A stretch of DNA of 64,000 bases, from the NCBI GenBank assembly GCA_965230915.1, contig OZ246395.1, positions 472,935 through 536,934 of the forward strand. The letters run 5' to 3'. The position numbers were made by a program, and so were the translations under genes. This DNA is from an uncultured Candidatus Saccharibacteria bacterium. Its GTDB lineage: Bacteria > Patescibacteriota > WWE3 > 2-01-FULL-39-13. The notes beneath the pieces were generated by a model. The model was not told the origin of the DNA. It saw nothing but the letters and a program-made list of their open reading frames with translations, and did not search any database. Of the stretch, positions 1 through 64,000 are shown piece by piece (the first letter of the stretch is position 1; every line of letters begins with the position of its first letter).

Positions 1-43
1 GGCAGTTCTCTCATATATGTTCTTTTGGAGTATATCTCAAATC

Positions 44-130
44 TGGTCCAGAGGGTAGGATTTGAACCTACGTAGGGATAGACCCGTCAGATTTACAGTC
101 TGATGCGATTGACCGCTCCGCCACCTCTGG
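44..130 (-). tRNA. tRNA-Tyr (anticodon GTA), long variable arm, encoded CCA
   Basis: Reverse complement gives a cloverleaf: acceptor CCAGAGG/CCTCTGG, anticodon loop CUGUAAA, T-loop GGTTCAAATCC, long variable arm typical of bacterial Tyr. The 5' end may lie at 130 or 131. Confidence 0.8.
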
Positions 131-246
131 GTAGTTAGAACAGCAAATATTTTATCAGATTTTATCGACTTTTCCGATAAACACTTTCAATGCTCTTATT
201 AGTGTCCTGAGACTAGCTATATAAAGGGGTTTTAGCAATTCCTTTT

Positions 247-2580
247 ATGCTAGAATGGACTGGTATGAAAAAACTCGTTTCCAATGCTAGGTATGGAAAA
301 AGGGTTGGAATCCCAACAAAATTACCCAAATTGTCTGGCGACTTTTCAGAAAAGGTACTATATATAATAGCCGTGATTTCGGGGCTAGGCCTTTTTGCCA
401 GTATTGTTGGAGCCATAGGATTAATCTTCGTTTTTACAGCTTTTTCGAGTACTCTACCCTCTCCTGGGAAGCTAACTAACCGTTCAATTGAACAATCAAC
501 CAAGATATATGATCGTAATGGAGAACTATTATATTCAGTATTCGATGCTAAAAACCGTACTCTAGTTACGCTAAGTCAGGTTTCTCCATATTTAATTCAT
601 GCAACACTTGCGACTGAAGATGGAGATTTTTACTATCACCAAGGTATCGATCCACTAGGAACGGCCCGCGGAATTCTTGTAACAATTACTACACGCGGTA
701 AACAAGGAGGTTCTACTTTAACTCAACAGGTTGCAAAAAATGCGCTTCTTACTCAAGATCGAACTATCACACGTAAGATTAAAGATATTGTGCTCGCTCT
801 TCAGATCGAAAAGAAGTACTCCAAAGATGAAATTTTACAGATGTATTTGAACGAAGTTCCATATGGAGGAACAACCTGGGGAGTCGAAGCTGCATCAAAA
901 ACTTACTTTGGTAAAAGTGCTGCAGATTTAACTTTAGCTGAATCAGCTTTAATTGCAGGTTTGCCACAGTCTCCGACTAGATATTCACCTTTTAGAGATC
1001 CAGAAGCCGCAAAAGACCGTCAAAAATATGTTTTATATTTAATGCACACTCGTGGTTGGGTTTCTCCGGATGGATCAAGACAATATATTTCCGACGAAGA
1101 ATATAACAAAGCTATCGAAGAGCCATTAAATTATGCGAGTTTTAACGGTACCTTTAGAGCTCCTCATTTTGTAATGTATGTTTTGAATTTACTTCGAGAA
1201 AGATATGGCGATGCAATGGTTGAAAGTGGAGGATTACAAGTAAAAACTTCTTTAGACTTAAAAATATATGATGAATATCAAAACATTGTTAAAGAAGAAG
1301 TCGAAAAAGCAAAAAATCTTGATGTTTCAAACGCGGGCTTAGTTGCAATCGATCCAAAAACACGTGAAATTTTAGCAATGGTGGGATCTGTTGATTATTT
1401 TAGTGAAGATATTGATGGACAATTTAATGTAGCTTTAGGAAAGCGTCAGCCAGGATCTACGTTAAAGCCAATAACTTACTTAACGGGATTTTTACAAGGT
1501 TATACAGCTTCTACAGTTATGTATGATGTATACACTCAATTTGATGGCGGCGCAGGTCAAGCGCCTTATGACCCGCAAAACTATGGCGGATGGGGTTTTA
1601 GAGGACCAATACAGGTTCGATATGCTTTAGCGAACTCTGTTAACGTTACAGCGGTAAAAATGCTAGATCTTGTAGGGATTCAAAATATGGTTAACTTGGC
1701 AAACAATTTAGGGGTTAAATCCTTGTACTACGATCCTTCAAAGCATGGATTGGCCTTAACACTTGGTGGAGGCGAAGTCACCTTATTAGACTTAACAAGC
1801 GGATACGCATCACTTGCTGCTGAAGGTGTTTATAAAGATTCTGTTGCTGTTTTAGAAGTAAAAGATGGGTCAGGAAAAGTTTTAGAACATCACCAAGATT
1901 CTGAGGGTAAAAGAGTTGTTGATCCAAGATATGTTTATGTAATTAGCACTATTTTGTCAGACAATAACGCTCGCGCTGCGGCTTTTGGTACTGGATCACA
2001 GCTTTACATTCCAAATAATAAAGTAGCAGTAAAAACTGGAACTTCAAATGACCTTAAAGACAACTGGACAGTTGGTTATACAGATGAAATCGCAATTGGG
2101 GTTTGGGTTGGAAATAACGATGGTAAACAAATGAATAATCGTTTGGCATCCGGCTTAACTGGAGCTGCACCAATTTGGCATCGTGCTATAGTTTCATTTT
2201 TAACAGAGCATCCACATAAAGAATTTAAACAGCCAGAAGGCATAAAGGAAGTTATGGTAGGAACTCTATCTGGAATGCTTCCATATGAAGATAAAGAAGA
2301 ACAACGTCTTGAATATTTTGTTGAAGGTACAGAACCTAAAACAAAATCAGATATGTTCCAACGAGTAAAAATCTGTGATGATGGAGATGTTGAAGACAAA
2401 CTTTATATCGAATACAAAGCTGAAAAGCCAGAGTGGCAGAAATATGTTGATGCTTGGATCGATGATAAATATAAAGATAACGATGATGAAAGGTATAAAT
2501 ATCGTGGTCCAGAAGTTGAAAAGAAGGATAAACCAGACAAATTTGATACCGATAACTGTGAAGAAGATGACGATGATTAG
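247..2580 (+). CDS. Class A penicillin-binding protein (PBP1A-type bifunctional transglycosylase/transpeptidase) with an acidic C-terminal tail
   Basis: N-terminal TM anchor; GT51 motifs (EDGDFYYHQGID, GGSTLTQQVAKN); transpeptidase motifs (STLKP = SxxK, KTGTSND = KTG). C-terminus is very D/E/K rich (…NCEEDDDD). The start could be ATG 247 or 265. Confidence 0.9.
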   Translation: MLEWTGMKKLVSNARYGKRVGIPTKLPKLSGDFSEKVLYIIAVISGLGLFASIVGAIGLIFVFTAFSSTLPSPGKLTNRSIEQSTKIYDRNGELLYSVFDAKNRTLVTLSQVSPYLIHATLATEDGDFYYHQGIDPLGTARGILVTITTRGKQGGSTLTQQVAKNALLTQDRTITRKIKDIVLALQIEKKYSKDEILQMYLNEVPYGGTTWGVEAASKTYFGKSAADLTLAESALIAGLPQSPTRYSPFRDPEAAKDRQKYVLYLMHTRGWVSPDGSRQYISDEEYNKAIEEPLNYASFNGTFRAPHFVMYVLNLLRERYGDAMVESGGLQVKTSLDLKIYDEYQNIVKEEVEKAKNLDVSNAGLVAIDPKTREILAMVGSVDYFSEDIDGQFNVALGKRQPGSTLKPITYLTGFLQGYTASTVMYDVYTQFDGGAGQAPYDPQNYGGWGFRGPIQVRYALANSVNVTAVKMLDLVGIQNMVNLANNLGVKSLYYDPSKHGLALTLGGGEVTLLDLTSGYASLAAEGVYKDSVAVLEVKDGSGKVLEHHQDSEGKRVVDPRYVYVISTILSDNNARAAAFGTGSQLYIPNNKVAVKTGTSNDLKDNWTVGYTDEIAIGVWVGNNDGKQMNNRLASGLTGAAPIWHRAIVSFLTEHPHKEFKQPEGIKEVMVGTLSGMLPYEDKEEQRLEYFVEGTEPKTKSDMFQRVKICDDGDVEDKLYIEYKAEKPEWQKYVDAWIDDKYKDNDDERYKYRGPEVEKKDKPDKFDTDNCEEDDDD

Positions 2581-2597
2581 AAATTGAAAAATAAAAT

Positions 2598-4562
2598 TTA
2601 ACTTCTAAGCTTTGCTCCTACCCTCTTTAGAGTACCTAGCATATCATTTTTGATTTCTTCTATATTCTCACGTGTTAATTTATTTTCAGCATCTTCGAAT
2701 AATATTTGAAAGGTAGTAGAAATTTTATCTGCTCCTAATTTAGCATCTTCATAAACATCTTTTACTTCAACTTGCTTAATGTAGTCGCTCGCTGCACTCA
2801 TAATTGCTGCTACTCTTCCTAATGGTTCTTTTTGGTCAATAACTAGCGAAACTTCTTCTAAAATTCTTTGTGTAAGACCAGTTTGAAAGCTAAGGGATGG
2901 AATTTCTTGAACGCTGACAACTTCTAAAAGATTTTCTGTGAATAGTTCATAACCGCTTGAGGAAAGTTTAGCGATTGTCTGATCATTTATTGCATATACT
3001 AGCTTTTTATCTGATTCTTTCCACTGTAATTTATTTACGATTCCAAGTTTGGTCATCAAAGCTGTAAAGTCGGCTTTTACAATTGCAAAGTCATATCCAG
3101 AGTATAAAGTTTGAATTCTACGCTCTTCTAGGAATTCTCCTATTCGCTTTTTGTAATAGATCTTTCCGACTTCAAATACTGCAACCTGTTCACGGCCTGC
3201 CTTTTTATTAAAATCAACGACGTCTAGTAAAGTCAATTTTATACTCGTACGCAACGCATTTTGATATTTATTTAATGGATTTTCTAAGAGTATTTGTTCT
3301 GAATCTTTCTCATTATAAGTAACAAGCGGGCTTGTAATGTATTCATCAAGTCCCATATTTACTAAAATATCTCTGATTTTTTCTTCAAGCAATAAATATT
3401 GTGGAGTCGAAAAATCTGGTGCTGCCGACATTAGTGGGGTTAATGGAATATTTTCGTATCCCCATAGCCTTAGGACTTCTTCCACCAAGTCAGCTTCTAG
3501 TTTAACGTCGGTTCTCCAATCGGGAACACGAATTGTTAGTAAACTTTTATCGAGCCCGATAGCTTCTTTTTGCTCTAATACAATAAACCCGAGCCGCTCT
3601 AATAATAGTCGAGCATCTTGAATTGTAACCTGAACTCCACCCAATCTCTCAATTTCAAAGACGTTAAATTCGATAACAGTTGGCTCTTCTAACTTTTCAT
3701 AAAAGTCTTCTATCTTTACAATTTTGCCATCTGCTAATGCATTTATTAATTGCAAAGCTCGCTTTATAGCAACTTCAACCATATTAGGATTCAAGAATTT
3801 TTCATGTCTTGTAGACGCATCAGTTCTAATATTATGACGCAGTGATGTTCTTCTAATCGTTCCTTGGTCATAAACTGCAGATTCTAAAATAATATTTTTT
3901 GTGGTGTTGTCGATATCAGAGTTTGCTCCACCGATAACCCCAGCTATTGCGACTGGCTTTTGTGTATCAGCTACAACTAGATCTTCCTTTGTTAATTCAA
4001 TTTTAGTTTTTTGCCAGGTTTCGAATGTTTCACCTTCGGTAGCTCTTCTAATTGTTAATAATGTCGATCCTTTTTCTGCAGCTAATTTATCGCGGTCAAA
4101 TGCATGTAGTGGAAGCCCATATTCAAGCATTACATAATTTGTTATGTCGACAATATTATTAATTGATGGAATTCCGTAAAGCTCCAAATCTTTTACCATC
4201 CAGTCAGGAGATTTCTCGACTTTTACGTCTTCGATTTCGACTGTGCAGAATCTTTTTGTAATATCTTTTGCTGTAACTGAAAGATTTTTTTCCGGTTCCG
4301 TCCAATCAACTGGAATTTCATCTAAACTTTCAGGATAAGTAACTGGTTTATCGATGTATGCAGCATATTCCCGTGCGGCGCCAATTATTGAAAGCATGTC
4401 TGGTCGATTTGATTTTGTATCAAAGTCGAAAATACTTTCGCCTTGAACTTCTTCAACCTTACCTTCGGGCATAAAACCTAATAAAGTCATTATGTTAGAA
4501 AATTCTTTCGGATTGTGTTCTAGTTTTACGTATTTTGATAGCCAGCTTAATGGTATTTTCAT
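2598..4562 (-). CDS. pheT: Phenylalanine--tRNA ligase beta subunit
   Basis: N-terminus MKIPLSWLSKYV is typical of PheT; B3/4 and B5 domain-like regions. It lies immediately downstream of pheS in the conserved operon. At 654 aa it is relatively short for PheT. Confidence 0.9.
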   Translation of the reverse strand: MKIPLSWLSKYVKLEHNPKEFSNIMTLLGFMPEGKVEEVQGESIFDFDTKSNRPDMLSIIGAAREYAAYIDKPVTYPESLDEIPVDWTEPEKNLSVTAKDITKRFCTVEIEDVKVEKSPDWMVKDLELYGIPSINNIVDITNYVMLEYGLPLHAFDRDKLAAEKGSTLLTIRRATEGETFETWQKTKIELTKEDLVVADTQKPVAIAGVIGGANSDIDNTTKNIILESAVYDQGTIRRTSLRHNIRTDASTRHEKFLNPNMVEVAIKRALQLINALADGKIVKIEDFYEKLEEPTVIEFNVFEIERLGGVQVTIQDARLLLERLGFIVLEQKEAIGLDKSLLTIRVPDWRTDVKLEADLVEEVLRLWGYENIPLTPLMSAAPDFSTPQYLLLEEKIRDILVNMGLDEYITSPLVTYNEKDSEQILLENPLNKYQNALRTSIKLTLLDVVDFNKKAGREQVAVFEVGKIYYKKRIGEFLEERRIQTLYSGYDFAIVKADFTALMTKLGIVNKLQWKESDKKLVYAINDQTIAKLSSSGYELFTENLLEVVSVQEIPSLSFQTGLTQRILEEVSLVIDQKEPLGRVAAIMSAASDYIKQVEVKDVYEDAKLGADKISTTFQILFEDAENKLTRENIEEIKNDMLGTLKRVGAKLRS

Positions 4563-4568
4563 TTTGTT

Positions 4569-5573
4569 TTAGCGATAAACTATGTTGCCGTTAGTAAGTA
4601 AACGTAAGTCGCGAATTTTAAATCGTTGCATTGCAATACGGTCTAGTCCCCAGCCGAATGCGAATCCTGAATAAATATCTGGGTCAATTCCTGCGGCTTT
4701 TAAAGTATTTGGGTGAATCATCCCTCCTCCTGCAATCTCGATCCAACCTCTATATTTGCAAATTTCACAGCCTTCACCTTTACAGAAAGTACACAAAACA
4801 TCTGGACTCATACCAGGTTCAACTTCCGGATAATATTTTGCCCGAAATCTAATTTGTGTGTCTTCTCCTAAAATATGTTTTAGAGATTTAGTAAAAATCC
4901 ATTTTAAATTTCCGAGGTTTAAGTCTTTGTCGACGCAAACCCCCTGAAATTGGTGGAACATCGCGCCATTACTTTTGCTGACTGTTTCATTTCTGAAGAC
5001 TTTTCCACCAAATACGAACCTAATTGGAGGATCTTGTTTTTCTAATTCGCGAGCTTCTACGCTAGAAGTTTGAGTTCGCAACAAGAATTCAGGTTCCATC
5101 AAATAAAAAGTATCCTGCATTTCCCGTGCAGGGTGGTCTTTTGGAACGCCCATTATTTCAAAGTTATGTTTATCATCCTCGATTTCTGGTCCGTCATGAA
5201 CTGAAAATCCATAATAATGAAAGAATTGATACAAATCTCGTGTAACAATGGTAATAGGGTTTAAATTGCCAGTTTTTGTAGGGGCAACTGGAACGGTTAG
5301 ATCAATGTTTTGATCTTCATCTTGTTTTTTGGCTGCTTTTTCTCGAAGTTCGACAATTTCTTCTTCTATTTTGGCTTTAATTTCATTTAATTCCTTGGCA
5401 GCCTTAACTTTTGCTTCGTCAGCTAAATGTACAATATTTTTAAATTGGGAGTTAATTTCACCTTTTTTACCGAGATATTTTAGGTATACGGCATCCAGGT
5501 CTAGATTTTTTAAATCTTCTGTGTATTTTTTTCTGAGATCTTTTATGTTCTTTAATATATCTTCGTGTTCCAT
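4569..5573 (-). CDS. pheS: Phenylalanine--tRNA ligase alpha subunit
   Basis: Class II aaRS core motifs (FRNE…, GWIEIAGGGMIHP, AFGWGLDRIAM) and operon context. Contains a CxxC…CxxC insertion (CTFCKGEGCEICKY). Confidence 0.9.
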   Translation of the reverse strand: MEHEDILKNIKDLRKKYTEDLKNLDLDAVYLKYLGKKGEINSQFKNIVHLADEAKVKAAKELNEIKAKIEEEIVELREKAAKKQDEDQNIDLTVPVAPTKTGNLNPITIVTRDLYQFFHYYGFSVHDGPEIEDDKHNFEIMGVPKDHPAREMQDTFYLMEPEFLLRTQTSSVEARELEKQDPPIRFVFGGKVFRNETVSKSNGAMFHQFQGVCVDKDLNLGNLKWIFTKSLKHILGEDTQIRFRAKYYPEVEPGMSPDVLCTFCKGEGCEICKYRGWIEIAGGGMIHPNTLKAAGIDPDIYSGFAFGWGLDRIAMQRFKIRDLRLLTNGNIVYR

Positions 5574-5615
5574 GAAGACAAAAGAAGCGATTTATGGCAG
5601 GTTATAATTTTCAGC

Positions 5616-5966
5616 TTATTTGGAGCTGACTTTTTCCACGATAGCCTTAAATGCTTCTGGTTGATTAACAGCTAATTCTGATAAAACTTTTCTATCAATA
5701 TCTAGTTTACTCGAATTTAAGTCTTTAATAAATTGTGAATATCTAATGCCCAGTGGACTTAGAGCGGCATTAATTCGGATAATCCAAAGTGATCTCATGT
5801 CGCGTTTTTTAAGTTTTCTTCCTGCAAAGGCATGTTCGCCAGCTCTAATGAAAGCCTGATATGCATTTCTGAATAGCTTACTTCTTGATCCTGAATATCC
5901 TTTTGTAGCTTCTAATATTTTTTTGTGTCTGCGTCTTCTTACTACGCCTGTTTTTACTCTTGGCAT
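5616..5966 (-). CDS. rplT: 50S ribosomal protein L20
   Basis: MPRVKTGVVRRRRHKKILEATKGY… is the canonical L20 N-terminus; operon context. Confidence 0.95.
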   Translation of the reverse strand: MPRVKTGVVRRRRHKKILEATKGYSGSRSKLFRNAYQAFIRAGEHAFAGRKLKKRDMRSLWIIRINAALSPLGIRYSQFIKDLNSSKLDIDRKVLSELAVNQPEAFKAIVEKVSSK

Positions 5967-5971
5967 GTTAT

Positions 5972-6172
5972 TTATTTGGATTTAATTATGAAACTCTTAA
6001 TTTTCTTTCTAAAACCTTTTCCGACAGTTTGTGGCTTTTTTTTGCGATTTCTGTTGTCAGAATCATGCTTTCTAGCCAAATGCGTTGTCGCACTGTGTTT
6101 TCTTTTTAATTTTCCTGTTTTTGTTACTTTAAATCTCTTTACTGCAACTTTTCTTGATTTCTGTTTTGGCAT
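5972..6172 (-). CDS. rpmI: 50S ribosomal protein L35
   Basis: MPKQKSRKVAVKRFKVTKTGKLKRKH is the canonical L35; it lies between infC and rplT. Confidence 0.95.
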   Translation of the reverse strand: MPKQKSRKVAVKRFKVTKTGKLKRKHSATTHLARKHDSDNRNRKKKPQTVGKGFRKKIKSFIIKSK

Positions 6173-6186
6173 TTTTCGTGTTTAAA

Positions 6187-6702
6187 CTAACTACCTTTGC
6201 CAGATGGGGCTAAGGTCATACTCATTATATTACCTAATAATTGGGCCGGTTTCTCTACTCTTGAAACGTCAGATAGCTCAGATTGGATAATCTTTAGCTT
6301 GGTTTCACCGAGTTCGGGGAATAATTTAGCTCTACCTTTAAATTTCACTGTATATTTTACCACATTTCCTTCTAATAGGAACTTTCTTCCCCGATCAATT
6401 CTAAGTTTAAGGTCTCCCTCTCCTGTGGTTGGCCCAAGTTGGAACTCTTTTAGTTCGGTTTTTTTTGCTTTTCCCTGCTTACTTTTGGTCTTTTGTTCGT
6501 ATAAGTACTTGTTATAGTCCATGATACGGCAAACGGGAGGATTCGCTCCTCCTGATACTTCAACCAGTTCTAAATTGGCTTCTTGAGCGATTCTAATGGC
6601 ATCCTGAAGCTTTATTACCCCAAGGTTATTGCCGTTATGATCTATAACTTGAACCTCATTAGCTCTTATCTGGTTATTTATTCTGTGTTTAATGTCTATG
6701 AT
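6187..6702 (-). CDS. infC: Translation initiation factor IF-3, with a non-AUG start (ATC/ATA/ATT at 6702/6699/6693)
   Basis: The 6187..6522 ORF encodes only the IF3 C-terminal domain. The same frame stays open upstream to a TAA at 6703-6705 and encodes the N-domain (…HRINNQIRANEVQVIDHNGNNLGV…PPVCRIMDYNKY), which matches E. coli ARPNRINGEIRA…PPVCRIMDYGKF. No in-frame ATG is present, consistent with the well-known AUU/AUA start of infC. Confidence 0.8.
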   Translation of the reverse strand: MIDIKHRINNQIRANEVQVIDHNGNNLGVIKLQDAIRIAQEANLELVEVSGGANPPVCRIMDYNKYLYEQKTKSKQGKAKKTELKEFQLGPTTGEGDLKLRIDRGRKFLLEGNVVKYTVKFKGRAKLFPELGETKLKIIQSELSDVSRVEKPAQLLGNIMSMTLAPSGKGS

Positions 6703-6766
6703 TTATAAGCTATGGCTTTTCAGGACGAAATGATTTCCGTCTGAGAAGCCATAAACTTGAATTAGT

Positions 6767-8554
6767 TTACTTACTTTGCTCTTCTGTTGTAATAGCTTTT
6801 GAAATTATATTATGTTTAATTTCTTCAGTAAAGACGGCCAAATCTACGAGATTGGCTTGTCTTCCATCGCGGTATCTAATAGAGACAGTTCCACCTTCTT
6901 CTTCTTTTCCACCAACAATAAGCATATATGGAATTTTCTGCTCTTGAGCTTTTCTTATCTTATTACCCATTGTTTCAGCATTTCCATCAATCTCTAGTCG
7001 AACACCTTCTTTTTTAAGCTGCTGAGCTACTTTCTGAGCATAGTCATTGAACTTGTCAGAGATAGGAATTATCGCTACTTGGACAGGTGCTATCCAAACT
7101 GGAAAAGCTCCGGCGAAATGCTCGATAATTATCCCTATAAAGCGCTCTAAGGATCCATAAATTACACGATGGATAACGACAGGTGTTTTCTCGGTTCCAT
7201 CGGCTGCAGCGTATTTAAGACCGAACCTGGCGGGTTGCTGGAAGTCTAACTGAATAGTTCCCATCTGCCATTGGCGTCCGATAGAGTCATTCATTAAAAT
7301 ATCGACTTTTGGGCCGTAAAATGCACCGTCACCTTCTAATATAAAGAAGTCTTTTCCTGACTTTTCTAGTACTTTCTTAAGAGCTTCTTCGGCTTTGTCC
7401 CATGTGGCTGGTTCGCCCATGAATTTTTCAGGACGAGTTCCAAGCCTAAATGAGTATTCAAGTCCAAAAATTGAATAGAATTGCTCGCATAGCTCAAATA
7501 CATGCTGGTATTCGTCTTCTATCATGTCTTCGGTTATGTAGTTATGTGAGTCGTCTTGCTGGAATGACCTGACTCTTAATAATCCATTTAAAGTTCCGGA
7601 TCTTTCGTACCTATGTAATCTATCAGTATCTGAAAGTCTTAAAGGCAGATCCTTATAGCTACGTGTTCTTGATCCAAAAACTAACATTGCATTCGGACAG
7701 TTCATTGGTTTTACTCCATAAACTTCGTTTTCGCCCATATCGGCAATGAACATATCTTCTTTGTAGTGATCCCAATGGCCTGAAGTTACATAAAGATCAG
7801 TCTTGTTTAGAAGAGGACTGACTATTTCTTGATAATTATGTTTTTCGTGTTCGTCTCTCCAATATTTGACCAGCTCGTTATAGAGTTTTAGCCCTTTTGG
7901 TAACCAATAAGGCATACCAGGAGAAGTCTCGTGGAACATGAATAAACCCAGTTCTTTGCCTAGCTTTTTGTGGTCGCGCTTTTTTGCTTCTTCTAAAAGT
8001 GTTAAATATTTGTCTAACTCTTCTTTGGAATCAAATGCTGTGCCATAAACTCGAGTTAACATTTCATTTTTTTCATTTCCGCGCCAATATGCTCCTGCAA
8101 TGCTTAAAATTTTAAAAGCCTTAACTTCGCCAGTTTTATCAACATGAGGACCTGCACAAAGGTCTACGAATACTGATTCGCCTTTGTCCGGGTCGCCAGT
8201 ATAATAAACAGTAATTTGCTCACCATTAGATGTAAATTCGTCGATAAGCTCCTGTTTAAACGGGTTATGCTTAAACATTTCTCGAGCTTTGTCTGCACTT
8301 ACAACTTTTTCAATAAACGGTAGGTTTGCATCTACAATTTCTTGCATTTTAGCCTCTATCTTAGGGAAATCTTCTTCTGAAATTTGTGTTTCCCATCTTG
8401 AATCATTATAAAAGCCATCGTCTATTGCCGGACCTATTGCTCTCATAACTTTTCCCGGGAATAGTTCTTCGATAGCTTGATTAAATATGTGCTCGGCAGA
8501 ATGTCTAACTTTGTGTAAATAGTCGGGGTTATGCCCTTTTTCATTGTTTTTCAT
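6767..8554 (-). CDS. thrS: Threonine--tRNA ligase
   Basis: Class II aaRS with a ThrRS-like second additional domain (HSAEH zinc motif) and a C-terminal anticodon-binding domain. It sits directly upstream of infC as in the canonical operon. At 595 aa it lacks the N-terminal TGS extension. Confidence 0.9.
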   Translation of the reverse strand: MKNNEKGHNPDYLHKVRHSAEHIFNQAIEELFPGKVMRAIGPAIDDGFYNDSRWETQISEEDFPKIEAKMQEIVDANLPFIEKVVSADKAREMFKHNPFKQELIDEFTSNGEQITVYYTGDPDKGESVFVDLCAGPHVDKTGEVKAFKILSIAGAYWRGNEKNEMLTRVYGTAFDSKEELDKYLTLLEEAKKRDHKKLGKELGLFMFHETSPGMPYWLPKGLKLYNELVKYWRDEHEKHNYQEIVSPLLNKTDLYVTSGHWDHYKEDMFIADMGENEVYGVKPMNCPNAMLVFGSRTRSYKDLPLRLSDTDRLHRYERSGTLNGLLRVRSFQQDDSHNYITEDMIEDEYQHVFELCEQFYSIFGLEYSFRLGTRPEKFMGEPATWDKAEEALKKVLEKSGKDFFILEGDGAFYGPKVDILMNDSIGRQWQMGTIQLDFQQPARFGLKYAAADGTEKTPVVIHRVIYGSLERFIGIIIEHFAGAFPVWIAPVQVAIIPISDKFNDYAQKVAQQLKKEGVRLEIDGNAETMGNKIRKAQEQKIPYMLIVGGKEEEGGTVSIRYRDGRQANLVDLAVFTEEIKHNIISKAITTEEQSK

Positions 8555-8731
8555 ATACTTATTAATAATACTATATAAATGATTGATTTGGTCAGCCTGA
8601 CCATAGGGTTAGGTAGAATAGTTATTACCCCAAAGGGGTTGTTTCCGCAATAAGGCGCATATCGCCCATAGGGTTAAGAACCTGTTTAGAATTTATATAT
8701 AACATGCCTTCATTCATTAAATGAAATGATA

Positions 8732-9805
8732 TCACAAATAGTTTGTATAGCCTCTTTCTTCTAAAAGTTTTAGATAGTCCTTTAAAGCGCCATTATCATT
8801 TCTGTGAAAAATTGCGATCGCGTCTGGGGTATTAACCACTACCATGTCTTTTAAATTAATCGTTGAGATAAGCTTTTTGTCTTCGTAGTTATAAATTATC
8901 GAGTTTTTAGAGTTCATATCGATGACGTTTCCAAGTGTCACATTTGAATCCGACGATGTTTCAAGAGCTTCTTTAAGCATGGTCCATTCACCTACGTCGT
9001 TCCATCCCATTTCAACCGACATAACTTGGGCTTCATCTTTTGATAGATTCTCTGAAAAGATTTTGTCGAATCCGATTTTTGGGAGATTTATATAGGATGC
9101 CATTGCCTCTTGTGAAAAATTTGATTGTACAATTTTTTGGATTCCTTCGAATATTTCGGGAGAATACTTCTGATATTTTTCTAAAATCTTATTGGGATTC
9201 ATTACCATATACCCTGGGTTCCAGAGGTAGCTTTTTGATTCTAAATATTGCTCGGCAACCTCGGCAGTTGGTTTTTCGACGAATTTTTCGAATTCATACA
9301 AGATTACATTAGGCTTTATTTCTTGAAGTTTTTGACCAAAATGAATGTAGCCTAGTGATGGCGATGGATAACGTGCTGGGACTCCGATAACTATTGTTTT
9401 GCCATTTTGTTCCGCTAACTTCCCTGCTTCGTATAAAGCGTCGGCAAAAATTTTGGGCTCTTTAACATAGTGATCTGACCATTGAATACTTATAACTTCG
9501 TCTGGAAATTTAGACTGAACATACGAAACAGCTAAAGCTACTGCCGCGCCGTTATCGATCATTGCAGGTTCGAAAATGAAGTTCTCTTTAGGCAGTTCAT
9601 ATAAAATTTCTTCGACTTCAGTTTTGTATTGTGAGCCGGTGCTTAAAAAAATATCTTCGGCTTTAAATTTTAAACGTAAATAATCGTACTTAAGTTTTAT
9701 TAAAGGTTTATTGTCTATAACTGACTGAAATTGTTTCGGGGATTTTTTACGGCTTACTGGCCAGAAGCGTTTTCCTGTTCCGCCTGCGAAAATAATGATC
9801 TTCAT
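8732..9805 (-). CDS. Sugar-phosphate nucleotidyltransferase (mannose-1-phosphate guanylyltransferase-like)
   Basis: N-terminal MKIIIFAGGTGKRFWPVSRKKSPKQF matches the G-x-G-T-R-x-x-P-x-S-R nucleotidyltransferase motif of ManC/GMP family enzymes. Confidence 0.65.
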   Translation of the reverse strand: MKIIIFAGGTGKRFWPVSRKKSPKQFQSVIDNKPLIKLKYDYLRLKFKAEDIFLSTGSQYKTEVEEILYELPKENFIFEPAMIDNGAAVALAVSYVQSKFPDEVISIQWSDHYVKEPKIFADALYEAGKLAEQNGKTIVIGVPARYPSPSLGYIHFGQKLQEIKPNVILYEFEKFVEKPTAEVAEQYLESKSYLWNPGYMVMNPNKILEKYQKYSPEIFEGIQKIVQSNFSQEAMASYINLPKIGFDKIFSENLSKDEAQVMSVEMGWNDVGEWTMLKEALETSSDSNVTLGNVIDMNSKNSIIYNYEDKKLISTINLKDMVVVNTPDAIAIFHRNDNGALKDYLKLLEERGYTNYL

Positions 9806-9817
9806 ATTATTCGCATC

Positions 9818-10696
9818 CTACATGGTGATTCGAGTGACTTCAATAGTTTGCTTGACCTCTTTTGCGTAGCCGAGTGACTTTAGAAGCTTAATTGTGAGCA
9901 TCCCAAATAATGATGTAACTATTGATACAAATGTTGTGGTTCCAGCAATTGTAGAAAAAATTATAAACGTCGCAATGTAAACTATATATTGTAAATATGG
10001 ATCGATCATTGTATTAATTTGTTGTGTGATCATATCTGTAATTTTTGGCTTTACGGCAGAATTAACTGCAGAATTTATGAATTCGCTACCCATGCCGTTT
10101 GCCGAATCTAAATTTACATTCCCAGTAAGGCTTTCAATTAAGTTAGTTTGTTCTACTGTTTGAGCAACAACCTCAGACAATTTTATTTTAATTTTTTCGC
10201 TTAATTGTTGTTGTGCCTTTTCGGTATTATTTACTTGTAGAAAAATTAGCGCTGATATAAAGGCCGTAATAAAGATAATTGTTCTTGCGTTTGCACGGGC
10301 TGGAACTTGAATATAAGTTTTGATTTGGTTTCCGTAAAGTGAATCAAATTCGTGCATTATCGAATAAGCCATACCAATATATAAAACGAAAACAAAAAGC
10401 ATCATAAGTGGAGTTAATGTGTATTGTAGTAGAAAGACAGATGCGTAAGGCAAAAATAGAAGTGCAAAAAATCCGATTCGATAATATAGATTTTTATTTT
10501 GGGATAAAAATAATCCAATTGATAATGCCGTAATACTTGTAAAAGCTATTAGCATTATAAAAAAATTAAGCATTTGGTTTATATCAAATACAATTTCAAT
10601 TTCGGTCATTAATTTTGAACAAACTTGAAAGGTTAAAAATGCAAAGATAACTGCGGCAATCGCAAAAGGCAGGGTTTTTAAATTAAAACTTTCCAT
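9818..10696 (-). CDS. Hypothetical polytopic membrane protein
   Basis: Long ORF with several hydrophobic helices; no recognisable motif. Confidence 0.5.
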   Translation of the reverse strand: MESFNLKTLPFAIAAVIFAFLTFQVCSKLMTEIEIVFDINQMLNFFIMLIAFTSITALSIGLFLSQNKNLYYRIGFFALLFLPYASVFLLQYTLTPLMMLFVFVLYIGMAYSIMHEFDSLYGNQIKTYIQVPARANARTIIFITAFISALIFLQVNNTEKAQQQLSEKIKIKLSEVVAQTVEQTNLIESLTGNVNLDSANGMGSEFINSAVNSAVKPKITDMITQQINTMIDPYLQYIVYIATFIIFSTIAGTTTFVSIVTSLFGMLTIKLLKSLGYAKEVKQTIEVTRITM

Positions 10697-10745
10697 GTAG
10701 TTAAATTTAAACAGGTTTGTTTATACGAGTCAAAAGAGTTTTGAT

Positions 10746-11624
10746 TTATTCAATATCACGCAAGTTAATGTTTAGCGTTCTTACTTTTTCAATTCCGTAA
10801 GAATTTGGATCTCTAGAGCAGACTTCAAGATCGATTCCAGAAGATGTTAATTCATATTCCATTGAAAGTTGCCCGTTATTGCACGTAAATGTTTCTTCGG
10901 TTTTAAGTCCTTCGATAGCAATTTCTTTTTGGTCGACGACATTATATGCATATAAAGCTTCTTTTCCATCTTCTTCGGTACATGTGTATAAATAATAATT
11001 CTCAAAATTCTTGTTAATGCCTATTGTGTAACATCCGGCGTGGCCTCGACCATAATACAATTCGTATGTAGGTTTTAATTCTCCTCTTTGAAGATCTAAA
11101 AGATATTCGCTATAAGCATCTGACCCTTCGTGACCCTGGCCTATAAGTGCCATTTTAAGTGAATTTAATGGTTGAATAGAAAAGAAGCCTGTTCCTTCTC
11201 CGCTGCTTAGTTCTAGGTCTTCGAGTGCGATTACTTCTTCCGAACCGTCTTTTTCGATAACATAATTAACTGGGCTCCTAAGATTGTATCTAAATTGTTC
11301 TTCATCATAACTTCCGCCTTCGTAATCGATTTTGTAATAGTTCCAAGTTAATTTATAAGTTGTATCGTCAATTTTTGTTATTATTTTTTCGCCTTTGCCA
11401 TCTGGTTTATAATCAATAATGTCGTCATTGCTTGATGGATCTATTGTAGGTTCGGGAGTTGGTTGAGGTACTGGTTTTACTAAGTACCCTACACCAGTAA
11501 GTGCTTCAGGATTTTCATACATTTTGGGAAGTTCATTAGGAATAGGTTTATGCCAGGCCATTATACCTGCAACTATGAATGCGATTAAGACGATGATTAT
11601 TGCTTTGAGGTATTGTTCGTTCAC
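10746..11624 (-). CDS. Hypothetical membrane-anchored or secreted protein
   Basis: N-terminal signal-anchor (IIIVLIAFIVAGIMA), a Pro/Thr-rich linker, and a Cys-containing extracytoplasmic domain; no recognisable family. Confidence 0.5.
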   Translation of the reverse strand: MNEQYLKAIIIVLIAFIVAGIMAWHKPIPNELPKMYENPEALTGVGYLVKPVPQPTPEPTIDPSSNDDIIDYKPDGKGEKIITKIDDTTYKLTWNYYKIDYEGGSYDEEQFRYNLRSPVNYVIEKDGSEEVIALEDLELSSGEGTGFFSIQPLNSLKMALIGQGHEGSDAYSEYLLDLQRGELKPTYELYYGRGHAGCYTIGINKNFENYYLYTCTEEDGKEALYAYNVVDQKEIAIEGLKTEETFTCNNGQLSMEYELTSSGIDLEVCSRDPNSYGIEKVRTLNINLRDIE

Positions 11625-11656
11625 AAGATAATTCTGATTTAAAACAAATTACTTGT

Positions 11657-12181
11657 CTATATTGTATTTTGAGAATTAGCTGAATGTAGGCCTACAATCT
11701 TTTCAATTATCGCAGTCGTACTATTTTCTCTTACATCGTCGAAAAGTAATAAAGATCCGTTAACTGCCTCAATTCGATTCTTTTTAATTTCCCAATATTT
11801 ATCCGCTTCAATATTTGTAATTAGATAATTGGGTTTTAGGTTTTTTATTATTTTGTCGTAATATTTATTTGCTCTTGAAGTACTAAAATTATATGAGTTC
11901 TCAAGTAAGAGTACGTAATCAATACTAATAAATTCTGACAATATTTTTGCCCTAGCTTCTTGTGTATGAATTGGACGTGTCTTACCTTTTGATCTTCTGA
12001 TAGAAAGGTCGTTATCAATAGCTATTATTAATGTATCAACATGGTTTTTAGCAAATCGAAACAAATTCACATGTCCATTATGAGGAAGATCAAAACAGCC
12101 TGACGCAAAACCAACTTTTTCATTTGGATTTCTTGTTTTAAGCTCAAGAACAAGCTCTTTTAGCCTAACAATTTTCCCCAT
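11657..12181 (-). CDS. Cytidylyltransferase-like nucleotidyltransferase (HxGH superfamily; RfaE domain II / TagD-like)
   Basis: FASGCFDLPHNGHVNLF contains the (T/H)xGH signature of the cytidylyltransferase / adenylyltransferase alpha/beta fold. Confidence 0.6.
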   Translation of the reverse strand: MGKIVRLKELVLELKTRNPNEKVGFASGCFDLPHNGHVNLFRFAKNHVDTLIIAIDNDLSIRRSKGKTRPIHTQEARAKILSEFISIDYVLLLENSYNFSTSRANKYYDKIIKNLKPNYLITNIEADKYWEIKKNRIEAVNGSLLLFDDVRENSTTAIIEKIVGLHSANSQNTI

Positions 12182-12233
12182 AGTTCATGTATACATCAAA
12201 TTAGGTTAATAAAGAATGGGTGTTTTATTTTAA

Positions 12234-12310
12234 TGGTGGGAGGTACTGGACTTGAACCAGTGACCTACACAATGTCAATGTGTCGCTCTAGCCAGCTGAG
12301 CTAACCCCCC
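12234..12310 (-). tRNA. tRNA-Val (anticodon GAC), encoded CCA
   Basis: Reverse complement GGGGGGTTAGCTCAGCTGGCTAGAGCGACACATTGACATTGTGTAGGTCACTGGTTCAAGTCCAGTACCTCCCACCA; anticodon loop UUGACAU. Confidence 0.8.
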
Positions 12311-12372
12311 GTGTAGTCGAAGATTTTAAACTACATTATTTTAGCATTTTAGGCTTAAAGACTCGAGGTATT

Positions 12373-12414
12373 AAAAAAATCGCCTTACAGGTTTTTATTG
12401 ACCCATAAGGCGAA
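12373..12414 (-). terminator. Rho-independent terminator downstream of the Nudix gene
   Basis: Inverted repeat TCGCCTTA…TAAGGCGA, followed on the minus strand by a T7 run. Confidence 0.5.
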
Positions 12415-12441
12415 AACATTCAGAACATAGCACAAAGTCTT

Positions 12442-13044
12442 TTATGCCGCGATCTTAGCCTCAATAACTCGGTTATTGATCGCTTCGAGATAGTCGGTGA
12501 CGCGGTAAATAGCTGCAAGGTGCAACACAATACCAACATTCCGCATGACCGTTTCCAAACTTGCAAGTTGGACGCCGAGGATTACCTCCGTCGATTCTGG
12601 CGTAGGCGCACCTTCCTTCTTCACGTTTGGAATGTAGACGATGAACTGCCTAGCCGTGGTCTTATCGGGACCTTCGCGATAAGGTCCAAATACCACACAG
12701 TCCTGTAAGTTGCCGACGTACCCGGTTTCCTCTTTTAACTCACGGAGTGCAGCTTCGGCCGGTAATTCGCCGGTCTTCTTATTAATACCTCCGGCTGGAA
12801 ACCCAAACAGCACTTCTTTTGCTGCATGTTTATATTCCCTAACGCAGATAAACCGTCCACGTTCGTCCTGGGCGACAATTACAACAAAGTCGCCGCGGAT
12901 CCAGAAGTACCGGTCGCTTGTGACGCCGTTTTCCTCGACTCTTTCATATTGAATCCGAAGAAATTTCTCGTTTCCAGCGTCATCGCCAGCAAACTGGACT
13001 TCCCTGCTTGCAACAACTTTTGAGCCACTAAAAGCACTGCTCAT
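12442..13044 (-). CDS. NUDIX hydrolase (ADP-ribose pyrophosphatase-like); GC-rich gene
   Basis: Nudix box GGINKKTGELPAEAALRELKEETG (GX5EX7REUXEEXGU). GC content is visibly much higher than the flanks. Confidence 0.75.
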   Translation of the reverse strand: MSSAFSGSKVVASREVQFAGDDAGNEKFLRIQYERVEENGVTSDRYFWIRGDFVVIVAQDERGRFICVREYKHAAKEVLFGFPAGGINKKTGELPAEAALRELKEETGYVGNLQDCVVFGPYREGPDKTTARQFIVYIPNVKKEGAPTPESTEVILGVQLASLETVMRNVGIVLHLAAIYRVTDYLEAINNRVIEAKIAA

Positions 13045-13159
13045 ATTTGCTCCTTTTGAATGTCCTGCCTACCCTATAACAAACGCTATAGAGACATCAA
13101 GTTTAGATGTGGGGAAATTATAACATAGGCGACGCCAGCCGAAGCCGGCGTCTGGGTAA

Positions 13160-13741
13160 TTATCGTAGAATCTTATCAACCATACCGTATTTAACGGCTG
13201 CATCTGCGTCCATGTGGTAATCGCGTTCTGCATCGGCTTCTAATTTCTTAACAGGTTGACCTGTATCTTTTGACAATAGTTCATAAGAAATTTTTCGAAG
13301 TCTTAGAATTTCTTTTGCCTGAATTTCGATATCAGTTGCCTGACCTTCTGCTCCACCATGTGGCTGGTGAATCATAACCATAGAATGTGGAAGTGCAAAT
13401 CTTTTGCCTTTTGTTCCGCCGGCTAAAATTATTGAAGCCATTGAAGCTGCAAGACCGATACAGATTGTTGAAACATCGCATTTTAAGCTTTTCATTGTGT
13501 CGTAAATTGCGAGTCCGTAATAAACAACTCCACCTGGGGAGCTTATGTACATGTTTATATCTTTTTTAGGATCTTTTGCCTGTAAGAACAAAAGTTGCGC
13601 AATAACTGTGTTTGCACTTGCTTCGTCGATTGGCCCACCTAAGAACACGATTCTGTCTTCTAATAATCTTGAATATATGTCGTATGATCTTTCAAATCCT
13701 TTTGGATCTTTTTCTACGACCATTGGTACGAGTACGCTCAT
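13160..13741 (-). CDS. clpP: ATP-dependent Clp protease proteolytic subunit
   Basis: [18 protein letters not shown]…ISSPGG…; catalytic Ser (GLAASMAS) and His (MVMIHQP) contexts are conserved. Confidence 0.9.
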
Positions 13742-13743
13742 TT

Positions 13744-14658
13744 TTAATTTTCCTTTGTAACTATTTTTTCGTCTGACTTGCGATCTTCCTTTGCGTCGCC
13801 AACAGCAGCATCAGCTAGCTTTTGAAGTGTTTTGTTCTTTAATAGAACTGCTTTAATATACATTTTTTGATCTGGCTTTGACAATGCTTCCCGGCTTTTT
13901 TCATCTGGAATTCCAGCAATTGTCTGTTCGACATCTTGTTCTGTTACTTCAACTTTTTCTTTTGTTGCAATTTCTGTGATAGCAAAATCTGATTTAATAT
14001 TTCTTTCTGCTACTTTTATATATTCAGCTCGAACCTCTTCAGCTTTTTTGTTTATAGCTTCGAGATATTTATCGATTGTTATACCCATTTGGCCTAGTTG
14101 GTCTAGCATTGATTGCATCATACGATCGGTTTCTTCGTTTATTAACTGTTCAGAAACATCGATCTTTGAAACAGTTAATACTGCGTCGATTATGTCTTCG
14201 GTTGTTAATTCTTTACTTTCTGCCTCTGTTTCACCCTCCTTAGGTTCGGTTTTTGCCTTAGCTTTTTCTGCTTTCTTTTCTTTGATAGCTTTTGTATAGT
14301 CGCCGATTTCAATTTCTGGTTTTTCGATAATTATCATGACCAACTTTAGGTCTTTGCCTTCCTCGAATTCTTTAATTTCAAATCTTGGATAAACAATCGG
14401 TGTGAATTTATTTTCAGATAAAACCTGTCGCTGAACCTCTTCTAAAATATGGTTCATAGCGTGGCTTCTTAGGTGATTCATATCTATATGTTTTTTAGCT
14501 ACATCTAATGGAGCCTTACCTTTTCTAAATCCTTTAACTTCAAGGTTTTTTGTCTCGTGCTCTAGAGCTTCGATAATATGTTGTTCTACGTGGGCTTTTT
14601 CGACTGTAACATCGATCTTATATGTGTTGTTTTTATCTTTGTTGACTTTGATTTCCAT
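13744..14658 (-). CDS. tig: Trigger factor (short form, apparently without the PPIase domain)
   Basis: N-terminal ribosome-binding domain with GFRKGKAP motif, located immediately upstream of clpP as in many bacteria. At 304 aa it is shorter than the usual ~430 aa. Confidence 0.75.
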
Positions 14659-14790
14659 AAAAGCAGATTATACCTATCTTGCAATCAAAATGGAAGCTGG
14701 ATTGATAATTTTTTTTAAGGCTTACCCATTTTGTGCTAAAATCCTAGCTTATCAACGTATTTAGGAATACCAGTACGAAAGGAAAAGGAA

Positions 14791-15225
14791 ATGAATGCAA
14801 TTCTTTTTTCGATGAAGACCCATCCGATCGATTGGGTAATTTTGACTGTAACCTTTCTATTCTGTGCTGTGGTAATTCTCACCAGAAAGAAAAATGCAAA
14901 ACTGGGTGTTACTATCTTCAAGATTACCGTACTTTTGGAAGTTCTGCTTACCTTAATGCTGTTTAATAGTCTTAGGGGAATCGCACGAACCATGCCAGCT
15001 TTGGCGGTTGAACAATTGTCACTGGCATATTTGGGCTTGATTACAGTTATTTCTTTGATTGGTGTTTTTGCACTTTTAGCCGTAGCCTTCAGCGTAGAAG
15101 TACGGCTTTGGCTAATACAGGTTTTAGAGAACCCGAAATCGAGCATTGTGTTTGTTGTGCTATTTGCGCTTTATCTGGTTTTTATGGCGATCTCTGCGGT
15201 GATGTATATATCTCTAATGATATAG
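14791..15225 (+). CDS. Hypothetical small polytopic membrane protein
   Basis: Four hydrophobic helices; good SD (AGGAAAAGGAAATG). The overlapping minus-strand ORF 14736..15146 looks like a shadow ORF. Confidence 0.5.
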   Translation: MNAILFSMKTHPIDWVILTVTFLFCAVVILTRKKNAKLGVTIFKITVLLEVLLTLMLFNSLRGIARTMPALAVEQLSLAYLGLITVISLIGVFALLAVAFSVEVRLWLIQVLENPKSSIVFVVLFALYLVFMAISAVMYISLMI

Positions 15226-15290
15226 CCTAAATTACGTGATTGTTCCCTATAGGAAGGACTAAGCTTTTAAACTTGGTTCTTCCTGGTATT

Positions 15291-16472
15291 TTACTCGTAT
15301 CTTAAGGCTTCGATTGGGTCTTTTCTGCTAGCTTGAATGGCTGGATAAGTTCCAAAAATTATTCCAACAACTGCTGAAAAAGAAAAGGCTAATAAAACCG
15401 CCCACCATGGAACTTCTGTTCTCAAAAAGCCTCGCATAGCAAGTGATCCAAGCCAACCTAAAAGTATTCCGATAAGTCCCCCTGCGATACTAAGTAACAT
15501 CGATTCGACCAAGAATTGTGTGGCAACTTCATTTGGAGTTGCACCCAATGCCTTTCTTAGACCAATTTCTCGTGTACGTTCGGTTACTGACACAAGCATT
15601 ATGTTCATAATGCCGATTCCTCCAACTAACAACGAAATTGCAGCGATTGCTCCTAAGCCTAGAGTTAGCATTCCTAAAATGTCTTGAATCGAAGATAAAA
15701 TATCTTCTTGAGACATAACTGTAAATTCATCGTCTTTTAGATCGCGTAATAAAGCCCGCTGAACTTGTCTAATTGCGGTACTCATATTATCAGGATTTCT
15801 AACTTTCATAGCGATACCGCTAATTCGTGGTTGGTCGAAAGTTTCTAAACCGGATGTATATGGAATAACCGCGGCTTCGTCGAACCCCTGGCCCTTTGGT
15901 TTGTAGGTTCCAATTACTTCATATGATTCGTCGTTAATTTTTACGCGTTGGCCAAGTGGGCTTTGTGATCCAAATAATTCTTCGACTACTTTTGAGCCTA
16001 AAATAACGGCTTTCGTTTTGGCGCGAACTTCAGATTTTGTAAAATATCGGCCTTCATCGATTTCAAAATTATAAATATCAAAGCCATCTTCGTTTAATCC
16101 GTAAAAACTTGTGTAGTAAGATTTAGTTTTGAATTCTGTATTTGCACCAGCCTGCATTGTTCCCGTAATTTCAGAAATATAAGGACCTGCATATCTTTCT
16201 ATTAAACGAACATGTTTTTCGTCTAGTTTATTACTTAAAACTGATTCAGCTGGGTCACGGCCGAAGTCTACTTTTCCTGGCTGAACAAATACAAGATTAG
16301 AGCCCAATGCTTCAAATTGATCTGTAATATAGTTTTGGACACCGCGTCCGATCGAAATTAAAAGAATAACCGCAGTGACTCCGATAATAACGCCTAGCAT
16401 TGTTAAAACTGATCTGACCTTGTTTGCGGTTAGCGCAACAATTGATGTATTAAAGGTTTCTAATAAGTTCAT
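15291..16472 (-). CDS. ABC transporter permease, FtsX/MacB family
   Basis: N-terminal TM, large periplasmic domain, and a C-terminal FtsX-type 3-TM bundle; downstream of a MacB/LolD-like ATPase. Confidence 0.8.
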
Positions 16473-17209
16473 TTATTTAAAATTTCGCCGTCTTGAATAA
16501 CTATTTTTCGTTTTGCAATTTCTGCCAAGTCGTCATCGTGTGTAACGATAATTATTGTTTTTCCTTGATCATGCAATTTTGCAAAAAGTTTTACGATTTC
16601 ATCTCCCGTTTTTGTATCAAGGTTTCCGGTTGGTTCATCTGCCAGAATAATTGATGGATTATTAATTAGTGCTCTTGCAATCGCCACGCGTTGTTTTTGT
16701 CCGCCTGACAACTCATTTGATTTGTTATACATACGCTCTTCGAGACCTACTAATTTGATAGCCTCGATTGCTCGCGATTCCCATTCTTTTTTTGGAACTT
16801 TGCTGTATTTAAGAGGCAAAATAACATTATCCAAAACGTTTGTTCGTTGTAAAAGATTAAAAGACTGAAAAACGAATCCGATTTCAGCATTTCGGATGTG
16901 CGCCAGTTCTTTTTGCGAAAGATTACTTACGTCTTTTCCGTTCAGGTAAATATGTCCGCTAGTTGGAGTATCTAAAAGGCCAATTAAGTGCATTAAGGTA
17001 GATTTGCCCGAGCCCGATTTTCCTACAATTGCAATGTATTCGCCTTCGTGAATTTTTATTGATATGCCTTTTAGTGCGTGAATTTTGTTTTCTCCAATGG
17101 TGTAGGATTTTTTAACATCCTTTGTTTCTAGTATTAGTTTTTCTGCTTTGGAGCTTGATTTAGATTGAGTCTTTGCCATTTGTATTACTTTTTGCGCAGC
17201 AAAATGCAA
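16469..17209 (-). CDS. ABC transporter ATP-binding protein (MacB/LolD-like)
   Basis: Walker [10 protein letters not shown], signature [15 protein letters not shown], Walker [13 protein letters not shown]-loop IVTHD. There is a 4-nt overlap with the permease gene. Confidence 0.9.
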
Positions 17210-17223
17210 GGAGCATCGCGACG

Positions 17224-18291
17224 CTATTCTTTGGCGATCTGACCTTTATCTCCTTCTGCTACTTCGATGCTAGAATCTGAAGGAATCACAACGGTTTGAC
17301 CTTCCAAACTATCGATTACTTCTGTGTATACATCTCCGACAATTCCGATTTGAACATATTTTTTCTTTAAAACACCATTATCTAAAACCCAAACATATGT
17401 CTTGTCGTTGTCGTCGGTAAATACAGCATCATATGAAATTGCCTGTACTGTCTCAGAAGTTTGGCTTGAAATTATTGTTCCGTCACCCGCCATACCAAGT
17501 AAAATTGGTCTGTCATCTTTAGCATCCAGCGCAACTTTTACTTTAAATTCGGAGCTATTTGCTGAATCAATATATTTTGGAAGTTCAATTACTTTTCCGT
17601 AAAAAATTTCATCTGGATAGGCGTCGATTTCTACTTCAGCAGGAGCATCTAACTTAACTTTACCAAAATCTTCTTGGTCTAACCCGACTTCAAAATATAA
17701 TCCGCCTAAATCTGCAAGTTTTACTACAGTTTCAGTTGGTCCGGCTGGTTCACCAACTTTCTTTAGAACATCAACTACGGTTCCTGCAAATGGAGCACGG
17801 ATATTTAAATCGTTAATATTTGCTAATTGCGCTCGGTAGTTTGCTTCTGCTCGGCTAATTTCTTCATTTAAAGTTCTAAGCCTAATATCATAAACTTCAG
17901 CTCCACCAACTGCATCTTTATCAATTGTTTGTTCTACAAATAAATCGCGGTTTCTTAAAGCGATATCTCGCGCATCTTTTGCAGCCTTTGAGCTTTGAGC
18001 AACAGATGTTGCATCAAGTGTTGCCAAAATTTGACCGGCATTCACAATTGCACCTTTCGTTACAGTTATAGAACTAATTTTGCCTCCACCTAAAAAATTT
18101 AAATCGGCATAATTTTCTGCAGAAACGGTTCCGCTTGCAGAAACACTTTCACGAACCTGTACATTTTCGACTGGTACAGTTTCAACCTGAACCGTTTTAG
18201 GTTGTTGGCTTGAGTACCACATAAATGCAGCAATTCCTAATACTGCCAATACTATAATTGTTATGATTATTCGTTTTCTAGTAAATTTCAT
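17224..18291 (-). CDS. Efflux periplasmic adaptor subunit (HlyD/MacA family)
   Basis: N-terminal anchor, coiled-coil hairpin region and beta-barrel lipoyl-like motifs (…ATLDATSV…), placed upstream of the ABC ATPase/permease pair. Confidence 0.75.
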
Positions 18292-19325
18292 TTAGATATT
18301 TTTTTGCCACGTAGACCCAGCAAGAATTTGAGTACCAGACCTAAGAATGTAATTATACTGAACATGTAAAGTATAGACCCAATATACGGACCCATGCTTA
18401 TTACATCAAATATAAAAATACCACAAATTAATTGAATAAGAACCCCTTTTGCATTAGGCAAAAGTTTTTTCCCGATAAACATGGCAGGATAAAGCGGTGC
18501 AATGTAAATTAAGAAAATCACTATACCTGTTATTACCAGAGCTATAGGGGCAGCAATTACCGAAGCCAAAAGCAAAATTATTACAAGCGGAATTAGTACT
18601 AAAGAAAGTAATCCGTACAATAAATTCTGGGAAATGTTTTTTGTATAAGAATTAAGGCCTTTTTCAAATATCTTAGGAAAAAAGTTTATTATGAGTAGTC
18701 CCATTAGAATTAAAGATAGTGAATGAATAATTTTGCCGATAATGACTTTAAGTCTCATGAATTCTTCGTTTTCTTCGACTTTTGAAGTATCAGTTTGTAC
18801 TAACTTTCCTCCTAAAAATGATTTATCTGTTAAATTTGGAATTGAGTTTAAATAATGAATATTACCTGCAACATTTCCGTCTATTAAAATGTTTGCATCT
18901 TTTGCATATCCTAAATTTAAATCTCCACCTACTCTGCCATATAAGCTAAAACCTTGGCTAATTCCGTAAGCATCTTTGCTTACTTCTCCGACTGAAGTAA
19001 TAACAACCTTTTCTGATATGAATGCAAAAGATCCCGAAACCTGTGATTCTATTTCAGTTTGTGAACCTACGACTCTTAAGTCTCCATTGATTGGAGCTGC
19101 AATTGAAACATTGTCCCCAATTATTAAAACATCTCCATTAATTGGAGCATCAACTGAGATATTTGTACCTATCAATATAGTTTCACCGTTAACCTCTTTG
19201 GATATTCTAATATCATCTTCATTTATAAAATGTGGAGCTGGACCTTGGATAGTCGTTGCGAAACTTTGTGTTGGTAAAAAAATAAATAACAATAATAGAG
19301 TTAATGTTGCAAGGAATTTTCTCAT
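18288..19325 (-). CDS. Secreted beta-helix-like repeat protein (bactofilin / polymer-forming-like xINGDhxhxG repeats) with a C-terminal 4-TM anchor
   Basis: Signal peptide; repeated motifs DAPINGDVLIIGDNVSIAAPINGDLRVVG…; C-terminal hydrophobic helices. First gene of the MacAB-like operon, with a 4-nt overlap. Confidence 0.5.
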   Translation of the reverse strand: MRKFLATLTLLLLFIFLPTQSFATTIQGPAPHFINEDDIRISKEVNGETILIGTNISVDAPINGDVLIIGDNVSIAAPINGDLRVVGSQTEIESQVSGSFAFISEKVVITSVGEVSKDAYGISQGFSLYGRVGGDLNLGYAKDANILIDGNVAGNIHYLNSIPNLTDKSFLGGKLVQTDTSKVEENEEFMRLKVIIGKIIHSLSLILMGLLIINFFPKIFEKGLNSYTKNISQNLLYGLLSLVLIPLVIILLLASVIAAPIALVITGIVIFLIYIAPLYPAMFIGKKLLPNAKGVLIQLICGIFIFDVISMGPYIGSILYMFSIITFLGLVLKFLLGLRGKKISK

Positions 19326-19403
19326 AATTACAATTTAGCAGAAAATAAAAAATGCGCACCCTCTAGATGTATGTTGTCATCTAGAGGATGCAGACCTTGG
19401 CGA

Positions 19404-19745
19404 TTATTCGCCAAGAATTTCACGCACGATTTGAATCAACCTTTTTTCAGAGTTTGGATCAGGAGAATTCGGGACAGTTTCATGTGGCCGGCCACCAGAA
19501 GCAAAAATAACTTTTTGGCCCATGGCGTGTAGTTGAGTCGCTAAATTGCGACCGTCGTCGGCACTCCGGATCGTTCCATCCAAAATAATAACGTCGAAAT
19601 CATGGTCGCCGCTGAGAAGCTTCTCGGTTAACTCAGGCGTCAGGTCGCTTTCAGACACCACCTCATAACCATAACCCTCTAGATATAATCGTGTAATTTC
19701 TAATTTACTTAGCCTGTCCTCTACATGGAGAATCTTTTGTGACAT
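19404..19745 (-). CDS. Standalone response-regulator receiver (REC) domain protein; GC-rich gene
   Basis: Acidic pocket (HVEDR), phospho-acceptor context VIILDG, and a conserved K (QKVIFASGG). No output domain, and no adjacent histidine kinase. Confidence 0.55.
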   Translation of the reverse strand: MSQKILHVEDRLSKLEITRLYLEGYGYEVVSESDLTPELTEKLLSGDHDFDVIILDGTIRSADDGRNLATQLHAMGQKVIFASGGRPHETVPNSPDPNSEKRLIQIVREILGE

Positions 19746-19887
19746 ATACGTGCCCTTTCTTCGAAATGGGTTATAAAAAGTAGGTCGGCAATATTATACG
19801 CTAATTTTTGCCGAAAAATATGGTGAAAAGCAGGACAAATCCTTAGTGGTTTGCTTAAATACTAAGCTTATTTGTTAACTGAAATGT

Positions 19888-19971
19888 GGTGCCGAGGAGA
19901 GGACTCGAACCTCCAAACCTTGCGGCACATGCTCCTAAGGCATGCGCGTCTACCAATTTCGCCACCTCGGC
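19888..19971 (-). tRNA. tRNA-Leu (anticodon TAG), class II with long variable arm, encoded CCA
   Basis: Reverse complement GCCGAGGTGGCGAAATTGGTAGACGCGCATGCCTTAGGAGCATG…GGTTCGAGTCCTCTCCTCGGCACCA. Confidence 0.8.
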
Positions 19972-20014
19972 ATGAGGAGACACAATTCACATATTATACA
20001 GAAATTTCTATTGA

Positions 20015-20752
20015 TTAATTAGTGGAAATATCAGTAGCAGCGATCTTATCCATAAAACCTTTTACGCAAGTGGTCCATGGTGCTTTTTCTGGATCTCCTC
20101 CACCTTTTGCAACTGAAGCTGGAGTATACCAAGTAACGATATCTTCAGGAGCTAAGGTTAAGCCTCTAGATTTTGTTTTAGATGCTATACCTCTAGTTAC
20201 TCTACCAATACAGTGTTCCCATGAATCGCAGTTGTAGCCCTGTTCGGCTAAAGTTGCTTCTTTACTATCGTACATAGCCCAACCCCATGCATTGTATGAT
20301 TCGCCCGAAATTTTTGGAGTAAATTTCCCGCCAGTACTTTCACACATTGCTATTGCTGCGACCAAATTTGGATTCACATCATTAACTTCCCCTTCTCTTA
20401 CAAAGTGGCAGCCCTGTCCGGATAACGGAGCTTTATGTCCTTCAAAAAAGGCATCGATTTTTTCGGCTCTTTCATCTCCAAAGGCACAATTTTCAGTAGA
20501 TGCGGCTAAAACGCTACCTTCAGGTTCACTAACTGCAATATCTACTTCGTCTTGTTGGAAATTCTCTGTTTGGGCATAAGTCTGACGGACCTTACCCGGA
20601 GTCATTACTAACCAATATGCTGAAACAAAAATCAGCATGAAGGAGAGCACATAAAAATATATGAATGGCAGTAAAACCAGTCTAACACTTGGTACGTTGT
20701 TCATTCTGAAAGTCAGTGTAGCAAACGGGTTTTTTAAAGGCAAATGTCGCAA
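20015..20752 (-). CDS. Membrane-anchored lysozyme-like protein (Rpf/SLT-like motif CESTGG…W)
   Basis: N-terminal TM. The motif AIAMCESTGGKF…YNAWGWAMY resembles the catalytic region of Rpf / lytic-transglycosylase (GH23-like) domains; the similarity is weak. Confidence 0.35.
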   Translation of the reverse strand: MRHLPLKNPFATLTFRMNNVPSVRLVLLPFIYFYVLSFMLIFVSAYWLVMTPGKVRQTYAQTENFQQDEVDIAVSEPEGSVLAASTENCAFGDERAEKIDAFFEGHKAPLSGQGCHFVREGEVNDVNPNLVAAIAMCESTGGKFTPKISGESYNAWGWAMYDSKEATLAEQGYNCDSWEHCIGRVTRGIASKTKSRGLTLAPEDIVTWYTPASVAKGGGDPEKAPWTTCVKGFMDKIAATDISTN

Positions 20753-20888
20753 TCTGACTTTTCGGGTGGTTACCGAAGATTTATTTTTCGTTTAAATTGC
20801 GCCAAATTTGGAACAGAAAGATGACGTAATGAAATATGACAAAAAACTACTTTGAGGAAATTTATCTAAAATGTGGAAAATTCTTAAA

Positions 20889-20967
20889 TGGCGCGTCTGA
20901 TAGGATTCGAACCTATGACCTACTGCTTAGAAGGCAATTGCTCTATCCAACTGAGCTACAGACGCAC
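20889..20967 (-). tRNA. tRNA-Arg (anticodon TCT), encoded CCA
   Basis: Reverse complement GTGCGTCTGTAGCTCAGTTGGATAGAGCAATTGCCTTCTAAGCAGT…GGTTCGAATCCTATCAGACGCGCCA. Confidence 0.8.
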
Positions 20968-21008
20968 GATTAGAAAGTACACGTTGATTATTTTACAATA
21001 AAAATCGC

Positions 21009-21094
21009 TTGGTGCCGAGGAGAGGACTTGAACCTCCATACCTTGCGGCACAGCCGTCTGAAGACTGCGTGTCTGCCAGTTTCACCACCTCGGC
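21009..21094 (-). tRNA. tRNA-Leu (anticodon CAG), long variable arm, encoded CCA
   Basis: Reverse complement GCCGAGGTGGTGAAACTGGCAGACACGCAGTCTTCAGACGGCTG…TTCAAGTCCTCTCCTCGGCACCA. Confidence 0.8.
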
Positions 21095-21102
21095 AAATTA
21101 AA

Positions 21103-21186
21103 TGGTGCGGACGAGAGGACTCGAACCTCCAAGCCAAAGGCACTACCACCTCAAGATAGCGCGTATACCAATTCCGCCACGTCCGC
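21103..21186 (-). tRNA. tRNA-Leu (anticodon GAG), long variable arm, encoded CCA
   Basis: Reverse complement GCGGACGTGGCGGAATTGGTATACGCGCTATCTTGAGGTGGTAG…TTCGAGTCCTCTCGTCCGCACCA. Confidence 0.8.
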
Positions 21187-21279
21187 AAGTAAAAACACAA
21201 TGTCCGTGGCGCATCTTCGATGAGGCCACGTTCGCATGAAAATTTAACTGCTAAAGTATAACATTGTATTTATGGCTTT

Positions 21280-21753
21280 TTAATCTAGTAAAGAATATAG
21301 GACCTGGATATGTGAGCTATTATGAAAAGTTTCAATTAATTGATCTTTTGGGATTATTAATCGGTTCTTAACATCTCCATCAGGGTCATTTAGATCACCT
21401 TCCAATAAAGATACTTTAGATTTATATATAAGCATGCAATCTATTCGGCCAGTAATCAAGAAATGATATCTGATCACCGCCAGTGGCGTAGAATGAATGA
21501 CGTTTGCATTAATTTCTTCTTTTACTTCCCTATTTAAAGCTTGTTCAGGTGTTTCCTTTTGCTCTAGCTTTCCTCCCGGTAAAGATGGGTGGTCATTGTT
21601 ATCTATAAAGATGCAAATATTATCTTCATCGACAAAAGCAATGGTTTTTGCACTTTTATATGCCATTGTGATTTTAGGGTCGTATTTGAAAATCTCAATT
21701 TTAGTTTCCTTACCCTCTATTTGGATATTTTCATTGTATATAGGTTTTGCCAT
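21280..21753 (-). CDS. NUDIX hydrolase
   Basis: Nudix box SLPGGKLEQKETPEQALNREVKEEIN. There is a 3-nt spacer to the upstream CYTH gene. Confidence 0.75.
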   Translation of the reverse strand: MAKPIYNENIQIEGKETKIEIFKYDPKITMAYKSAKTIAFVDEDNICIFIDNNDHPSLPGGKLEQKETPEQALNREVKEEINANVIHSTPLAVIRYHFLITGRIDCMLIYKSKVSLLEGDLNDPDGDVKNRLIIPKDQLIETFHNSSHIQVLYSLLD

Positions 21754-21756
21754 GAC

Positions 21757-22344
21757 TTAAAACGGAGGACATTCGAAAGTTGAATACCTTATCTTTTCCT
21801 GCACTTCATCACGAGATAGACCATATTTAGTTGAATAGATTTCCATAACAGATGTAATAATCCTGTCTTCCCAAGAAAGCCCTAGTTTTTCAGCTACCAC
21901 TCTAACTTTCTCTTCTGATGGTGCTTCAACTTCAACATAGGGCTCTAAGCTGGGCCATGTATCTATAACGATTTCCGCATCATCAAGAGTCCAGGTTTCT
22001 CTTAGCTTTTCTTGATAGTCTCCCTTTACTAAACCGGCTTTTTCTAATAGTGCGACAGCGGTTTCAAAATCTGAAACAATAATATTTATTTCTTTTTGAT
22101 CAGCTAAATTGCCCTCAGCTTTTGCATGAGTTTTTGCGCTCATTGTGACTTTATCTCCCTCATCCCTAACGCGAATATAATCACAATCGATATTTGGATT
22201 TAGGTGTTTATTAAAAACTTGCATTCGCATTAGACGTTCTGGCTGCTCTAATGTAGCCCCGATCTCTTGGAGTTTTGTACGAATGACGTTAGGTTCTACG
22301 GGATAAAATTTTGCTTCAAATTCTGTATCAGTATTTGTTTGCAT
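21757..22344 (-). CDS. CYTH-domain protein (CyaB/thiamine-triphosphatase-like triphosphate tunnel metalloenzyme)
   Basis: N-terminal EFEAKF (the ExExK signature of CYTH), plus later acidic/basic tunnel residues (YIRVRDEGDK…, EIVIDTWP). Confidence 0.65.
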   Translation of the reverse strand: MQTNTDTEFEAKFYPVEPNVIRTKLQEIGATLEQPERLMRMQVFNKHLNPNIDCDYIRVRDEGDKVTMSAKTHAKAEGNLADQKEINIIVSDFETAVALLEKAGLVKGDYQEKLRETWTLDDAEIVIDTWPSLEPYVEVEAPSEEKVRVVAEKLGLSWEDRIITSVMEIYSTKYGLSRDEVQEKIRYSTFECPPF

Positions 22345-22348
22345 AAAA

Positions 22349-22425
22349 TGGTGGGCGATGAAGGATTCGAACCTCCGACCCTCTCGATGTAAGCGAGATG
22401 CTCTAGCCAGCTGAGCTAATCGCCC
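22349..22425 (-). tRNA. tRNA-Val (anticodon TAC), encoded CCA
   Basis: Reverse complement GGGCGATTAGCTCAGCTGGCTAGAGCATCTCGCTTACATCGAGAGGGTCGGAGGTTCGAATCCTTCATCGCCCACCA. Confidence 0.8.
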
Positions 22426-22512
22426 GTATTAAGCTTAGAATCAGTCTAATTGCTCAATTTAGGACTGTGGAAATTCTAGCACAATAATATTTGTTGTGGT
22501 ATTAATATTTAC

Positions 22513-23241
22513 ATGACTAATAAGAACCTTCTACTAACAGTATGTGCAGGGCTTTTCGCCTTAGTTTTAATCGCAATTTCACTTAAATATTCAAAACCAA
22601 ACGACATGTATACTAATACAGGTGCTCCAAATACAACACTTAGCGCACCTTCCGGATCAAATACCACAAGTAAACCTAGTTCAATCCCCAGCAAAGTTGA
22701 GAAAGGGGATATTTTAGATTCAGATATGCCACAACTACAAAAACCTGAAATGACTATAGATACGTCAAAAGACTACAAAGCTATAGTTACAACCAACAAA
22801 GGTGTTATGAAAATTGACCTAGCAGAGAAAACTGCTCCAAATACGGTCAATAATTTTGTTTATTTAGCTAACAATCAATTCTATAGCAATGTGATTTTTC
22901 ACAGAATTATAAAAGGATTCATGATTCAAACTGGTGATCCAACGGGAACCGGTTCTGGTGGTCCTGGTTATAAATTTGATGACGAACCATTCGAAGGCGA
23001 ATATGTTCGCGGAACCGTTGCTATGGCAAACGCTGGTCCAAATACGAATGGTAGCCAATTTTTCATAATGGATGGAAACACTCCACTTCCAAAAAATTAT
23101 GTAATATTTGGAAAAGTTGAAGAAGGTTTAGAAACAGTTGATGCAATCGCAAATACTCCTGTTACTTATTCAGCTATGGGAGAAAACTCTCAACCAACAG
23201 AAAAGGTTTATATAGAGAGTGTTGAAATTGTGACCGAGTAA
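22513..23241 (+). CDS. Peptidyl-prolyl cis-trans isomerase, cyclophilin type, membrane-anchored with a low-complexity linker
   Basis: FHRIIKGFMIQTGDP…GTVAMANAGPNTNGSQFFI is the cyclophilin core; N-terminal TM and S/T/P-rich linker. Confidence 0.9.
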   Translation: MTNKNLLLTVCAGLFALVLIAISLKYSKPNDMYTNTGAPNTTLSAPSGSNTTSKPSSIPSKVEKGDILDSDMPQLQKPEMTIDTSKDYKAIVTTNKGVMKIDLAEKTAPNTVNNFVYLANNQFYSNVIFHRIIKGFMIQTGDPTGTGSGGPGYKFDDEPFEGEYVRGTVAMANAGPNTNGSQFFIMDGNTPLPKNYVIFGKVEEGLETVDAIANTPVTYSAMGENSQPTEKVYIESVEIVTE

Positions 23242-23251
23242 AGGATTCGCG

Positions 23252-23290
23252 AAAGAGTAAATTTCAAAAAATAGCTTCACTCTTTTCTCT
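23252..23290 (+). terminator. Putative rho-independent terminator after the PPIase gene
   Basis: AAAGAGT…ACTCTTT stem followed by a T-rich run; the loop is long. Confidence 0.35.
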
Positions 23291-23352
23291 ATAAATGCTG
23301 GTAGAGGCGTTCAGGTATTTTCTTAATTTACCTTCCGCTTCGCTGGCATTTT

Positions 23353-23964
23353 TTATTTATATTGGGAGTATAGTTCACCGACTTTTCGCCAGTTAACAAT
23401 GTTCCACCAGTTTTGAATGTATTCTGGCCTGCGATTTTGGTAATTTAAATAGTAAGCGTGTTCCCAAACATCTAATCCTAAAATTGCATTTTTGCCTTCC
23501 ATAATTGGGTTGTCCTGATTTGCAGTTGATATAATATCTACAACTCCGCCTTCTAAAACGATAAGCCATGCCCAGCCGCTACCAAAGCGGTTAGCTGCGG
23601 CTTCGTTAAATTTTTCTTTAAAGTTATCGAATGATTGAAATGCAGAATTAATTGCTTTCATTAATTCTCCTGATGGTTCACGGTTTGAATTTGGATCCAT
23701 AGCTTCCCAAAATAAATTGTGATTCTTGTAACCCCCACCATTATTACGAATTGCGGTTCTTACATCTATTGGTAATGCTTCGATATCACTTAATAGTTCT
23801 TCTAAAGATTTATCAGCTATTTCAGGATATTTATCTAAAGCAGCATTTAATTTATCAGTATAGGCTTGGTGATGTTTTGTGTGGTGAATTTCCATCGTTT
23901 TTGAATCGATGTAAGGTTCGAGTGCGTCGTATGCGTAAGGAAGTTTCGGTAATTCGTATTTCAT
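23353..23964 (-). CDS. sodA: Superoxide dismutase (Fe/Mn family)
   Basis: [27 protein letters not shown]… and the C-terminal DVWEHAYY motif. Confidence 0.95.
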
Positions 23965-24001
23965 AAGTAACTTTTAGCACTTATTGTAAATACGGGCAAG
24001 T

Positions 24002-24439
24002 TTAGCCCTCTACAATCTTTTTTATGTGCTGTAAAACATTGCTCCAATTTTTTCTTGAATGCTCTAATGCGTCTTTATCAATGAAACCAACTTGCCTAAG
24101 TTTTAGTTCAGTTGTACCCAGCCACTCGGAAAGGCTAAAAGTGATTTCACTGTAGTTTTCAGGTTTGTCTTCGAGTCCTGTGAACCCTGACCAATATGTA
24201 TATTGAAAAACTTTTTCTTCTTGTAATTTTGTAATCACGCCCTTATCTTCGTATTGGTGTCCTTGCCATTCGCCTTTAAAAATTAACGTGCTGCCCTCTT
24301 CCCAATCAGAAATTGCATTTGTACCAAATAAGTATTGCCTAATGATATCGGGATTTATAAGAGCATCCCAAACTTTTGGAGCAGGTGCTTTTATTTTTAT
24401 TGAACTTTCTAAAATAAGGGATCGATCCATATTACTCAA
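24002..24439 (-). CDS. SRPBCC superfamily protein (AHSA1/Bet v1-like)
   Basis: Length and pattern (…VWDALINPDIIRQYLFGT…WEEGSTLIFKGEW…) are typical of Activator-of-Hsp90-ATPase-homologue/polyketide-cyclase-like START folds. Confidence 0.55.
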   Translation of the reverse strand: MSNMDRSLILESSIKIKAPAPKVWDALINPDIIRQYLFGTNAISDWEEGSTLIFKGEWQGHQYEDKGVITKLQEEKVFQYTYWSGFTGLEDKPENYSEITFSLSEWLGTTELKLRQVGFIDKDALEHSRKNWSNVLQHIKKIVEG

Positions 24440-24544
24440 AGAGTACTACTTATATATATGTTTGTCTAAATTTTTAAATGGAAAATTCTTTGCCGTTTGG
24501 GATAGTTTTAAGCTTGCGGCTTATTGCTACCCAAACGGCAGTGG

Positions 24545-24997
24545 TTATTCACGCGCACCTAACAACGGCATGAATAATTTTACGGTTTCTGTAATGATCG
24601 GCTCCTGTTTAATCGGGAATAAAACTGTCACATTCTTATTAGTGTTTGTGACTACTATTTCCCTACAAAGGGAGTCGAACCCAGTGATGGTCCAGTTTTC
24701 TGAACCATTAGGACTGATGCATACTTGATATGTTCCGAGTGGAACTTTCACTTTTGCATGTCCATCTTCGTAGACCGTAGCTCCGAGAAATACTGCCTCT
24801 GGGTCGCTAAGCGACGTAAGGTCCATTTGCCCGGGAAGGTAATCTTCCTCGCTGTCTTTTGTCCCATTCGAGTTGTCGTCGCTAAACAAGACGACCTCTA
24901 TTTGGCCGTGTTTTTTGCTTTCATTTGCAAAAACTGGCCTGGGAACCAATGCCATTAATAGAGCGATTATAAGCCCTATAATTATTAAGTTTTTCAC
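24545..24997 (-). CDS. Secreted single Cna-B/SpaA-like (prealbumin-fold) domain protein
   Basis: Signal peptide; the motif GTYQVCISPNGSENWTI resembles the xTYxLxExxAPxGY core of Cna B-type domains. Confidence 0.45.
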   Translation of the reverse strand: MKNLIIIGLIIALLMALVPRPVFANESKKHGQIEVVLFSDDNSNGTKDSEEDYLPGQMDLTSLSDPEAVFLGATVYEDGHAKVKVPLGTYQVCISPNGSENWTITGFDSLCREIVVTNTNKNVTVLFPIKQEPIITETVKLFMPLLGARE

Positions 24998-25066
24998 AAT
25001 TTGCCCCTTTCTTGGCGTCTGATTACTATAGGCTTCTTAGTAATATAATCCCATAATTAATGTTCC

Positions 25067-26947
25067 TTGTCAAACATAAAACCGCTTGATAAAAGGCTTT
25101 TTTTCACTAATAATATGTACATGCCCAAAAGAAAAATAAGGAAAAAAAGTCAGAAATTTAACCTGACTTTGCCTTTAACTGTTTTTGTCCTCGTACTTAT
25201 ATATTCCATTTATTTCTTTTACTACAGAAAAGACATATCTCCCACCCACGATCAAAAGGCAGTTCTGGCTGCTAAGAGTAGTGCAGTTGATGGAGACGAA
25301 ACTTTTGTAGCAGGCGAGGTAATCGTAAAACTAAAACAACCAATAAATGAATTTTCAAAAAAAACAGTTACCGGTCCTGACTCTAAAGCTGCGGTTATGG
25401 AATATGCTGGGCTAGATAAGACTAAATTACCTAAAAGTATTAATGATCTAAGCAAAAAGCATCACCTAAAAAGAGTTGAAAAAGTATTTCCACAAGCACA
25501 GTCACCAGAGGCGGAAATACAAAAAATGAAAAAGCAATTAAACGAAAGTTCAAATGCCAGAAGCAGCTCTTTTAAAGAGGATGATGTAAAAAAGAATGAC
25601 TTGTCGCGAATTTACAAATTCAAAATAGATGATAACGCTATTATAAAGGATGTTATTAATGAATTAAAAAAAGACCCAAATGTAGAATACGCAGAACCAA
25701 ATTATTTGGTTAGTCCGACTCTTATTCCCAATGATCCATATTTTTCAACTACAACTACTGCAATAAATCAGTGGTATCTAAATAATCCTGGTAATCGTAC
25801 TGGATATGTTAAGGGTGCAGATATTAAAGCCCTTGATTCATGGAATATATCCAGAGGATCAACAAGTATTGTGGTAGCAGTGTTGGATTCTGGTATTTAT
25901 TATAAACATCCAGATTTAGGCGCAGGTATCGGACCAGGTTATAAAGTAATCGGAGGATATGATTTTGTTAATAATGATGCAGATCCGATAGATGATAACG
26001 GTCACGGCACTCATATTGCAGGTATTATCGCGGCAAATATAAATAATTCAAAAGGTATTGCAGGTGTTTGTCCTAATTGTAAATTAATGAGTATTAAAGT
26101 TTTAGATAAATATGGTTATGGATCTATATCTAGAGGTGCGAACGGCATTTATTATGCTAAAGACCACGGGGCTAAAGTGATAAATATAAGCTGGGGTAAT
26201 CAAGTTTATTCTGAAACATTATTTGCAGCTATAAATGCAGCACAGCAAAGCGGTGTGATAGTTGTTGCTGCTGCCGGTAACAATGGTTCAAGCACAAAGT
26301 TTTACCCTGCAGCTTATACAAATGTAGTTGGAGTTGCCTCAACTGATCCTAATGATAAAAAGCGTGGAAGCAGTAACTTTGATGATGGTTCTAAGTGGGT
26401 AAATATATCTGCCCCAGGAACTGATATTTTATCTACGTCACTATCTGGTACTGGTGGACTATGTAAAAGCGGCAATACTAGCCAATACGCATACTGTAGC
26501 GGTACATCAATGGCCGCGCCAATTGTTGCCGGGGCTTTGGCTCTATATGAAAGTCTTTATCCTGTTTCTACTTCTGCTCAGGTAGTAGCATTAAGAACTC
26601 GTATCGGATCTGCTACCTACGCAGACAACATTAATGCTGTTAATCCTTCGTATGTTAATAAACTTGGAGCAGGTAGGCTTAACATGTGGAAATTTCTAAC
26701 TACTGGCACAACTTGGTGCGCAGATTCAGAATGGGGAATTAATCCTAGTACTCTGGGATATGTAACACCTTCAACAAGCCGTGCTGCCAAGTATTATGAT
26801 TCCTGCGATAACATATCGGCACCAATAGGTTTTAGTGGGGTTGGAGAGGTTTATTGCACGCATCCAACTTCCTCTAAAATAGCCTTAACAGCCCGTGAAT
26901 GTGATAGAGGCCAAGCGTGTGTTAATGGCGCATGTATTTATAGGTAA
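25067..26947 (+). CDS. Subtilisin-like serine protease (S8 family), membrane-anchored, with a Cys-rich C-terminal domain
   Basis: Catalytic triad contexts VAVLDSGIYYKHPDL (Asp), HGTHIAGIIAA (His) and GTSMAAPIVAG (Ser); N-terminal TM; an inhibitor-I9-like propeptide region; C-terminal ~90 aa with 8 Cys. Confidence 0.9.
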   Translation: MSNIKPLDKRLFFTNNMYMPKRKIRKKSQKFNLTLPLTVFVLVLIYSIYFFYYRKDISPTHDQKAVLAAKSSAVDGDETFVAGEVIVKLKQPINEFSKKTVTGPDSKAAVMEYAGLDKTKLPKSINDLSKKHHLKRVEKVFPQAQSPEAEIQKMKKQLNESSNARSSSFKEDDVKKNDLSRIYKFKIDDNAIIKDVINELKKDPNVEYAEPNYLVSPTLIPNDPYFSTTTTAINQWYLNNPGNRTGYVKGADIKALDSWNISRGSTSIVVAVLDSGIYYKHPDLGAGIGPGYKVIGGYDFVNNDADPIDDNGHGTHIAGIIAANINNSKGIAGVCPNCKLMSIKVLDKYGYGSISRGANGIYYAKDHGAKVINISWGNQVYSETLFAAINAAQQSGVIVVAAAGNNGSSTKFYPAAYTNVVGVASTDPNDKKRGSSNFDDGSKWVNISAPGTDILSTSLSGTGGLCKSGNTSQYAYCSGTSMAAPIVAGALALYESLYPVSTSAQVVALRTRIGSATYADNINAVNPSYVNKLGAGRLNMWKFLTTGTTWCADSEWGINPSTLGYVTPSTSRAAKYYDSCDNISAPIGFSGVGEVYCTHPTSSKIALTARECDRGQACVNGACIYR

Positions 26948-26967
26948 TTATTGATTGGATTTGTGTA

Positions 26968-27029
26968 GATTGCCGGAAAGCTAAGTTTTTGCGATTTTGA
27001 GTTTCGCTTACTTTTGCTTTCCGGCAATC
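26968..27029. terminator. Perfect 13-bp inverted repeat (ATTGCCGGAAAGC…GCTTTCCGGCAAT) between convergent genes; probable bidirectional terminator
   Basis: Seen directly; it lies between the subtilisin stop (26947) and the stop of the minus-strand GC-rich gene (27052). Confidence 0.5.
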
Positions 27030-27051
27030 ATCTAAAAACTAGAACTTGTTG

Positions 27052-28437
27052 CTACCTGCGAAGAGAAGGAAGATATACTTCTTGATCGTTTTGATCAGGC
27101 TGTTCATCTTCAGGCAGATTGGTCGGAATCTCCTTTGTGTTTGTGAACACTAAAAGACCCGTCTCGCCTTCTTTGATTTCGACAATTTGGCAAACCGCGC
27201 TGGTGGGCTTCCATCCAGGTGGGATAGTCTCGCATACGCTATAACTGCCTTCTGGCAGTCTTTTGATGTGCAAGTAGCCGTCGTCTGCCGTAACCCCGGT
27301 CGTCACAACCTGGGTGCTACCAGAAATATACACAGTCATCGTTATGCCGCTTTGCCCAACCTCGTTGCCATCTTTCGCGCCATTGGCGTTGAGATCATTG
27401 ATCTTAAGAAGATCCATATCCCCGCGCCTTTTGCGGTTCAAGAAAGTGACTGTCTCCGGCGGTTTTGGGGTTATAGTTACCGAGTAGCACTGTTGAGTAG
27501 TCGTCACCCAGCCAGGTTGCATATCCTCACAAAGTTGATGCGTTCCATATGGCAAGGTGAACTCGGTACAACCATTCTCGTCTGTGACCTTGGTGACGTC
27601 ATCATCTTTGGATGTGGTGTTCTTGGTCCATCTGATTGTCCAGCCTGAGAGGCGTTGTTCATCGCTGTCCGGTTCCTTGTTTTCATTAAGGTCCCAGACT
27701 TTGCAGGCAGGGCTAGGCCCTTCGTTGGGGTTTTGCGTATTGGTGATCCTACAGGTTTTGCTTTCCCCAGCTTTCACCGTTACGCTACCGTTCGAATCGC
27801 AATCTCCCGACCATGCGGAACCCGTGTAGTTGACTACGGGGTTTTCGCTTGCGGTGTAGGTGCCAGGGTCGACGTCCAGGTAGGTGTTGTTGGAAACTTT
27901 AACTCCGTTGATGAACAGTTCGACTTGATCAGCGGTTAAATTACCGCCGTATCCGTTGACCACTGTCTTGACGATGCGAATGTGGCCTTTTTGTGGAACA
28001 CATGGCTTTGGCAAGTCAAGTGTGACGGTTTGAGACTGCCCGCCATCTACACCATCGTCCCAATCGGCAATTGCCGTAGCACGGTATCGCGCGCTCGTAG
28101 TCGAACCAGGAAGAATCTCGTTGATTGTGAACGACCCACTCTGTTGTGTGAAGGCGCCATGATAAAAATAGTCGCCGTAACCAACATTGTTGATGTTCTT
28201 CTTGACGCCTATATCGCTATTTGAACCGCCAAATTGCTTTGGCTTCCACGATGTGAATGTGGCAGTGACTTTGTAAGTGCCATTTGTCTGGCACTCAGCT
28301 GTGCCGTCACCTCCAAGATTGTGGGCAAAAGCAGAAGGTGCAAAAAATATCATTAGGAAAACTGCCGAGACTGTGGCAATAGCAAGTTTGCTACGCCCAA
28401 GGAACAAGGCGAGGAAAATCTTAAATCTTGTCGACAC
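27052..28437 (-). CDS. Secreted multi-domain Cna-B / SpaA-like (SdrD B-like) repeat surface protein; strongly GC-rich gene
   Basis: Signal peptide. There are at least three repeats carrying the xTYxVxExxPxGW/Y core (GTHQLCEDMQPGWVTT; GSYSVCETIPPGWKPT; GTYTASENP…), each with paired Cys. GC content is clearly above the flanks. Confidence 0.6.
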   Translation of the reverse strand: MSTRFKIFLALFLGRSKLAIATVSAVFLMIFFAPSAFAHNLGGDGTAECQTNGTYKVTATFTSWKPKQFGGSNSDIGVKKNINNVGYGDYFYHGAFTQQSGSFTINEILPGSTTSARYRATAIADWDDGVDGGQSQTVTLDLPKPCVPQKGHIRIVKTVVNGYGGNLTADQVELFINGVKVSNNTYLDVDPGTYTASENPVVNYTGSAWSGDCDSNGSVTVKAGESKTCRITNTQNPNEGPSPACKVWDLNENKEPDSDEQRLSGWTIRWTKNTTSKDDDVTKVTDENGCTEFTLPYGTHQLCEDMQPGWVTTTQQCYSVTITPKPPETVTFLNRKRRGDMDLLKINDLNANGAKDGNEVGQSGITMTVYISGSTQVVTTGVTADDGYLHIKRLPEGSYSVCETIPPGWKPTSAVCQIVEIKEGETGLLVFTNTKEIPTNLPEDEQPDQNDQEVYLPSLRR

Positions 28438-28769
28438 AAGTGGCCTCCATTGCGAATGACAAACACGAGGGACTCAAGGTACATCCGAAGAGAAGTTATA
28501 TTAGTGTGACCCTTTCTTTGTTTATGAATTAATCTTTATATGACCGGCACGAATCAGCATATATCTAATCCCTGTCGGTCATACAAATCTCATTTCAAAT
28601 TCTAGTTTTTAATTTTAAAAGAACAAAATATCTACCCGCTATGGGTTTTATCTGTCGATATCTTCCGATATATTCATATTAATGTCAATTTATTTTTTAT
28701 GTTTTCTCTGAAGTGTTAAGGCTTAATTTTTGCCCTACTATCGAGTATTAAATGGGTTATTTCTTTAAA

Positions 28770-28844
28770 TGGAGCGGGTAACGGGAATCGGACCCGTATC
28801 TCTTCCTTGGCAAGGAAGTATAATAGCCACTATACGATACCCGC
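28770..28844 (-). tRNA. tRNA-Gly (anticodon GCC), encoded CCA
   Basis: Reverse complement GCGGGTATCGTATAGTGGCTATTATACTTCCTTGCCAAGGAAGAGATACGGGTCCGATTCCCGTTACCCGCTCCA. Confidence 0.8.
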
Positions 28845-28914
28845 TTGAGTATCTAACCGGAATTTAGCGGACAAGCGATATTATAACAGTCTAAAGCCTT
28901 CTATTTAAAGGTTT

Positions 28915-29274
28915 TTATTTCTTCTTTTCTAGGTTCTGTTTTACCCTAAATTTGGTTATTTGCTTTATCAAAGTAGTTGGAATATTTTTATCTAGAGGGA
29001 ATTTTATCGTACCTTTGGTAGTCTCGAATTTTTTTAATTTGTCACTGAATAATTCAACAGCTTCTGAGCCGGGAAAGAAGCTAATATGATCTTTGAATCC
29101 TCCAAAATGCACTAAATTACCATTTAATGAAAAAGTTGGAATTCCATAGCTAATCTTTTCTGAAGCTTCCTGCGGCGCAACATCTTTTATTATTGATCTA
29201 ATTTCTGATAGTTTTGTTTGAATGTCTTTTGGGAAGCTTTTTATATATTCGTCGACAGTTTTAAAAGATTTCAT
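28915..29274 (-). CDS. DUF1801 (YdhG-like) domain protein
   Basis: Size and motif (…ISYGIPTFSLNGNLVHFGGFKDHISFFPG…) are typical of the DUF1801 family. Confidence 0.5.
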   Translation of the reverse strand: MKSFKTVDEYIKSFPKDIQTKLSEIRSIIKDVAPQEASEKISYGIPTFSLNGNLVHFGGFKDHISFFPGSEAVELFSDKLKKFETTKGTIKFPLDKNIPTTLIKQITKFRVKQNLEKKK

Positions 29275-29281
29275 TTTTAAG

Positions 29282-29356
29282 TGGAGCGGGTAGCGGGAAT
29301 CGAACCCGCCTCTAGACCTTGGAAGGGTCTCATAAAAGCCACTATACGATACCCGC
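29282..29356 (-). tRNA. tRNA-Gly (anticodon TCC), encoded CCA
   Basis: Reverse complement GCGGGTATCGTATAGTGGCTTTTATGAGACCCTTCCAAGGTCTAGAGGCGGGTTCGATTCCCGCTACCCGCTCCA. Confidence 0.8.
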
Positions 29357-29407
29357 GTGGCTAAAGCCTTTCAGCTTAATTTAACAGAAATTATTATAGC
29401 AAAAATT

Positions 29408-30859
29408 TTAAAATAAACCTCTTATAGTTCCAAAAACATCAATATCTGTAAAGCTATCTACCAAAACCATAGTTGTAAATACAAATAAAATGCCAAAGCA
29501 AAGTGCCACTACTGCTTTTCGCCACATTCTTGGATGTGCAGCACTTGGAACTAGGCGCATGTTTGTTTTTATTAGAATTCCAGAAAATACAGTCATACAA
29601 ACAGCATTTATAACGGCACCTGTAACAATTAAATATTGTGGTTGAGTTACTCCAGCCAATAAAACTATTATTCCAAAAAGCAAAAGAATCCAGATTGATG
29701 CATAGAATGTTACCTGAACTTTTCTTGCAGTAGTTGGGCCTTTTGTCATTAAAACAATATTTTCTGTAATAATACGCCCTGCTCCATCTATAACTGTTAA
29801 TTGCGTAGCAAAAAGCATTAAAGCTGTAACTATTAGTAGTGCATTGCCTACGAACGGATTTGTTGAGGCATTAATCATTGCGGCTTGAGTATATAAAAAG
29901 TTTATTCCCTCGGCATTTCCAGCATGACCATAGGCTGTTGAGTAGGAGATCAAGGCTAACAAAAGCATTGTAAAAAGTCCAAGCCCCCAGAAAACCAAAA
30001 GGTGTTCTGCGTTGGCTTTTCTCCACCATTGATTAAATTTAGCTATTTCTTCCGGCTTGGGCTCGAAAGTTGAACCCTGTATATCTACATCCTCGGCTTT
30101 TCCGGTAATTAAGCTTGTTATACGGCCCGAGTACTTACCCATCGCATAACCCTTTTCTTTAACATAAAAAGATTGGGCTAAAAGTAAATTTCCACCTGCT
30201 CCAGCATATGCGAAGGCAGCCAAAAAACCCATGAATGGAAAATCTGGATTGGTAGGAAAAAATCTGTAGCCATCTCCGAATCCCAGAATTCCTAGAAATA
30301 AAGCCTGTACTGCATCCCAAGTAACAACATTTACCGCAACAAAGATGATTAAAGGTATCCCGATTGAAATTAAGATTTTCTGAAAGGTTTCTACAGTTTT
30401 ATATAGAACAGGCCCCAAAGTTAAAATAGCTCCAACTAAAAGTAATTCTACAATTGTTGCGACGGTAGCTAGTGGGAATTCTTCATTATTTGATATTCCA
30501 AAAGGTTTTAAAGCTCCGACTGACGCAGCAGCAAAGGCCGGCCAGGTCCAAGCGATTATTGTAGATATAGCAAACCAGATTGGAATCCATCTAAAAATAC
30601 GTGCAAATCCGACGAAAATGCTTTCTCCGTTTGCCAACGTATAACGTTCGATTTCAGTATTTAAGAAAAATTGAATAGTGATACCTAAAATTGCTCCCCA
30701 AATTATGCCTAGTCCCCAATTAGCAGATAGGTATGGCCATAAAATAAGTTCGCCTGTGCCCAGTCCGAGCCCGACTAAAATAAGGCTTGGGCCAACCATT
30801 TTCGCCAAAGATTTAGGCGCTTCAGGAAGAATATTTTTTTTGAGGGGGCGAAGATCCAT
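29408..30859 (-). CDS. Polytopic membrane transporter, probably an Nramp-family divalent metal cation transporter (MntH-like)
   Basis: ~11-12 TM helices; N-terminal region GPSLILVGLGLGTGELILWPY… resembles the Nramp TM1 region. The assignment is not certain. Confidence 0.45.
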   Translation of the reverse strand: MDLRPLKKNILPEAPKSLAKMVGPSLILVGLGLGTGELILWPYLSANWGLGIIWGAILGITIQFFLNTEIERYTLANGESIFVGFARIFRWIPIWFAISTIIAWTWPAFAAASVGALKPFGISNNEEFPLATVATIVELLLVGAILTLGPVLYKTVETFQKILISIGIPLIIFVAVNVVTWDAVQALFLGILGFGDGYRFFPTNPDFPFMGFLAAFAYAGAGGNLLLAQSFYVKEKGYAMGKYSGRITSLITGKAEDVDIQGSTFEPKPEEIAKFNQWWRKANAEHLLVFWGLGLFTMLLLALISYSTAYGHAGNAEGINFLYTQAAMINASTNPFVGNALLIVTALMLFATQLTVIDGAGRIITENIVLMTKGPTTARKVQVTFYASIWILLLFGIIVLLAGVTQPQYLIVTGAVINAVCMTVFSGILIKTNMRLVPSAAHPRMWRKAVVALCFGILFVFTTMVLVDSFTDIDVFGTIRGLF

Positions 30860-30887
30860 ATAAAAATTATGATATGATAATGGACGT

Positions 30888-31178
30888 ATGGCAACAACAA
30901 AAAGACAACGTTTTGAACCAATAGTTATAGAAATCGATGGTAAAGAGATTGAAATCTGCGCATGCGGTAATACATTAAATGAAGATCGTACCTGCGATGG
31001 TACTCATAAAAAGCTAAATGCTCAAATGGATGAAGAAGAAGCAAATGGCAAAACTATGACAGTTGAAGAAGTTTTAGAAGCTTTAAATCAGTCTCAAAGC
31101 TGTTGCGGCGGACATAGCCACGCTCACAAGGAAGATCACGCATGTGCTTGTGGCGGAAACTGCGGTTGTAATCACTAA
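30888..31178 (+). CDS. CDGSH-type iron-sulfur domain protein with a Cys/His-rich C-terminal metal-binding tail
   Basis: CACGNTLNEDRTCDGTHKK matches the C-x-C-x(8-9)-C-D-G-(S/T)-H motif; C-terminal tail CCGGHSHAHKEDHACACGGNCGCNH. Confidence 0.65.
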   Translation: MATTKRQRFEPIVIEIDGKEIEICACGNTLNEDRTCDGTHKKLNAQMDEEEANGKTMTVEEVLEALNQSQSCCGGHSHAHKEDHACACGGNCGCNH

Positions 31179-31184
31179 CTTTCC

Positions 31185-31742
31185 CTAGTTCTCCCTGCTA
31201 TATTTCAAAGTTACTTTTCCAGAGTTATCATACATAGTCAACACATTACCAGATATTTCAAAAGTTGTTGAATTCGATAAATTCCGCATAAACTCAGACT
31301 CACTAGTATCTCTTGTAATACCACAAGATTTAAATGTCATTCCAAGTGGTCCTACTGAAACTGTATTACCGGTCGAACTATATGATCCAAAATAATTGTT
31401 ACATCCGCCAGATCCGTCTATCCGGTTAGTTGTAAAATTTGAATCCGCTCCAGAATCTGAAGGGACCTTAACTTCTCGACTATTTTTATCTGAATAACTT
31501 ACTAAGCTCCACTGTGTGTTTTCTAGTTGATTGGGCAATATTTCTCTGACCTCATTATTTGTAGAATCAGATTCATTGGCAGATGTATCATCTGCTGGAG
31601 TTATAGGTGTTGGCATCGAATCTGGACGCATAAAATAATATATTGCGCCTAAAAGAACCAATATACCAACTCCGACGGCTATCATTGTTCCTGCATTTGA
31701 TTTTGCATCTTCTAATTGCGGAAAATCTGGAGTGTCGGACAT
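31185..31742 (-). CDS. META/HslJ-like domain protein, membrane-anchored
   Basis: N-terminal TM; GCNNYFGSY…GNTVSVGPLGMT matches the GCNxxxGxY signature of META (DUF306) domains. Confidence 0.55.
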   Translation of the reverse strand: MSDTPDFPQLEDAKSNAGTMIAVGVGILVLLGAIYYFMRPDSMPTPITPADDTSANESDSTNNEVREILPNQLENTQWSLVSYSDKNSREVKVPSDSGADSNFTTNRIDGSGGCNNYFGSYSSTGNTVSVGPLGMTFKSCGITRDTSESEFMRNLSNSTTFEISGNVLTMYDNSGKVTLKYSREN

Positions 31743-31757
31743 AATTCCACCTTATAC

Positions 31758-32954
31758 TTATTGTCCAAGGATGTAAAGTTCTTCTTCTGCTCGTGTAATT
31801 CCAGTGTAGAGCCAGCGTTTCCACATTGAATCATCGGTGTTTTTGAATCTCTCTTCGAATAAGATTACTTTTTTTGCCTGACTACCCTGAGCTTTATGAA
31901 CTGTAAGGGCATATCCGAAATCAAATAAGTCGGCATCACCAATAGTTCGGCGCATGTCTGTAAAATTTAGACTTTGAGGATTATTAAATTGCGCCTTAAA
32001 AATTTGCCCTTTATATAAACCCTTTTGGCCATCCATTCTAATCTCGACTTCATAAACTGGAGACATTTCGTTCTGATCTGTAATTTTTTCGATGGTTCCT
32101 AGCATGCCGTTTGCAATTTCTTTTGCATGATTATTTCTAAGACAAATTACACGGTCACCTACCTGAGGAGTTTGTTCATAGATTTCTAAAGCATTTCTAA
32201 TAAAATTATTAAGTTTTATTCGCGTATTGTTATATCCGCATAAAACTAATGTGCTTGTTGTATATGCACGAAGATGATCCATCATAATTTCTGAAGATTC
32301 ATAATCTGCACGTGAGAATTTCATAACTGTGTCTGACTGTTTACCAATTGGGATTATTCCGTCGCTTCGAGCAATTGTTGCGATATGAATTATTGGATTT
32401 CCTTCTGCCTGGCGATGAATTCTTTCTAATTTGATTTGAGGATTAGACATTAAATTAAAATTTCCATTTATTGGTGGAAGTTGTCCATGATCGCCAACTG
32501 CAATTATAGGAACATCAAATGAAAGCAAATCATTCCAAATTTTTTCGTCGACCATTGAAGCCTCGTCGATAATTATTAAATCGGCATCAAGTTCTTCTTT
32601 TAATTTCCACCCAGTGATTTCTTCCTTGTCGTTGACCTGCGGGGAATATATTAAAGAATGAATTGTGCTAACTGTATCTTTTAAAAAACTTGAATGATTG
32701 TCGTCTATTTTGGCTTGTAAGACTCTTGTAGCTTTGCCGGTATAACTTACAAACGCAACTTTTAATCCCTTTTGAATTTGATTTAGCTCTTTTCGAAAAA
32801 TAGAAATTAAAGTTGTTTTACCAGTACCAGCGTATCCTCCTAAAGTTATAAATTGGGATCTCTTTGGAGATTTATACCATTCTAACAATAGCTTAAGCGC
32901 TTTTTCTTGGTCTTCTGACAGTTCGATTTTTTTGTTTGGAGTTTGGCTTGGCAC
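31758..32954 (-). CDS. RecD/Dda-like SF1B DNA helicase (AAA_30 + UvrD_C_2 type)
   Basis: Walker A GYAGTGKTT, Walker B LIIIDEASMVD, and motif VI-like ALTVHKAQGSQAKKVIL. Confidence 0.8.
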   Translation of the reverse strand: MPSQTPNKKIELSEDQEKALKLLLEWYKSPKRSQFITLGGYAGTGKTTLISIFRKELNQIQKGLKVAFVSYTGKATRVLQAKIDDNHSSFLKDTVSTIHSLIYSPQVNDKEEITGWKLKEELDADLIIIDEASMVDEKIWNDLLSFDVPIIAVGDHGQLPPINGNFNLMSNPQIKLERIHRQAEGNPIIHIATIARSDGIIPIGKQSDTVMKFSRADYESSEIMMDHLRAYTTSTLVLCGYNNTRIKLNNFIRNALEIYEQTPQVGDRVICLRNNHAKEIANGMLGTIEKITDQNEMSPVYEVEIRMDGQKGLYKGQIFKAQFNNPQSLNFTDMRRTIGDADLFDFGYALTVHKAQGSQAKKVILFEERFKNTDDSMWKRWLYTGITRAEEELYILGQ

Positions 32955-33037
32955 TAATTTATATTACAAGATAAAGCTGGTAAGTGAAGTTCGCAATTGT
33001 GTTGATGCGGCTTCACTTACCATTCTGCATGTGAACA

Positions 33038-33148
33038 TTAATCAGCAATTCCGATTGAATCGCTGACTTCAACAAAACCAAAACTGACCTGCACCGTAAC
33101 TACCGCTGTAATCGCGATTAGAAGCAACAATGCGGCTATTTTCCTCAC
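33038..33148 (-). CDS. Unannotated small hydrophobic peptide (36 aa; GTG start) translationally coupled to the upstream 95-aa gene
   Basis: Perfect SD AAGGAGG 6 nt before GTG; sequence VRKIAALLLLIAITAVVTVQVSFGFVEVSDSIGIAD (one TM helix). It starts 12 nt after the stop of the 33161..33448 gene and is followed by a perfect 11-bp hairpin (GGTAAGTGAAG…CTTCACTTACC, 32979..33021). Confidence 0.5.
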   Translation of the reverse strand: MRKIAALLLLIAITAVVTVQVSFGFVEVSDSIGIAD

Positions 33149-33160
33149 GCTGGCCTCCTT

Positions 33161-33448
33161 TTATAAGAGTCGATTAACATAGTTCGCTACTTCAATTGTG
33201 TGATTTAGCGCATTTCTTAATGCTATTCGCCCGGCAGCGGTATCCATGTCCATTTGATAAATTTTGAGTAAGGATTGTCTGTCAAAACAAGCCTCAACGA
33301 CCTCATACACTTTATCTTTATCTAGATCTGGCCACTGAGCTTCAATAGAACGTGCGTATAACTCACGCAATTCCGGAATGCTTACATCTGCAGCTTCCTC
33401 TTGCACATCGCCTTTCATGCTGGAATCCTTTCGAATTGAAAGAACCAC
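33161..33448 (-). CDS. Hypothetical small cytoplasmic protein; GC-rich gene
   Basis: 95-aa ORF with higher GC than the flanks; no recognisable motif. Confidence 0.45.
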   Translation of the reverse strand: MVLSIRKDSSMKGDVQEEAADVSIPELRELYARSIEAQWPDLDKDKVYEVVEACFDRQSLLKIYQMDMDTAAGRIALRNALNHTIEVANYVNRLL

Positions 33449-33500
33449 ACATTAACAGTTAGCTTGATTGTATTCTTCTTTTAAATATTTTCAATAAATT

Positions 33501-35033
33501 TTACCTGCTCTTTGGAGTATAGAAAGTGACCTTTGGCATTTCGCCAAACATCATTCGGGTTTCGGCATAAAGCCATGGGATAAAGGAAAAGGTTAAAAGG
33601 TTAATCATAATAATTGGGCCCTCTAAATAAACCAAAATTTTCTTCCATAGATTCCATCCGCCAGGGCGGCTGTCTTCGTATAATTTGTATTTAACGTATC
33701 CGACTGGAATAAAACTAATAAGTGTTAAGGTCAAAATTAAACTTAAAACGTTTGGCAATGCATAAACAGTAGATGAATTTCTGAATGTAACGTTAACTAG
33801 GGTAACTAATGAGAATCCAAATGTAATCAAAAAAACGCTAGTGCGCAAAAGTAAATGACGTTCTAGTTTTGAAAAAACCCAGAGAACTTTATCTTCAATA
33901 TTTGTTTCACGTCGTAATGTTTTCACCATATATTTCATGGCAATAACCGAAGTTACACTTCCCCAGCCCCATCTTACTAATTGTTTATATAAATTCTTGT
34001 GCGCATTTAAATAAGAAGTCCCGCCTGTCGCATCTCCATAGATTGGTATATAGAATTTTTCGCTAGAAAAATCACCGCGACGAGCATACAAAGCTCTCCA
34101 ATAAAAAACTGTGTCGTCGATCATAGTTGTATCCCAATAATCTGCAGCCACTAAAGTGTCTAGCGCACATGAATAGCACGAAAATGATTCCTTATATAAA
34201 GGAGATGAAGTCCAATTTGAAAGCATTCCTAAAGTAATGTTGTGAGACTCGATCCGAGATAAAATTGGAACGCTCCAAACATTATTGCTAAACAAATGCA
34301 CAACTGTTTCGTAGAAACGATTAAAACGTTTACCGTCGGTTAAATATGCATAAGTTAAACGGGGCAAAAATTCTTTGTGCAAAAGCCAATCTGAATCATA
34401 TGTAGTGAAGATATAATTTTTTATATCCTCCCCTTCTTTTTTTAATGCTTCAACTGCATGAACTGCACCCCATTTTCGATTCGGAGATGCAACTCCAACG
34501 ATTTCACCAGGAATTCCGCGAGGATGAATAAATTGCATGATTCGAGGCAATTTATCTCCATACTCTTTTCTAACTTGGTCTAGTGCTTCCGTAACCTCCG
34601 CCTCACCAATTTCTTCGGTACTAACAACAACGAGAATATTCTCTTTAGGATAATTTGAGTTTACTAGAGCGCGAAATGTATCTTTTAGAATCGCAAAACT
34701 TTCTTTAACAGTCGGAATTAAAATTAAGTGCTTTGTATTTTTTAGACTATCAGGTAGTGATTCTTTATTTGGAAGGTCATCAAAGTTAAGCTCTTCACAT
34801 TTTTTATACCAGTCGATAGCGGTTTCTTTTTTAAAAATTAAATAACCACGAACTAAGCCGACCGCATGTGCGAAAGCCAAATACACCCAATAAACTGCAA
34901 TAAAAGTAAGTAAAAATGCGGCAGCTCGAGGGGCTAAAAATCCTAGCCATATTGGCATTAATATCATTACCCAGGAAGTAAAACCTGGTACAAACATTAA
35001 AAATCTATCTAAGGGGTCCTTCGGATTAATCAT
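33501..35033 (-). CDS. Processive family-2 glycosyltransferase (cellulose/chitin-synthase-like membrane GT2)
   Basis: N- and C-terminal TM bundles, a cytoplasmic GT-A domain with DxD-like motifs (TYDSDW), and the processive-GT2 QxxRW motif (QLVRWGWGS). Confidence 0.7.
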   Translation of the reverse strand: MINPKDPLDRFLMFVPGFTSWVMILMPIWLGFLAPRAAAFLLTFIAVYWVYLAFAHAVGLVRGYLIFKKETAIDWYKKCEELNFDDLPNKESLPDSLKNTKHLILIPTVKESFAILKDTFRALVNSNYPKENILVVVSTEEIGEAEVTEALDQVRKEYGDKLPRIMQFIHPRGIPGEIVGVASPNRKWGAVHAVEALKKEGEDIKNYIFTTYDSDWLLHKEFLPRLTYAYLTDGKRFNRFYETVVHLFSNNVWSVPILSRIESHNITLGMLSNWTSSPLYKESFSCYSCALDTLVAADYWDTTMIDDTVFYWRALYARRGDFSSEKFYIPIYGDATGGTSYLNAHKNLYKQLVRWGWGSVTSVIAMKYMVKTLRRETNIEDKVLWVFSKLERHLLLRTSVFLITFGFSLVTLVNVTFRNSSTVYALPNVLSLILTLTLISFIPVGYVKYKLYEDSRPGGWNLWKKILVYLEGPIIMINLLTFSFIPWLYAETRMMFGEMPKVTFYTPKSR

Positions 35034-35076
35034 GGGATAAATGCTTTTACTATTATATCATTACTAAGTACTGCCT

Positions 35077-36342
35077 ATGACTGACGAAATTTCTTCTATA
35101 AACCCAGATATTGAACAAAGTGAAAATCAACCTGATAACAAATTTTCAAGGCGTGATTTTGGAAAACTAGCATTTGGAGCGGGTGTTGCTCTAGCTTCGG
35201 CGGCAACGAAGGCTGCCATTTATCAGCAATCTGATCCAACTTTTAATAGTCATGTGAGTACACTATTAGAAGATACAGCTCGAATGGCGGCTACTGATCC
35301 TGAGTACCAACCTTCTGAGTATTCAAGTTTATACAATGAACATGCTTCATTTATTGCCTCAACAGAAGGAGAATGGACTGACATTTTAGCTCCGGGGTTA
35401 GACAAATTTTTCGGATTATATTTTGGAAAGTCTCTGGCTGAAGGTCTAACTACAATGCAACCAATAGCAGCTGATATGAATGTAGATTCACGAAATTTAG
35501 TTTTGGCTGCATCTTTTTGGGGAGGAGAAAAAATTAGAACTGAAGACAGAGTTTTGCTTGAGGATGCTACAAATCTTGCTCAAACCACAATAGCAGCCGA
35601 GCTCGACAATAACATTATAGATAAAAGTTTAGGCACTATTAACCCTAACCTAAAGGCGATTCAAAGTATTTATAGTTCGAGCGCTTTAGATGGTGTTATT
35701 CCAGATTATTTAAGAAAAATTGGATCTAAACGCGTTAGGTCGGTAGGTCCCAATGATGCATCTGCAGAGGTAAACGCACACGCAGTCGCTGCCGTCATAG
35801 AAAATGAGCGGCTAGGAAAAAACTATTTTGGAAATGATTTTTCAAGACAGGCTGAAGTAGTCACACAGTTATCTGCAGAATTAAAAGACGAACGTACCGT
35901 AGGAATTCCATCAAAAGTAACTTCTGATAATTTTGTAAGTTCCGCAAGAAATCTTGAGGCACAAATCGTAGATCAGCAAAGAGACTTAGATTTTGGGTTA
36001 AAGCTTTTTACCGCAAACATTAGGTATCGTGAATATTTAATTCAACGCGAACTTGGAATCGAAAGCTTCGATGATCTGGACGAGGAACAAAGAGCTATAG
36101 AAGAGCTAATTTTATTAGCATCGCTAGATGACTACCCTAATTCACGAATGGCTCATTATAACGAGCACATAGACGGACAATTTAGTAAACCGGAAGATAT
36201 TATCCCAGCTGTTGCCAATGATTTAAAGGAAACTGATTATATAGATATGGAAACCACTCTCGATCCTTCAAATTGGGACCCTTCGGTTCAGGGTAAAATT
36301 GATTTCTTACACCGCCTTCGAGACGCTGCGGCTCAAAATTAA
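35077..36342 (+). CDS. Hypothetical Tat-exported protein
   Basis: Twin-arginine signal SRRDFGKLAFGAGVALASAATKAA; the remainder is unrecognised. Confidence 0.5.
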   Translation: MTDEISSINPDIEQSENQPDNKFSRRDFGKLAFGAGVALASAATKAAIYQQSDPTFNSHVSTLLEDTARMAATDPEYQPSEYSSLYNEHASFIASTEGEWTDILAPGLDKFFGLYFGKSLAEGLTTMQPIAADMNVDSRNLVLAASFWGGEKIRTEDRVLLEDATNLAQTTIAAELDNNIIDKSLGTINPNLKAIQSIYSSSALDGVIPDYLRKIGSKRVRSVGPNDASAEVNAHAVAAVIENERLGKNYFGNDFSRQAEVVTQLSAELKDERTVGIPSKVTSDNFVSSARNLEAQIVDQQRDLDFGLKLFTANIRYREYLIQRELGIESFDDLDEEQRAIEELILLASLDDYPNSRMAHYNEHIDGQFSKPEDIIPAVANDLKETDYIDMETTLDPSNWDPSVQGKIDFLHRLRDAAAQN

Positions 36343-36852
36343 AATTCTTAAGTCTTTTCCAAACCAATTGATTGTTAATTTTTCAAACCAATTTCTATGT
36401 TTAGACCAATAGTGAAAAGCTTTTCCTAAAACTGTAACTACATTTTTGATTTCCTTTTCCAAAGTAAAATCATCGTTTACCGGCAAGAAAATGTTTTTAT
36501 TATTCACTTGGCATTCAACATTTTCTTTATTTATGATTTCACAAAACCATTTCGCCATATGTTCACTATTTAATGTTACCTGCATATAGCCGTTATTTAG
36601 TGATTTATGTTTATACGGAACTATCATATTAAATGCACGTTCGATTTCGGTTACTGCATTTTTATAATTTTCTGAATTAAAATCATTTGAAGTTCCTTTG
36701 CTGTTTAGCATATCACCTCTATGTGGAGGGCCCCCTTCAATCGCTAAATTGCAATAGCTGTCCCACATTTTATTCCATGCTACGTTTCCATTTTCATCAT
36801 ACACAAACGGGGCCGAAGCCATTGGGACATTTTTGCTAGGTTGAGGGGTCAT
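36307..36852 (-). CDS. Hypothetical protein
   Basis: 181-aa ORF, convergent with and overlapping the previous gene by 36 nt; no recognisable motif. Confidence 0.4.
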   Translation of the reverse strand: MTPQPSKNVPMASAPFVYDENGNVAWNKMWDSYCNLAIEGGPPHRGDMLNSKGTSNDFNSENYKNAVTEIERAFNMIVPYKHKSLNNGYMQVTLNSEHMAKWFCEIINKENVECQVNNKNIFLPVNDDFTLEKEIKNVVTVLGKAFHYWSKHRNWFEKLTINWFGKDLRILILSRSVSKAV

Positions 36853-38712
36853 AATTTCTTAACTATAAGTTATAATCATTATACACGCATGGAAAAAGCA
36901 TCCACCATCATAAAACTTAAAAAGGGGGCTAAGGAGATAGCCATATTTTTTAATACCTTAGCAAAAACATTAAAATTAGGCTATGAAATTGCACCTATTG
37001 CTACTGTACTTTACTCATTTACATATGTGGTTATTTATCTAACCCCAATTGGAATAAATTATCTTCAGAGTTTATTAATTGACCGATTGGTTTTGTCTGC
37101 TGTCGAAAAAACTCTTACTCGCGATGCGACACTGATTGTGTCAATATTTTTAACTGCGTTCTTTTTAAGAACTATCGTTGCTCTTTATAGCGATTTCATT
37201 GAGAGCAAAATCATTTTTGACTTCGATAAAAAAATTGATTTAAGCATAATTAACAAATATTCCCAGCTCGATCTTGAATATTTCGAAGACCCCAAAACAA
37301 GCGATCTATTGCAAAAAGTCTCAAGCAATGAATACAAAGCTCGAATGTTATATATCACGACACAATACTTAATTGGAGATTTTGCGGCTTTAATTGCAAG
37401 CATAGGAATTGTACTTACTTTTTCTCCTTTTATTTTGTTTCTGATTATTATTTCTAATATTCCAACGTTAATAGCCGAGGGAAAACTTGGTAAAAGTATA
37501 TGGGGAATTTGGGATTACAAACCCGAAGATTTTAGAAACCAAAGTTGGACACGAGATATTTTGATTAGACAAAATTCTTTAAAAGAAGTTCGCGTTTTTA
37601 GAGCTAGGAACTTTTTATATAGCATAGTTGAAAAGCTTTTTAATGAATTTATTGAGTATCAAGTAAATGTAGAAAAGAAGCGCTTTAAATACGAAATAAT
37701 TTTAAGAGGAATACCATTTTTAGTTTTTGCTTATAGCTTTTATTTTTTAGTGAATCAGGTTGTCGCAGGAATTATTACAATTGGGCTTTTTACCTTTTAT
37801 TTTTCAACGTTAAATACTTTTTCTTCAACCTTAAACTCTATGTTTAAACGGTTTACCACTTTATACGAAAATGCGCTTTTTGTTAGTGACTACTTTAAAA
37901 TAATGAACCTGCCTAAATTAGTTAAAGATGGAGAAGTAGTTTTAGAGCCAAATACATCTCCTACAATTGAATTTAAAAATGTCGATTTTAAATATCCACA
38001 CTCGAGTCAATATGTTTTTAAAGGATTTAATTTAGAAATAAAGCCTGGCGAACATATTGCAATTGTTGGAGAAAATGGAGCCGGTAAATCTACATTGATA
38101 AATTTGTTATTGAGGTTTTACGACGCTACAGACGGATCTATTTTAATTAATGGAACTGATCTAAAAGACTTTAAACTTGACTCTTATTATAAAAACATCG
38201 CGCTACTAGGTCAGGATTTTGCTAAATATCACTATGATGCAAAAACAAATATTGGACTTGGGAATATTGAACATATAAATAATCTTCTTGCAATAATAGA
38301 AGCTTCAAAATTTAGCGGGTCAGACAAATTTATTGAAAAATATGAGAAAGGCTATGATCAGATTTTAAATAAACAATTTACTGGTGGAATAGAGCCAAGC
38401 GAAGGTCAATGGCAAAAGATTGCGTTATCAAGGGCATTCTATAAAGATGCTCCAATTTTGATTCTAGATGAACCGACAAGTGCAATTGATCCAAAAGCTG
38501 AATCAGAAATCTTTGAAAGATTGTTCACGTACGCAAAAGATAAAACTGTAATAATTATTTCTCATAGATTCAGTACTGTACGAAACGCAGATAGAATTTT
38601 AGTTATGAACGAAGGACGAATTGTCGAAGAAGGGTCTCACTCAGAACTTGTTGCGTTGAACGGAATTTATAAAGAAGCTTACGATTTACAGAAAAAAGGA
38701 TATTTGGATTAA
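36841..38712 (+). CDS. ABC transporter, fused permease/ATP-binding type I exporter (MsbA/bacteriocin-exporter-like)
   Basis: N-terminal 6-TM domain; Walker A GENGAGKST; signature variant PSEGQWQKIALSRA; Walker B ILILDEPTSAID; H-loop IIISHR. Confidence 0.85.
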   Translation: MRGHNFLTISYNHYTRMEKASTIIKLKKGAKEIAIFFNTLAKTLKLGYEIAPIATVLYSFTYVVIYLTPIGINYLQSLLIDRLVLSAVEKTLTRDATLIVSIFLTAFFLRTIVALYSDFIESKIIFDFDKKIDLSIINKYSQLDLEYFEDPKTSDLLQKVSSNEYKARMLYITTQYLIGDFAALIASIGIVLTFSPFILFLIIISNIPTLIAEGKLGKSIWGIWDYKPEDFRNQSWTRDILIRQNSLKEVRVFRARNFLYSIVEKLFNEFIEYQVNVEKKRFKYEIILRGIPFLVFAYSFYFLVNQVVAGIITIGLFTFYFSTLNTFSSTLNSMFKRFTTLYENALFVSDYFKIMNLPKLVKDGEVVLEPNTSPTIEFKNVDFKYPHSSQYVFKGFNLEIKPGEHIAIVGENGAGKSTLINLLLRFYDATDGSILINGTDLKDFKLDSYYKNIALLGQDFAKYHYDAKTNIGLGNIEHINNLLAIIEASKFSGSDKFIEKYEKGYDQILNKQFTGGIEPSEGQWQKIALSRAFYKDAPILILDEPTSAIDPKAESEIFERLFTYAKDKTVIIISHRFSTVRNADRILVMNEGRIVEEGSHSELVALNGIYKEAYDLQKKGYLD

Positions 38713-39035
38713 TCCTCTTTAACAATTACGTTTTCTAAATCAGATTTTGTAGCAATAATTACGCTAGCAGTTTTATTTCCCTGATCGATTAATTTATATA
38801 ACCGATGTCGGCCATCAATCAAAAGGTTTTCTTCATTAATTATTAAAGGATACTGTGTGTCGGCTTTTTCATACCTTTTAGATGAAAATCCTGACTTTTT
38901 GCTTCGACTAGGTCCCTTAATAAGACTAATGCCTATATTTATTGGAGCTCTGCTTTCTAGGTTCTCGATTAATTTAAAAATATCTATTGTTGTTCCATCC
39001 TGAAAAGTCTTTGTATGAGTGTGTGTATGAGACAT
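38709..39035 (-). CDS. ParB-like nuclease domain protein (small)
   Basis: LLIDGRHRLYKL resembles the ParB/Srx-fold DGxHR motif. The N-terminus is MSHTHTHTKT, encoded by a short (CA/TG)n-like tract. Confidence 0.4.
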   Translation of the reverse strand: MSHTHTHTKTFQDGTTIDIFKLIENLESRAPINIGISLIKGPSRSKKSGFSSKRYEKADTQYPLIINEENLLIDGRHRLYKLIDQGNKTASVIIATKSDLENVIVKED

Positions 39036-39045
39036 TTAATTTATA

Positions 39046-39121
39046 TGGTCGGGGAGACTGGACTTGAACCAGTGACCTCCGCTTCCCAAAAGCGGCGCGC
39101 TAGCCAACTGCGCTACACCCC
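39046..39121 (-). tRNA. tRNA-Pro (anticodon TGG), encoded CCA
   Basis: Reverse complement GGGGTGTAGCGCAGTTGGCTAGCGCGCCGCTTTTGGGAAGCGGAGGTCACTGGTTCAAGTCCAGTCTCCCCGACCA. Confidence 0.8.
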
Positions 39122-39227
39122 GATAGGTGTTTCCAGCGGGGTGTTAGCGAACGTAGTGAGCGTCCACCCCGAGTGTTTTTGTGGGTCTTTAACGAGTAAT
39201 AACTATATATCAGAATTGATAAATTTA

Positions 39228-39413
39228 CTAGCCACGAACGTTAATTCCGAATCCTCTTAGTATACTGGCGATTACTCCCCAGACTACTTTTAAGAGAAGA
39301 GTTATAAGGTAAACAATTACCCTAATTAGCTGAACTAAAGCAAATTCTGCTCTTTTTATCCATTTACCTTTTTGCTGTTCTAACTCGTATTCTTGATCTG
39401 ATGTATATGCCAT
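39228..39413 (-). CDS. Hypothetical small membrane protein (61 aa)
   Basis: One clear TM helix (VIVYLITLLLKVVWGVIASIL) after an acidic N-terminus; it lies between tRNA genes. Confidence 0.35.
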   Translation of the reverse strand: MAYTSDQEYELEQQKGKWIKRAEFALVQLIRVIVYLITLLLKVVWGVIASILRGFGINVRG

Positions 39414-39512
39414 TTCTTAATTATACTAAGTTTGGGATTTTTGCACTATACAAAAGATCGGTAAATTAGCTAAAATATCAGACATACAAGTGCCTTTGGG
39501 CGCTTTGCATCG

Positions 39513-39596
39513 GCCGCGGTGGTGGAATGGTAGACACGCACGACTTAAAATCGTGTACCGCGAGGTGTGAGAGTTCGACTCTCTCCCGCGGCACCA
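39513..39596 (+). tRNA. tRNA-Leu (anticodon TAA), long variable arm, encoded CCA
   Basis: GCCGCGGTGGTGGAATGGTAGACACGCACGACTTAAAATCGTG…GTTCGACTCTCTCCCGCGGCACCA. Confidence 0.8.
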
Positions 39597-39720
39597 AATT
39601 CTTCGCAAGAGGGATTAGCGAGCGACTAGAATTTGGGGTGCAGGCATAGCTCGGCCACCAGTTCATTTTTCTATAATCTCCCCTGCTTCGTCATATTGCT
39701 ATATAATTACTCAGTATTTT

Positions 39721-39797
39721 GCATCCGTAGCTCAATTGGATAGAGCGTTTGTCTTCGGAACAAAAGGTTGCAGGTTCGATTCCTGCCGGGTGCACCA
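39721..39797 (+). tRNA. tRNA-Arg (anticodon TCG), encoded CCA
   Basis: GCATCCGTAGCTCAATTGGATAGAGCGTTTGTCTTCGGAACAAAAGGTTGCAGGTTCGATTCCTGCCGGGTGCACCA; TATAAT-like boxes 20-50 nt upstream. Confidence 0.8.
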
Positions 39798-39819
39798 TGC
39801 CAATTATTTGGAGTTGAAT

Positions 39820-40464
39820 ATGAACGAACTAGATCTGATCAAAGAATCCTTACAAAACGAATTAGAAAACCCACAAAATTACGAAAATTTAATCCACCAA
39901 AGCGCATCGAATATCGCCAATTTGCTTATAATGAAGCCAATCTTTGATAGCTTAAGTACTAGAATTGCGGATCTTAAGAAACGCAACCTTCTTAAGAGAA
40001 ACTATAAAAAAATTCTAAAAAGCAGTCTAATAGAGCTTATAAAAATGCTCGACCATCCAAACTTAAATGAAGATAATGCATTGTTAATTGAGAAATTGAT
40101 AATGGTTTCTTTATCGAAAGAGTCAAAACCAAGTGAGGAACTACTATCATACGAATATTTTAAAATTGCCAAAAACCTGACAGGGAGTGAAATCATAGTT
40201 TTGAACGCCGCAAAGGAACGCTTATACGAGGGTAAATTACGAGACAAAATCGATATAGACGACGTTTATCGCGAGATAGCCGAAATCAGTGACCTAAAAT
40301 TTGTTGTTTTAGTTGCGGATATTGTTCAAAAACTCGCAGAAAAGAAGTTATTTAAAGACAGAAACTCAGCATATTTATATAATACTGACGAAAATTATCT
40401 TTTTACAGATTTAGGGCTATCTTTTATGGAATATTTGGATGCTTACGACACTCTATTTAAGTAG
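39820..40464 (+). CDS. Hypothetical protein (orphan; predicted alpha-helical, Lys/Glu-rich)
   Basis: In-frame ATG with SD GGAG 7 nt upstream. The longer ORF from 39736 would overlap tRNA-Arg and is rejected. No recognisable motif. Confidence 0.5.
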   Translation: MNELDLIKESLQNELENPQNYENLIHQSASNIANLLIMKPIFDSLSTRIADLKKRNLLKRNYKKILKSSLIELIKMLDHPNLNEDNALLIEKLIMVSLSKESKPSEELLSYEYFKIAKNLTGSEIIVLNAAKERLYEGKLRDKIDIDDVYREIAEISDLKFVVLVADIVQKLAEKKLFKDRNSAYLYNTDENYLFTDLGLSFMEYLDAYDTLFK

Positions 40465-40516
40465 TTTAATTTACTATATAATTTAACGGTTCAAAATTGC
40501 CATTTAATGCCCCTTC

Positions 40517-40592
40517 GGGCGCGTAGCTCAATTGGCAGAGCAACTGGCTCTTAACCAGTAGGTTACAGGTTCGATTCCTGTCGCGCTCACCA
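40517..40592 (+). tRNA. tRNA-Lys (anticodon CTT), encoded CCA
   Basis: GGGCGCGTAGCTCAATTGGCAGAGCAACTGGCTCTTAACCAGTAGGTTACAGGTTCGATTCCTGTCGCGCTCACCA. Confidence 0.8.
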
Positions 40593-40627
40593 TTTACTAT
40601 ATTTGTCGAAACTTATTTAATAAAATT

Positions 40628-41092
40628 ATGAAAAATTACTTATATTTATCTATAATAATAGTAATATTGCTGAGTATATATGGGTTCTATTATGGATGGT
40701 ATTTTGCTATTGACTTAATACCAGAAATTCTTAAATTCCTGGTACCCGCAGTAATTTCAATTTTCCTTCTAGATAAAATTAAATTTCAAAGAGAAAGGAG
40801 AGAAAATTTAATACACGATATTCTCTTCGATATGAATGAAGCTACTGACGGCGGAAATCCTTCCCCTTTAACTAAAAGGTTCAATAGTATAGCGATAATA
40901 CATAATGATGATAAGGAAATTATGACTAGATTAAGAGAACTAAAATATAAATTTGCAAATAATGTCGGACATCAATCCGAAAGACAATCTGATTTAATAG
41001 GCTTGGTGCAATTAATTGCAAAAAAATCTGATATATACCTATGTAGAGAGGATATTGAGGTTCAACTAAAACCCGCAAAACGGAATGACTGA
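40628..41092 (+). CDS. Hypothetical membrane protein (2 N-terminal TM helices + cytoplasmic domain)
   Basis: Hydrophobic N-terminus (LSIIIVILLSIYGFYYGWYFAIDLIPEILKFLVPAVISIFLL), then a charged soluble domain. Its stop overlaps the next gene's start (ATGACTGA). Confidence 0.5.
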   Translation: MKNYLYLSIIIVILLSIYGFYYGWYFAIDLIPEILKFLVPAVISIFLLDKIKFQRERRENLIHDILFDMNEATDGGNPSPLTKRFNSIAIIHNDDKEIMTRLRELKYKFANNVGHQSERQSDLIGLVQLIAKKSDIYLCREDIEVQLKPAKRND

Positions 41093-41714
41093 AATACAGC
41101 AATCAAATATATTGATCGAAAAACATTTTGATAGGATAAGAGATTGGGCTATTGGTGATATTAAAAGATGCTGTAATTTTAACCCTGATGGCACTTGCAG
41201 TGATAATGGAGCGTTAGTTGGAGCTTTCATATTATGGTGCTGTGCGATTGATTATTATGGAGGACTACTGACTTCAAACTCAGATGCAGGTGGAGGTACA
41301 AAACATCGAATGGCCGCTTTTATCGGGAAGTATATGCCTATTTATGACGCCGATCTGATTATAGATTTGAGATGGTCTCTCCTGCACTATTACTCTCCAA
41401 ACCATTTTCTTCTGATGCATGAAAATGAAATTGAGCAGGCGCGTAAATTTCATCTTTTACAAACAGAAAGAGGAATTATTCTTCATCTAGGTTGTTCAAT
41501 TCGAGATTTAGAAACTGCTATTAATCAATATGAAGCTGATCTTAAGAGTGATAATAAATTGAAACTAAATTTATATCACTACTATCAAAGCAAGCCAATT
41601 ATTATGCCGGTGAAACAAGTTAGAGTGGGATATTTATCATCTTCAGCAAGTGGAACTGCAATACCTCCCTTATCGGCTTCAGGCACGGTCGGAGAGTTTG
41701 ACTGGTATAAGTAA
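41085..41714 (+). CDS. Hypothetical protein (orphan), translationally coupled to the preceding membrane protein
   Basis: 209-aa ORF with an 8-nt overlap; Cys/Trp/His-rich conserved-looking blocks (AFILWCCAIDYYGG, RWSLLHYYSPNHFLLMHENE); no family recognised. Confidence 0.5.
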   Translation: MTEIQQSNILIEKHFDRIRDWAIGDIKRCCNFNPDGTCSDNGALVGAFILWCCAIDYYGGLLTSNSDAGGGTKHRMAAFIGKYMPIYDADLIIDLRWSLLHYYSPNHFLLMHENEIEQARKFHLLQTERGIILHLGCSIRDLETAINQYEADLKSDNKLKLNLYHYYQSKPIIMPVKQVRVGYLSSSASGTAIPPLSASGTVGEFDWYK

Positions 41715-41921
41715 CTTCACAAATATCTATTAAGTCCTTTTCATACAAACATCCAAATCAACGAAAGTTAGTATTAGTGGAGAACCTTCACTTAGTTTTA
41801 CTTCGGGGTCAAAAAAGTTATCCCACCATAGAATTTCCCTAAAAGCCTATATCATGGTATATTTCTGATATCAAAAACAGAAAAAGTCTTTAAACCTTTT
41901 TGTAGATTTTTTCTGTTTTTG

Positions 41922-42021
41922 CCACCCTAAATGGACGCCGCGTCCATTACAGGATCTCTTCTTCATACTACCGAGGGGTGGTTTTAAGTTCTAGTTTAAA
42001 CTAGATACTATAAAACCACCC
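41922..42021 (+). promoter_or_regulatory. Structured leader upstream of trmD with mutually exclusive pairings (CCACCC / GGGTGG-T-run / CCACCC); candidate attenuator
   Basis: CCACCC (41922-27) can pair with GGGTGG (about 41976-81); that hairpin is followed by UUUU, which is terminator-like. The same GGGTGGTTTTA is the 5' arm of a perfect 11-bp inverted repeat with TAAAACCACCC (42011-21). An inner GGACGCCGCGTCC palindrome lies in the first loop. Confidence 0.35.
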
Positions 42022-42064
42022 TGAGGTAAGATTTCTTTAATCTTTTTAAGATATAATTACATCA

Positions 42065-42724
42065 ATGAAAATCGACATAATCACTATATTCCCTGAAATG
42101 TTTGGCGAGGTTTTTAAGGGCGGCATTCTTGGTCAAGCTTTAAAATCAGGCTTAGTTGAAATAAATATACGCAATTTAAGAGACTATACAAACTATAGAC
42201 ACAATCAAGTTGACGACCGCCCTTTTGGTGGTGGTGCAGGAATGGTTTTAATGCCAGAACCATTATTTCAAGCAATCGAAAGCCTAAAAACTGATTCTTC
42301 TATAGTTATCTTTTTAACACCATCAGGCCGAAAGTTTAGTCAACAAATTTCCGAAGAACTATCTAAAAACCAACATTTGATTTTAATATGTGGAAGATAC
42401 GAAGGAATTGACCAACGTGTAATTGATGAATTAGTAGACGAAGAAATTTCAATCGGTGACTATGTCTTAAGCGGCGGTGAAATTCCAGCAATGGTTTTAG
42501 TTGACTCGATCACCAGACTTGTACCAGGTGTTATAAAAAATGAAGAATTTAACAATAGCGAGTCTTTTTCTAATCCAAATGATCGAACCCAATTAGATTA
42601 TCCTCAATATACTCGCCCCGAAGATTTTCGTGGTTTGAAAGTGCCAGAAATATTACTTTCAGGAAATCATAAAGAAGTTGAAAAATGGCGTGAATCAACA
42701 AGGCGCAAGTTGGCAAATCAATAG
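42065..42724 (+). CDS. trmD: tRNA (guanine37-N1)-methyltransferase
   Basis: MKIDIITIFPEMF…, the SPOUT knot region GRYEGIDQRVID, and the YVLSGGE motif. Confidence 0.9.
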   Translation: MKIDIITIFPEMFGEVFKGGILGQALKSGLVEINIRNLRDYTNYRHNQVDDRPFGGGAGMVLMPEPLFQAIESLKTDSSIVIFLTPSGRKFSQQISEELSKNQHLILICGRYEGIDQRVIDELVDEEISIGDYVLSGGEIPAMVLVDSITRLVPGVIKNEEFNNSESFSNPNDRTQLDYPQYTRPEDFRGLKVPEILLSGNHKEVEKWRESTRRKLANQ

Positions 42725-42782
42725 CTCCATAGTATAGTACCCCAAGATTACTAGAATCCTGATACAGAAAGGTATTAAAAAG

Positions 42783-43019
42783 ATGCATCAAATCGTTCTG
42801 TTTTTGCCTGGTGCAAGTCTAAACAGTTGGATTCATATAACTGTGTGTCTTATTGCACTAGGAGTTTTGCTGTTTTGTGAGATCATCATCCCATCTTTTA
42901 CTTTAGCCTATATGCTGGCGGATGATAAAAGATATAACTGGATTTCGGGTATATCTGGCACTGTTTTTGCGTATTTTTTATGCTTATACGTCATAAGGGT
43001 TTATTATGGCTTACCCTAG
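42783..43019 (+). CDS. Hypothetical small membrane protein (78 aa, 2 TM)
   Basis: Two hydrophobic helices; it is followed by a strong terminator. Confidence 0.4.
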   Translation: MHQIVLFLPGASLNSWIHITVCLIALGVLLFCEIIIPSFTLAYMLADDKRYNWISGISGTVFAYFLCLYVIRVYYGLP

Positions 43020-43044
43020 TACCCTTATGAATTTGGTCACACTT

Positions 43045-43086
43045 CCGTAAACGGAAATTCATACATCCGTTTACGGTTTTTTTTTA
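43045..43086 (+). terminator. Rho-independent terminator
   Basis: CCGTAAACGG…CCGTTTACGG hairpin followed by a T9 run. Confidence 0.7.
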
Positions 43087-43146
43087 TAAAAATCCGCACC
43101 CGAATAACTCCCAACATAAGAACTTTCGTGTTATTATTCAGTAATC

Positions 43147-46100
43147 ATGCCCGAGTATGGCGATAAATTCCAAAAAATATATACCGGATTAAATACAGAA
43201 CAGCGCAAAGCTGTTGATGTAATCGATGGTCCTGTTTTAGTTTTAGCTGGGCCAGGTACCGGCAAGACACAAGTTTTAACTGCAAGAATCGCAAATATTT
43301 TATTAAAAACTGATACTCCACCCGATGCAATTTTGGCTTTAACTTTTACAGAATCAGGAGTTCGCGCCATGCGTGAACGTCTTCTTTCGATTATCGGGCC
43401 AACTGCATACTATGTGAGTATTCACACATTTCATTCATTTGCCAGCGAAATAATAAGGGCAAATCCAGATGAATTTATAATCTCAGCTCAACTCGAATCA
43501 TTATCAGATTTAGAACGTGTCAGAATTTTTAAAGAAATATTTGATGAACTAGATTTACAAAATATCAAACCCTTTAATGCTCCATACTTTTACTTGCAAA
43601 CTGCAATTTCAAAAATAAAAGACCTAAAACGCGAAGCGGTTGATCCGCTGGAATATTTAAAGCACATAGAAGAATCAAAAGATAAATTAGAGGAAAAAGA
43701 TTATTTAAAAAACCAAGAACTGCAACAGGTTTATACGTTATACCAAGAAAAGCTAAAGTTATATGGCAGATACGACTTCGAAGACATGATTAATTTCGTA
43801 ATCGATCGTTTTAAAACTTCCCCTAACCTTTTGCAAAAGTATCAGGAACGCTTTTTATATTTCTTGGTTGATGAATTTCAAGATACCAACTCGGCACAGG
43901 CAGAACTTTTATATTTGTTAAGTTCATATTGGGATCCTGCACCTAATTTGTTTGTAGTTGGTGATGATGACCAATCCATTTATAGATTTCAAGGTGCTTC
44001 GATTGAAAATATAATTAAATTTAATGAGAAATATCCCGATTCGGCAAAAATTGCATTGGTAGAAAACTACAGAAGTATTCAACCAATTTTAGATGCAGCT
44101 CAAAAAGTTATCGGTAAAAATTCGCAAAGAATCAGTAATAAGCTAGCAATTAGCAAAGATCAGAAAGCTAACCAAAGCCATGATTCTGAAATTTCAATCA
44201 GTTTTTCGGAATTTTCGTCTTCGTATACTGAAAATCACTTTATTGCATCAACTATTAAAGAATTAATAGACAATGGAATTGATGGCAGTGAAATTGCCGT
44301 AATTTATAGAAATAATTCTGACTCTATTGATATTGCTGATATGTTATCGAGACTTGGTGTTGAATACACATTAGAAGGCGGAGAAAACGTTTTACAGAAT
44401 GGAATAATCGTTCGTTTAATGCATCTATTACGTGTAACACAAAAAGTCCGAATTATGGATGAAGATTTGGATATTTTCACTTTACTGAATTACGAATTTA
44501 CAAAAGTAAAGCCACTAGATGTTTTAAAACTTTCCAGATTTGCATCAAGCCATAAAATCAATTTTTTTGAAGCATTATCACATTCTGATATCAAAGCTGC
44601 TGGGCTAGAAAATTTAGAGTCAATCACCAGCTTTTACGAAAAAATAGTTTCCTGGAATGAACATTGTTCAACTTGCACAATCACAGAATTAATTGAACAA
44701 ATAATGGAAGAATCAGGCTATCTAAACTGGATACTGGGACAACCGGCCAACTACGAATATCTGAATAAATTAAACTCTTTCTTATCTGAAGTTAAACGCT
44801 TAAATTACACAAACCGTGAACTAAAGTTAGAGGAATTTTTAAATTATATTGATTTGATGATCGAAAATAATATTTCGATTTCGGAAGAAACAATTTATAT
44901 AGAAAAGAATGCCGTTAGATTAATGACCGCGCATAAGTCAAAAGGTCTTGAATTTAAATATGTGTTTATTCCGAAATTTATTGATAAAAAGTGGAGTAAC
45001 ACGGTAACACGCGATTTAATTAAATTACCAACGACTATTTTGTCTACAATTGGCGAGTTCACTAAAATAGAAGAAAAAGTTCACCAAGAAGAAGATGATC
45101 GACGTCTGTTTTTTGTCGTTTTAACGCGTGCAAAAGATCATATTTATATGACATCGGCAAAAAACTATCAGACGAATACATATTCAAAAGAAGGAATTCC
45201 GAGTATGTTCTATCACGAATTGCCTGAAGATAATATTGAAGTTCTAGACTCTACAAAATATGAGCAAAATACAGCTGAAATTCTAAGAGAACTTGTAAAA
45301 CCTGCGCCTGATAATACAAGAATCGAAACCGACGAAGAAGCATTTTTAAAAAATTCATTAAAAGATTTTAAGCTTAGCGCGTCGTCATTAAATAGCTATT
45401 TAGACTGCGCATACAAATTTAAATTAGAGTTTTTATTCAAGACTCCGGCACCTAAGGTTCGTGCTCTTATATTAGGAATTGCAGTCCACAAGGCACTTGA
45501 AATGGCGCACAAAGAATCAATGGCAAAAAGAGTTCCATCTTATGAATATATTGTAAAAGAATTTAAGACAGAACTTAAAAAAGAATTATTGTCTGAAAAA
45601 GAATACATGGAAATCGAATCCGAAGGTGTATCGATAATGAAAATTTATTATGAGACTTATCTAAAGGAATTTGAAAACCCGACGCATAACATTTTATTTT
45701 TAGAAAAATTCTTTGGTTGGGGATGGAGCAAGCCATTACTTGATGGAAGCATTCACTTACAAGGTAAAGTTGATAAGATTTTGACACTCGACCCTGCTGC
45801 TAAAACTATTCGTGTCGTCGATTATAAAACCGGAAAACCACATACAAGGAATGAAATATTGGGCAATACTAAATATGCCGACCCTAGCCAATATCGACAA
45901 TTACTTTTCTATAAACTTTTATTAGAACTGGATAAATCATTTGGTTATAAAGTTCAGGAAGTTGAACTCGACTACATTGGAAACCGCGGAGGAAAACCGA
46001 AACGTGAACTTTTTACAATTAACGAGAATGATTTAGAAACCTTAAAAGAAACAATCAGAAATGTATATAAAAATATTCATGAATTAAAATTCATGCGCAC

Positions 46101-46221
46101 TAAAAATTACAGTATTTGTGAGAATTGTAAATTCAGATATCACTGCTGGCCGGATGGAATCCCTCAGACAACAACCCAAGAAGCTGAAAGTTCTACTGAG
46201 CAGCTTGTCCTTTCAATTTAA
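43147..46221 (+). CDS. UvrD/PcrA-family SF1A helicase fused to a C-terminal PD-(D/E)XK (RecB/Cas4-like) nuclease domain with a 4-Cys cluster
   Basis: Helicase motifs GPVLVLAGPGTGKTQVL (I), FTESGVRAMRERL (Ia), LVDEFQDTN (II), FVVGDDDQSIYRFQGA (III). C-terminal region has …VVDYKTGK… (the nuclease motif-III-like Lys) and CENCKFRYHCW plus an upstream Cys (AddB/Cas4-like Fe-S ligands). Confidence 0.8.
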   Translation: MPEYGDKFQKIYTGLNTEQRKAVDVIDGPVLVLAGPGTGKTQVLTARIANILLKTDTPPDAILALTFTESGVRAMRERLLSIIGPTAYYVSIHTFHSFASEIIRANPDEFIISAQLESLSDLERVRIFKEIFDELDLQNIKPFNAPYFYLQTAISKIKDLKREAVDPLEYLKHIEESKDKLEEKDYLKNQELQQVYTLYQEKLKLYGRYDFEDMINFVIDRFKTSPNLLQKYQERFLYFLVDEFQDTNSAQAELLYLLSSYWDPAPNLFVVGDDDQSIYRFQGASIENIIKFNEKYPDSAKIALVENYRSIQPILDAAQKVIGKNSQRISNKLAISKDQKANQSHDSEISISFSEFSSSYTENHFIASTIKELIDNGIDGSEIAVIYRNNSDSIDIADMLSRLGVEYTLEGGENVLQNGIIVRLMHLLRVTQKVRIMDEDLDIFTLLNYEFTKVKPLDVLKLSRFASSHKINFFEALSHSDIKAAGLENLESITSFYEKIVSWNEHCSTCTITELIEQIMEESGYLNWILGQPANYEYLNKLNSFLSEVKRLNYTNRELKLEEFLNYIDLMIENNISISEETIYIEKNAVRLMTAHKSKGLEFKYVFIPKFIDKKWSNTVTRDLIKLPTTILSTIGEFTKIEEKVHQEEDDRRLFFVVLTRAKDHIYMTSAKNYQTNTYSKEGIPSMFYHELPEDNIEVLDSTKYEQNTAEILRELVKPAPDNTRIETDEEAFLKNSLKDFKLSASSLNSYLDCAYKFKLEFLFKTPAPKVRALILGIAVHKALEMAHKESMAKRVPSYEYIVKEFKTELKKELLSEKEYMEIESEGVSIMKIYYETYLKEFENPTHNILFLEKFFGWGWSKPLLDGSIHLQGKVDKILTLDPAAKTIRVVDYKTGKPHTRNEILGNTKYADPSQYRQLLFYKLLLELDKSFGYKVQEVELDYIGNRGGKPKRELFTINENDLETLKETIRNVYKNIHELKFMRTKNYSICENCKFRYHCWPDGIPQTTTQEAESSTEQLVLSI

Positions 46222-47164
46222 ATTTTCGTATTTTCCAAAATAATGAATAAGAAAAATTGAATAAGTGATAAACAAACGGATTTATAACAAAATCATATGA
46301 ATCGATATGTTCGACTAGTTCACCGCCATAGCCTAATTTGAATTTAGTAAAACCCCAATATTCATTATTTTTGTCGTTGGTTGCTCCCCACATATCGAAT
46401 ATTTTACAACCTAGTTTCTTACCTAGTTTTATTGCTTCATATGCCATTAAATTAGAAGCCATCAGATCTTTATATTCGGTCGATGAACCTCCATATGTAT
46501 AATAAATAGTATTTTCATTATTAAATAGCATCCAAGCAGCAAGAGGTTCGCCATTGTATTCAGCGACTAAAATATTTGCTTTATCGTGTTCGTTTAAAGT
46601 TTCAAATGCTTCAGTGAAATATTTATCTGAATGTGTCAAAAATCCTTGCCTTTTTGCTGTTTCATTGTGTAAATCTAAAAATGTTTTTAACCCTTTTGAA
46701 TTATTCTCAATTGAAACAACGACACCCCTACGTGCCGCTAACCTGGAATTGTAACGCGTCTTTTGCTCAAATCCTGCAATAATTTCTTCTTCGGGTCTGT
46801 CTAAATCTACTAAAATATTCCATTTTGTAAATGTATCTCTTGGTGACCGGCGACAATTAGATTTTAATTTGTCTTCAATTCTTTTGCTATTTTCGTCTTT
46901 TAGAACATTCGGAATATCAAAACGAACAACAATACACCGTTCTTCACGGGCTGCGGCTCTTAATGCATTCCAGCTAAATTTCTGTAACTCAAAATTAACC
47001 TTTGGAGCATATCCAACAAAGTATGGGGTAAATGGAATTGCATGTTTTGTAAACTGAATATCACCAACTTTTACAGAAGGTGTGCCCATTTTTGTTTTAA
47101 ATTCTCCCCATTCAGGAGTTTGCACAATATGTACGTCAAGTTGGTTTTTCATGTTGTTAAACAA
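46193..47164 (-). CDS. FemAB-family peptidoglycan aminoacyl-transferase-like protein
   Basis: Size and N-terminal pattern (VQTPEWGEFK…), plus a central coiled region, resemble FemX/MurM-type GNAT-fold tRNA-dependent transferases; the assignment is not certain. Confidence 0.45.
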   Translation of the reverse strand: MFNNMKNQLDVHIVQTPEWGEFKTKMGTPSVKVGDIQFTKHAIPFTPYFVGYAPKVNFELQKFSWNALRAAAREERCIVVRFDIPNVLKDENSKRIEDKLKSNCRRSPRDTFTKWNILVDLDRPEEEIIAGFEQKTRYNSRLAARRGVVVSIENNSKGLKTFLDLHNETAKRQGFLTHSDKYFTEAFETLNEHDKANILVAEYNGEPLAAWMLFNNENTIYYTYGGSSTEYKDLMASNLMAYEAIKLGKKLGCKIFDMWGATNDKNNEYWGFTKFKLGYGGELVEHIDSYDFVINPFVYHLFNFSYSLFWKIRKFKLKGQAAQ

Positions 47165-47172
47165 TTTTACAC

Positions 47173-47961
47173 CTAATTGGAATGCGTTTTTGAATATATC
47201 TCAAGCCACTTTAGTAAGTCAATGTTTTGTGGTCTTAAAGTTGATTCAACCTTTACACTTTCTAAAAATTCTTTGTCGTAAACTTTGTTAATCATTTTTC
47301 TCGGATTTTTGTAAACATGATGTAAAAACTTTGACCAGTTTTTAAATCCAATTTTTTCAATTTGTTTCGCAGCTTTATCTTCGCGTGTCATTTTTATAAC
47401 AATACTTTTAACCATCGGCTCAGGATAAAAATCTTTTTCTGAAACAAATCGTACATGCTCAACCTTATAGCCCAAAGTAATAAATGACCAATAATTTGCA
47501 GATGGAATATCAGATAACAATTTTTCTCCTACTTCTTTTTGCATCATCAAAACTATCTTTTTCGGACGCTGGTTTATTGGAAGTTCAAGTAATTTATGAA
47601 TAATGGGAGATGTTATGTAATATGGGATCGATCCGACCACTTTAAAATCACCGTTGTAATGGCTTAAATCGGCATCTAAAAAATTCTCATTAATTACATT
47701 AATATTATTTTCTTTGAATTCTCTATTTAAAATAGGAACAAGTGACTTGTCGAGTTCGTAAACATCTAGAGATGCACATGGATATCGAACTAAGAAAGCT
47801 GTTACGGCACCTTGTCCTCCTCCAATTTCTAATACATGGTCTGATTCAGAAATTTCAAGATGACGCGCCATATCAGCTGCAACAGAAATATTTGTTAAGA
47901 AATTTTGTCCGAGAGATTTTTTAGGAACTACGTTTTTTTTATTGACTCTAAATTTTTCCAC
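47173..47961 (-). CDS. rsmA: 16S rRNA (adenine1518/1519-N6)-dimethyltransferase
   Basis: LGQNFLTN (N-terminal hallmark) and the SAM motif LEIGGGQGAVT. Confidence 0.9.
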   Translation of the reverse strand: MEKFRVNKKNVVPKKSLGQNFLTNISVAADMARHLEISESDHVLEIGGGQGAVTAFLVRYPCASLDVYELDKSLVPILNREFKENNINVINENFLDADLSHYNGDFKVVGSIPYYITSPIIHKLLELPINQRPKKIVLMMQKEVGEKLLSDIPSANYWSFITLGYKVEHVRFVSEKDFYPEPMVKSIVIKMTREDKAAKQIEKIGFKNWSKFLHHVYKNPRKMINKVYDKEFLESVKVESTLRPQNIDLLKWLEIYSKTHSN

Positions 47962-47974
47962 TAATGTAAATTAC

Positions 47975-48041
47975 CATAAATAAACAAAACCACTATGCTA
48001 AATGATACGATCTTTTCAGATCAATACCACTAGCATAGTGG
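47975..48041 (-). terminator. Rho-independent terminator downstream of the GC-rich 48049..48807 gene
   Basis: Perfect 11-bp inverted repeat CCACTATGCTA…TAGCATAGTGG, followed on the minus strand by TTTTGTTTATTTAT. Confidence 0.55.
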
Positions 48042-48048
48042 AAACGCA

Positions 48049-48807
48049 CTACCGAAGGAGTTGTTTGGTCTTAGCCAAAAATGCCGAAAGGTATTTAACC
48101 ATCGTGCTACGACGCTGAAAAAGCGGCGGTTGGATCTCGATAATCGCTGGAACATCCTCCCCAACCTTCTCGCGAAGCGCAATGAGCATTGCACCAAGTT
48201 CGGTAAGCCTACCCACTGAAGCAAAATTCACCTTCTCATAGTCAGTGAGAGGTTGAACGTGAATCAGTTTGATAGAGTCGCTTGGCAAAGCTTCTAGCAA
48301 AGATCGCCAATCCAAGTTCGGACTACCATCGCGATGCTTGCGTCGAACATGCCTGGTGTCCCAACATAAATGGCCGCCTCCACTTGCAAAGTCAACATAA
48401 TCGGCGATGCTGAGACTGAGTTCGGGATGAATTTCGGAAACGCAATTCAGATCAGGATGTGTACCAGCTACATCATAAAAGTGATGCACAGAACATTGTG
48501 CGTTATCTATCCATCGCATCGTCTCACGACTGAACAATAACCAATTCCTGATGTGTGAGAGCTTTTTATCCCTCACGGTGTTCCTAATTGTCTCTATAAG
48601 GTGATAATATTCCCATGCATCTTCGTATGAGATTGTTGTCTCATCGAGATCTCTTCGAGCTACGTTCAAACCCCAGATAGGCAAAACCTGAAACTTGCGC
48701 CTGCCGGTAAAACCGCAGTCTTTTGCAAGTTCAACAGCCCGCTCATAACCCCACGGCCCCCAGCTAAAAGGAAGCAATGTGGCCAAACTAGTGCCATACT
48801 CTCTCAT
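48049..48807 (-). CDS. Hypothetical protein; GC-rich gene (possibly a TIM-barrel-like enzyme)
   Basis: 252-aa ORF with codon usage and GC unlike its neighbours; no motif recognised. Confidence 0.45.
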   Translation of the reverse strand: MREYGTSLATLLPFSWGPWGYERAVELAKDCGFTGRRKFQVLPIWGLNVARRDLDETTISYEDAWEYYHLIETIRNTVRDKKLSHIRNWLLFSRETMRWIDNAQCSVHHFYDVAGTHPDLNCVSEIHPELSLSIADYVDFASGGGHLCWDTRHVRRKHRDGSPNLDWRSLLEALPSDSIKLIHVQPLTDYEKVNFASVGRLTELGAMLIALREKVGEDVPAIIEIQPPLFQRRSTMVKYLSAFLAKTKQLLR

Positions 48808-48980
48808 CTCAAACTCCTATTCTCTTTTGTGTGTGCGATATCTTGCTAACAGCAAAGATGCGCAAATTATAATGAAAATTTGAGAATTTACAATGCTATG
48901 GGTTTTAAATCAGTCCGTTAGTTTTTTTGATAAATTTCCTCTTGATTTTTTCTGTCACTCCCCCTATTATTCTGATAGCC

Positions 48981-49709
48981 ATGTCACTAACATTAAGACA
49001 AAGTCAAATTTTAAAAGCAATCATCGAAGAATACATTGCCAGCGCAGAACCGGTCGCTTCAGTAGAACTTGTTGAACGAAGAAGACTCCCCGTTAGCGGA
49101 GCAACAGTTCGAAACATAATGTCCGATTTGGTCGATATGGGTTACCTTCAAATGCTTCATGTATCTAGCGGAAGAACTCCAACAGATATGGCATATCGCT
49201 ACTACATAAATGATTTAATGTCTGAAAGCGAAATTAGCGTTTTAGACGAAGTCGCATTAAAACAAAAAGTCTGGAACTCACGATATGAGCTAGAAAAACT
49301 TTTAAGAAGTTCTGCTCAAGCATTATCAGATGCTTCAGGTTGTTTAGGAATTGCACTGACATCAGACGGCTATTACGCCTTTTCAGGTGTTGGAAAAATT
49401 CTCGATATACCAGAGTTTTATGAAATTGAAGTTACAAAGTCCGTTTTAAGACTTATTGACGACTATGAATTAACTTTATCAATTTTGCAAAAAACACATT
49501 CTAATTCGCGAAATATTTCTATATTAATAGGAAGAGAAATCGGCCTAGCAAATATGGAACCTGTTTCTATTGTTTCGGCATTTACAAAAGTTGCCGACAA
49601 AAATTGTTTTATAGGAGTTATTGGACCAGCCCGCGCAGAATATGGCAAACTAATTCCAATTATTAAGTATATGTCTAATCTGCTCGAAGAGACTGGGGAA
49701 AGTTTATAA
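48981..49709 (+). CDS. hrcA: Heat-inducible transcription repressor HrcA
   Basis: MSLTLRQSQILKAIIEEYIASAEPVASVEL…VRNIMSDLVDMGYL is the canonical HrcA winged-helix N-terminus. The upstream ATG at 48927 would add a hydrophobic extension and is less likely. Confidence 0.85.
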   Translation: MSLTLRQSQILKAIIEEYIASAEPVASVELVERRRLPVSGATVRNIMSDLVDMGYLQMLHVSSGRTPTDMAYRYYINDLMSESEISVLDEVALKQKVWNSRYELEKLLRSSAQALSDASGCLGIALTSDGYYAFSGVGKILDIPEFYEIEVTKSVLRLIDDYELTLSILQKTHSNSRNISILIGREIGLANMEPVSIVSAFTKVADKNCFIGVIGPARAEYGKLIPIIKYMSNLLEETGESL

Positions 49710-49710
49710 A

Positions 49711-50178
49711 ATGTCTGAAAAACATAATAATAAAAATGAACAACATAAAAGTAAGGAAATCGAGCTACTTCAGCAAAAAGCAGAAGATTTTGAAAATAAA
49801 TATAAAAGAGCTTTAGCTGATTACACAAATTTGCAAAGACGCTCAGAAGAAGAGAAAGAAAAATTTATTAAATTTGCAAACGAAGTTTTAATCGTAAAAA
49901 TTTTAGAGATTTTCGACGATCTCGAACAATCTCAAAAACATATAAAAGACGAGGGTTTAAGCAAAGTTGTAGATAAATTCAAGAAATTTTTAAATGACAA
50001 TGGGGTCGAAGAAGTTGAATCTGAAGGAAAAGATTTTGATCCAGAAATACACGAAGCTATCGAATCTGTCGAAGGTGAAACAAATAAAGTTATAAAAGTA
50101 CATCGTAAAGGTTATAAGTTTTTTAATAAGCCTCTACGTACAGCAATAGTTGCTGTCGGAAGCGGCAAAAAAGGATAA
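49711..50178 (+). CDS. grpE: Nucleotide exchange factor GrpE
   Basis: Coiled-coil N-terminus, with [14 protein letters not shown] and the C-terminal beta domain (FDPEIHEAI…VHRKGY). Confidence 0.9.
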
Positions 50179-50185
50179 ATATATC

Positions 50186-52090
50186 ATGTCTAAAATATTA
50201 GGAATCGACCTAGGAACAACCAACAGCGCGATGGCTGTGATGGAAGGTGGTCAAGCAAAAATAATCGAAAATGCAGAAGGGAATCGTACAACCCCATCAG
50301 TTGTTACAATCTCTAACGGTCAATATACAGTTGGAGTATCTGCAAAAAGACAAGCAGTTATAAATCCAAAAAACACTATTTATTCTGTAAAAAGTATCAT
50401 GGGCCGCAAATTTAGCGATCCGGAAGTACAGAAAATAATGAAAGAGGTGCCCTACACTATCAAGTCTGGCCAAAATGAAATGGCAGTCGTAGAAGTCGAT
50501 GGAAAGACATACACTCCACAAGAGATTTCAGCTCAGGTTTTAATAAAATTAAAACGCGATGCAGAGTCTTACCTTGGAGAAGCCGTTACTAAAGCTGTTA
50601 TTACCGTTCCAGCATATTTTAATGATGCGCAAAGAAACGCAACAAAAGAAGCCGGAAAAATTGCAGGTTTAGAGGTCGAAAGAATTATTAATGAACCGAC
50701 AGCTGCTTCACTTGCATATGGACTTGATAAAAAATCTAACGAAGAAATTGCAGTTTACGATTTAGGCGGAGGAACCTTCGACATTTCTGTTCTCGAAATT
50801 GGTGATGGCGTTTTCGAAGTTAAGTCTACAAACGGAGACACCCTTTTAGGCGGAGATGATTTCGATCGTGAAATTATCAACTGGTTAATCGAAGAGTTTA
50901 AAAAAGATAATGGGGTCGATTTAGCCGGTGACAAACAAGCTATGCAACGTCTAAAAGATGCTGCCGAAAAAGCTAAAATCGAGCTTTCTAGTGTTGATAG
51001 CACACAAATAAATATTCCATTTATCACAGCTGATGCTAGTGGGCCAAAACATTTAGACGTTAATTTAACACGTGCTAAATATGAACAGTTAGTAGATGGC
51101 CTTTTAAATAAAACATTAGGTCCGGTAGAACAAGCAATCAAAGACTCTGGTTTTGCAAAAACTGATATTGATGAAGTCGTTTTAGTTGGAGGAATGACAC
51201 GTACACCAAAAGTCATTCAAATTGTTAAAGACTTCTTTGGAAAAGAACCGCACAAAGGTGTTAACCCAGATGAAGTTGTTGCTGTCGGTGCAGCAATTCA
51301 AGGTGGGGTTTTAACTGGAGATGTTAAAGACGTTGTTTTACTTGATGTCACTCCACTTACACTTGGTATCGAAACATTAGGAGGAGTCTCTACTCCACTT
51401 ATAAAACGTAATACAACTATACCTACAAGTGCTTCTCAGGTGTTTAGTACAGCTGCAGACACCCAGACTAGCGTTCAGGTTCACGTTTTACAAGGCGAAA
51501 GAAACATGGCTTCAGATAATAAATCCCTAGGAACATTTATATTGGATGGAATCGCTCCTGCACCACGTGGAGTTCCACAAATTGAAGTTACTTTCGATAT
51601 CGACGCTAATGGTATTTTGAATGTTTCAGCAAAAGATAAAGCGACAAATAAAGAACAAAAGATAACTATTCAGGGAAGCACCGGCTTATCAGACGAAGAA
51701 ATCGACAAAATGGTCAAAGATGCCGAAAGCCATAAAGCTGAGGATGAAAAACGAAAACAATTGGTCGAAGTAAAAAATCAGGCTGAAAATTTAGTTTATA
51801 CAACCGAAAAATCTATTAAAGATTTAGGAGACAAAGTTGATGCAACTAAAAAAGCTGAAGCTGAGAAAATGGCAAGTGAATTAAAAGAGTTATTAAAGAC
51901 CTCTCAGAATGCTGATGAACTAAAAGCAAAAACCGATGCTTTAAGTGCAAAACTTCAAGAAATCGGAGCAGCTGCATATCAGCAAGCTGGTACTCAGGCT
52001 CAACCACAGCCAGAAAATGATCAGCCAAAAGGTGATAACAAAAAACCTGACGAAGACGTAATTGAAGGCCAAGTTGAAGAAAACAACTAA
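50186..52090 (+). CDS. dnaK: Molecular chaperone DnaK (Hsp70)
   Basis: [26 protein letters not shown], and [12 protein letters not shown]; the ATG at 50186 avoids overlap with grpE. Confidence 0.95.
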
Positions 52091-52112
52091 CCTACTCTTC
52101 TTTAAGACAGAA

Positions 52113-52157
52113 AGTTGGAATCGTTTATAATGCTTTTATAATGGTTCCAACTTTTTG
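52113..52157 (+). terminator. Rho-independent terminator/attenuator between dnaK and dnaJ
   Basis: AGTTGGAA…TTCCAACT hairpin followed by TTTTTG. Confidence 0.55.
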
Positions 52158-52164
52158 ATTCTAT

Positions 52165-53070
52165 ATGTCACAAAAAGATCTCTATCAAACACTCGGAGTC
52201 AACAAAACAGCATCAGATGCAGAAATAAAAAGTGCATATCGAAAACTCGCACGTGAGTGGCATCCAGATGTTGCCAAAGACAAACCCGACGCAGAAAAAA
52301 AATTCAAAGATATAAATGAGGCCTATCAAATTCTAGGGAACAAAGAAAAGCGCGCAAAGTACGACCAATTTGGATACGCAGCATTTAACGGAAATGCTGC
52401 CGGCGGCGCAGGATATCAAGGCGATCCGTTCTCAGGTTTTGGAGGTAATGGTCCATTTCAATGGTCATACTCATCATCTGGAGGCGCTGGATTTGAAGAT
52501 CCATTCGATATTTTTGAACAAGTATTCGGTTTCCGTGGATTCGGCGGTGAACGGAAAGGCAGATCTCTTCGATATACACTAGCAATCGATTTTGTTGATG
52601 CAGTAAAAGGATATGAAGAAACCATAAACGTTGATGGAAAAAAGCTCAAGGTAAAACTTCCACAAGGAGTTCGAGATGGAACACAAATAAAATTCACAGG
52701 CCAAGGCGAAGCTGGCACAGACGGTAGAGCTCCAGGCGATTTATATTTAGTAGTAAGCATAAAACCTCATCCAGACTTTGAAAGACAAGGTATGGAAACT
52801 ATCTCAGAAAAAACAATTTCGATGGCACAAGCTGCACTTGGAACAAAATTACAAGTAAAAGTTGTTGACCCACAAAGTAAAACTGGTATATCTGAAATTA
52901 CAGTGAATATTCCATCTGGAACCCAATCAGGTGCTCAAATAAGACTTCGCGGATACGGCATGCCTAATCCAAATGGCTTTGGCAGAGGTGACCACTATTT
53001 AATAATTAAAGTTGAAATTCCAAAAAAACTAAATAAACAGCAGAAAAAAGCATTGGAGGAGCTTTTTTAA
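52165..53070 (+). CDS. dnaJ: DnaJ-family co-chaperone lacking the CxxCxGxG zinc-finger domain (CbpA/type-II-like)
   Basis: J domain with HPD (YRKLAREWHPD); Gly/Phe-rich region; C-terminal beta-sandwich domains. No Cys-repeat zinc finger. Confidence 0.8.
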   Translation: MSQKDLYQTLGVNKTASDAEIKSAYRKLAREWHPDVAKDKPDAEKKFKDINEAYQILGNKEKRAKYDQFGYAAFNGNAAGGAGYQGDPFSGFGGNGPFQWSYSSSGGAGFEDPFDIFEQVFGFRGFGGERKGRSLRYTLAIDFVDAVKGYEETINVDGKKLKVKLPQGVRDGTQIKFTGQGEAGTDGRAPGDLYLVVSIKPHPDFERQGMETISEKTISMAQAALGTKLQVKVVDPQSKTGISEITVNIPSGTQSGAQIRLRGYGMPNPNGFGRGDHYLIIKVEIPKKLNKQQKKALEELF

Positions 53071-53071
53071 A

Positions 53072-54796
53072 ATGATTAACCAGCAAATTGCCGAAATCTT
53101 TAATAATATGGCGGCATATTGCGAAATGAGTAGTGATCGAAATGCATTTTTTAGAGGACGCGCTTTTAAAAAAGCTGCAGAAGTAGTCGATAAGTTTCCG
53201 TTCGACTTTGCTAGCCCAGAGTGGGGATTAGATATCGATAGAATGAAAAAGCTTGAAGGTATTGGGCCTCGCACAGCGGAACATATTAAAGAATTCGTCG
53301 AAACTGGCAAAATACAGGACTACGAAAATATGAAAAAGGAATCCCCCGTTGATCTTGAAGAATTATTAAAAGTTCAAAGCGTTGGTCCAAAAACCATTTT
53401 AAAACTTTATAAAGAACTTAACGTTACGAATATCGAGACATTAAAAGCTGCAGCAGAATCTGGCAAGATTGCTGAATTAGACGGTTTTGGCAAAAAGAAA
53501 GAACAAAACATTTTAGAAAGTCTTAATTTTGCTATTCGAAATAAAGACCGTGTTTCAATCGCGGCAGCAGAAAATCAAGTTAACCTTCTAAAAGAATTTT
53601 TAGCTAAAGACAAAAATATTACAAAAATAGAATTCGGTGGATCGTACCGCCGACGAAAAGAAACAATTGGTGACATTGATGTTTTAATTTGTTCTAAAGA
53701 TGCAAAAGCCAGTATGGAAAATTTTGCAAAATACAAAGAAGTTGAAAAAATTCTTGGGCAAGGCGAAACAAAGGTTTCAGTATGGCTAAGATCTAAAATG
53801 CAAGTAGATATGCGAGCACTTCCCAATGAAAGTTTTGGCGCTGCACTACAATACTTTACCGGTAGCAAAGAACATAATGTAAAACTTCGAAACATAGCCA
53901 TATCTCAAGGTTATAAATTATCAGATTATGGACTTTTCAAACGCTTAAAAAATGACGAAGAAGGAGAAATGGTTGAGGGCGACGACGAAGTTAAAATATA
54001 TAAGCGCCTTGTTGGCCAGTACATAGTCCCGGAACTTCGTGAAAATTTAGGGGAAATTGAGGCCGCACAAAAAAACGAATTACCGGAACTTATCAGCATA
54101 AAAGATATTAAGGGAGATCTTCAAATGCATACAACCAATAGCGACGGAAATAATTCTATCGAAGAAATGGCCTTAAAATGTAAAGCACTTGGCTACGAAT
54201 ATTTAGGAATAACCGACCACTTCGGCAAACTAAAAATTGCTGGAGCAATTGATCCACCTGAATTTAAGGCGTACTTAAAATCCATTCGTGAAGCTGACGA
54301 AAAAGTAAAAGGCATTCGCATTTATGCTTCAGGTGAAATTGAGATTGGAAAAGAAGGAGAACTTGAGTTTCCAGAAGATATGTTAAAAGAATTAGACTAC
54401 GTAATTGCATCCGTTCACTTTTCCACAAAGATGGATAGAACCGAAATGACAAAAAGAATAATTACCGCCCTAAAAAACCCATTAACAAAAATTTTAGCCC
54501 ACCCTACCGGCCGAATTGTAGGCCAAAGACCAAGCTTTGAATTCGACCACCGAGAGGTTTTTAAAGTAGCTCGCGAAGAGGGCGTTGCTTTAGAAATAAA
54601 TGCTCATCCATCTAGGTTAGATTTAAACGATAATCTAACGAAATTGGCGGTAGATATGGGATGTAAAATTGTTATAAACACTGATTCTCATGCGGTTATT
54701 GAACTAGAGAATATGAAATATGGAATAGATGTTGCAAGACGTGGTTGGGTTCAAGAAAAAGACCTTGCCAAGATAGGGCATATTGTTAGAGAATAA
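53072..54796 (+). CDS. polX: DNA polymerase X family protein with C-terminal PHP (polymerase/histidinol-phosphatase) domain
   Basis: HhH motifs; nucleotidyltransferase GGSYRRRKETIGDIDVLI; C-terminal PHP domain (HTTNSDG…, ITDH, …NTDSH). It starts 1 nt after the dnaJ stop. Confidence 0.8.
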   Translation: MINQQIAEIFNNMAAYCEMSSDRNAFFRGRAFKKAAEVVDKFPFDFASPEWGLDIDRMKKLEGIGPRTAEHIKEFVETGKIQDYENMKKESPVDLEELLKVQSVGPKTILKLYKELNVTNIETLKAAAESGKIAELDGFGKKKEQNILESLNFAIRNKDRVSIAAAENQVNLLKEFLAKDKNITKIEFGGSYRRRKETIGDIDVLICSKDAKASMENFAKYKEVEKILGQGETKVSVWLRSKMQVDMRALPNESFGAALQYFTGSKEHNVKLRNIAISQGYKLSDYGLFKRLKNDEEGEMVEGDDEVKIYKRLVGQYIVPELRENLGEIEAAQKNELPELISIKDIKGDLQMHTTNSDGNNSIEEMALKCKALGYEYLGITDHFGKLKIAGAIDPPEFKAYLKSIREADEKVKGIRIYASGEIEIGKEGELEFPEDMLKELDYVIASVHFSTKMDRTEMTKRIITALKNPLTKILAHPTGRIVGQRPSFEFDHREVFKVAREEGVALEINAHPSRLDLNDNLTKLAVDMGCKIVINTDSHAVIELENMKYGIDVARRGWVQEKDLAKIGHIVRE

Positions 54797-54861
54797 GCCT
54801 AAATTAGAAGCCCAAATTCTAAAAAAAATAGATAAATTTCCTGCCTAAAACCGAGCCATTT

Positions 54862-55437
54862 ATGGTTAGCAACCGTTTACTTAGACATATATCTTTTATA
54901 CTTATCATTGTGGCAATAATGGTTACTGCCCCTTTAGTATCTGAAGCTCAAACAGAAATCCAAGAGCCAACTTCAAACGAGGCTGTAGCTTTAACAATTC
55001 CCAAAATTATAGATGAAAAACCCCTTAGAATTAGAATCGCCAATATAGGCATAAATGTAAATGTCGAAGATTCAGGAATCGAAAATGGCACATGGGCTGT
55101 ACCTGAGCATGCGGCTGGATTTGCCGAAGGAAGCGCCTATTTAGATGAAGAACATGGAAACTCAGTAATATTTGCTCACGCGCGCTGGGGACTATTTAAA
55201 CCGCTTATAGACGTTAAAGATGGCGATACTATCTCGGTTTTGGGTGAAAAGAATATGTACACATATAAAGTGACTTCGATAGAAAAAATCCTACCAGACG
55301 AAATTGACAAAATTAAGTCTTTCGGAGACCACCAACTAACACTTTTTACATGTGAAGGAATTAATGACGAATACCGACTCTTAGTAAAAGCCAAACGAAT
55401 AGATACATACAGTTTAAGTAATTCAGAAGTTATCTAA
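54862..55437 (+). CDS. Sortase family transpeptidase
   Basis: N-terminal anchor; His context IFAHARWG; catalytic Cys in LTLFTCEG (TLxTC); Arg (LLVKAKR). Confidence 0.75.
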   Translation: MVSNRLLRHISFILIIVAIMVTAPLVSEAQTEIQEPTSNEAVALTIPKIIDEKPLRIRIANIGINVNVEDSGIENGTWAVPEHAAGFAEGSAYLDEEHGNSVIFAHARWGLFKPLIDVKDGDTISVLGEKNMYTYKVTSIEKILPDEIDKIKSFGDHQLTLFTCEGINDEYRLLVKAKRIDTYSLSNSEVI

Positions 55438-55454
55438 GGAGGTGACTTTAAACA

Positions 55455-56069
55455 ATGCCTACTACTAAAAAACCAGAAGAGCAATCTTTTCAAGACAAGC
55501 TAAAAGCATGGTGGGAAACAGATACAGCAAAAGCTGTTGCTACAGTTATTGCCGTTTTATTGATTCCAGCCGCAGTTATTGCTTGGAATTATGCGACAAC
55601 AAAAGGTCAGGAAGTATCTAATGAGTTAGAAACAGCAGACATGCAGGAAACTAACCCAGCAGCTGAAGAAACAGCAGCTATGCAAGGTGACGAAACAAAT
55701 GCAAATGGAGCAGATACTCAAGCTATGACACCTGATCAGAACGGCGGATTGAACTTAAAAGAGACAGTTCAGAACGTAGTCGAAAAAATGCAACAAGGAC
55801 AGGAACCAGCAACAAATGAGACTAATACAAACGAACAGATGGCAAACAATACAGACCAGAATAATAGTGAAAATACACCAGCTGTTGGTGGTTTAGGATC
55901 AGTTGAAAAACTTCCAAATACAAGTTCTGTAGTTACATACACAACTGTTAATGGAGATAATTACTATAGTATTTCATTGAAGGTTTGTGGAAACGAGTCT
56001 TTCTACAAAGCTAATATGAGAAAAAATTACTTGAAAGTTGGACAAACTCTACAAGTAACCTGCGAATAA
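55455..56069 (+). CDS. Membrane-anchored low-complexity (Q/N/T/E-rich) protein with a C-terminal LysM-like domain
   Basis: N-terminal TM; C-terminus DNYYSISLKVCGNESFYKANMRKNYLKVGQTLQV fits a LysM. Confidence 0.5.
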   Translation: MPTTKKPEEQSFQDKLKAWWETDTAKAVATVIAVLLIPAAVIAWNYATTKGQEVSNELETADMQETNPAAEETAAMQGDETNANGADTQAMTPDQNGGLNLKETVQNVVEKMQQGQEPATNETNTNEQMANNTDQNNSENTPAVGGLGSVEKLPNTSSVVTYTTVNGDNYYSISLKVCGNESFYKANMRKNYLKVGQTLQVTCE

Positions 56070-56315
56070 TAGCAGTAATACCTTCCCGGGGCTCGCAACT
56101 AAAGCAGCACTTAGCTAACTTTTGTGAAAGATCTTATAAAAGTTAGCTTTAGTGCTACTTATGGCCGGATGGCCATATAGAGCGAGCTCCAACCATATAG
56201 ATTTCAAATATTAAAAATTAAAGATTCGTGGAAAAAAATAGGCAGAGCAATTAAGTGACGATGAATTTGTCAGATAATTACCCTGCCGGTAAAACGCACT
56301 AACTATACCGTCTTG

Positions 56316-56627
56316 CTAGTCAGCAGTGGGCAGTGGTGGCATGTACGAGTAGTCGGAACTATCCCCTTCTGCATCATCTTCGTCATCGTCATCGATAGCC
56401 TCAAGATTTGGAAAAGGACAACTTGGGTCAACTTCGTCATCTTTATCTTCTTGATCAAATGACTTTTCCAACAGTCTCTCCTTCATACAAAGCGTAGTGT
56501 GCGGTCGGCCTTTTGAGCCATGGGAAATTGTACTCTTAGTGAATGTAAAATCAATAATGATAATTGAGGCTTTAATTATCGGAGTTTTCGTTGTCATTCT
56601 CAGACTCTTCCTGATCTGTTTCTTCAC
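56316..56627 (-). CDS. Doubtful small acidic ORF overlapping the 3' end of the PBP gene
   Basis: GTG-start ORF that overlaps the PBP1A-2 C-terminus by 56 nt in another frame. The C-terminal 56 aa from an internal ATG at 56486 are highly acidic. There is no SD. Confidence 0.2.
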   Translation of the reverse strand: MKKQIRKSLRMTTKTPIIKASIIIIDFTFTKSTISHGSKGRPHTTLCMKERLLEKSFDQEDKDDEVDPSCPFPNLEAIDDDDEDDAEGDSSDYSYMPPLPTAD

Positions 56628-59600
56628 GTTCTTTGCGTTTTTGTTCCTCTTTTTCTAATATATCCCTAACAACTTTCGGATCACATGCAACTTTAGGCTC
56701 TTTTCCTTTTTCGTATAGCTGAGTTACATTTGGACATCCGGAACAAGCCAATGTATTTGTTAATGGGCAAATATCAACTTCAATTAAACCAGCTGGCCTG
56801 GTTATAGAGCTAGCCATTGGACGGCTATCAATTAAATAGTCGACTGCTTTGCGCCAAATAGTCGAAGATCCGACATATCCGGAGGCTAAACCGACCATTG
56901 GTTTGTTATAGTTATTTCCGACCCAAGTTGCGACAACATAGTCGTCGTTATATCCGATCGCCCAGTTATCCTTTTCTTCATTTGTAGTACCTGTCTTTAC
57001 TGCGAATTGTTTCTTAGTTACGTTTAATTCAGAATTTGATCCAAAAGCTGCTGATCGAGCTCTGTTATCAGTTAAGACATTACTGATCATATAAGCGGTA
57101 TATTCACTCAAAACTTTATCTTTTGCACATGTATTATGCGGAATATTTTCAGTGGTCATAGTTGCAGCCATTGCATTTGTTTCAAACCAAGCTCTTCTAG
57201 TTAAAATTGATGTATCTTCATCTAAGAAATCTACACAATCATTCTGTTCAATTATATTTCCATATGAATCATAAATCTTTAGAATTGGATTAAGGTCTTT
57301 TCGGTATCCGCCATTTGCAAACACACCATAAACAACTGCCATGTCTGTCATTTTGACCTCACCAGCTCCTAAAGTTAAAGATAGTCCAAATCTGGATGAA
57401 TCATTCCAAGTTGAGATACCCATACTTTTAGCCTGGTCAACTAAAGCCTGAACTCCAAATTTATCTAGAAGCTTAACAGCTGGAATATTATATGAATTAG
57501 CTAAAGCTTGTTTCAAAGTTACCCGGCCATGAAATTTACCATCGTAGTTAACAGGCTTATATGTATTATTGGCACCGAGTTTGAATGTAATTGGATTATC
57601 TTCTATAACAGTACTGATTGTATAACCATTCTCTAGAGCCATTGCATAAGTGACGGGTTTTATAGATGAACCAGGCTGACGTGGAGAAATTGTTATATTA
57701 ACATTCCCATCATTTTCTGTATCCCAATAGTCTTTAGAACCTACCATTGCCAAAATCTCGCCAGTTTTTGGATCAGTAATTAAAGCAGCGCCGTTTGAAA
57801 CACGGTTTTTGCCTAATTTTGATACCTCAGATTCAACTATGCTTTCTAGCTCTGTTTGAAGATCGATATCAATGCTTGTAAATACGTCTAGTCCGCCTTG
57901 CATAACCATCAATTGGCCATATTTGTCTTCTAATTCAGAAATTACATAATTAACAAAATGTGGAGCTATAATTCGTTCACTAGGGCTCTTAAATTCAAGT
58001 TGCTCATTAAATGCATTATCTGAGTCTTGCTGAGAAATATATCCGCTAGCAACCATTCGATCCAAAACCAATTTCTGACGAATTTTGCCAGCTTCATAAT
58101 TTCCAACAAATGGAGAATATTTTGATGGCGAAGCTGGAAGTCCAGCTAAAAATGCGCTTTCACCTAAACTTAAACTTTCAAGATCCTTACCAAAATAGCG
58201 TTTAGCAGCGGCCTTAATACCGTATGCAGTTCCCCCATATGAAATTCGGTTTAAATACATTTCTAAAATCTGGTCTTTGCTATACATTCTTTCGACTTCG
58301 ACTGCCATTACGGCTTCTTTTGCCTTTCTTTCATAGGTTCTTTCTGAAGTTAATAGAGAATTTTTTACCAATTGTTGAGTAATAGTTGATCCTCCTTCCA
58401 TATCGTCTTCTAAAAATGTCTTTTTGGCCGCACGAATAATACCTCTTATAGAAAGACCATTGTGCTCATAGAAATTTGCATCCTCGATAGCAATTGTCGC
58501 GTGAAGGAGATTTTCGGGAATGCTAGAAAGCGGAACTATTGATCGATCTTCATCGTTATATAAACGGTATAAAACATTGCCTTTTCGGTCGTAAATTGTA
58601 GTTGTCTGACGAGGTTCATTTATTGATAAATTCTCAACTTTGGGAAGGTCTTCCCAAACAACAAAATAAAATGCTGTTCCTAGATATATTCCAATAAAGA
58701 AGGCTATAAATAGGAAAGTTCTAAATGAAAAAAGCTTGAACTTAACTTCAAAGCTAAAAATAGCCTTAAGGACTTTATAAATAGTGCGAAATGGCCATAG
58801 AAGTACATTCAAAATACCTAAGAGAGTCGTCTTTATAACATTTGATAAAAACTGAGTAAACCCAAGAAAGAATGGCTTTTTCTGTTTCTTTCCAGCGACC
58901 TTTGCTTTAGTTTGGACAATTTTAACTGGGGTAACTGGTTTTATTGCTGCTTTACTAACCTTTACCTTCTTCTTTGATTTAAAAATAGATGGAATTGCGA
59001 AAGTTATTGAAGGCAGAGCAAACTTTGGCATTCTTAACGCCGGCACTTGGATCTTTGGCATCCTTACCTCTGGCCAAGCAATTTTAGGAGTATTTATAGT
59101 AATATCAGGAATCTCAATTTTTACCTTTGCAAGGCGAACTATTTGGGTCCTAGATACTAAATAACCTTTTATAAACAAGCCAGCTAAATCCTTTAATTCA
59201 GCAATTAAAGCTTTCCATTCTGAAACAAAATATTTTTTTATGTCTAAACTCGGAATAGAAACCTTAGGAATTTCAGGCATTTTTGGCATTTGTACCTGAG
59301 GCACTGCAATAGTTGGCGCCTGAACTTTAGGTATATCAATTTTAGGAATTGTTAATTTAGGTGCTTCAAATTTAGGCAATTTAAGGCTTTTCTTTACTGC
59401 CTTTATTTTAGTATTAATAGCACCCCAAAACGATGTGCTATAGGTTTTAACCCAGTTAATTCCCGCAGTGTACAAATTCTTAGCCAATTTGAACAGGAAC
59501 CTAAACAGGTTTATGTATACTAACGGAATATAGTATAAAACCTCGAAAATGAAGTGTTTTTTATACCATGGGATAATCTTAGTTACTTTCACAGTTTTCT

Positions 59601-59634
59601 TATTTTTTTTGAGTTTTTTTTGCCTTCTGTCCAT
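56572..59634 (-). CDS. Class A penicillin-binding protein paralog with a ~330-aa N-terminal cytoplasmic Pro/Lys repeat extension and an acidic C-terminal tail
   Basis: GT51 motifs (EDANFYEHNGLS, GGSTITQQLVKN), transpeptidase SSIKP and KTGTTNE. The N-terminal region before the TM contains many P-K-(I/V/M)-x-x-P-type repeats (KLPKFEAPKLTIPKIDIPKVQAPTIAVPQVQMPKMPEIPKVSIP…). The C-terminus is E/D/N-rich. Confidence 0.85.
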   Translation of the reverse strand: MDRRQKKLKKNKKTVKVTKIIPWYKKHFIFEVLYYIPLVYINLFRFLFKLAKNLYTAGINWVKTYSTSFWGAINTKIKAVKKSLKLPKFEAPKLTIPKIDIPKVQAPTIAVPQVQMPKMPEIPKVSIPSLDIKKYFVSEWKALIAELKDLAGLFIKGYLVSRTQIVRLAKVKIEIPDITINTPKIAWPEVRMPKIQVPALRMPKFALPSITFAIPSIFKSKKKVKVSKAAIKPVTPVKIVQTKAKVAGKKQKKPFFLGFTQFLSNVIKTTLLGILNVLLWPFRTIYKVLKAIFSFEVKFKLFSFRTFLFIAFFIGIYLGTAFYFVVWEDLPKVENLSINEPRQTTTIYDRKGNVLYRLYNDEDRSIVPLSSIPENLLHATIAIEDANFYEHNGLSIRGIIRAAKKTFLEDDMEGGSTITQQLVKNSLLTSERTYERKAKEAVMAVEVERMYSKDQILEMYLNRISYGGTAYGIKAAAKRYFGKDLESLSLGESAFLAGLPASPSKYSPFVGNYEAGKIRQKLVLDRMVASGYISQQDSDNAFNEQLEFKSPSERIIAPHFVNYVISELEDKYGQLMVMQGGLDVFTSIDIDLQTELESIVESEVSKLGKNRVSNGAALITDPKTGEILAMVGSKDYWDTENDGNVNITISPRQPGSSIKPVTYAMALENGYTISTVIEDNPITFKLGANNTYKPVNYDGKFHGRVTLKQALANSYNIPAVKLLDKFGVQALVDQAKSMGISTWNDSSRFGLSLTLGAGEVKMTDMAVVYGVFANGGYRKDLNPILKIYDSYGNIIEQNDCVDFLDEDTSILTRRAWFETNAMAATMTTENIPHNTCAKDKVLSEYTAYMISNVLTDNRARSAAFGSNSELNVTKKQFAVKTGTTNEEKDNWAIGYNDDYVVATWVGNNYNKPMVGLASGYVGSSTIWRKAVDYLIDSRPMASSITRPAGLIEVDICPLTNTLACSGCPNVTQLYEKGKEPKVACDPKVVRDILEKEEQKRKEREETDQEESENDNENSDN

Positions 59635-59830
59635 GGAGGTAAAAGTCTAACTATAAGACTCTGCGTATATTTTAAATTCATCCGCAATATGTGTCTATAG
59701 GTTCTTCGCTGACAAATTTGACCAAAATCCCCTCTTTCGCAAGTCATTTGGGTGATATTTTGACGATTTCTGTAATTTTATAAAAGGCTGAAGTCGTATA
59801 TAATTATGCAGTAATCTTGTAGATCCTTAT

Positions 59831-59904
59831 TGCCAGATCGTCTAATGGTAGGACAGCGGCCTTTGAAGCCGTCAATCATGGTTCGAGTCCATGTCTGGCA
59901 GCCA
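59831..59904 (+). tRNA. tRNA-Gln (anticodon TTG), U1-A72, encoded CCA
   Basis: TGCCAGATCGTCTAATGGTAGGACAGCGGCCTTTGAAGCCGTCAATCATGGTTCGAGTCCATGTCTGGCAGCCA; U1:A72 and discriminator G are typical of bacterial tRNA-Gln. Confidence 0.75.
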
Positions 59905-59913
59905 GATTAAATC

Positions 59914-61224
59914 ATGAGCGACGGATTAACTATTAACCCAGACATATCTATCTTTCAAGCCGAAAGATCTTCTAAACATATTACTGTACTAAGTGGTGTT
60001 AATAATTCAGGTAAATCTGCAGTTCTAAAAAGGATCAAAGCACAATTGGGAGTATCAGCCTACTTAATTGGACCTGTACGTTTTTATCATGTACATCAAC
60101 TTGCCTCGCAAGAAAAAGATCCTAACGAGCTACATAACCTCGAATCTCAATTTCAGCAACAATTTACACAAACCAATACAAATCACGAACAAAATTTCCT
60201 TAACTTAACAAATATCCTTATAAATCTTTCTGATACAGATAGAAATAAATTATTTGAAATATGTGGCGAACTCATCGGATCAAAATTTACATTAAAACAA
60301 ACTGACCCTAATAACATAATGAGTATGAGGTATATAGATATGGATGGACAAAATTTGGGGTTGGGAAGTACTGGAACTCGTCTATTAATGACTATGCTCG
60401 GAATATGTATGGATAAAAGGTTTACTACAATTTTAATTGATGAACCTGAACTGGGATTAAGTCCTAAGATCCAGGAAGCTTTTTCTGATTTCTTATTTAA
60501 TGAGAGTCGTAGATCTCAAATATTTCCACATCTAGAAAATATTTATATTGCTACTCACTCTCACCTTTTCTTAGATAGAAAGGATCCAGAAAATAACTTT
60601 ATAATTTCTAAGAACGGGAATACAGTTTCAATCACAAAAATTAAAACAATTAGCGAGCTGCATAGGCTTCAATTTAATCTATTAGGAAACTCACTAGAAA
60701 GAATTTTTCTACCATCAGCCTTCGTTATAGTTGAAGGTCCAAGTGATTTTAAATATTTAAAAAGACTCATCGAGTTGAAATTTCCTGACAAAAGAATAAC
60801 AATTGCAGATGGTCAAGGTGATGTAAAAAGGGTCGTAAATTCGACTATCGAGACTTTAGGTGGAGATCTCAATAAAAGCCCTTATAAAGATAGATTATTT
60901 GTTGTAAACGACTCAGTTACTTCCCCTGGATTAAAAGCTATTCTTGCACAAAAAGGTATTATTGGAGATAAATTCATATCTTGGGATAAAAATGGCATTG
61001 AATATTTATATCCTCCGAACATCCTAGGAGAAATATTTGGAATATCACCTGAAAAAATTTTAAATGAATTACAAATAAATAATGATGATATCGAAGTTAG
61101 GAGTATTAGTCGAAAGAAAAATTCATTGTCAGATGAAATTGTATCAAAGCTTACACCAGATACAGAATTACCAAAAGAACTCATAGATAAATTATTAGAA
61201 CCAATCCTCAGAGCTATTAGCTAA
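59914..61224 (+). CDS. OLD-family ATP-dependent nuclease-like protein (N-terminal ABC-type ATPase + C-terminal TOPRIM/DUF4435-like domain)
   Basis: Walker A LSGVNNSGKSAVL; Q/signature-like GLGSTGTRLLM; Walker B TILIDEPELGLSP; H-loop IATHSH; C-terminal FVIVEGPSD…IADGQGD…FVVNDS (TOPRIM-like E and DxD). It starts 10 nt after tRNA-Gln. Confidence 0.6.
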   Translation: MSDGLTINPDISIFQAERSSKHITVLSGVNNSGKSAVLKRIKAQLGVSAYLIGPVRFYHVHQLASQEKDPNELHNLESQFQQQFTQTNTNHEQNFLNLTNILINLSDTDRNKLFEICGELIGSKFTLKQTDPNNIMSMRYIDMDGQNLGLGSTGTRLLMTMLGICMDKRFTTILIDEPELGLSPKIQEAFSDFLFNESRRSQIFPHLENIYIATHSHLFLDRKDPENNFIISKNGNTVSITKIKTISELHRLQFNLLGNSLERIFLPSAFVIVEGPSDFKYLKRLIELKFPDKRITIADGQGDVKRVVNSTIETLGGDLNKSPYKDRLFVVNDSVTSPGLKAILAQKGIIGDKFISWDKNGIEYLYPPNILGEIFGISPEKILNELQINNDDIEVRSISRKKNSLSDEIVSKLTPDTELPKELIDKLLEPILRAIS

Positions 61225-61262
61225 AACTAGTTCGAACACCCTCTACAACAGCCAACCAAGAT

Positions 61263-61463
61263 TTATTTCTTATACTCCAAAATATCAGCGGGCTGACAAT
61301 CTAAAGCTTTGCAAATCGCTTCTAGAGTCGACAAACGAATAGCTTTGGCCTTGCCGTTTTTTAATATAGAAATATTTGCCATTGTAATGCCAACCTTCTC
61401 AGCTAATTCTGTAACACTCATCTTTCGTTTTGCCAACATAACATCAATATTTATTATTATCAT
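61263..61463 (-). CDS. XRE-family (Cro/C1-type) helix-turn-helix transcriptional regulator
   Basis: LAKRKMSVTELAEKVGITMANISILKNGKAKAIRLSTLEAICKALDCQPADILEY is the classic HTH_3 domain. Confidence 0.85.
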   Translation of the reverse strand: MIIINIDVMLAKRKMSVTELAEKVGITMANISILKNGKAKAIRLSTLEAICKALDCQPADILEYKK

Positions 61464-61473
61464 TTTGATCCTC

Positions 61474-61956
61474 TTAAACTGTTAAATCGTTTTCTGATTT
61501 TAAATCTATTCCGTTTTGTAAAATTCTTTGAACGACAGTTGCAAACGTAGCGATTACTACAAATATAAAAGTAGTATATATGCCTAAAGCAGCAACACCT
61601 GCTGCATCTTCACCATTAGCTTTAGCGTTCAGAATAATATAACCTTCACCAAAGAAAATGAATACAGGCAATGCAATTGCACAATATTTTATTTTTTTAA
61701 CCGCTTTTATAGCTGCCTCAGAAAAGACATTATTATCGTCTACATATTCCAAAAGTTTAAATGATTGGTAAAGTCCAATAAAAAATGGGATCGAAGCGAT
61801 GTATCCATAAATTATAAATGGATCAGTATAAATGTTAATTAAATCTAAATTTTGGGCCCTTCCTTCATTTAGCGGGAACATAATCAAGCCAGCAATTGCT
61901 GCAAGAGTAATAAGTATAATAACAACCTTTAAAAAAAATGTGGAAATAGGTTTCAT
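61474..61956 (-). CDS. DUF2975-like 4-TM membrane protein (partner of a small XRE regulator)
   Basis: Four TM helices, about 160 aa, immediately upstream of a 66-aa XRE protein. This is the arrangement typical of DUF2975/HTH pairs. Confidence 0.5.
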   Translation of the reverse strand: MKPISTFFLKVVIILITLAAIAGLIMFPLNEGRAQNLDLINIYTDPFIIYGYIASIPFFIGLYQSFKLLEYVDDNNVFSEAAIKAVKKIKYCAIALPVFIFFGEGYIILNAKANGEDAAGVAALGIYTTFIFVVIATFATVVQRILQNGIDLKSENDLTV

Positions 61957-62027
61957 AGATAAATAAATAATTAACTAACCAAATCTTAATACGTTATTTA
62001 TCGTTTGTCAATATATTTTTATCGTTA

Positions 62028-62573
62028 CTATTGCCCGCTGAAACTTTCTTTTAAATCTGCTGAGTACTTTTCCATAAGCTTATGGATTTTGGGGCTAATC
62101 ACAATATCACAGTAAGCGGCATCTTTATGATTATCATAATAATTCTTATGGTAATCTTCTGCCACAAAAAAGTTAGTATACGGAACAATTTCAGTAACTA
62201 TTTGATCTCTATAAATTTTTTGAATTTCTAGTTTTGCTTTTTCTGCTAAATCTTTTTGTTTTTCATCGTGATAAAAAATTACCGAACGATACTGTGGACC
62301 GACATCGTTTCCCTGGCGGTTTAATGTTGTCGGATTATGTGTATTAAAATGAACATCTAATAATTTTTCATATGAAATTACAGACGGATCAAATTCAATC
62401 TGAATTGCTTCAGCATGGCCCGTTCTACCCATAGAAACCTGATCGTAACTTGGGTTATCAACATGACCGCCGGCATACCCAGGTAAAACTGAGTTAACCC
62501 CTTTTAATCTTTTAAAAACCGCTTCTGTGCACCAAAAGCATCCGCCTGCAAATGTTGCTATTTCAGTCTTCAT
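62028..62573 (-). CDS. msrA: Peptide-methionine (S)-S-oxide reductase
   Basis: ATFAGGCFWCTEAVF catalytic motif. Confidence 0.9.
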   Translation of the reverse strand: MKTEIATFAGGCFWCTEAVFKRLKGVNSVLPGYAGGHVDNPSYDQVSMGRTGHAEAIQIEFDPSVISYEKLLDVHFNTHNPTTLNRQGNDVGPQYRSVIFYHDEKQKDLAEKAKLEIQKIYRDQIVTEIVPYTNFFVAEDYHKNYYDNHKDAAYCDIVISPKIHKLMEKYSADLKESFSGQ

Positions 62574-62955
62574 ATAAAACCTCCGGTAATGGTTGCCCTT
62601 CTTGAATAAATTTAATAGATGGAGAATTTACACAATGACGAGTGTCTTTATCAGTAATGTGTTCCCCTCGAAAGACATGGCCTAAATGTGCTCCACAGTT
62701 TGCGCATAAAATTTCTGTGCGGTATCCATCTGCATCAGTTTCTTCAAGTACTGCCTCTGGAAAAGTGTCATCAAAGGCTGGCCAACCGCAGTGAGCATCG
62801 AACTTTGCCTTCGAAGAAAAAAGTGGGTTATTACAACGTCTGCAAATAAAGGTTCCCTTTTCATAAAAATTATCATATTCGCCGGAGAATGGAGCTTCGG
62901 TCCCTTTTTGTTCAATTATGTATTTTTGATCATCGGTAAGTTTGTTATATGCCAT
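62563..62955 (-). CDS. msrB: Peptide-methionine (R)-S-oxide reductase
   Basis: SelR domain with zinc CxxC pairs (CRRCNNPLF, CANCGAHLGHVF) and the catalytic region RHCVNS. There is an 11-nt overlap with msrA. Confidence 0.9.
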   Translation of the reverse strand: MAYNKLTDDQKYIIEQKGTEAPFSGEYDNFYEKGTFICRRCNNPLFSSKAKFDAHCGWPAFDDTFPEAVLEETDADGYRTEILCANCGAHLGHVFRGEHITDKDTRHCVNSPSIKFIQEGQPLPEVLYED

Positions 62956-63026
62956 AAAGTGAGTATACCCTATTGATCCAGAAGATAATACTAATATAAT
63001 ATAATTATTATTTATTTATTTTTATA

Positions 63027-63788
63027 ATGAGTGATAAAATCTTAAATATAAAAGAAGCTAGCCAACTTCTAAACATACACTGGCAAACCGTTCGAAATTA
63101 TATAAATAGCGGAAAGCTTCCTGCTTCCAAGATTGGAAAAAATATAAGGATTAGGGAGTCAGATGTAATAAGACTATTAAATGGTACTTCTTCTGAATCC
63201 GAGAATGTTGAAATAGAGTTGAGATTTCTAACAGAAAAAAGAACTCAAATAGAGGAAAAATTGTTAAAGATGGGAGCAAAAGTAAGCTACCATGCACTTG
63301 TTATTGACCACTGGTATATCCCGAACGAAATAAAAAATCTAGAAGAGAAGAATGAATATTTTGATACAGGAAAAGGGTTCGGACTAAGGATACGCGAGCA
63401 AGACAATGACTATGTTGGAAAAATGAACACAAGCCTTGAGGTTAAAAGACTAGTAACACCCTTTCAGCATGATACATGCATAGAACAGGAAATCCCAGTT
63501 ACTTCATATGATGAAACAGATAGATTATTAAGACTTATGAATTTTAAAGAGTTTATAACTATAGAAAAAGATAGACTAATTTATAAACTTAAAGATATAA
63601 AAGTTGTAATTGATGATATCAAAAATTTTGCGACGGGAGTTGAAATAGAAATAATGACAAATAAAGGTAGAGACTTCGCAATACCAATTATCAAAAATTT
63701 GGCTGAAGAACTTGGCTTAGATCTAGCTAACGAACTAACTGAGAAAAGCGTCACATATGAAGCAATGGTAAAACTTGCAATATTTTAA
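63027..63788 (+). CDS. Fusion protein: N-terminal excisionase/MerR-like HTH (HTH_17) + C-terminal CYTH-like domain
   Basis: LNIKEASQLLNIHWQTVRNYINSGKLPASKIGKNIRIRESDV is an Xis/MerR-type HTH. It is followed by VEIELRFL (ExExK-like CYTH signature) and downstream E/K/R tunnel-like residues (FGLRIREQD, VEIEIMT). Confidence 0.5.
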   Translation: MSDKILNIKEASQLLNIHWQTVRNYINSGKLPASKIGKNIRIRESDVIRLLNGTSSESENVEIELRFLTEKRTQIEEKLLKMGAKVSYHALVIDHWYIPNEIKNLEEKNEYFDTGKGFGLRIREQDNDYVGKMNTSLEVKRLVTPFQHDTCIEQEIPVTSYDETDRLLRLMNFKEFITIEKDRLIYKLKDIKVVIDDIKNFATGVEIEIMTNKGRDFAIPIIKNLAEELGLDLANELTEKSVTYEAMVKLAIF

Positions 63789-63865
63789 ACAAAAAGCCCA
63801 GACCTATTTCGTTACCAAAAGTTCGGTAATAAAATAGATCTGGGTACAACCATAGATAGGCACAA

Positions 63866-64000
63866 ACCTTAGGCATCCGTAGGCATCAACCCTGCAATTA
63901 TTCCCTCAAGCCTAGGATCAATCTCCAGGAACCTACGCAGATACTCTAAACGTGGAGACCCAGCTATAGCAAACCAGACTGGGATATGCCATGACTGTCC
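63866..64000 (-). CDS. Probable 3' end of a GC-rich gene continuing beyond the window
   Basis: Open frame on the minus strand from the window edge to TAA at 63867-63869; GC content is higher than the flanks. The gene is partial. Confidence 0.25.

Follow-up and report, generated by a model that had tools for sequence, protein, structure and literature searches.

A gene whose base composition departs from that of its AT-rich surroundings, and which lies next to a tRNA gene, raises the question of whether it was recently taken up from another organism or belongs to the lineage in which it is found, and of what its product may do. Such a gene occurs in the window, i.e. the whole 64,000-nucleotide stretch of DNA analysed here (Table 1). 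The preliminary description of this DNA had presented it as a likely horizontal acquisition, perhaps host-derived, encoding a surface protein with several Cna-B/SpaA-like modules. Here the gene, its relatives in other genomes and its predicted product were analysed.

Base composition and surroundings of the gene

The gene has a GC content of 0.496, compared with 0.366 for the whole window, and the highest-GC 1386-bp stretch of the window is the open reading frame (ORF) itself (such stretches average 0.366, sd 0.030). The GC content at codon positions 1, 2 and 3 is 0.504, 0.448 and 0.535, respectively, the third-position value (GC3) being set against a mean of 0.279 (sd 0.063) in the 57 other ORFs of the window (z = +4.0). 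The GC-richness relative to AT-rich neighbours, for which the preliminary description had proposed a check by GC and GC3 analysis, was therefore confirmed, the gene being an outlier by both measures. Both C and G contribute to the shift, third-position frequencies rising from 0.15 in the background to 0.33 for C and from 0.11 to 0.20 for G. The share of C-ending codons is raised in all NNY pairs, and G-ending codons are also more common (AAG from 0.20 to 0.50 and GAG from 0.17 to 0.43, with ACG, TCG and GTG up as well). The elevation spans the entire coding sequence and ends at its borders, the intergenic stretch downstream having a GC content of 0.356. The gene is not the only GC-rich ORF of the window (Table 1). 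Other single genes that look compositionally foreign encode proteins of the cytoplasm, namely a NUDIX protein, a receiver-like protein and a protein of 252 aa.

The GTG start codon is preceded, 6 nt on its 5' side, by the Shine-Dalgarno sequence GGAGG. The AT-rich spacer of about 330 bp and the tRNA-Gly gene noted earlier upstream of the gene are both present; the spacer also holds a weak promoter-like site and, at the nucleotide level, is not homologous to its counterpart in L002, a related genome. The hairpin on the other side of the gene had been described as a bidirectional terminator. The structure itself is well supported by RNA folding (-31 kcal/mol, z = -8), but, judged by its sequence, it does not qualify as a canonical intrinsic terminator because a U-tract is missing on both strands. 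Neighbouring genes are the S8 subtilase gene and genes for AHSA1-like, DUF1801 and superoxide dismutase (Sod) proteins. No template/variable repeat pair of the diversity-generating-retroelement type and no other copy of the gene was found in the window.

Table 1. Features of the gene, its predicted product and other parts of the window (positions are those of the window).
Feature	Position	Strand	Remarks
GC-rich ORF	12442..13044		GC 0.496
GC-rich ORF	19404..19745		GC 0.447
Secreted single-domain paralog of D2/D3, 150 aa	24545..24997	-	BLASTP 2e-7; GC 0.428; GC3 0.444
S8 subtilase, 626 aa	25067..26947	+	Convergent with target gene; GC3 0.17-0.31, native
Hairpin	26968..27029	.	Between convergent genes; 17-nt arms, 28-nt loop
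Target gene, 461-aa ORF	27052..28437	-	GTG start; stop 27052..27054
C-terminal tail, residues 437-461	27055..27129	-	P-T-x-L-P-[ED]; Pro/Gln/acidic disordered linker; terminal V-Y-L-P-S-L-R-R
D3, residues 339-436	27130..27423	-	SdrD_B/SpaA; triad K345/E403/N433; Cys402, Cys416
D2, residues 239-338	27424..27723	-	CnaB/SdrD_B-like; triad K246/E304/N334; Cys245, 290, 303, 317
D1, residues 149-238	27724..27993	-	Pfam SpaA_2 prealbumin-like; triad K157/E198/N233; Cys213, Cys229
N-terminal seven-strand beta-sandwich ("tip"), residues 39-148	27994..28323	-	Cys49, Cys146
Signal peptide (predicted), residues 1-38	28324..28437	-	Sequence inspection; basic n-region, hydrophobic core, A36-F37-A38
Upstream spacer	28438..28769	-	332 bp, GC 0.325; holds GGAGG ribosome-binding site
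Weak promoter-like site	28719 to 28692		In upstream spacer
tRNA-Gly(GCC)	28770..28844	-	Conserved left edge of variable island; also precedes L002 ortholog
tRNA-Gly(UCC)	29282..29356	-
GC-rich ORF	48049..48807		GC 0.472
Sortase gene	54862..55437		26 kb from target gene, unlinked

Relatives in other genomes and the source of the GC excess

The closest named relatives of the DnaK encoded in the window belong to candidate division WWE3 (81-82% identity), and L002 is syntenic with the window, with flanking proteins 78-88% identical. Directly after the tRNA-Gly(UCC)/tRNA-Gly(GCC) pair, L002 has a positional ortholog of 489 aa sharing 39% identity with the target and showing the same anomaly, with a GC content of 0.514 and a GC3 of 0.549, whereas most neighbouring genes in L002 have GC3 values of about 0.30-0.36. 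In the flanking orthologs of the two genomes, fourfold-degenerate sites are 32-44% identical, against 28-32% by chance; with the silent sites of the flanks thus near saturation, an ancient import common to both genomes should no longer be recognisable after simple amelioration, and yet the GC content at fourfold-degenerate sites is kept at 0.53 in the target gene and 0.57 in the L002 ortholog. This conserved anomaly refers to two genomes, the window's and L002, while a further relative, P0031, is known by its gene context and protein.

The family as defined here comprises the target, P0031 and P0090. Bit scores within this group range from 187 to 264 and reach at most 134 with anything else; by sequence comparison, the three proteins are mutually closest and make up a small separate clade. 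Both P0031 and P0090 lie in WWE3-like gene contexts. The two came from an exhaustive search of 1.84 billion representative proteins, in which no closer GC-rich donor was found, word-indexed homolog searches giving domain-level matches only. Likewise, scanning with the family profile gave domain-level matches and no further full-length member in GTDB genomes and JGI metagenomes, collections in which the window's own genome and the P0031 contig were not recovered either. The family is mosaic: the tip is common to the target and P0031 (37% identity) and is replaced in P0090 by an unrelated, longer domain, and, for the stalk, P0031 and P0090 are the most similar pair (48%).

A single recent acquisition into this genome from an organism of higher GC content, e.g. 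a host, with the composition not yet ameliorated, would account for the strong GC and GC3 outlier and for a general shift to G- and C-ending codons rather than to C alone. It would also fit the adjoining tRNA gene, the gene content of the region from tRNA-Gly(GCC) to sodA, which is unlike that of L002, and the presence of domain-level relatives with similar tails in GC-rich organisms, such as P0117, encoded on a 66% GC contig. However, this explanation is largely refuted by the L002 positional ortholog with the same anomaly, and the nearest relatives occur in WWE3-like contexts, not in GC-rich taxa, with no closer donor among the representative proteins and domain-level matches only in the GTDB and JGI scans. 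Nor is there an integrase or other mobility gene, an att-like repeat or a GC-rich non-coding flank beside the gene; the only repeat of tRNA-Gly(GCC) is the second tRNA-Gly gene. Two 16-nt repeats considered as att-like, one inverted (27033-27048 / 28596-28611) and one direct (27053-27068 / 28480-28495), were rejected since such matches are estimated to occur at chance level in 6 kb of AT-rich DNA. As regards the signs of a genomic island, the locus is a compositional outlier adjoining a tRNA gene; it does not show a gene missing at the same site in relatives and having its closest homologs in distant taxa, nor an integrase, other mobility genes or flanking direct repeats derived from the 3' end of the tRNA. 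A single recent import is therefore considered very unlikely. The earlier proposal of horizontal acquisition, understood as a recent event, is not supported by the L002 ortholog, the separate clade or the lack of a mobility gene, and nothing was found in favour of a host-derived gene. Vertical inheritance of homologs across the lineage, which the preliminary description had named as one of two observations that would count against its reading, is largely what the L002 ortholog and the WWE3-type contexts indicate.

Another explanation invokes recurrent replacement, in which WWE3 lineages would each independently and fairly recently have received a divergent allele, the donor being an unsampled clade of higher GC content that owns the family and the conserved tRNA-Gly flank serving as recombination anchor. 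This would explain why both alleles have a GC3 of about 0.54 despite the saturated silent sites of the flanks, the 39% identity of the gene compared with about 80% for the flanks, the mosaic domain relationships, the variable island content and the further GC-rich singleton genes of the window. On the other hand, no donor clade appeared in any database searched, all three alleles are in the same lineage-specific gene neighbourhoods, and GC-richness ends exactly at the borders of the coding sequence. In addition, the S8 gene, with its native GC3, separates the two GC-rich CnaB genes (the target and the 150-aa paralog), so that a precise replacement would have had to occur twice, once for each of them. 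Recurrent replacement is thus an unlikely explanation, though the one among the alternatives to which we give most weight. In their conserved flanks (about 80% identity versus 39% in the gene), domain mosaicism and variable neighbours, these loci resemble hypervariable surface-antigen loci that recombination maintains, such as S-layer, pilin and flagellin cassettes. Such cassettes are usually of lower or equal GC content compared with their genome, whereas the GC3 of the gene is roughly doubled in both the window and L002.

Translational selection on a very highly expressed protein, for example a major envelope or fibre subunit, was also considered as the origin of the GC3 excess. The confinement of the anomaly to the coding sequence, the shift of all NNY pairs to C, the strong GGAGG ribosome-binding site and the GC3 enrichment of the 150-aa paralog are consistent with it. 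The concurrent rise of G-ending codons is, however, a compositional rather than an optimal-codon pattern, and GC3 is not raised in genes that are usually highly expressed (DnaK 0.249, Sod 0.284; range for DnaK, Sod and cyclophilin 0.24-0.28) or in 93 homologous surface-protein genes of other genomes (mean delta-GC3 -0.013), making this explanation improbable.

Since the GC excess does not extend beyond the coding sequence and is common to the positional ortholog across nearly randomised silent sites, the GC-richness appears to be maintained and gene-specific. On balance, we favour the interpretation that the high GC content is a maintained property of this gene, which probably encodes a Sec-exported WWE3 surface stalk protein, over that of a single recent transfer whose composition has yet to ameliorate. 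Most likely, the gene would recombine frequently with other alleles of a GC-rich pool or be subject to GC-biased gene conversion; selection acting on the coding sequence would be an alternative. The family is tiny and lineage-restricted, domain-mosaic and diverging far faster than its neighbours, and its hypervariable island is bounded by tRNA-Gly(GCC) and sodA.

Predicted fold, putative isopeptide triads and C-terminal tail of the protein

Inspection of the sequence predicted cleavage of the signal peptide before H39 (after Ala38), at an Ala-x-Ala / His junction common to P0031, and the AF2 model has a helix at residues 2-30. The tip has no Pfam match. The repeated modules score above the Pfam gathering cut-offs (bits/cut-off of 44.4/29.7 for SdrD_B, 41.9/23.1 for SpaA and 34.3/25 for SpaA_2), D3 being a paralog of D2 with 31% identity, and the protein has ten cysteines at conserved positions. 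AF2 modelling from 49 domain segments aligned by hand gave a mean pLDDT of 85 (38 from the single sequence), with ten-residue blocks between residues 150 and 435 mostly at 90-98 and a weaker loop near residues 271-280 (pLDDT 74). The best Foldseek matches of this model were BaTIE (6fwv; E 1e-17), SdrD, GBS52, Cna B-repeats and Gram-positive pilins, with a probability of 1.00 for 6fwv, 10ps, 3phs, 1d2p and pilins. The modelled protein thus has the prealbumin-like / CnaB beta-sandwich fold, in agreement with the signal peptide and repeated Cna-B/SpaA modules with paired cysteines recognised earlier from the sequence.

The same fold characterises Gram-positive CnaB isopeptide proteins (BaTIE 6fwv, Cna B-repeats 1d2p, GBS52 and the SpaA/BcpA/RrgB pilins; PF17802, PF19403), with Foldseek E values from 1e-17 to 1e-8, and the layout of N-terminal signal peptide, distal tip and tandem stalk is also common to both. 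In contrast to these proteins, the target has no LPXTG, membrane helix, basic tail, pilin motif or thioester domain, and has extra conserved Cys pairs, a CPR host and a short YLP-like end. The likeness to BaTIE is limited to the isopeptide domains: TIE proteins start with a Cys-Gln thioester domain, whereas the N-terminus of the target is a beta-sandwich of 110 residues. D2 and D3 further match the SdrD B-domains (MSCRAMM; PF17210; PDB 4jdz, 10ps; 2.2e-11). Both contain SdrD-B-type acidic loops (D-x-N-x-N...D-x-x-E in D2), of the type D-x-N-x-N-G-x-x-D-x-x-E, that align with SdrD B1/B2. However, SdrD has Val/Trp at the position of the strand-A Lys of the target, which lacks the A-domain, SD repeat and LPXTG of SdrD and scored 22.8 bits against a cut-off of 2500 with NCBIfam MSCRAMM_SdrD NF012181.

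A search for isopeptide-forming Lys/Asn(Asp)/Glu triads, suggested in the preliminary description, identified by alignment one candidate triad in each of the three domains, and all are invariant across the target, P0031 and P0090. In a phmmer alignment, N334, K345, E403 and N433 correspond to BaTIE Asp464, Lys475, Glu524 and Asn373, respectively, which are bond-forming or catalytic residues in the crystal structure (PMC6194298). The triads of D1-D3 are therefore placed as in domains that lock themselves by an intramolecular isopeptide bond, which suggests that such bonds may form here.

At the C-terminus, the pattern PT-x-LP-[ED]...[YF][LIV]PS[LI] is kept in three orthologs, with a non-conserved linker in between; the ends read YLPSL, FIPSI and YVPSI, and the last residues vary (RR, SND, SN). 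The 150-aa paralog, which has no K/E/N triad, has a tail of the same kind (...KLFMPLLGARE). The motif [FY][LIVM]Px[LIVMT] occurs within the last 15 residues in 13 of 164 homologs, about 50-fold above the 0.26 expected (P about 4e-18), and other homologs have LPXTG with a membrane helix or, by inspection, tails resembling T9SS C-terminal domains. In the target, the hydrophobic [YF][LIVM]P motif lies about 10 residues or fewer from the C-terminus; the chain ends in VYLPSLRR*, leaving only 8 residues, and a membrane helix is absent. The motif takes the place of the LPXTG, T9SS or PEP-CTERM-type signals of relatives, and we infer that it is an envelope-attachment or sorting element.

NCBIfam curates two models of a "YLP-box putative sorting motif", NF050076 and NF053834, which are matched by Anaerolineae relatives. 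The YLP-box proteins of Anaerolineae/Chloroflexota likewise have a C-terminal [YF][LIV]P.. right after SpaA_2/CnaB-type domains, no membrane helix and several copies per locus; the target family differs from them by Ser, not Leu, after Pro, an upstream PTxLP[ED] box with a 10-residue linker, and variable ends. With these models, which are narrow and for which HMMER filters drop weak short matches, no match was reported for the tail peptides of the target, P0031, P0090 or the 150-aa paralog. The L023 tail scored above both cut-offs (17.2 for a cut-off of 15 and 15.5 for a cut-off of 10) and the L017 tail above one only (14.6 and 14.2, respectively), while four other YLP-like tails also failed. 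No dedicated sorting enzyme was found beside the Anaerolineae YLP-box genes, where only beta-propeller and DUF7507 surface proteins are encoded, and a literature search on "YLP-box" or Chloroflexi sorting signals returned nothing relevant.

The sortase gene reported earlier is indeed present in the window, and the protein could in principle be a sortase substrate, a pilin or wall-anchored adhesin with a degenerate signal. CnaB/SpaA domains are typical of such substrates, the tail contains the L-P-x motifs LPED and LPSL, and homolog P0085 has LPPTG directly before its YMPIL end. Against this, a regular-expression scan of all window ORFs found no LPXTG in the target, as had been remarked from the sequence, and neither a membrane span after the motif nor a pilin YPKN motif is present; the NCBIfam model of SpaH/EbpB LPXTG-anchored major pilins gave 22.4 bits against a cut-off of 95. 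Considering also the distance of the sortase gene, processing by this enzyme is most improbable.

A putative surface stalk protein of WWE3 bacteria

The favoured interpretation is that of a Sec-exported surface "stalk" protein with a mature form of about 423 residues after the predicted cut. The variable N-terminal beta-sandwich would be the likely ligand-binding or contact tip and the three CnaB/SpaA-fold domains, each with its Lys-Glu-Asn triad, the stalk, followed by a disordered Pro/acidic linker (about 25 residues) and the hydrophobic YLPSL-RR at the extreme C-terminus. The S8 subtilase, which has an N-terminal membrane anchor, a fervidolysin-like prodomain and a Cys-rich C-terminal extension, and the 150-aa paralog may act together with it. 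The P0031 locus also has S8 genes. A partnership with the protease is nevertheless weak, because no S8 gene adjoins the L002 ortholog or the Anaerolineae YLP-box genes; an S8 match was found at only one of about 100 homolog loci.

A bolder proposal, which we regard as speculative and rather unlikely, is that CnaB stalk proteins with ultrashort YLP-type tails and a membrane-anchored S8 subtilase constitute a sortase-independent module in WWE3/CPR that makes an envelope fibre or adhesin, the tail acting either as a donor strand or as a sorting signal recognised by a protease. A process specific to these genes, for instance GC-biased gene conversion at a hot spot of recombination, would keep them GC-rich in an AT-rich genome. 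If true, this would be a rare, clean bacterial case in which biased conversion prevails over mutational bias even where divergence is saturated. The locus also offers a natural test case of biased gene conversion versus selection in very AT-rich small genomes, and a warning for inferences of horizontal transfer that are based on composition, since an extreme GC3 outlier beside a tRNA gene seems here to be a long-standing resident of its lineage.

CPR/Patescibacteria are believed to lead a life of attachment to other cells, and to our knowledge their attachment proteins are almost uncharacterised. The protein described here is a compact, foldable candidate for such an attachment protein, with a variable tip, three domains that, from their sequence, are probably isopeptide-locked and a non-LPXTG tail, whose motif connects CPR proteins with the uncharacterised "YLP-box" proteins of Chloroflexota.

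Stalk domains and candidate isopeptide triads

In the 461-aa surface protein encoded by the GC-rich gene (the target), Pfam matches were found at residues 150-231 (SpaA_2) and ~347-434 (SdrD_B/SpaA), plus a second, weaker stretch, and all three families (3/3) exceeded the gathering cut-offs. An AF2 model built on an alignment of 49 homologous segments gave a pLDDT of 85, with ten-residue blocks over 150-435 mostly averaging 90-98, and displayed the signal peptide as an N-terminal helix, then a beta-sandwich of seven strands at ~40-146, three beta-sandwich domains (D1, 149-238; D2, 239-338; D3, 339-436) and a disordered tail. The model and its alignments (A1, A2) omit the initiator residue, the true residue number being the alignment number + 1. 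D2 and D3 are paralogous (31% identity) and D1 is of another subtype. The top Foldseek match in the PDB was the Bacillus anthracis TIE protein (BaTIE; 6fwv, E 1e-17), followed by SdrD, GBS52, Cna B-repeats, T-antigen, SpaA, BcpA and RrgB.

Each stalk domain carries a Lys on the first strand, a Glu within the 'Y-x-x-x-E' strand and an Asn on the last strand (K157/E198/N233 in D1, K246/E304/N334 in D2 and K345/E403/N433 in D3), and nine of nine triad residues are invariant across the three-member family alignment. In phmmer alignments, N334, K345, E403 and N433 pair with Asp464, Lys475, Glu524 and Asn373 of BaTIE, residues that in the crystal structure make intramolecular isopeptide bonds or act as catalysts for them (PMC6194298); we infer that such bonds form in the target stalk domains. 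For the second isopeptide domain of BaTIE, the 'YKE' Glu was placed at residue 433 (Lys384 + 49, as in domain 3) and the text of PMC6194298 has Glu443, maybe a numbering slip on either side that leaves the conclusions unaffected. The D-x-N-x-N...D-x-x-E loops of D2 and D3 align with the SdrD B-domain loops (phmmer), and ten cysteines at conserved positions fit five disulfides.

The C-terminal tail and its YLP-type motif

The preliminary description saw no obvious LPXTG; the target indeed has none, and its C-terminus also lacks a membrane helix. Its end (...KEIPTNLPEDEQPDQNDQEVYLPSLRR) and those of the other two family members (...PPTALPDGPPPSQPSRVFIPSIISND and ...PPTALPEQPQPPFGFQMYVPSISN) define two short conserved boxes, P-T-x-L-P-[ED] and [VM]-[YF]-[LIV]-P-S-[LI], kept throughout the family around an unconserved Pro/acidic linker. 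The pattern [FY][LIVM]Px[LIVMT] lies within the last 15 residues in 13 of 164 homologs, against 0.26 expected from its internal frequency (P ~ 4e-18). Within this set, other homologs terminate in an LPXTG followed by a membrane helix, and the tails of further ones look, by inspection, T9SS C-terminal domain-like or PEP-CTERM-like. This enrichment, together with the nature of the other ends, indicates that the motif takes the position of a signal for sorting or anchoring.

NCBIfam has curated entries for such ends under the name 'YLP-box putative sorting motif' (NF050076 sort_motif_YLP; NF053834 ultrashort_CTERM). Of the tails of Anaerolineae relatives, that from locus L023 passes both YLP-box cut-offs (17.2 vs 15 and 15.5 vs 10), and that from locus L017 passes one (14.2 vs 10) and stays just under the other (14.6 vs 15); those of the target family and several other YLP-like tails gave no reported match to these models. 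The target tail is treated as a YLP-like variant, its YLP-box membership being putative. A literature search on the YLP-box motif found no paper.

About a dozen giant CnaB-repeat homologs (P0004, P0026, P0029, P0057, P0066, P0081, P0094, P0101, P0104, P0111, P0154 and P0159) have another conserved C-terminal region at the very end, ...(L/F)DAYNNSGD...GSATP..S....A...FW(N/D)xP, which may be a further uncharacterised anchoring module. An operon common to Anaerolineae/Chloroflexota MAGs (L017 6834..17672, L023 7682..17700, L044 3..10071) is a possible YLP-box surface-structure locus with four products. One ends in ...ELDGYNNG...DW(T/S)W...; another, of ~490-530 aa, combines a beta-propeller with SpaA_2 and closes on a YLP-box; a third (~570 aa) has its membrane anchor at the C-terminus; and the fourth (~1850 aa) carries DUF7507 repeats and finishes in ...F(L/I)PLL(L/M)R.

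Base composition and the variable island

The target ORF was confirmed as a GC outlier (GC 0.496 vs 0.366 for the window), being the highest in GC among 1386-bp stretches of the 64 kb (mean 0.366, sd 0.030). Its excess sits mainly in third codon positions, with a GC3 of 0.535 vs 0.279 +/- 0.063 in the 57 other window ORFs (z = +4.0); GC2 is up as well (z = +2) and GC1 is not raised. Compared with the other ORFs, C3 rises from 0.15 to 0.33, G3 from 0.11 to 0.20, AAG from 0.20 to 0.50 and GAG from 0.17 to 0.43, so that C- and G-ending codons are both up, pointing to a general compositional shift and not an 'optimal' codon set. The shift spans the signal-peptide codons through the stop and no further, the 332-bp upstream spacer having a GC of 0.325 and the downstream intergenic DNA 0.356. 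With four more GC-rich ORFs in the window, the target is the strongest case, not the sole one.

Features of the window and of the related contig L002
Feature	Coordinates	Strand	Remarks
Target ORF	27052..28437	-	461 codons; GTG start; GGAGG 6 nt ahead of start
Variable island, tRNA-Gly(GCC)-sodA	23985..28770		L002: 5800..9581
tRNA-Gly(GCC)	28770..28844
tRNA-Gly(UCC)	29282..29356
Hairpin	26968..27029		17-nt arms; -31 kcal/mol; z = -8
S8 subtilase	25067..26947	+	convergent with target; N-terminal membrane anchor; fervidolysin-like prodomain
150-aa secreted single-domain D2/D3 paralog	24545..24997	-	BLASTP 2e-7
DUF1801 gene	28915..29274	-	between the two tRNA-Gly genes (88 bp apart in L002)
Sortase gene	54862..55437	+
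NUDIX protein ORF	12442..13044	-	isolated; GC 0.496, GC3 0.507; cytoplasmic-looking
252-aa ORF	48049..48807	-	isolated; GC 0.472; no Pfam match; cytoplasmic-looking
113-aa receiver-domain-like ORF	19404..19745	-	isolated; GC 0.447; cytoplasmic-looking

The tRNA-Gly and the sortase gene of the preliminary description were both located; the hairpin, then called a terminator, is present but without a U-tract. Upstream of the sortase gene lies a PolX/PHP DNA polymerase gene. Downstream of the sortase gene comes a 204-aa ORF, the pair spanning 54862..56069 (+); this ORF has LPNTS ~50 residues before its end with no membrane helix behind, its product not being a canonical substrate.

DnaK has its best named relatives in candidate division WWE3 (81-82% identity); the contig of this genome measures 945 kb. 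An exhaustive search of 1.84 billion cluster representatives, standing for ~15 billion proteins, returned 6030 domain-level relatives of the target, only two of them alignable over all or most of their own length: P0031 (455 aa, 38% identity) and P0090 (489 aa, 39% over stalk and tail). The three are mutually closest (187-264 bits among them vs <=134 to any other protein) and form a mosaic family, with the tip domain common to the target and P0031 only and the stalk closest between P0031 and P0090 (48%).

P0090 is encoded on L002, a contig syntenic with window 20.9-39.1 kb, where flanking proteins are 78-88% identical (nucleotide identity 72-77%) and the ortholog is immediately preceded by the tRNA-Gly(UCC)/tRNA-Gly(GCC) pair known from the window. 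Nucleotide homology disappears from tRNA-Gly(GCC) to sodA: the window island holds the target, the S8 gene, the 150-aa paralog and an AHSA1/SRPBCC-like gene, and that of L002 only the ortholog and a 597-aa Thy1 (ThyX)-domain protein. The paralog, divergent from the S8 gene, lacks the Lys/Glu/Asn triad, has a YLP-like end (...KLFMPLLGARE) and is GC3-enriched (0.444). The contig of P0031 carries the window's gene set in changed order (DUF1801, two S8 genes, a 142-aa gene and P0031). The S8 subtilase, which has a Cys-rich C-terminal extension of ~110 residues, is absent from L002 and from the Anaerolineae YLP-box loci; its link to the target is suggestive only, and it may be a processing partner.

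Maintenance of the GC-rich composition

The L002 ortholog is equally GC-rich (GC 0.514, GC3 0.549, vs GC3 ~0.30-0.36 in most neighbours). At fourfold-degenerate sites, identity within the five ortholog pairs of the flanks is 32-44% vs 28-32% by chance, which makes these sites nearly saturated, and despite this the target and its ortholog keep a GC4 of 0.53 and 0.57. In an ancestral gene drifting under the genomic bias, the GC3 would have vanished. The preliminary description proposed a likely horizontal acquisition; as a recent one-off event, this is rejected on the GC-rich positional ortholog and the family of three mutually closest members. Around the target, neither an integrase nor att-like repeats nor a GC-rich flank were found. 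A 16-nt inverted repeat (94%; 27033..27048 / 28596..28611) and a 16-nt direct repeat (88%; 27053..27068 / 28480..28495) bracket it almost exactly, both within the chance number that we estimate for 6 kb of AT-rich sequence.

In a control set of 93 homologous genes with CnaB repeats from other genomes, the mean delta-GC3 was -0.013 vs their own neighbours, and among 25 in AT-rich backgrounds the L002 ortholog was the only strong positive; the anomaly is thus not inherent to the domain class. The GC3 of DnaK, Sod and cyclophilin (0.24-0.28) argues against a high-expression effect. The target, which lies in the variable island that follows tRNA-Gly(GCC), is a surface-protein gene that is resident, mosaic and evolving fast. 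Its GC would be maintained by recombination, through allele exchange inside a GC-rich pool or GC-biased gene conversion at a hot spot, a reading favoured by the family's mosaic make-up, by the extreme divergence of the gene and by the variable content of the island. The other explanation is selection acting on the coding sequence, with the sharp boundaries of the shift at the coding-sequence ends in its favour, as well as the native GC3 (0.17-0.31) of the S8 gene between the two GC-rich CnaB/YLP-tail genes. Repeated import out of a GC-rich clade that has yet to be sampled may also account for the composition; none of the searches, of cluster representatives, GTDB genomes and JGI metagenomes, turned up such a clade.

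In the best-supported model, the protein would be exported via the Sec pathway, and its three CnaB-type domains, each probably isopeptide-locked, with loops of calcium-binding type in D2 and D3, would make up a rigid stalk that displays the variable tip; the YLP-like C-terminal motif, not sortase, would hold or sort the protein. How the tail would work, and what the S8 protease would contribute, if anything, is a matter of speculation. The fold and stalk principle are already well known. What is new or unusual is the CPR host lineage of such a stalk protein, the tiny family (three sequences among all the representatives searched), the YLPS-type tail with a PTxLP box upstream and, foremost, a GC3 doubling that is confined to the coding sequence and conserved across saturated divergence.

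Follow-up and report, generated by a model that had tools for sequence, protein, structure and literature searches.

Three open reading frames (g1, g2 and g3) lie within a tRNA gene cluster in a 64,000-nt stretch of DNA from an uncultured Candidatus Saccharibacteria bacterium (hereafter the window), and the question that the locus raises is whether they form a single system. A first-pass annotation, made from the sequence, had proposed a three-gene cassette in which a two-transmembrane (2-TM) protein, g2, is translationally coupled to a soluble partner, g3, behind a helical orphan, g1, and had offered the whole as a genuinely undescribed, defence-type system. The analysis described here makes it probable that the region is composite rather than a cassette and that g3 is a stand-alone HEPN ribonuclease (RNase) carried as mobile conflict cargo.

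Organization of the locus and its variable slot

The three open reading frames, the flanking tRNA-Arg and tRNA-Lys genes and their positions were confirmed by ORF calls, ARAGORN and Rfam (Table 1). The genes for tRNA-Leu, tRNA-Arg, g1, tRNA-Lys, g2 and g3 lie on the same strand without a strong internal terminator, and a consensus scan placed a terminator-like hairpin 62 nt past the g3 stop codon, where the transcription unit possibly ends. The g2 stop and the g3 start share a genuine overlap of 8 nt, ATGACTGA (41085-41092). The 11-mer ATTTACTATAT was found twice in the window against 0.10 matches expected. Its two copies bracket tRNA-Lys; the second begins at the synteny break described below and could act as a -10-like element for g2-g3.

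Table 1. Features of the locus, in coordinates of the window
Feature	Position	Strand	Remarks
tRNA-Arg(TCG)	39721-39797	+	Left landmark; ARAGORN, Rfam 72.6 bits, synteny with L006
g1 ORF	39820..40464	+	214 aa
tRNA-Lys(CTT)	40517-40592	+	ARAGORN, Rfam; 3' end is the left edge of the variable slot
11-mer ATTTACTATAT, second copy	40592..40602	+	First copy at 40469-40479
Strain-specific slot	40595..42062		1,468 nt, tRNA-Lys to trmD start codon; blastn against L006
g2 ORF	40628..41092	+	154 aa
g3 ORF	41085..41714	+	209 aa
D56 codon	41250..41252	+	Conserved acid, HEPN core helix 2
RWSLLHYY	41370..41393	+	R96-x4-H101-x-Y103 (RX4HXY); predicted RNase active site, end of helix 3
g3 C-terminal tail	41610..41711	+	Conserved, disordered; pLDDT 57-58 over residues 180-209
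Terminator-like hairpin, then T-run	41776..41792	+	Consensus scan only

Comparison with related genomes by blastn divided the locus into a conserved and a variable part. Homology to the syntenic relative L006 spans positions 39710-40594, stops, and picks up again at position 42063; at the position of the slot L006 carries an unrelated 627 nt, and in a third relative a 155-aa gene occupies the slot instead. Three relatives have three different contents at this point, and the two closest syntenic relatives lack g3 there. The interval from the 3' end of tRNA-Lys(CTT) to trmD is a hypervariable slot within the conserved order tRNA-Leu, tRNA-Arg, g1, tRNA-Lys, trmD, and in the window it contains g2, g3 and a 350-nt spacer. 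An Rfam search of the slot returned tRNAs only and no known RNA element. Such presence/absence polymorphism between related genomes at a tRNA 3' flank is also a property of tRNA-integrated genomic islands, and the proposal that tRNA-flanked accessory cargo is present was upheld for g3, which sister genomes lack at this position.

The window slot contains neither a recombinase gene nor the remnant of one, the 3' end of tRNA-Lys is not repeated in the window (as an att-like direct repeat would be), and the GC content of the slot had no anomaly, so it gives no compositional sign of foreign origin. We therefore infer mobility at this locus from the relatives only, and the window slot is at most a degraded or minimal islet. 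Recombinase-like matches in L010, L011 and L032 were rejected as antisense translation of the tRNA itself.

g1 is a local core gene

The orthologues of g1 begin MNELDLIK, which identifies the ATG at 39820 as the true start, and they are syntenic in relatives that have neither g2 nor g3. Homologues were found only in syntenic relatives, all without g3; g1 never accompanies g3 homologues and its phyletic pattern is a different one, so that the three-gene cassette is not retained. g1 is a genus-specific protein, a local core gene outside the insertion. The description of g1 as a helical orphan needs revision in one half of the protein: its N-terminal region is helical and no database match was found, but the C-terminal half is a putative winged helix-turn-helix in a predicted model of moderate confidence, from which g1 is probably a DNA-binding protein. 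The predicted domain resembles the MarR/HrcA/Rio2-type winged helix without a sequence-family match; the first 100 residues are helical and unmodelled. A 279-aa protein that recurs upstream of the g3 homologues of L007, L020 and L022 was considered as kin of g1 and rejected (hhalign probability 1%).

g2 is a strain-specific orphan

Hydropathy confirmed the two hydrophobic segments of g2, both N-terminal (about residues 5-27 and 30-49), and placed a cytoplasmic domain of about 105 aa after the 2-TM hairpin; the K/R-rich stretch following TM2 suggests an N-in/C-in topology. A search of 5.8 billion proteins returned no homologue, the only match being g2 itself. From its sequence, g2 looks like a coding gene, with no homologue to confirm it. 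Its codon score was positive in the annotated frame only (+0.19, against -0.26 to -0.75 in the five other frames), 154 stop-free codons have a chance of 2e-5 (an expectation of about 0.2 ORFs of this kind per window), and an independent assembly contains the same ORF unchanged. The ORF also fills the gap between the tRNA and g3 exactly, ending in the coupling overlap, and has a clean layout of TM hairpin, basic stretch and polar domain. These properties make it doubtful that g2 is a random ORF of the AT-rich insert, with g3 expressed alone from a promoter just past tRNA-Lys, although that reading would account for the missing homologues and for the promoter-like matches before and within g2. 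It would also fit a codon score within the top range of the spurious ORFs of the window (maximum 0.23), and hydrophobic segments rich in Ile, Leu, Phe and Tyr arise easily from AT-rich codons. The codon scores of both g2 and g3 were below those of g1 and the core genes.

In a survey of about 40 g3-bearing loci, no g1 or g2 homologue lay beside the g3 homologues. The gene upstream of g3 was different in each of approximately 30 independent loci. That a 2-TM protein and a soluble partner are conserved as a pair, as had been proposed, is consequently not supported for the family; co-occurrence of g2 and g3 was absent elsewhere, an outcome that the first-pass annotation itself had named as evidence against its proposal. 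An obligate two-component abortive-infection (Abi) or toxin-antitoxin (TA) module, in which g2 would be sensor, anchor or antitoxin for g3, is rather improbable on this evidence. The start/stop overlap implies co-expression, but g3 homologues follow unrelated upstream genes just as closely, 4-nt overlaps included, so the overlap is not a coupling specific to g2. Unrelated TM proteins do stand just upstream of g3 homologues in L016 (DUF6338), L029, L039 and L012, and HEPN-TM combinations are known from the HEPN literature (PMC3710099); however, the upstream genes are mostly non-membrane and mutually unrelated (PNPOx, deaminase and REases among them), and neighbours with TM segments amount to about 5 of 30, no more than the typical proteome fraction. 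In L010, L001 and L003 the g3 homologue abuts a tRNA or a divergent gene and has no upstream partner. That the cytoplasmic domain of g2 could contact g3, and that their similarly low codon scores are consistent with a joint arrival, would suit a module. The membrane protein g2 is an orphan of this strain, its translational coupling to g3 is likewise strain-specific, and g2 does not define the g3 system.

A fixed partner of any other kind was also sought. All-against-all blastp of the upstream neighbours recovered near-identical duplicates only, and a Pfam census found 103 families among 124 neighbours, none of them dominant. The GSX10DXD motif of the MNT antitoxin was not found in the ORFs of the g3-homologue loci or in plausible small proteins of the window, and the 25 families that the neighbour census lists do not include one of NTP_transf_2 type.

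g3 has a predicted HEPN-like fold and a HEPN-type active-site signature

None of the three products matched a model in Pfam, PADLOC, PHROGs or NCBIfam, and the suggested check for defence models with PADLOC was negative for each. To that extent the statement that no motif could be assigned is accurate, but it overlooked in g3 a HEPN-like fold and an invariant Rx4H motif. The predicted model of g3, a confident one (pLDDT 88.3), has a HEPN-like fold, and HEPN proteins dominated the top of its list of fold matches, ahead of DinB-like ones; Foldseek of g3 against the PDB gave nothing with E<2.

HEPN domains are defined by an Rx4-6H motif at the end of helix 3, an acidic residue in helix 2 and an insert between helices 2 and 3 (PMC3710099), and the motif position, the helix-2 acid and the helix 2-3 insert of g3 agree with this definition. 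In the predicted model helix 89-100 carries R96, H101 is the first residue beyond it, and position 56 lies within helix 44-63. R96 and H101 did not vary among 36 close or among 70 divergent members (70/70 for each residue and for the R.{4}H spacing among the latter, over which all motif counts given here were made). Position 103 was Y or F in 67/70, the longer R.{4}H.Y pattern was present in 56/70, and position 56 was D in 64/70 and E in 6/70. The g3 motif, R96-WSLL-H101-Y-Y103, also conforms to RX4HXY, the signature of HepT (PMC7641770), and one subgroup of the family carries the canonical RNxxxH as LRNKLVHNYS. Where HEPN proteins typically have a polar residue (N, D or H) after the Arg, g3 has W97 (of the 70 members, 40 have C, 19 N, 4 S and 3 W); a polar residue here has been called typical, not obligatory (PMC3710099).

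At curated thresholds no HEPN family was matched in Pfam, NCBIfam, PADLOC or PDB sequences. Below threshold, HEPN was the sole Pfam clan that recurred among the weak matches. HEPN_Cthe2314 (PF18730; E = 0.014 for P0078) and the Csm6 HEPN family (PF09659, Cas_Csm6_HEPN; E = 0.039 for another relative) were the only Pfam families to match g3 relatives weakly across the motif region, far under the gathering thresholds (15.9 vs. 27.1 bits) and with no such match for g3 itself; the HepT-like family PF01934 reached at best a non-significant E = 0.23, from a single distant member. These weak matches to three families of the HEPN clan came from the subgroup with LRNKLVHNYS. Profiles A1, A2 and A7 were run against PDB sequences to link the family to solved HEPN structures, and coiled-coil noise was all that they returned.

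The family has further conserved residues: C53 (65/70), H123 (65/70), the latter carried by a beta-hairpin insert, and, in the CPR clade, C30 and C38. Conserved C53 and H123 could point to a different, possibly metal-dependent, chemistry. Together with the non-polar residue after the Arg and the missing significant HEPN profile match, these residues are the basis for an alternative that we regard as improbable, namely that g3 is not a nuclease but another helical-bundle protein, either a metal- or thiol-dependent Cys/His enzyme (DinB-like or other) or a binding domain without catalysis, whose R...H pair is structural or ligand-binding. The DinB His triad is not recognisable in g3, DinB-like proteins rank below HEPN proteins among its fold matches, and the exact spacing of the Rx4H pair at the correct topological position, the helix-2 acid, the RNxxxH subgroup and the restriction of recurrent weak matches to the HEPN clan all favour HEPN. 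g3 is accordingly predicted, with moderate confidence, to be a HEPN-superfamily RNase, and its family appears in no database catalogue. Its disordered tail, with the consensus SLATGTxIQSIxASGTVxxxxW in the CPR clade but replaced by ...DEECD in a subclade, is a possible regulatory element.

Distribution and neighbours of the g3 family

The g3 family comprises about 70 clusters and is part of a superfamily with at least 376 representatives; it is essentially confined to uncultivated CPR bacteria and metagenomic sequences. Only 6 matches were found among 185,579 species-representative genomes, and there were none in the viral, phage and plasmid collections IMG/VR, INPHARED and PLSDB. The wider superfamily has no names or taxonomy on record; ten of its distant members match phrog_18591, a PHROG family with no assigned function, and PADLOC run over 70 members gave one match, to Cas9 (E = 0.0098), which is spurious.

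The neighbours of g3 homologues include restriction and modification proteins (DpnI, a DpnII/MboI REase, HsdM, ResIII and N6_N4 methyltransferases), a pPIWI-associated nuclease, AlbA_2, zeta toxin and RES. At least six g3 loci have a large serine recombinase, of the kind that integrates at tRNA genes, no more than 5 kb away, and recombinases are present in L001, L003, L007, L009, L019 and L028. A tRNA-Lys(CTT) gene lies upstream of the g3 homologue in 4 of about 30 loci (P ~2e-6), which represent four lineages, and in L003, L010 and L032 the homologue is downstream of tRNA-Lys(CTT) as in the window. Some copies are split. In Patescibacteria the family has no fixed partner and behaves like mobile accessory cargo. 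That g3 is instead a CPR housekeeping RNA-processing enzyme, for example one that matures the tRNA-mRNA co-transcripts around itself, is very improbable: its place in the same-strand run from tRNA-Leu to g3, its recurrence beside tRNA-Lys and the example of Las1, a HEPN protein that processes RNA (PMC3710099), would suit such a role, but the gene is missing from the slot of the two closest syntenic relatives, rare among species-representative genomes, set in variable, mobilome-rich neighbourhoods and split in several copies.

Proposed role of g3

HEPN enzymes work as dimers, and g3 is probably dimeric as well. It would act as a metal-independent RNase. Its site would combine the R96 and H101 pair, which closes core helix 3, with D56 of helix 2; the family-specific Y87, C53 and H123 probably assist catalysis. 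g2 and g3 together fill the slot in this strain, g3 probably being its functional cargo, and g2 would be co-expressed with g3 and may tether or modulate it in this strain.

The defence-type reading of the first-pass annotation survives for g3, which is best read as a conflict HEPN RNase. The lack of a fixed partner, the neighbouring restriction-modification (R-M), toxin and serine recombinase genes and the recurrence at tRNA-Lys(CTT) lead us to infer a role in conflict, either abortive-infection-type defence or addiction to the island, exerted through RNA cleavage. No antitoxin is identifiable for g3, and a point against this reading is that the control of such a toxin is then left without an explanation. 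Since the family has RX4HXY without an adjacent MNT antitoxin, control would have to be intrinsic (possibly by the C-terminal tail), exerted in trans or triggered.

A fuller scenario can be put forward tentatively, in which the family is a new class of self-contained HepT-like HEPN RNases that can do without a linked antitoxin. Control would come from their own SLATGT...ASGT...W tail or from a nucleotidyltransferase encoded elsewhere; the genes would spread through Patescibacteria as single-gene cargo of serine-recombinase islets targeting tRNA-Lys(CTT), and the de novo membrane protein g2 would have been acquired here as regulator or anchor.

CPR/Patescibacteria genomes are very small, and to our knowledge little is known of their defence and conflict genes. 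The g3 family escapes annotation by Pfam, NCBIfam, PADLOC and PHROGs yet bears a complete HEPN-type active-site signature, and a g3 profile added to such libraries would annotate hundreds of dark-matter proteins. The locus holds neither a three-gene nor a two-gene conserved system. The claim of an undescribed system stands in so far as the family is in no database; the HEPN superfamily is known, and the family is an uncatalogued, antitoxin-less branch of it, not a new kind of system. It raises the questions of how a HepT-like RX4HXY toxin is controlled without an MNT antitoxin and why it recurs at the 3' flank of tRNA-Lys(CTT).

Comparison with known systems

The nearest comparison is with the HepT toxins (HepT-MntA, type VII; PF01934 HepT-like/DUF86; 5yep, 7ae2, 8xdj), which have RX4HXY in common with g3. 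In HepT the tyrosine of this motif is the residue AMPylated by MntA, and the tyrosine is kept in the g3 family. In contrast to HepT-MntA, an MNT nucleotidyltransferase adjoins none of about 30 g3 homologues. The g3 proteins are also larger than HepT (about 210 aa), with the beta-hairpin insert, the helix-2 Cys and the conserved disordered tail, and have W or C rather than N after the Arg.

As a stand-alone HEPN protein g3 may be likened to AbiV, AbiD/AbiF/Abi_2, AbiJ and AbiU2, and other HEPN families occur in R-M islands (PMC3710099). Unlike them, g3 has no sequence match to the Abi HEPN models in Pfam or PADLOC, its family is essentially CPR and metagenomic, and it is not known to confer a phage-defence phenotype. 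Csm6 differs in that g3 has neither a CARF domain nor a CRISPR context.

The third comparison is with serine-recombinase tRNA islands. The window slot differs from tRNA-targeting islands in the recombinase, direct repeat and composition described above, but its insert, like theirs, starts exactly at the 3' end of the tRNA, here tRNA-Lys(CTT). The g3 homologues of L003 and L019 have large serine recombinase genes at a distance of 1.5-2 kb, and these genes run antisense into tRNA-Lys(CTT) or tRNA-Leu(TAG), which their 3' ends overlap.

Genes around tRNA-Lys(CTT)

The sequence features from which the first-pass annotation assembled a three-gene cassette beside tRNA-Lys(CTT), namely the ORFs (g1, g2 and g3), the tRNAs, the g2-g3 overlap and the hydrophobic segments of g2, were all real. 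The g2 stop and g3 start overlap in ATGACTGA (41085-41092), and the g2 product has two N-terminal hydrophobic segments, then a basic stretch that leads into a polar domain (about 105 aa). Under a codon model built from the long genes of the window (core-gene median about 0.34; spurious-ORF maximum 0.23), g1, g2 and g3 scored 0.29, 0.19 and 0.16, respectively, each positive only in the annotated frame. None of the three products had a match in Pfam, PADLOC, PHROGs or NCBIfam.

Features of the tRNA-Lys(CTT) region and of loci bearing g3 homologues
Feature	Locus	Position	Strand	Remarks
tRNA-Arg(TCG)	window	39721-39797		before g1
g1 ORF	window	39820-40464	+	214 aa
11-mer ATTTACTATAT, first copy	window	40469-40479		one side of tRNA-Lys
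tRNA-Lys(CTT)	window	40517-40592		between g1 and g2
11-mer ATTTACTATAT, second copy	window	40592-40602		other side of tRNA-Lys
g2 ORF	window	40628-41092	+	154 aa
g3 ORF	window	41085-41714	+	209 aa
g3 C-terminal tail	window	41610-41711		residues ~176-209; predicted disordered; from alignment of close g3 homologues (A1)
Long imperfect hairpin	window	41861-41932		spacer upstream of trmD
Long imperfect hairpin	window	41969-42028		spacer upstream of trmD
Large serine recombinase ORFs	L003	4139-5705 and 10514-12114		511-520 aa
Large serine recombinase ORF	L019	4671-6270		511-520 aa
Split g3 homologue	L029	3926-4624
Split g3 homologue	L030	3983-4633
Split g3 homologue	L038	1616-2180

Each of the three genes had a history of its own. 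Among 5.8 billion clustered proteins the sole match of g2 was itself; g1 had three homologues (60-80% identity) and g3 had 70 homologous clusters (42-59% identity), with source names limited to Woesebacteria, Beckwithbacteria and the Microgenomates group. Two of the g1 homologues are on longer contigs, and around both the gene order of the window was repeated: a small TM protein (minus strand), tRNA-Leu, tRNA-Arg, g1 and tRNA-Lys, followed by trmD, a UvrD/PD-(D/E)XK helicase, FemAB, KsgA, HrcA, GrpE and DnaK. Both lacked g3. In one relative an unrelated gene of 155 aa comes after tRNA-Lys; the other, the syntenic relative L006, had 627 nt without g2 or g3. At the nucleotide level, the window is homologous to L006 over 39710-40594; this homology stops at the tRNA-Lys 3' end and restarts at 42063, the trmD start codon. 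The conserved position of g1 in relatives without g3, together with this break, places g1 in the local core; a strain-specific slot of 1,468 nt is taken up by g2, g3 and a spacer of 350 nt. The GC content of the slot was unremarkable, and neither a tRNA-derived direct repeat nor a recombinase remnant was detected in it. Between the slot and the helicase gene, trmD stands alone, with no directly adjacent ribosomal-protein gene.

Fold and motifs of g3

The fold-similarity list for g3 included HI0074 and AF0298 as well as Csx1, Csm6, sacsin HEPN, the integron HEPN protein 3jrt and Las1. Foldseek with the g3 model returned no significant match, the best TM-scores being those of HepT and AbiV. An exhaustive HMM search picked up 376 superfamily representatives (E<=1e-3). 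Across 70 divergent members aligned together (A2; g3 numbering), R96, H101 and Y87 were each present in 70/70, position 56 was acidic in all (D in 64, E in six), C53 and H123 were kept in 65, and position 103 was Y or F in 67. In the definition of Anantharaman et al. 2013 (PMC3710099), the HEPN core consists of two alpha-hairpins, and an insert separates helix 2 from helix 3. The predicted g3 model agrees with this definition at every point: helix 2 (residues 44-63) contains D56, an insert helix (71-83) precedes helix 3 (89-100) with R96, H101 follows directly, and a beta-hairpin then leads to helix 4 (135-155).

The R-x4-H-x-Y motif is common to g3 and the HepT toxins, of which it is the signature; the HepT Tyr is poly-AMPylated by the antitoxin MntA (PMC7641770). 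One superfamily subgroup reads LRNKLVHNYS, which is canonical HEPN, and its sub-threshold Pfam matches (HEPN_Cthe2314, E = 0.014; Cas_Csm6_HEPN, 0.039; HepT-like, 0.23) were to three different families, all of the HEPN clan. Ten of the 70 divergent members matched phrog_18591 (unknown function; best E = 8.8e-9), so part of the wider superfamily is phage-borne; the CPR clade was not found in viral collections. The C-terminal tail of the g3 clade has the consensus SLATGTxIQSIxASGTVxxxxWFKK with (A/T)(S/T)GT repeated, and a shorter subclade has a different tail ending in ...(Y/F)T(D/E)E(E/D)CD.

Genomic settings of the g3 family

About 40 loci with g3 homologues were gathered from genomes and metagenomes; viral contigs, phage records and plasmids contributed none. 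A homologue of g1 or g2 was absent from all of them. The proposed three-gene system was thus rejected, given also the synteny of g1 in relatives without g3. A conserved g2-g3 pair fared no better: g2 has no homologues, and the genes upstream of g3 in about 30 loci were unrelated, with TM segments in only about 5/30. The g3 homologues mostly lie tight behind a same-strand gene (gap <=60 nt or 4-nt overlap; about 18 loci) that is different each time, examples being PNPOx, dCMP deaminase, DpnI-like and DpnII/MboI restriction endonucleases, a pPIWI-associated nuclease, an HsdM/S fusion, DUF6338 and DUF5680. A Pfam census found 103 families among 124 neighbors and no dominant partner. Recurrent families were Xre HTH, alpha/beta hydrolases, serine recombinases, ResIII, PNPOx and methyltransferases; N6_N4 methyltransferases, AlbA_2 and zeta toxin were also nearby, and neighbors of distant superfamily members included RES toxin and RhuM. 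No motif of MNT, the nucleotidyltransferase antitoxin partner of HepT toxins, was found in the g3-homologue loci. The homologue was split into two ORFs in three loci, which represent either decaying pseudogenes or assembly frameshifts. Three loci (L008, L009 and L011; GC 36-46%) with homologues of about 46-50% identity came from MAGs labelled Gammaproteobacteria or Pseudomonadales and could be mis-binned CPR DNA or horizontal transfers.

At least six loci encode large serine recombinases <=5 kb from a g3 homologue. The recombinase ORFs of L003 and L019 have their ends within tRNA genes, antisense to them; the tRNAs overlapped are tRNA-Lys(CTT) and tRNA-Leu(TAG), and L003 has two recombinase-tRNA units about 6.4 kb apart. 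ORFs ending in this manner suggest that CPR genomes carry tRNA-targeting integrative islands. In three loci besides the window, tRNA-Lys(CTT) is followed on the same strand, after 28-1,788 nt, by a g3 homologue, and the tRNA sequences of the three are clearly different. The order in the window, tRNA-Arg(TCG), one gene, tRNA-Lys(CTT) and g3, was found again in L010. The chance probability of the tRNA-Lys(CTT)-g3 recurrence was about 2e-6 under a simple model.

Proposed role of g3

On the best reading of these data, g3 is a stand-alone gene of an uncatalogued HEPN family that small tRNA-targeting islands in Patescibacteria carry as mobile accessory cargo. The suggestion of accessory, defense-like cargo at a tRNA thus survives, but not as a three-gene or conserved two-gene system; what was proposed as an undescribed system is an unannotated family or variant, yet one inside a well-known superfamily and not categorically new. 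The g3 product is probably a conflict RNase with a function in abortive-infection-type defense or island addiction; we infer its RNase activity, its defense role and any interaction with g2. Here the variable slot 3' of tRNA-Lys(CTT) would contain a minimal or degraded islet that carries g2 and g3. The g2 product is probably a genuine membrane protein, co-expressed and specific to this strain, but not a defining partner of g3. Control of an RX4HXY HEPN protein without MNT might involve the conserved disordered C-terminal tail, an unlinked modifier or trigger-dependent activation. The family is of use in the annotation of CPR dark matter; its missing antitoxin and tRNA-Lys targeting are modestly intriguing.

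Other elements of the region

The 11-mer flanking tRNA-Lys occurs twice in the 64-kb window vs. 0.10 copies expected by chance. The first copy is inside a TATAAT-like box, TTTACTATATAAT, that resembles TTGCTATATAAT upstream of tRNA-Arg (39696-39708). The second begins exactly at the break of L006 synteny; it may act as a duplicated promoter element for g2-g3, or it may be a recombination scar. The hairpins upstream of trmD have arms of 34 nt (76% complementary) and 18 nt (83%) and had no match in Rfam; possible roles are those of terminators, insulators or a trmD leader. In L006 a different hairpin, which is GC-rich, stands at the equivalent place (GGAGGGTCTC...GAGACCCTCC).

The window contains 14 tRNA genes. 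Between tRNA-Pro and the 3' end of an ABC-transporter gene (convergent, 4-nt overlap), a 108-aa ORF (38709-39035, minus strand) has a ParB/sulfiredoxin-like DGRHR motif; its match in PHROGs was phrog_17560 (E = 6.8e-8), with weak matches to ParB-like families there. Between tRNA-Pro and tRNA-Leu, an ORF for a 61-63-aa protein with one TM segment (39228-39413, minus strand) is kept in L006 (67-258, minus strand) and, given this conservation, is probably a real micro-gene.

Follow-up and report, generated by a model that had tools for sequence, protein, structure and literature searches.

What does the DNA immediately 3' of a tRNA-Gln gene encode: a compact immunity locus of several cooperating genes, or one nuclease gene beside unrelated neighbors? 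The question arises in the window (the whole stretch of 64,000 nucleotides that was analyzed), in which the tRNA gene is followed by a gene for a 436-residue protein and by a pair of genes for an HTH protein and a DUF2975 membrane protein. A sequence-only reading had assigned the 436-residue protein to the OLD family and had proposed that the three protein genes together may form a compact immunity locus; all the features that it described were recovered, at the same positions. Few nuclease modules are commoner in bacterial immunity than the OLD proteins. The field currently asks if a single OLD protein suffices to defend the cell, and by what means its ATPase controls its nuclease (PMC10568477). 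The locus is laid out as follows.

59777..59804, + strand: promoter-like site TTTATA-16-TATAAT, 5' of tRNA-Gln (consensus scan, 10/12 matches)
59831-59904, + strand: tRNA-Gln, anticodon UUG, CCA encoded (ARAGORN; Rfam 63.9 bits)
59914..61224, + strand: coding sequence, stop codon included, of the compact ATPase-TOPRIM protein of the OLD family, 436 aa (ORF list, homologues, PADLOC, Foldseek)
61263-61463, - strand: yozG-like gene for a Cro/C1 HTH repressor of 66 aa (PF13443 HTH_26, E 3e-26)
61474-61956, - strand: yoaS-like gene for a DUF2975 membrane protein of 160 aa, first in its operon (PF11188, E 4e-30)
61958..62002, no strand: imperfect inverted repeat with 17-nt arms and an 11-nt spacer (repeat search, 82% complementary)

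The 436-aa reading frame is real and not a chance one, since it has 813 homologues in the databases. The best non-self match is 70% identical, and nearly all are 430-450 aa long. OLD-type models are the top PADLOC matches of the protein (AriAB, 1.9e-12, aligned over residues 172-390; Old, 5e-11; ATPase-Toprim_I-B, 5.5e-10; and GajA). In Foldseek searches with the full-length AF2 model the top matches are all OLD proteins, namely that of Thermus scotoductus (TsOLD; 6p74, 3.7e-9), GajA and the retron-Eco8 OLD protein; cohesin, SMC and RecN heads are also among the matches. The best NCBIfam match, the retron Eco8 effector, is far under its cut-off (35 bits vs 250). Together with the motifs described below, these profile and fold matches bear out the ABC-ATPase plus TOPRIM architecture proposed from the sequence. 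The protein is a member of the OLD family, and it belongs to a discrete, widespread and unusually short OLD clade of about 430-450 aa that spans Patescibacteria to Cyanobacteria and Proteobacteria. Some members of the clade have weak SUKH- or GYF_2-like N-terminal extensions. Identity of about 50% is held across phyla at a fixed length, with a mean column identity of 62%. Such cross-phylum identity and fixed length are unusually conservative for a defense gene, and count against a defense reading.

The N-terminal half has the following features; invariance here and below was scored over 30 homologues from several phyla.

59914..60648, + strand: ABC-type ATPase domain, residues 1-245 (Pfam AAA_21, 33 bits, over cut-off)
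59995..60018, + strand: Walker A/P-loop GVNNSGKS, residues 28-35 (G28, N30, N31, G33, K34 and S35 invariant)
60082..60363, + strand: short helical insert inside the ATPase, residues 57-150 (DSSP on the model: helices 72-85, 98-104 and 107-121)
60367..60387, + strand: ABC signature-like motif STGTRLL, residues 152-158 (S152, G154, T155 and R156 invariant)
60430..60459, + strand: Walker B, catalytic Glu and D-loop region ILIDEPELGL, residues 173-182 (D176, E177, E179, G181 and L182 invariant)
60550..60564, + strand: H-loop ATHSH, residues 213-217 (T214, H215 and S216 invariant)
60649..60705, + strand: linker helix with the clade-specific LQFNLLGN, residues 246-264 (helix in the model; pLDDT <50 at 262-264)

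The ATPase domain is modeled with a pLDDT of 86; AAA_15 and SMC_N score below their Pfam cut-offs on the protein. The invariant GxNNxGKS, DE and THS motifs mark it as the N-terminal ABC ATPase of an OLD protein. The P-loop aligns to those of TsOLD and GajA, the Walker B region to stretches that begin at residue 268 of TsOLD, 280 of GajA and 293 of P2 Old, and the H-loop to 'sTHS' in all three. The domain departs from its characterized relatives in two respects. The first is the insert. In TsOLD the insert consists of four helices (PMC7049728); where TsOLD carries this four-helix dimerization domain, the model has just three short helices (72-121). The model thus places the insert at the position of the OLD dimerization domain, at a much smaller predicted size. 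Walker B lies at position 171, vs 268 in TsOLD, and the TOPRIM glutamate at 274, vs 377; by these offsets the whole length deficit falls before Walker B, in the helical insert. The second is the ABC signature, which is reported to be degenerate in class 1 OLD proteins (PMC7049728). In the clade the motif STGTRLL is found 21 residues ahead of Walker B, inside the AAA_21 match (152-204). The linker that follows is likewise well conserved, with Q253, N255, L257, G258 and N259 invariant in the 30 homologues.

The C-terminal half contains the putative nuclease.

60706..61038, + strand: TOPRIM core, residues 265-375 (four beta-strands, 269-273, 295-299, 328-332 and 354-356, alternating with helices)
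60724..60747, + strand: TOPRIM motif 1 VIVEGPSD, residues 271-278, with the TOPRIM glutamate E274 and with D278 (E274, G275 and D278 invariant)
60808..60828, + strand: clade-specific DGQGDVK past strand 2, DGQGD being residues 299-303, with G302, D303 and K305 (G302 and K305 invariant; D303 in at least 90%)
60901..60918, + strand: TOPRIM motif 3 VVNDSV at the end of strand 3, with D333 at the DxD position (D333 invariant)
60991..61014, + strand: TOPRIM motif 4 NGIEYLYP, past strand 4 (N360, G361, E363, Y366 and P367 invariant)
61039..61221, + strand: C-terminal beta-meander and two helices, residues 376-436 (DSSP; K402 and E422 invariant)

All the motifs quoted in the sequence-only reading, three in the ATPase (GVNNSGKS, ILIDEPELGL and ATHSH) and two in this half (VIVEGPSD and DGQGD), are thus found. 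From sequence alone the TOPRIM domain is weakly supported: the protein has no TOPRIM match in Pfam, PF20469 included, and sub-threshold matches to PF20469 (OLD-like_TOPRIM) occur in 8 of the 30 clade members. The predicted structure is more informative. The isolated C-terminal domain is modeled with a pLDDT of 95 and a pTM of 0.89, and has the OLD-type TOPRIM fold on which the earlier reading depends. In Foldseek it matches 6nk8_A, the C-terminal region of the Burkholderia pseudomallei OLD protein (BpOLD), with a probability of 0.99 and TM-scores of 0.61/0.55; the match spans 219 columns and so takes in part of the protein past the TOPRIM core. The best E-value goes to a PARIS chain, 8ux9_A (0.016), and a second PARIS chain, 8v46_D, matches too; E-values for the isolated domain are weak throughout (0.016-0.03), and a search among viral folds gave no informative match.

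As is usual for a TOPRIM domain, strands 1, 3 and 4 carry conserved acidic residues at their C-terminal ends, and the four motifs are collinear with the C-terminus of P2 Old. Motif 1 aligns to 'lliEGpse' of GajA and 'llVEGKTE' of P2 Old, with E274 on the TOPRIM glutamate of both, and E274 and D278 have the same spacing as the acidic pair of TsOLD, E377/D381 (PMC7049728). P2 Old reads 'VDGKGS' collinear with DGQGDVK, the residues of which may have a catalytic role. At motif 3 the clade differs from other OLD proteins. The metal-A ligands form a DxD motif in TsOLD (D431/D433) and BpOLD (D455/D457), and P2 Old has 'ADCD' at the collinear position. In the clade D333 alone is conserved: in all 30 sequences the +1 residue is S, K, N, A, E, Q or R and the +2 residue V, K or T, never Asp. 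Because every member of the clade thus retains just one Asp of the DxD, catalysis may differ or be weak. At motif 4, E363 is a candidate metal-B glutamate; hhalign sets the motif against 'SGDIEAVYG' of P2 Old with low probability, and distant clade members read 'SIEEY', which is the SxE of TsOLD (S478/E480). K402 may be the counterpart of the Lys/Arg that acts catalytically in OLD proteins, and K305, likewise invariant, is another candidate basic residue.

How does this protein relate to the known OLD classes? Class 1 proteins (P2 Old, TsOLD and Vc OLD of Vibrio cholerae) are likewise encoded by single genes without a dedicated partner. The full-length model finds its best fold match in TsOLD, and P2 Old has the EGxxD/E, 'IE..Y' and Walker B/H-loop motifs in collinear positions. 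Sequence similarity to class 1 is, however, marginal (profile E of 4.6e-4 to 6p74; hhalign probability of 89% to P2 Old). The protein is, as had been noted, shorter than the classical members, by about 90-150 aa (436 aa vs 525 for native TsOLD and 586 for P2 Old), with an N-terminal region shorter by about 100 aa. Its clade has an invariant signature instead of a degenerate one, a DxD cut to D333, and the extra invariant GD..K and LQFNLLGN motifs. Class 2, to which Gabija GajA belongs, shares the ATPase-TOPRIM architecture, and the C-terminal domain can be overlaid on the C-terminal region of BpOLD, likewise of class 2 (TM 0.61). GajA is, however, about 140-160 aa longer, and no GajB/UvrD-like helicase adjoins the gene in the window or at any homologue locus examined. 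The retron-Eco8 OLD protein of class 3 is much longer (model length 679); no RT domain is found among the neighbors in the window and at the examined homologue loci, and an Rfam search of the window returns tRNAs only and no retron ncRNA. As to class 4, or PARIS, the best PADLOC profile is a fused 'AriAB' model and PARIS chains are among the C-terminal fold matches, whereas a single polypeptide here covers both domains, which PARIS splits between the AriA ATPase and the AriB TOPRIM protein. The 'divergent OLD subclass' suggested earlier is a fair description.

The genomic setting indicates that the gene is accessory. The tRNA-Gln gene is 100% identical to that of a relative (L011), and the likeness ceases right past the CCA; the tRNA gene is native, and marks where conserved synteny stops. 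Collinearity with the three closest relatives sampled (L011, L012 and L013) stops at its 3' end, beyond which the three also differ among themselves, as expected of a tRNA-linked island. In L013 a large serine recombinase abuts the same tRNA, which makes the tRNA-Gln flank a variable hotspot. The nuclease gene is absent from the syntenic site in all three relatives, so that it is not a conserved core gene, the outcome that would have told against a defense islet; it is also absent from 78/78 loci that have the PBP1 gene in common. It is thus probably an accessory gene in a tRNA-Gln hotspot. Between 59.9 and 64.0 kb there is no recombinase, and no att-like repeat of the tRNA end is found in the window; the island may extend past the window end at 64000. 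The G+C content is 31.9% in the nuclease gene and 31.8% in the HTH and DUF2975 unit, vs 36.6% in the window. The rest of the variable stretch 3' of the tRNA gene holds msrA, msrB and a gene for an HTH-CYTH protein, and therefore does not amount to a defense island in the usual sense. The start of the nuclease gene had been put 10 nt past the tRNA; 9 nt lie between the last tRNA base and the ATG. The promoter-like site upstream is the sole candidate promoter for a putative tRNA/nuclease co-transcript, which is argued solely from its consensus match and the 9-nt spacing.

The gene also stands alone, as had been read from the window, where no UvrD/GajB, AriB or reverse transcriptase gene adjoins it. 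Neighbor clustering found no conserved partner gene in about 90 loci (10 genomic and 80 metagenomic), and tables of called genes for six genomic contexts likewise show no recurrent partner. Elsewhere the gene adjoins HicAB, an IS transposase or an ADP-ribosyltransferase toxin. At one pair of loci (L116/L117) it is a single, attC-flanked integron cassette behind an integron integrase (TIGR02249, 391 bits); a second pair (L099/L101) resembles this arrangement, and an attC site directly follows the stop codon in L094, L095, L106, L116/117 and L121. No attC-like site was found at the window copy. Since some clade members occur as bona fide integron cassettes, the protein most likely acts by itself. 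Among 50,697 phage records the clade is absent, and 72,556 plasmids yielded no full-length copy; both results count against the reading favored below.

We therefore favor, with a probability of about 0.6, a compact OLD-family protein that suffices by itself, in which an ATPase head and a TOPRIM nuclease, encoded by an accessory hotspot gene, act without a partner. Characterized OLD proteins are ATP-regulated nucleases in phage defense (PMC10568477, PMC7049728, PMC12392090, PMC12445682), and a defense role for the 436-aa protein is suggested by analogy with them. One OLD class, Cran1, is not a defense protein (PMC12796447). The architecture comes from sequence and model, and the steps that follow are modeled on characterized OLD proteins. 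The gene would probably be transcribed by read-through from the tRNA promoter. Two ATPase heads would engage around ATP; the intact ABC signature argues for a canonical nucleotide sandwich. Binding or hydrolysis of ATP would then license the TOPRIM site, formed by E274/D278, D333 and E363 and possibly by the clade-specific D303/K305 and K402, to cut nucleic acid. Cutting would be triggered on sensing a foreign element, and would either stop replication of the element or kill the cell. The clade is a natural minimal OLD protein, about 100 residues under the smallest one solved, with a textbook ABC signature and one canonical metal ligand missing. Its minimal size, intact signature, cross-phylum conservation and single-cassette mobility make it an attractive and easily expressed model for ATPase-nuclease coupling. 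Beyond that, the clade is a candidate for defense by a single gene, and current defense catalogues match it only weakly and in part.

A more far-reaching interpretation, which we regard as tentative, is that the clade is a separate, undescribed OLD class ('mini-OLD'). It would be an autonomous single-chain ATPase-nuclease with a canonical signature, a vestigial dimerization insert and a re-wired TOPRIM metal site, spread across phyla by integron cassettes and tRNA flanks, and active in solo defense against phages or plasmids, possibly by cutting tRNA. The metal site would combine the single Asp with GD..K and with K402 from the C-terminal beta-meander/helix module.

The substrate is the subject of a further alternative, to which we give a lower likelihood: the same protein might be a tRNA-directed endoribonuclease that halts translation, like P2 Old and AriB of PARIS. 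P2 Old cuts the anticodon stem of tRNA (PMC12445682), and AriB works as a two-metal tRNase (PMC12409363). In the TOPRIM domain the motifs run in the same order as in P2 Old, and the top PADLOC profile (AriAB) and the top C-terminal-domain E-value (8ux9_A) point to PARIS. TsOLD, VcOLD, GajA and BpOLD, however, act on DNA (PMC7049728, PMC12392090, PMC6755086), and the top TM-score goes to the domain of the DNA-cutting BpOLD. The sequence holds nothing to tell a DNA from a tRNA substrate. Nor is adjacency to tRNA-Gln a family trait, as a tRNA lies upstream of the nuclease gene at none of the approximately 72 metagenome loci that could be evaluated.

That the protein is a non-immune, housekeeping ATPase-nickase of genome maintenance or the cell cycle, like the archaeal class 5 OLD protein Cran1, is improbable. 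The cross-phylum identity and fixed length noted above would fit such a role, as would the retention of the gene in a small, Patescibacteria-type genome and its frequent position among housekeeping genes, and Cran1 establishes that OLD proteins can have roles outside defense (PMC12796447). A housekeeping gene is, however, hard to reconcile with absence from the syntenic site of three relatives and from the 78 PBP1-sharing loci, or with carriage as an integron cassette. The patchy phyletic spread and the near-identical lengths in unrelated phyla indicate horizontal transfer, and while cran1 has a membrane-protein gene as a conserved neighbor, the nuclease gene has no operon partner that is conserved.

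We consider it quite unlikely that the ATPase does the work while the TOPRIM domain has degenerated catalytically or can be dispensed with, the situation reported for E. coli YbjD. Loss of the DxD in all members speaks for this, but E274, D278, D333, E363, K305 and K402 are invariant across phyla, which indicates purifying selection on an active site and not decay; in BpOLD, moreover, one metal site is enough for nicking (PMC6755086).

The HTH and DUF2975 pair is an independent, autoregulated YoaS-YozG operon, unrelated to the nuclease. In YoaS-YozG operons a gene for a Cro/C1 HTH protein comes after a DUF2975 gene; such operons are described with upstream operators that resemble the candidate one here, and are conserved across phyla (bioRxiv 10.64898/2026.09.15.751765). 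The window pair has both Pfam families, the same gene order and an inverted repeat in an AT-rich upstream region; it has no distinguishing feature and shows no link to the nuclease. The two genes are on the same strand, 10 nt apart. The HTH gene and the nuclease gene converge, their stop codons separated by 38 nt, and because of this orientation the pair cannot share the nuclease operon. The DUF2975 protein matches no PADLOC model, and the HTH protein has weak generic matches (best E 1.6e-6). The pair is not found beside any of about 90 other nuclease copies, those encoding the 70% and 60% identical homologues included. The proposed compact immunity locus of nuclease, HTH and DUF2975 genes therefore finds no support. 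A single three-gene immunity module, to which adjacency, similarly low G+C, a shared variable stretch and the same four-gene arrangement on two short metagenome contigs with an identical protein might point, is the least probable of all the readings and already contradicted, since the pair, a separately conserved cross-phylum operon transcribed apart from the nuclease gene, does not co-occur with the nuclease elsewhere. For the genome in hand the outcome is modest: one probable accessory nuclease gene beside an unrelated YoaS-YozG operon.

The inverted repeat lies directly 5' of the DUF2975 start codon and may serve the HTH repressor as its operator; a promoter-like site on the minus strand (TTGACA-17-TAAGAT, 62011-61983) overlaps it. 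The hydropathy profile of the DUF2975 protein has three clear hydrophobic segments and a weaker, aromatic-rich one, which fits three to four TM helices.

The 436-aa protein belongs to an experimentally uncharacterized clade of compact, strongly conserved OLD proteins, which depart in several ways from the features defining class 1. The tRNA-Gln, the open reading frames and every nuclease motif quoted in the sequence-only reading are all present in the sequence. The locus is laid out as follows:

59777-59804: promoter-like site before tRNA-Gln, the sole such site upstream of the nuclease gene
59831-59904: tRNA-Gln(UUG), CCA encoded (ARAGORN and Rfam)
59914-61224 (+): 436-codon nuclease ORF, ATG 9 nt past tRNA-Gln
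61263-61463 (-): HTH gene, 66 aa, Cro/C1 HTH_26 (E 3e-26), convergent to the nuclease gene
61474-61956 (-): DUF2975 gene, 160 aa, DUF2975 (E 4e-30), convergent to the nuclease gene
61958-62002: imperfect inverted repeat, 17-nt arms and 11-nt spacer, immediately ahead of the DUF2975 start codon

The ATG start of the nuclease gene is confirmed by alignment, in which the homologues' own starts lie only a few residues away. No terminator-like site was found, and the nuclease gene is plausibly transcribed by read-through from the tRNA-Gln promoter. The G+C content is 31.9% in the nuclease gene and 31.8% in the HTH/DUF2975 pair, against a window mean of 36.6%. All 14 tRNA genes of the window (44-130 through 59831-59904) encode the 3' CCA.

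Pfam reports the ATPase only (AAA_21 passes its cut-off with 33 bits, AAA_15 does not), and NCBIfam the retron Eco8 effector alone, far below threshold. The best PADLOC matches are to models of OLD-type proteins, namely AriAB (1.9e-12), Old (5.3e-11), ATPase-Toprim_I-B (5.5e-10) and several GajA models; alignments to AriAB (residues 172-390) and to one GajA model (147-349) reach the C-terminal domain. In an alignment of 30 homologues, Walker A (G28-x-N-N-x-G-K-S35), the ABC signature position (S152/G154/T155/R156, 21 residues ahead of Walker B), Walker B (D176-E177) and the H-loop (T214-H215-S216) are invariant. Invariant in the C-terminal half are E274-G-x-x-D278, G302-(D303)-x-K305, D333, N360-G-x-E363-x-x-Y-P367, K402 and E422. 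The Pfam OLD-like_TOPRIM model gives sub-threshold matches in eight of these 30 relatives and in two more distant ones.

The AlphaFold2 model of the complete protein (pLDDT 86) finds as its top PDB matches the Thermus scotoductus OLD protein (TsOLD; 6p74, E 3.7e-9), many chains of the Gabija nuclease GajA and the retron-Eco8 OLD, with nearly full-length alignments; heads of SMC, cohesin and RecN proteins come next. Residues 262-436, modelled on their own (pLDDT 95, pTM 0.89), give a domain that has its best E-value with a PARIS-complex chain (8ux9_A, 0.016) and superposes best on the C-terminal region of the Burkholderia pseudomallei OLD protein (BpOLD; 6nk8_A, probability 0.99, TM 0.61/0.55); against viral structures this fold has no significant match. 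In the models, strands 1, 3 and 4 of a beta-alpha-beta-alpha-beta-alpha-beta unit carry the conserved acidic residues at their C-terminal ends. E274 aligns on the TOPRIM glutamate of GajA ('lliEGpse', profile search) and on that of the phage P2 Old protein ('llVEGKTE', hhalign probability 89%). The motifs of the P2 Old C-terminus, in the order LLVEGKTE / AVDGKGS / ILADCDF / IWKSGDIEAVYG, have four collinear counterparts, VIVEGPSD / ADGQGDVK / VVNDSV / SWDKNGIEYLYP. When hhalign compared the family profile with only the C-terminus of P2 Old, just the 'IE..Y' motif aligned, at low probability. The alignments and predicted folds thus bear out the ABC-ATPase plus TOPRIM architecture first proposed from sequence, in its domains, its conserved motifs and its fold relationships.

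The departures from known OLD proteins concern size, signature and active site. Walker B and the TOPRIM glutamate stand at residues 171 and 274, against 268 and 377 in TsOLD; the whole deficit of about 100 residues therefore falls before Walker B, and the protein is, as had been noted, shorter than classical OLD proteins. This is the region of the four-helix dimerization domain of TsOLD (PMC7049728), in place of which the predicted structure has three short helices (72-121). The ABC signature is invariant in the compact clade; published descriptions have it degenerate in class 1 OLDs and missing from the B. pseudomallei class 2 homologue. The metal-A ligand pair of the DxD motif, D431/D433 in TsOLD and D455/D457 in BpOLD, is reduced to D333 alone, the +2 position being acidic in 0 of 30 sequences. 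The clade has residues of its own: strand 2 is followed by G302-D303-x-K305, the linker helix contains LQFNLLGN, and a C-terminal helix opens with K402. D303 may substitute for the missing Asp of the DxD, and K305 or K402 may play the role of BpOLD K562 and TsOLD R487.

A word-indexed search returned 813 homologues, nearly all of 430-450 aa and about 47-57% identical, from Saccharimonadales-labelled MAGs, Rhodanobacter, Pontibacter, Aphanizomenon, Chloroflexi, Roseateles and Pyrinomonadaceae. Their public names are 'ATP-dependent nuclease' or 'AAA family ATPase' at NCBI and, in some JGI records, 'predicted ATP-dependent endonuclease of OLD family'. At the family level the gene call is correct and fairly ordinary. 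When 1.84 billion representatives were searched exhaustively with a profile, 3062 proteins reached E <= 1e-3 and 175 reached E <= 1e-30. The core is again 430-450 aa, to which many members add 60-210 N-terminal residues (P0131, P0135, P0140, P0132, P0167, P0249). Some of these extensions have recurrent Pfam matches, weak and below threshold, to SUKH-1 (SMI1_KNR4) or GYF_2, and they may be sensor or adaptor domains. The family has zero copies in 50,697 phage records and zero full-length copies in 72,556 plasmids, where six partial matches (~34%) are to other AAA ATPases.

The nuclease gene was described from sequence as standalone, and its homologues agree. No recurrent partner gene occurs in the called-gene tables of five other genomic contexts, and neighbour clustering over 90 nuclease loci yields no helicase, separate TOPRIM protein or reverse transcriptase. 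Other genes adjoin it now and then: HicAB in Aphanizomenon, and in Rhodanobacter both an IS transposase and a Tse2-type ADP-ribosyltransferase. Just one neighbour recurs, an integron integrase (TIGR02249, 391 bits; cut-off 265), in two kinds of array:

L116, 1954-5377 (same in L117): intI (-), 159-aa cassette, attC, OLD-like gene, attC
L099, 1708-5224 (same in L101): IntI-like gene and attC (GCCGAAC...GTTCGGC) ahead of the OLD-like gene

In the first array, the attC ahead of the OLD-like gene reads GGCTAAC...GTTAGGC and the one behind it, from 19 nt past the stop codon, GCCTAAC...GTTCGGT. Integron cassettes are single promoterless genes; these arrays are therefore direct evidence for the protein as a mobile, self-sufficient unit, which has no partner gene and moves as a single cassette. 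A fold-based scan with a shuffled-sequence control found attC-like sites within 300 nt downstream at 10 of 72 loci and upstream at 10 of 82, against ~4-5% in shuffled sequence. Such sites lie beside ~10-15% of the family's metagenome loci; the same scan finds none at the window's copy. Integron cassettes have been reported as carriers of phage-defence genes, and no mention of OLD cassettes was found in these reports (bioRxiv 10.1101/2024.07.02.601719; PMC12614218).

At the window's own locus, the gene is accessory. The neighbouring PBP1 gene, used as query, matched 78 loci, labelled mostly as Patescibacteria MAGs (Microgenomates, WWE3, Saccharibacteria), with weaker matches in Chloroflexota. 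Many other MAGs among them (e.g. L017, L019, L024), with PBP1 loci that come nearest to this Patescibacteria-type window, are deposited as 'uncultured Gammaproteobacteria' or Pseudomonadales, which looks like mislabelled public taxonomy. Three relatives (L011, L012, L013) are strictly collinear with window 44.7-59.9 kb, through tRNA-Gln inclusive. In L011, PBP1 is 82% identical to the window's (best segment) and tRNA-Gln is identical, and similarity stops right after the CCA. Past this point the three differ from one another, and the nuclease, HTH, DUF2975, msrA/B and HTH-CYTH genes occur within 10 kb in 0 of the 78 PBP1 loci; the nuclease is not a conserved core gene. In L013, a 607-aa large serine recombinase (7320-9214; Resolvase, Recombinase and Zn_ribbon_recom) abuts the same tRNA-Gln, which suggests that an element has integrated where the window has its nuclease gene. 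The end of synteny, the differing flanks and this recombinase together make the 3' flank of tRNA-Gln a plasticity hotspot. The window itself contains no recombinase, and no direct repeat of the tRNA 3' end of the att type occurs in 59.7-64.0 kb; the variable region would have its far edge past position 64000. The window encodes two paralogous class A penicillin-binding proteins, ~39% identical, at 56572-59634 (-) and 247-2580 (+); the one beside tRNA-Gln has a ~300-residue Lys/Pro/Ile-rich repetitive N-terminal extension, also present in L011.

A nuclease gene just 3' of a same-strand tRNA occurs in three contexts: the window; L001 (7901-8001), where a 70% identical homologue follows its own, different tRNA-Gln after 26 nt; and L010 (7773-8001), where the homologue follows tRNA-Leu(CAA) after 143 nt. 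Judging by the L001 arrangement, this lineage seems to reuse the tRNA-Gln flank. As a family trait the link was rejected, with an upstream tRNA within 400 nt in 0 of ~72 evaluable metagenome loci; it may be confined to a Patescibacteria sub-clade (n=2).

By analogy with characterized OLD proteins (PMC7049728, PMC6755086, PMC12392090, PMC12445682, PMC12409363), ATP-dependent engagement of the heads would control a metal-dependent TOPRIM nuclease which, once an invader is sensed, would nick or degrade DNA or sever tRNA; we infer a defence role for the compact clade. That its target is tRNA and not DNA is unlikely, if conceivable from these same precedents. A housekeeping role like that of Cran1 (PMC12796447) is improbable in a gene missing from all 78 PBP1 loci; three RefSeq accessions of the clade have no match in the accessible part of the supplements to that paper, which defines the uncharacterized OLD clades U1-U11. 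An ATPase-only function, as reported for YbjD (PMC13261556), is very improbable. In an hhalign comparison with E. coli YbjD, the family profile matches at the P-loop alone.

The sequence-only reading had combined nuclease and HTH/DUF2975 pair in one candidate defence islet; the evidence does not support this, since the two are convergent, the pair lies beside no other nuclease copy, and PADLOC gives no match for the DUF2975 protein (three strong and one weaker hydrophobic segments by hydropathy) and weak, generic matches only for the HTH protein. The pair is of the YoaS-YozG operon type, for which conservation in different phyla and upstream operators built as inverted repeats have been described (bioRxiv 10.64898/2026.09.15.751765). 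A promoter-like site of the minus strand overlaps the inverted repeat at 61958-62002, which is likely the operator of the adjacent HTH repressor. Farther along, in the same variable stretch of low G+C (32.0%), a gene at 63027-63788 (+) encodes a 253-aa protein with an excisionase/MerR-type HTH_17 and a CYTH / class IV adenylate-cyclase-like domain, a fusion that struck us as uncommon; its HTH_17 domain also matches MADS MAD1 HTH models.
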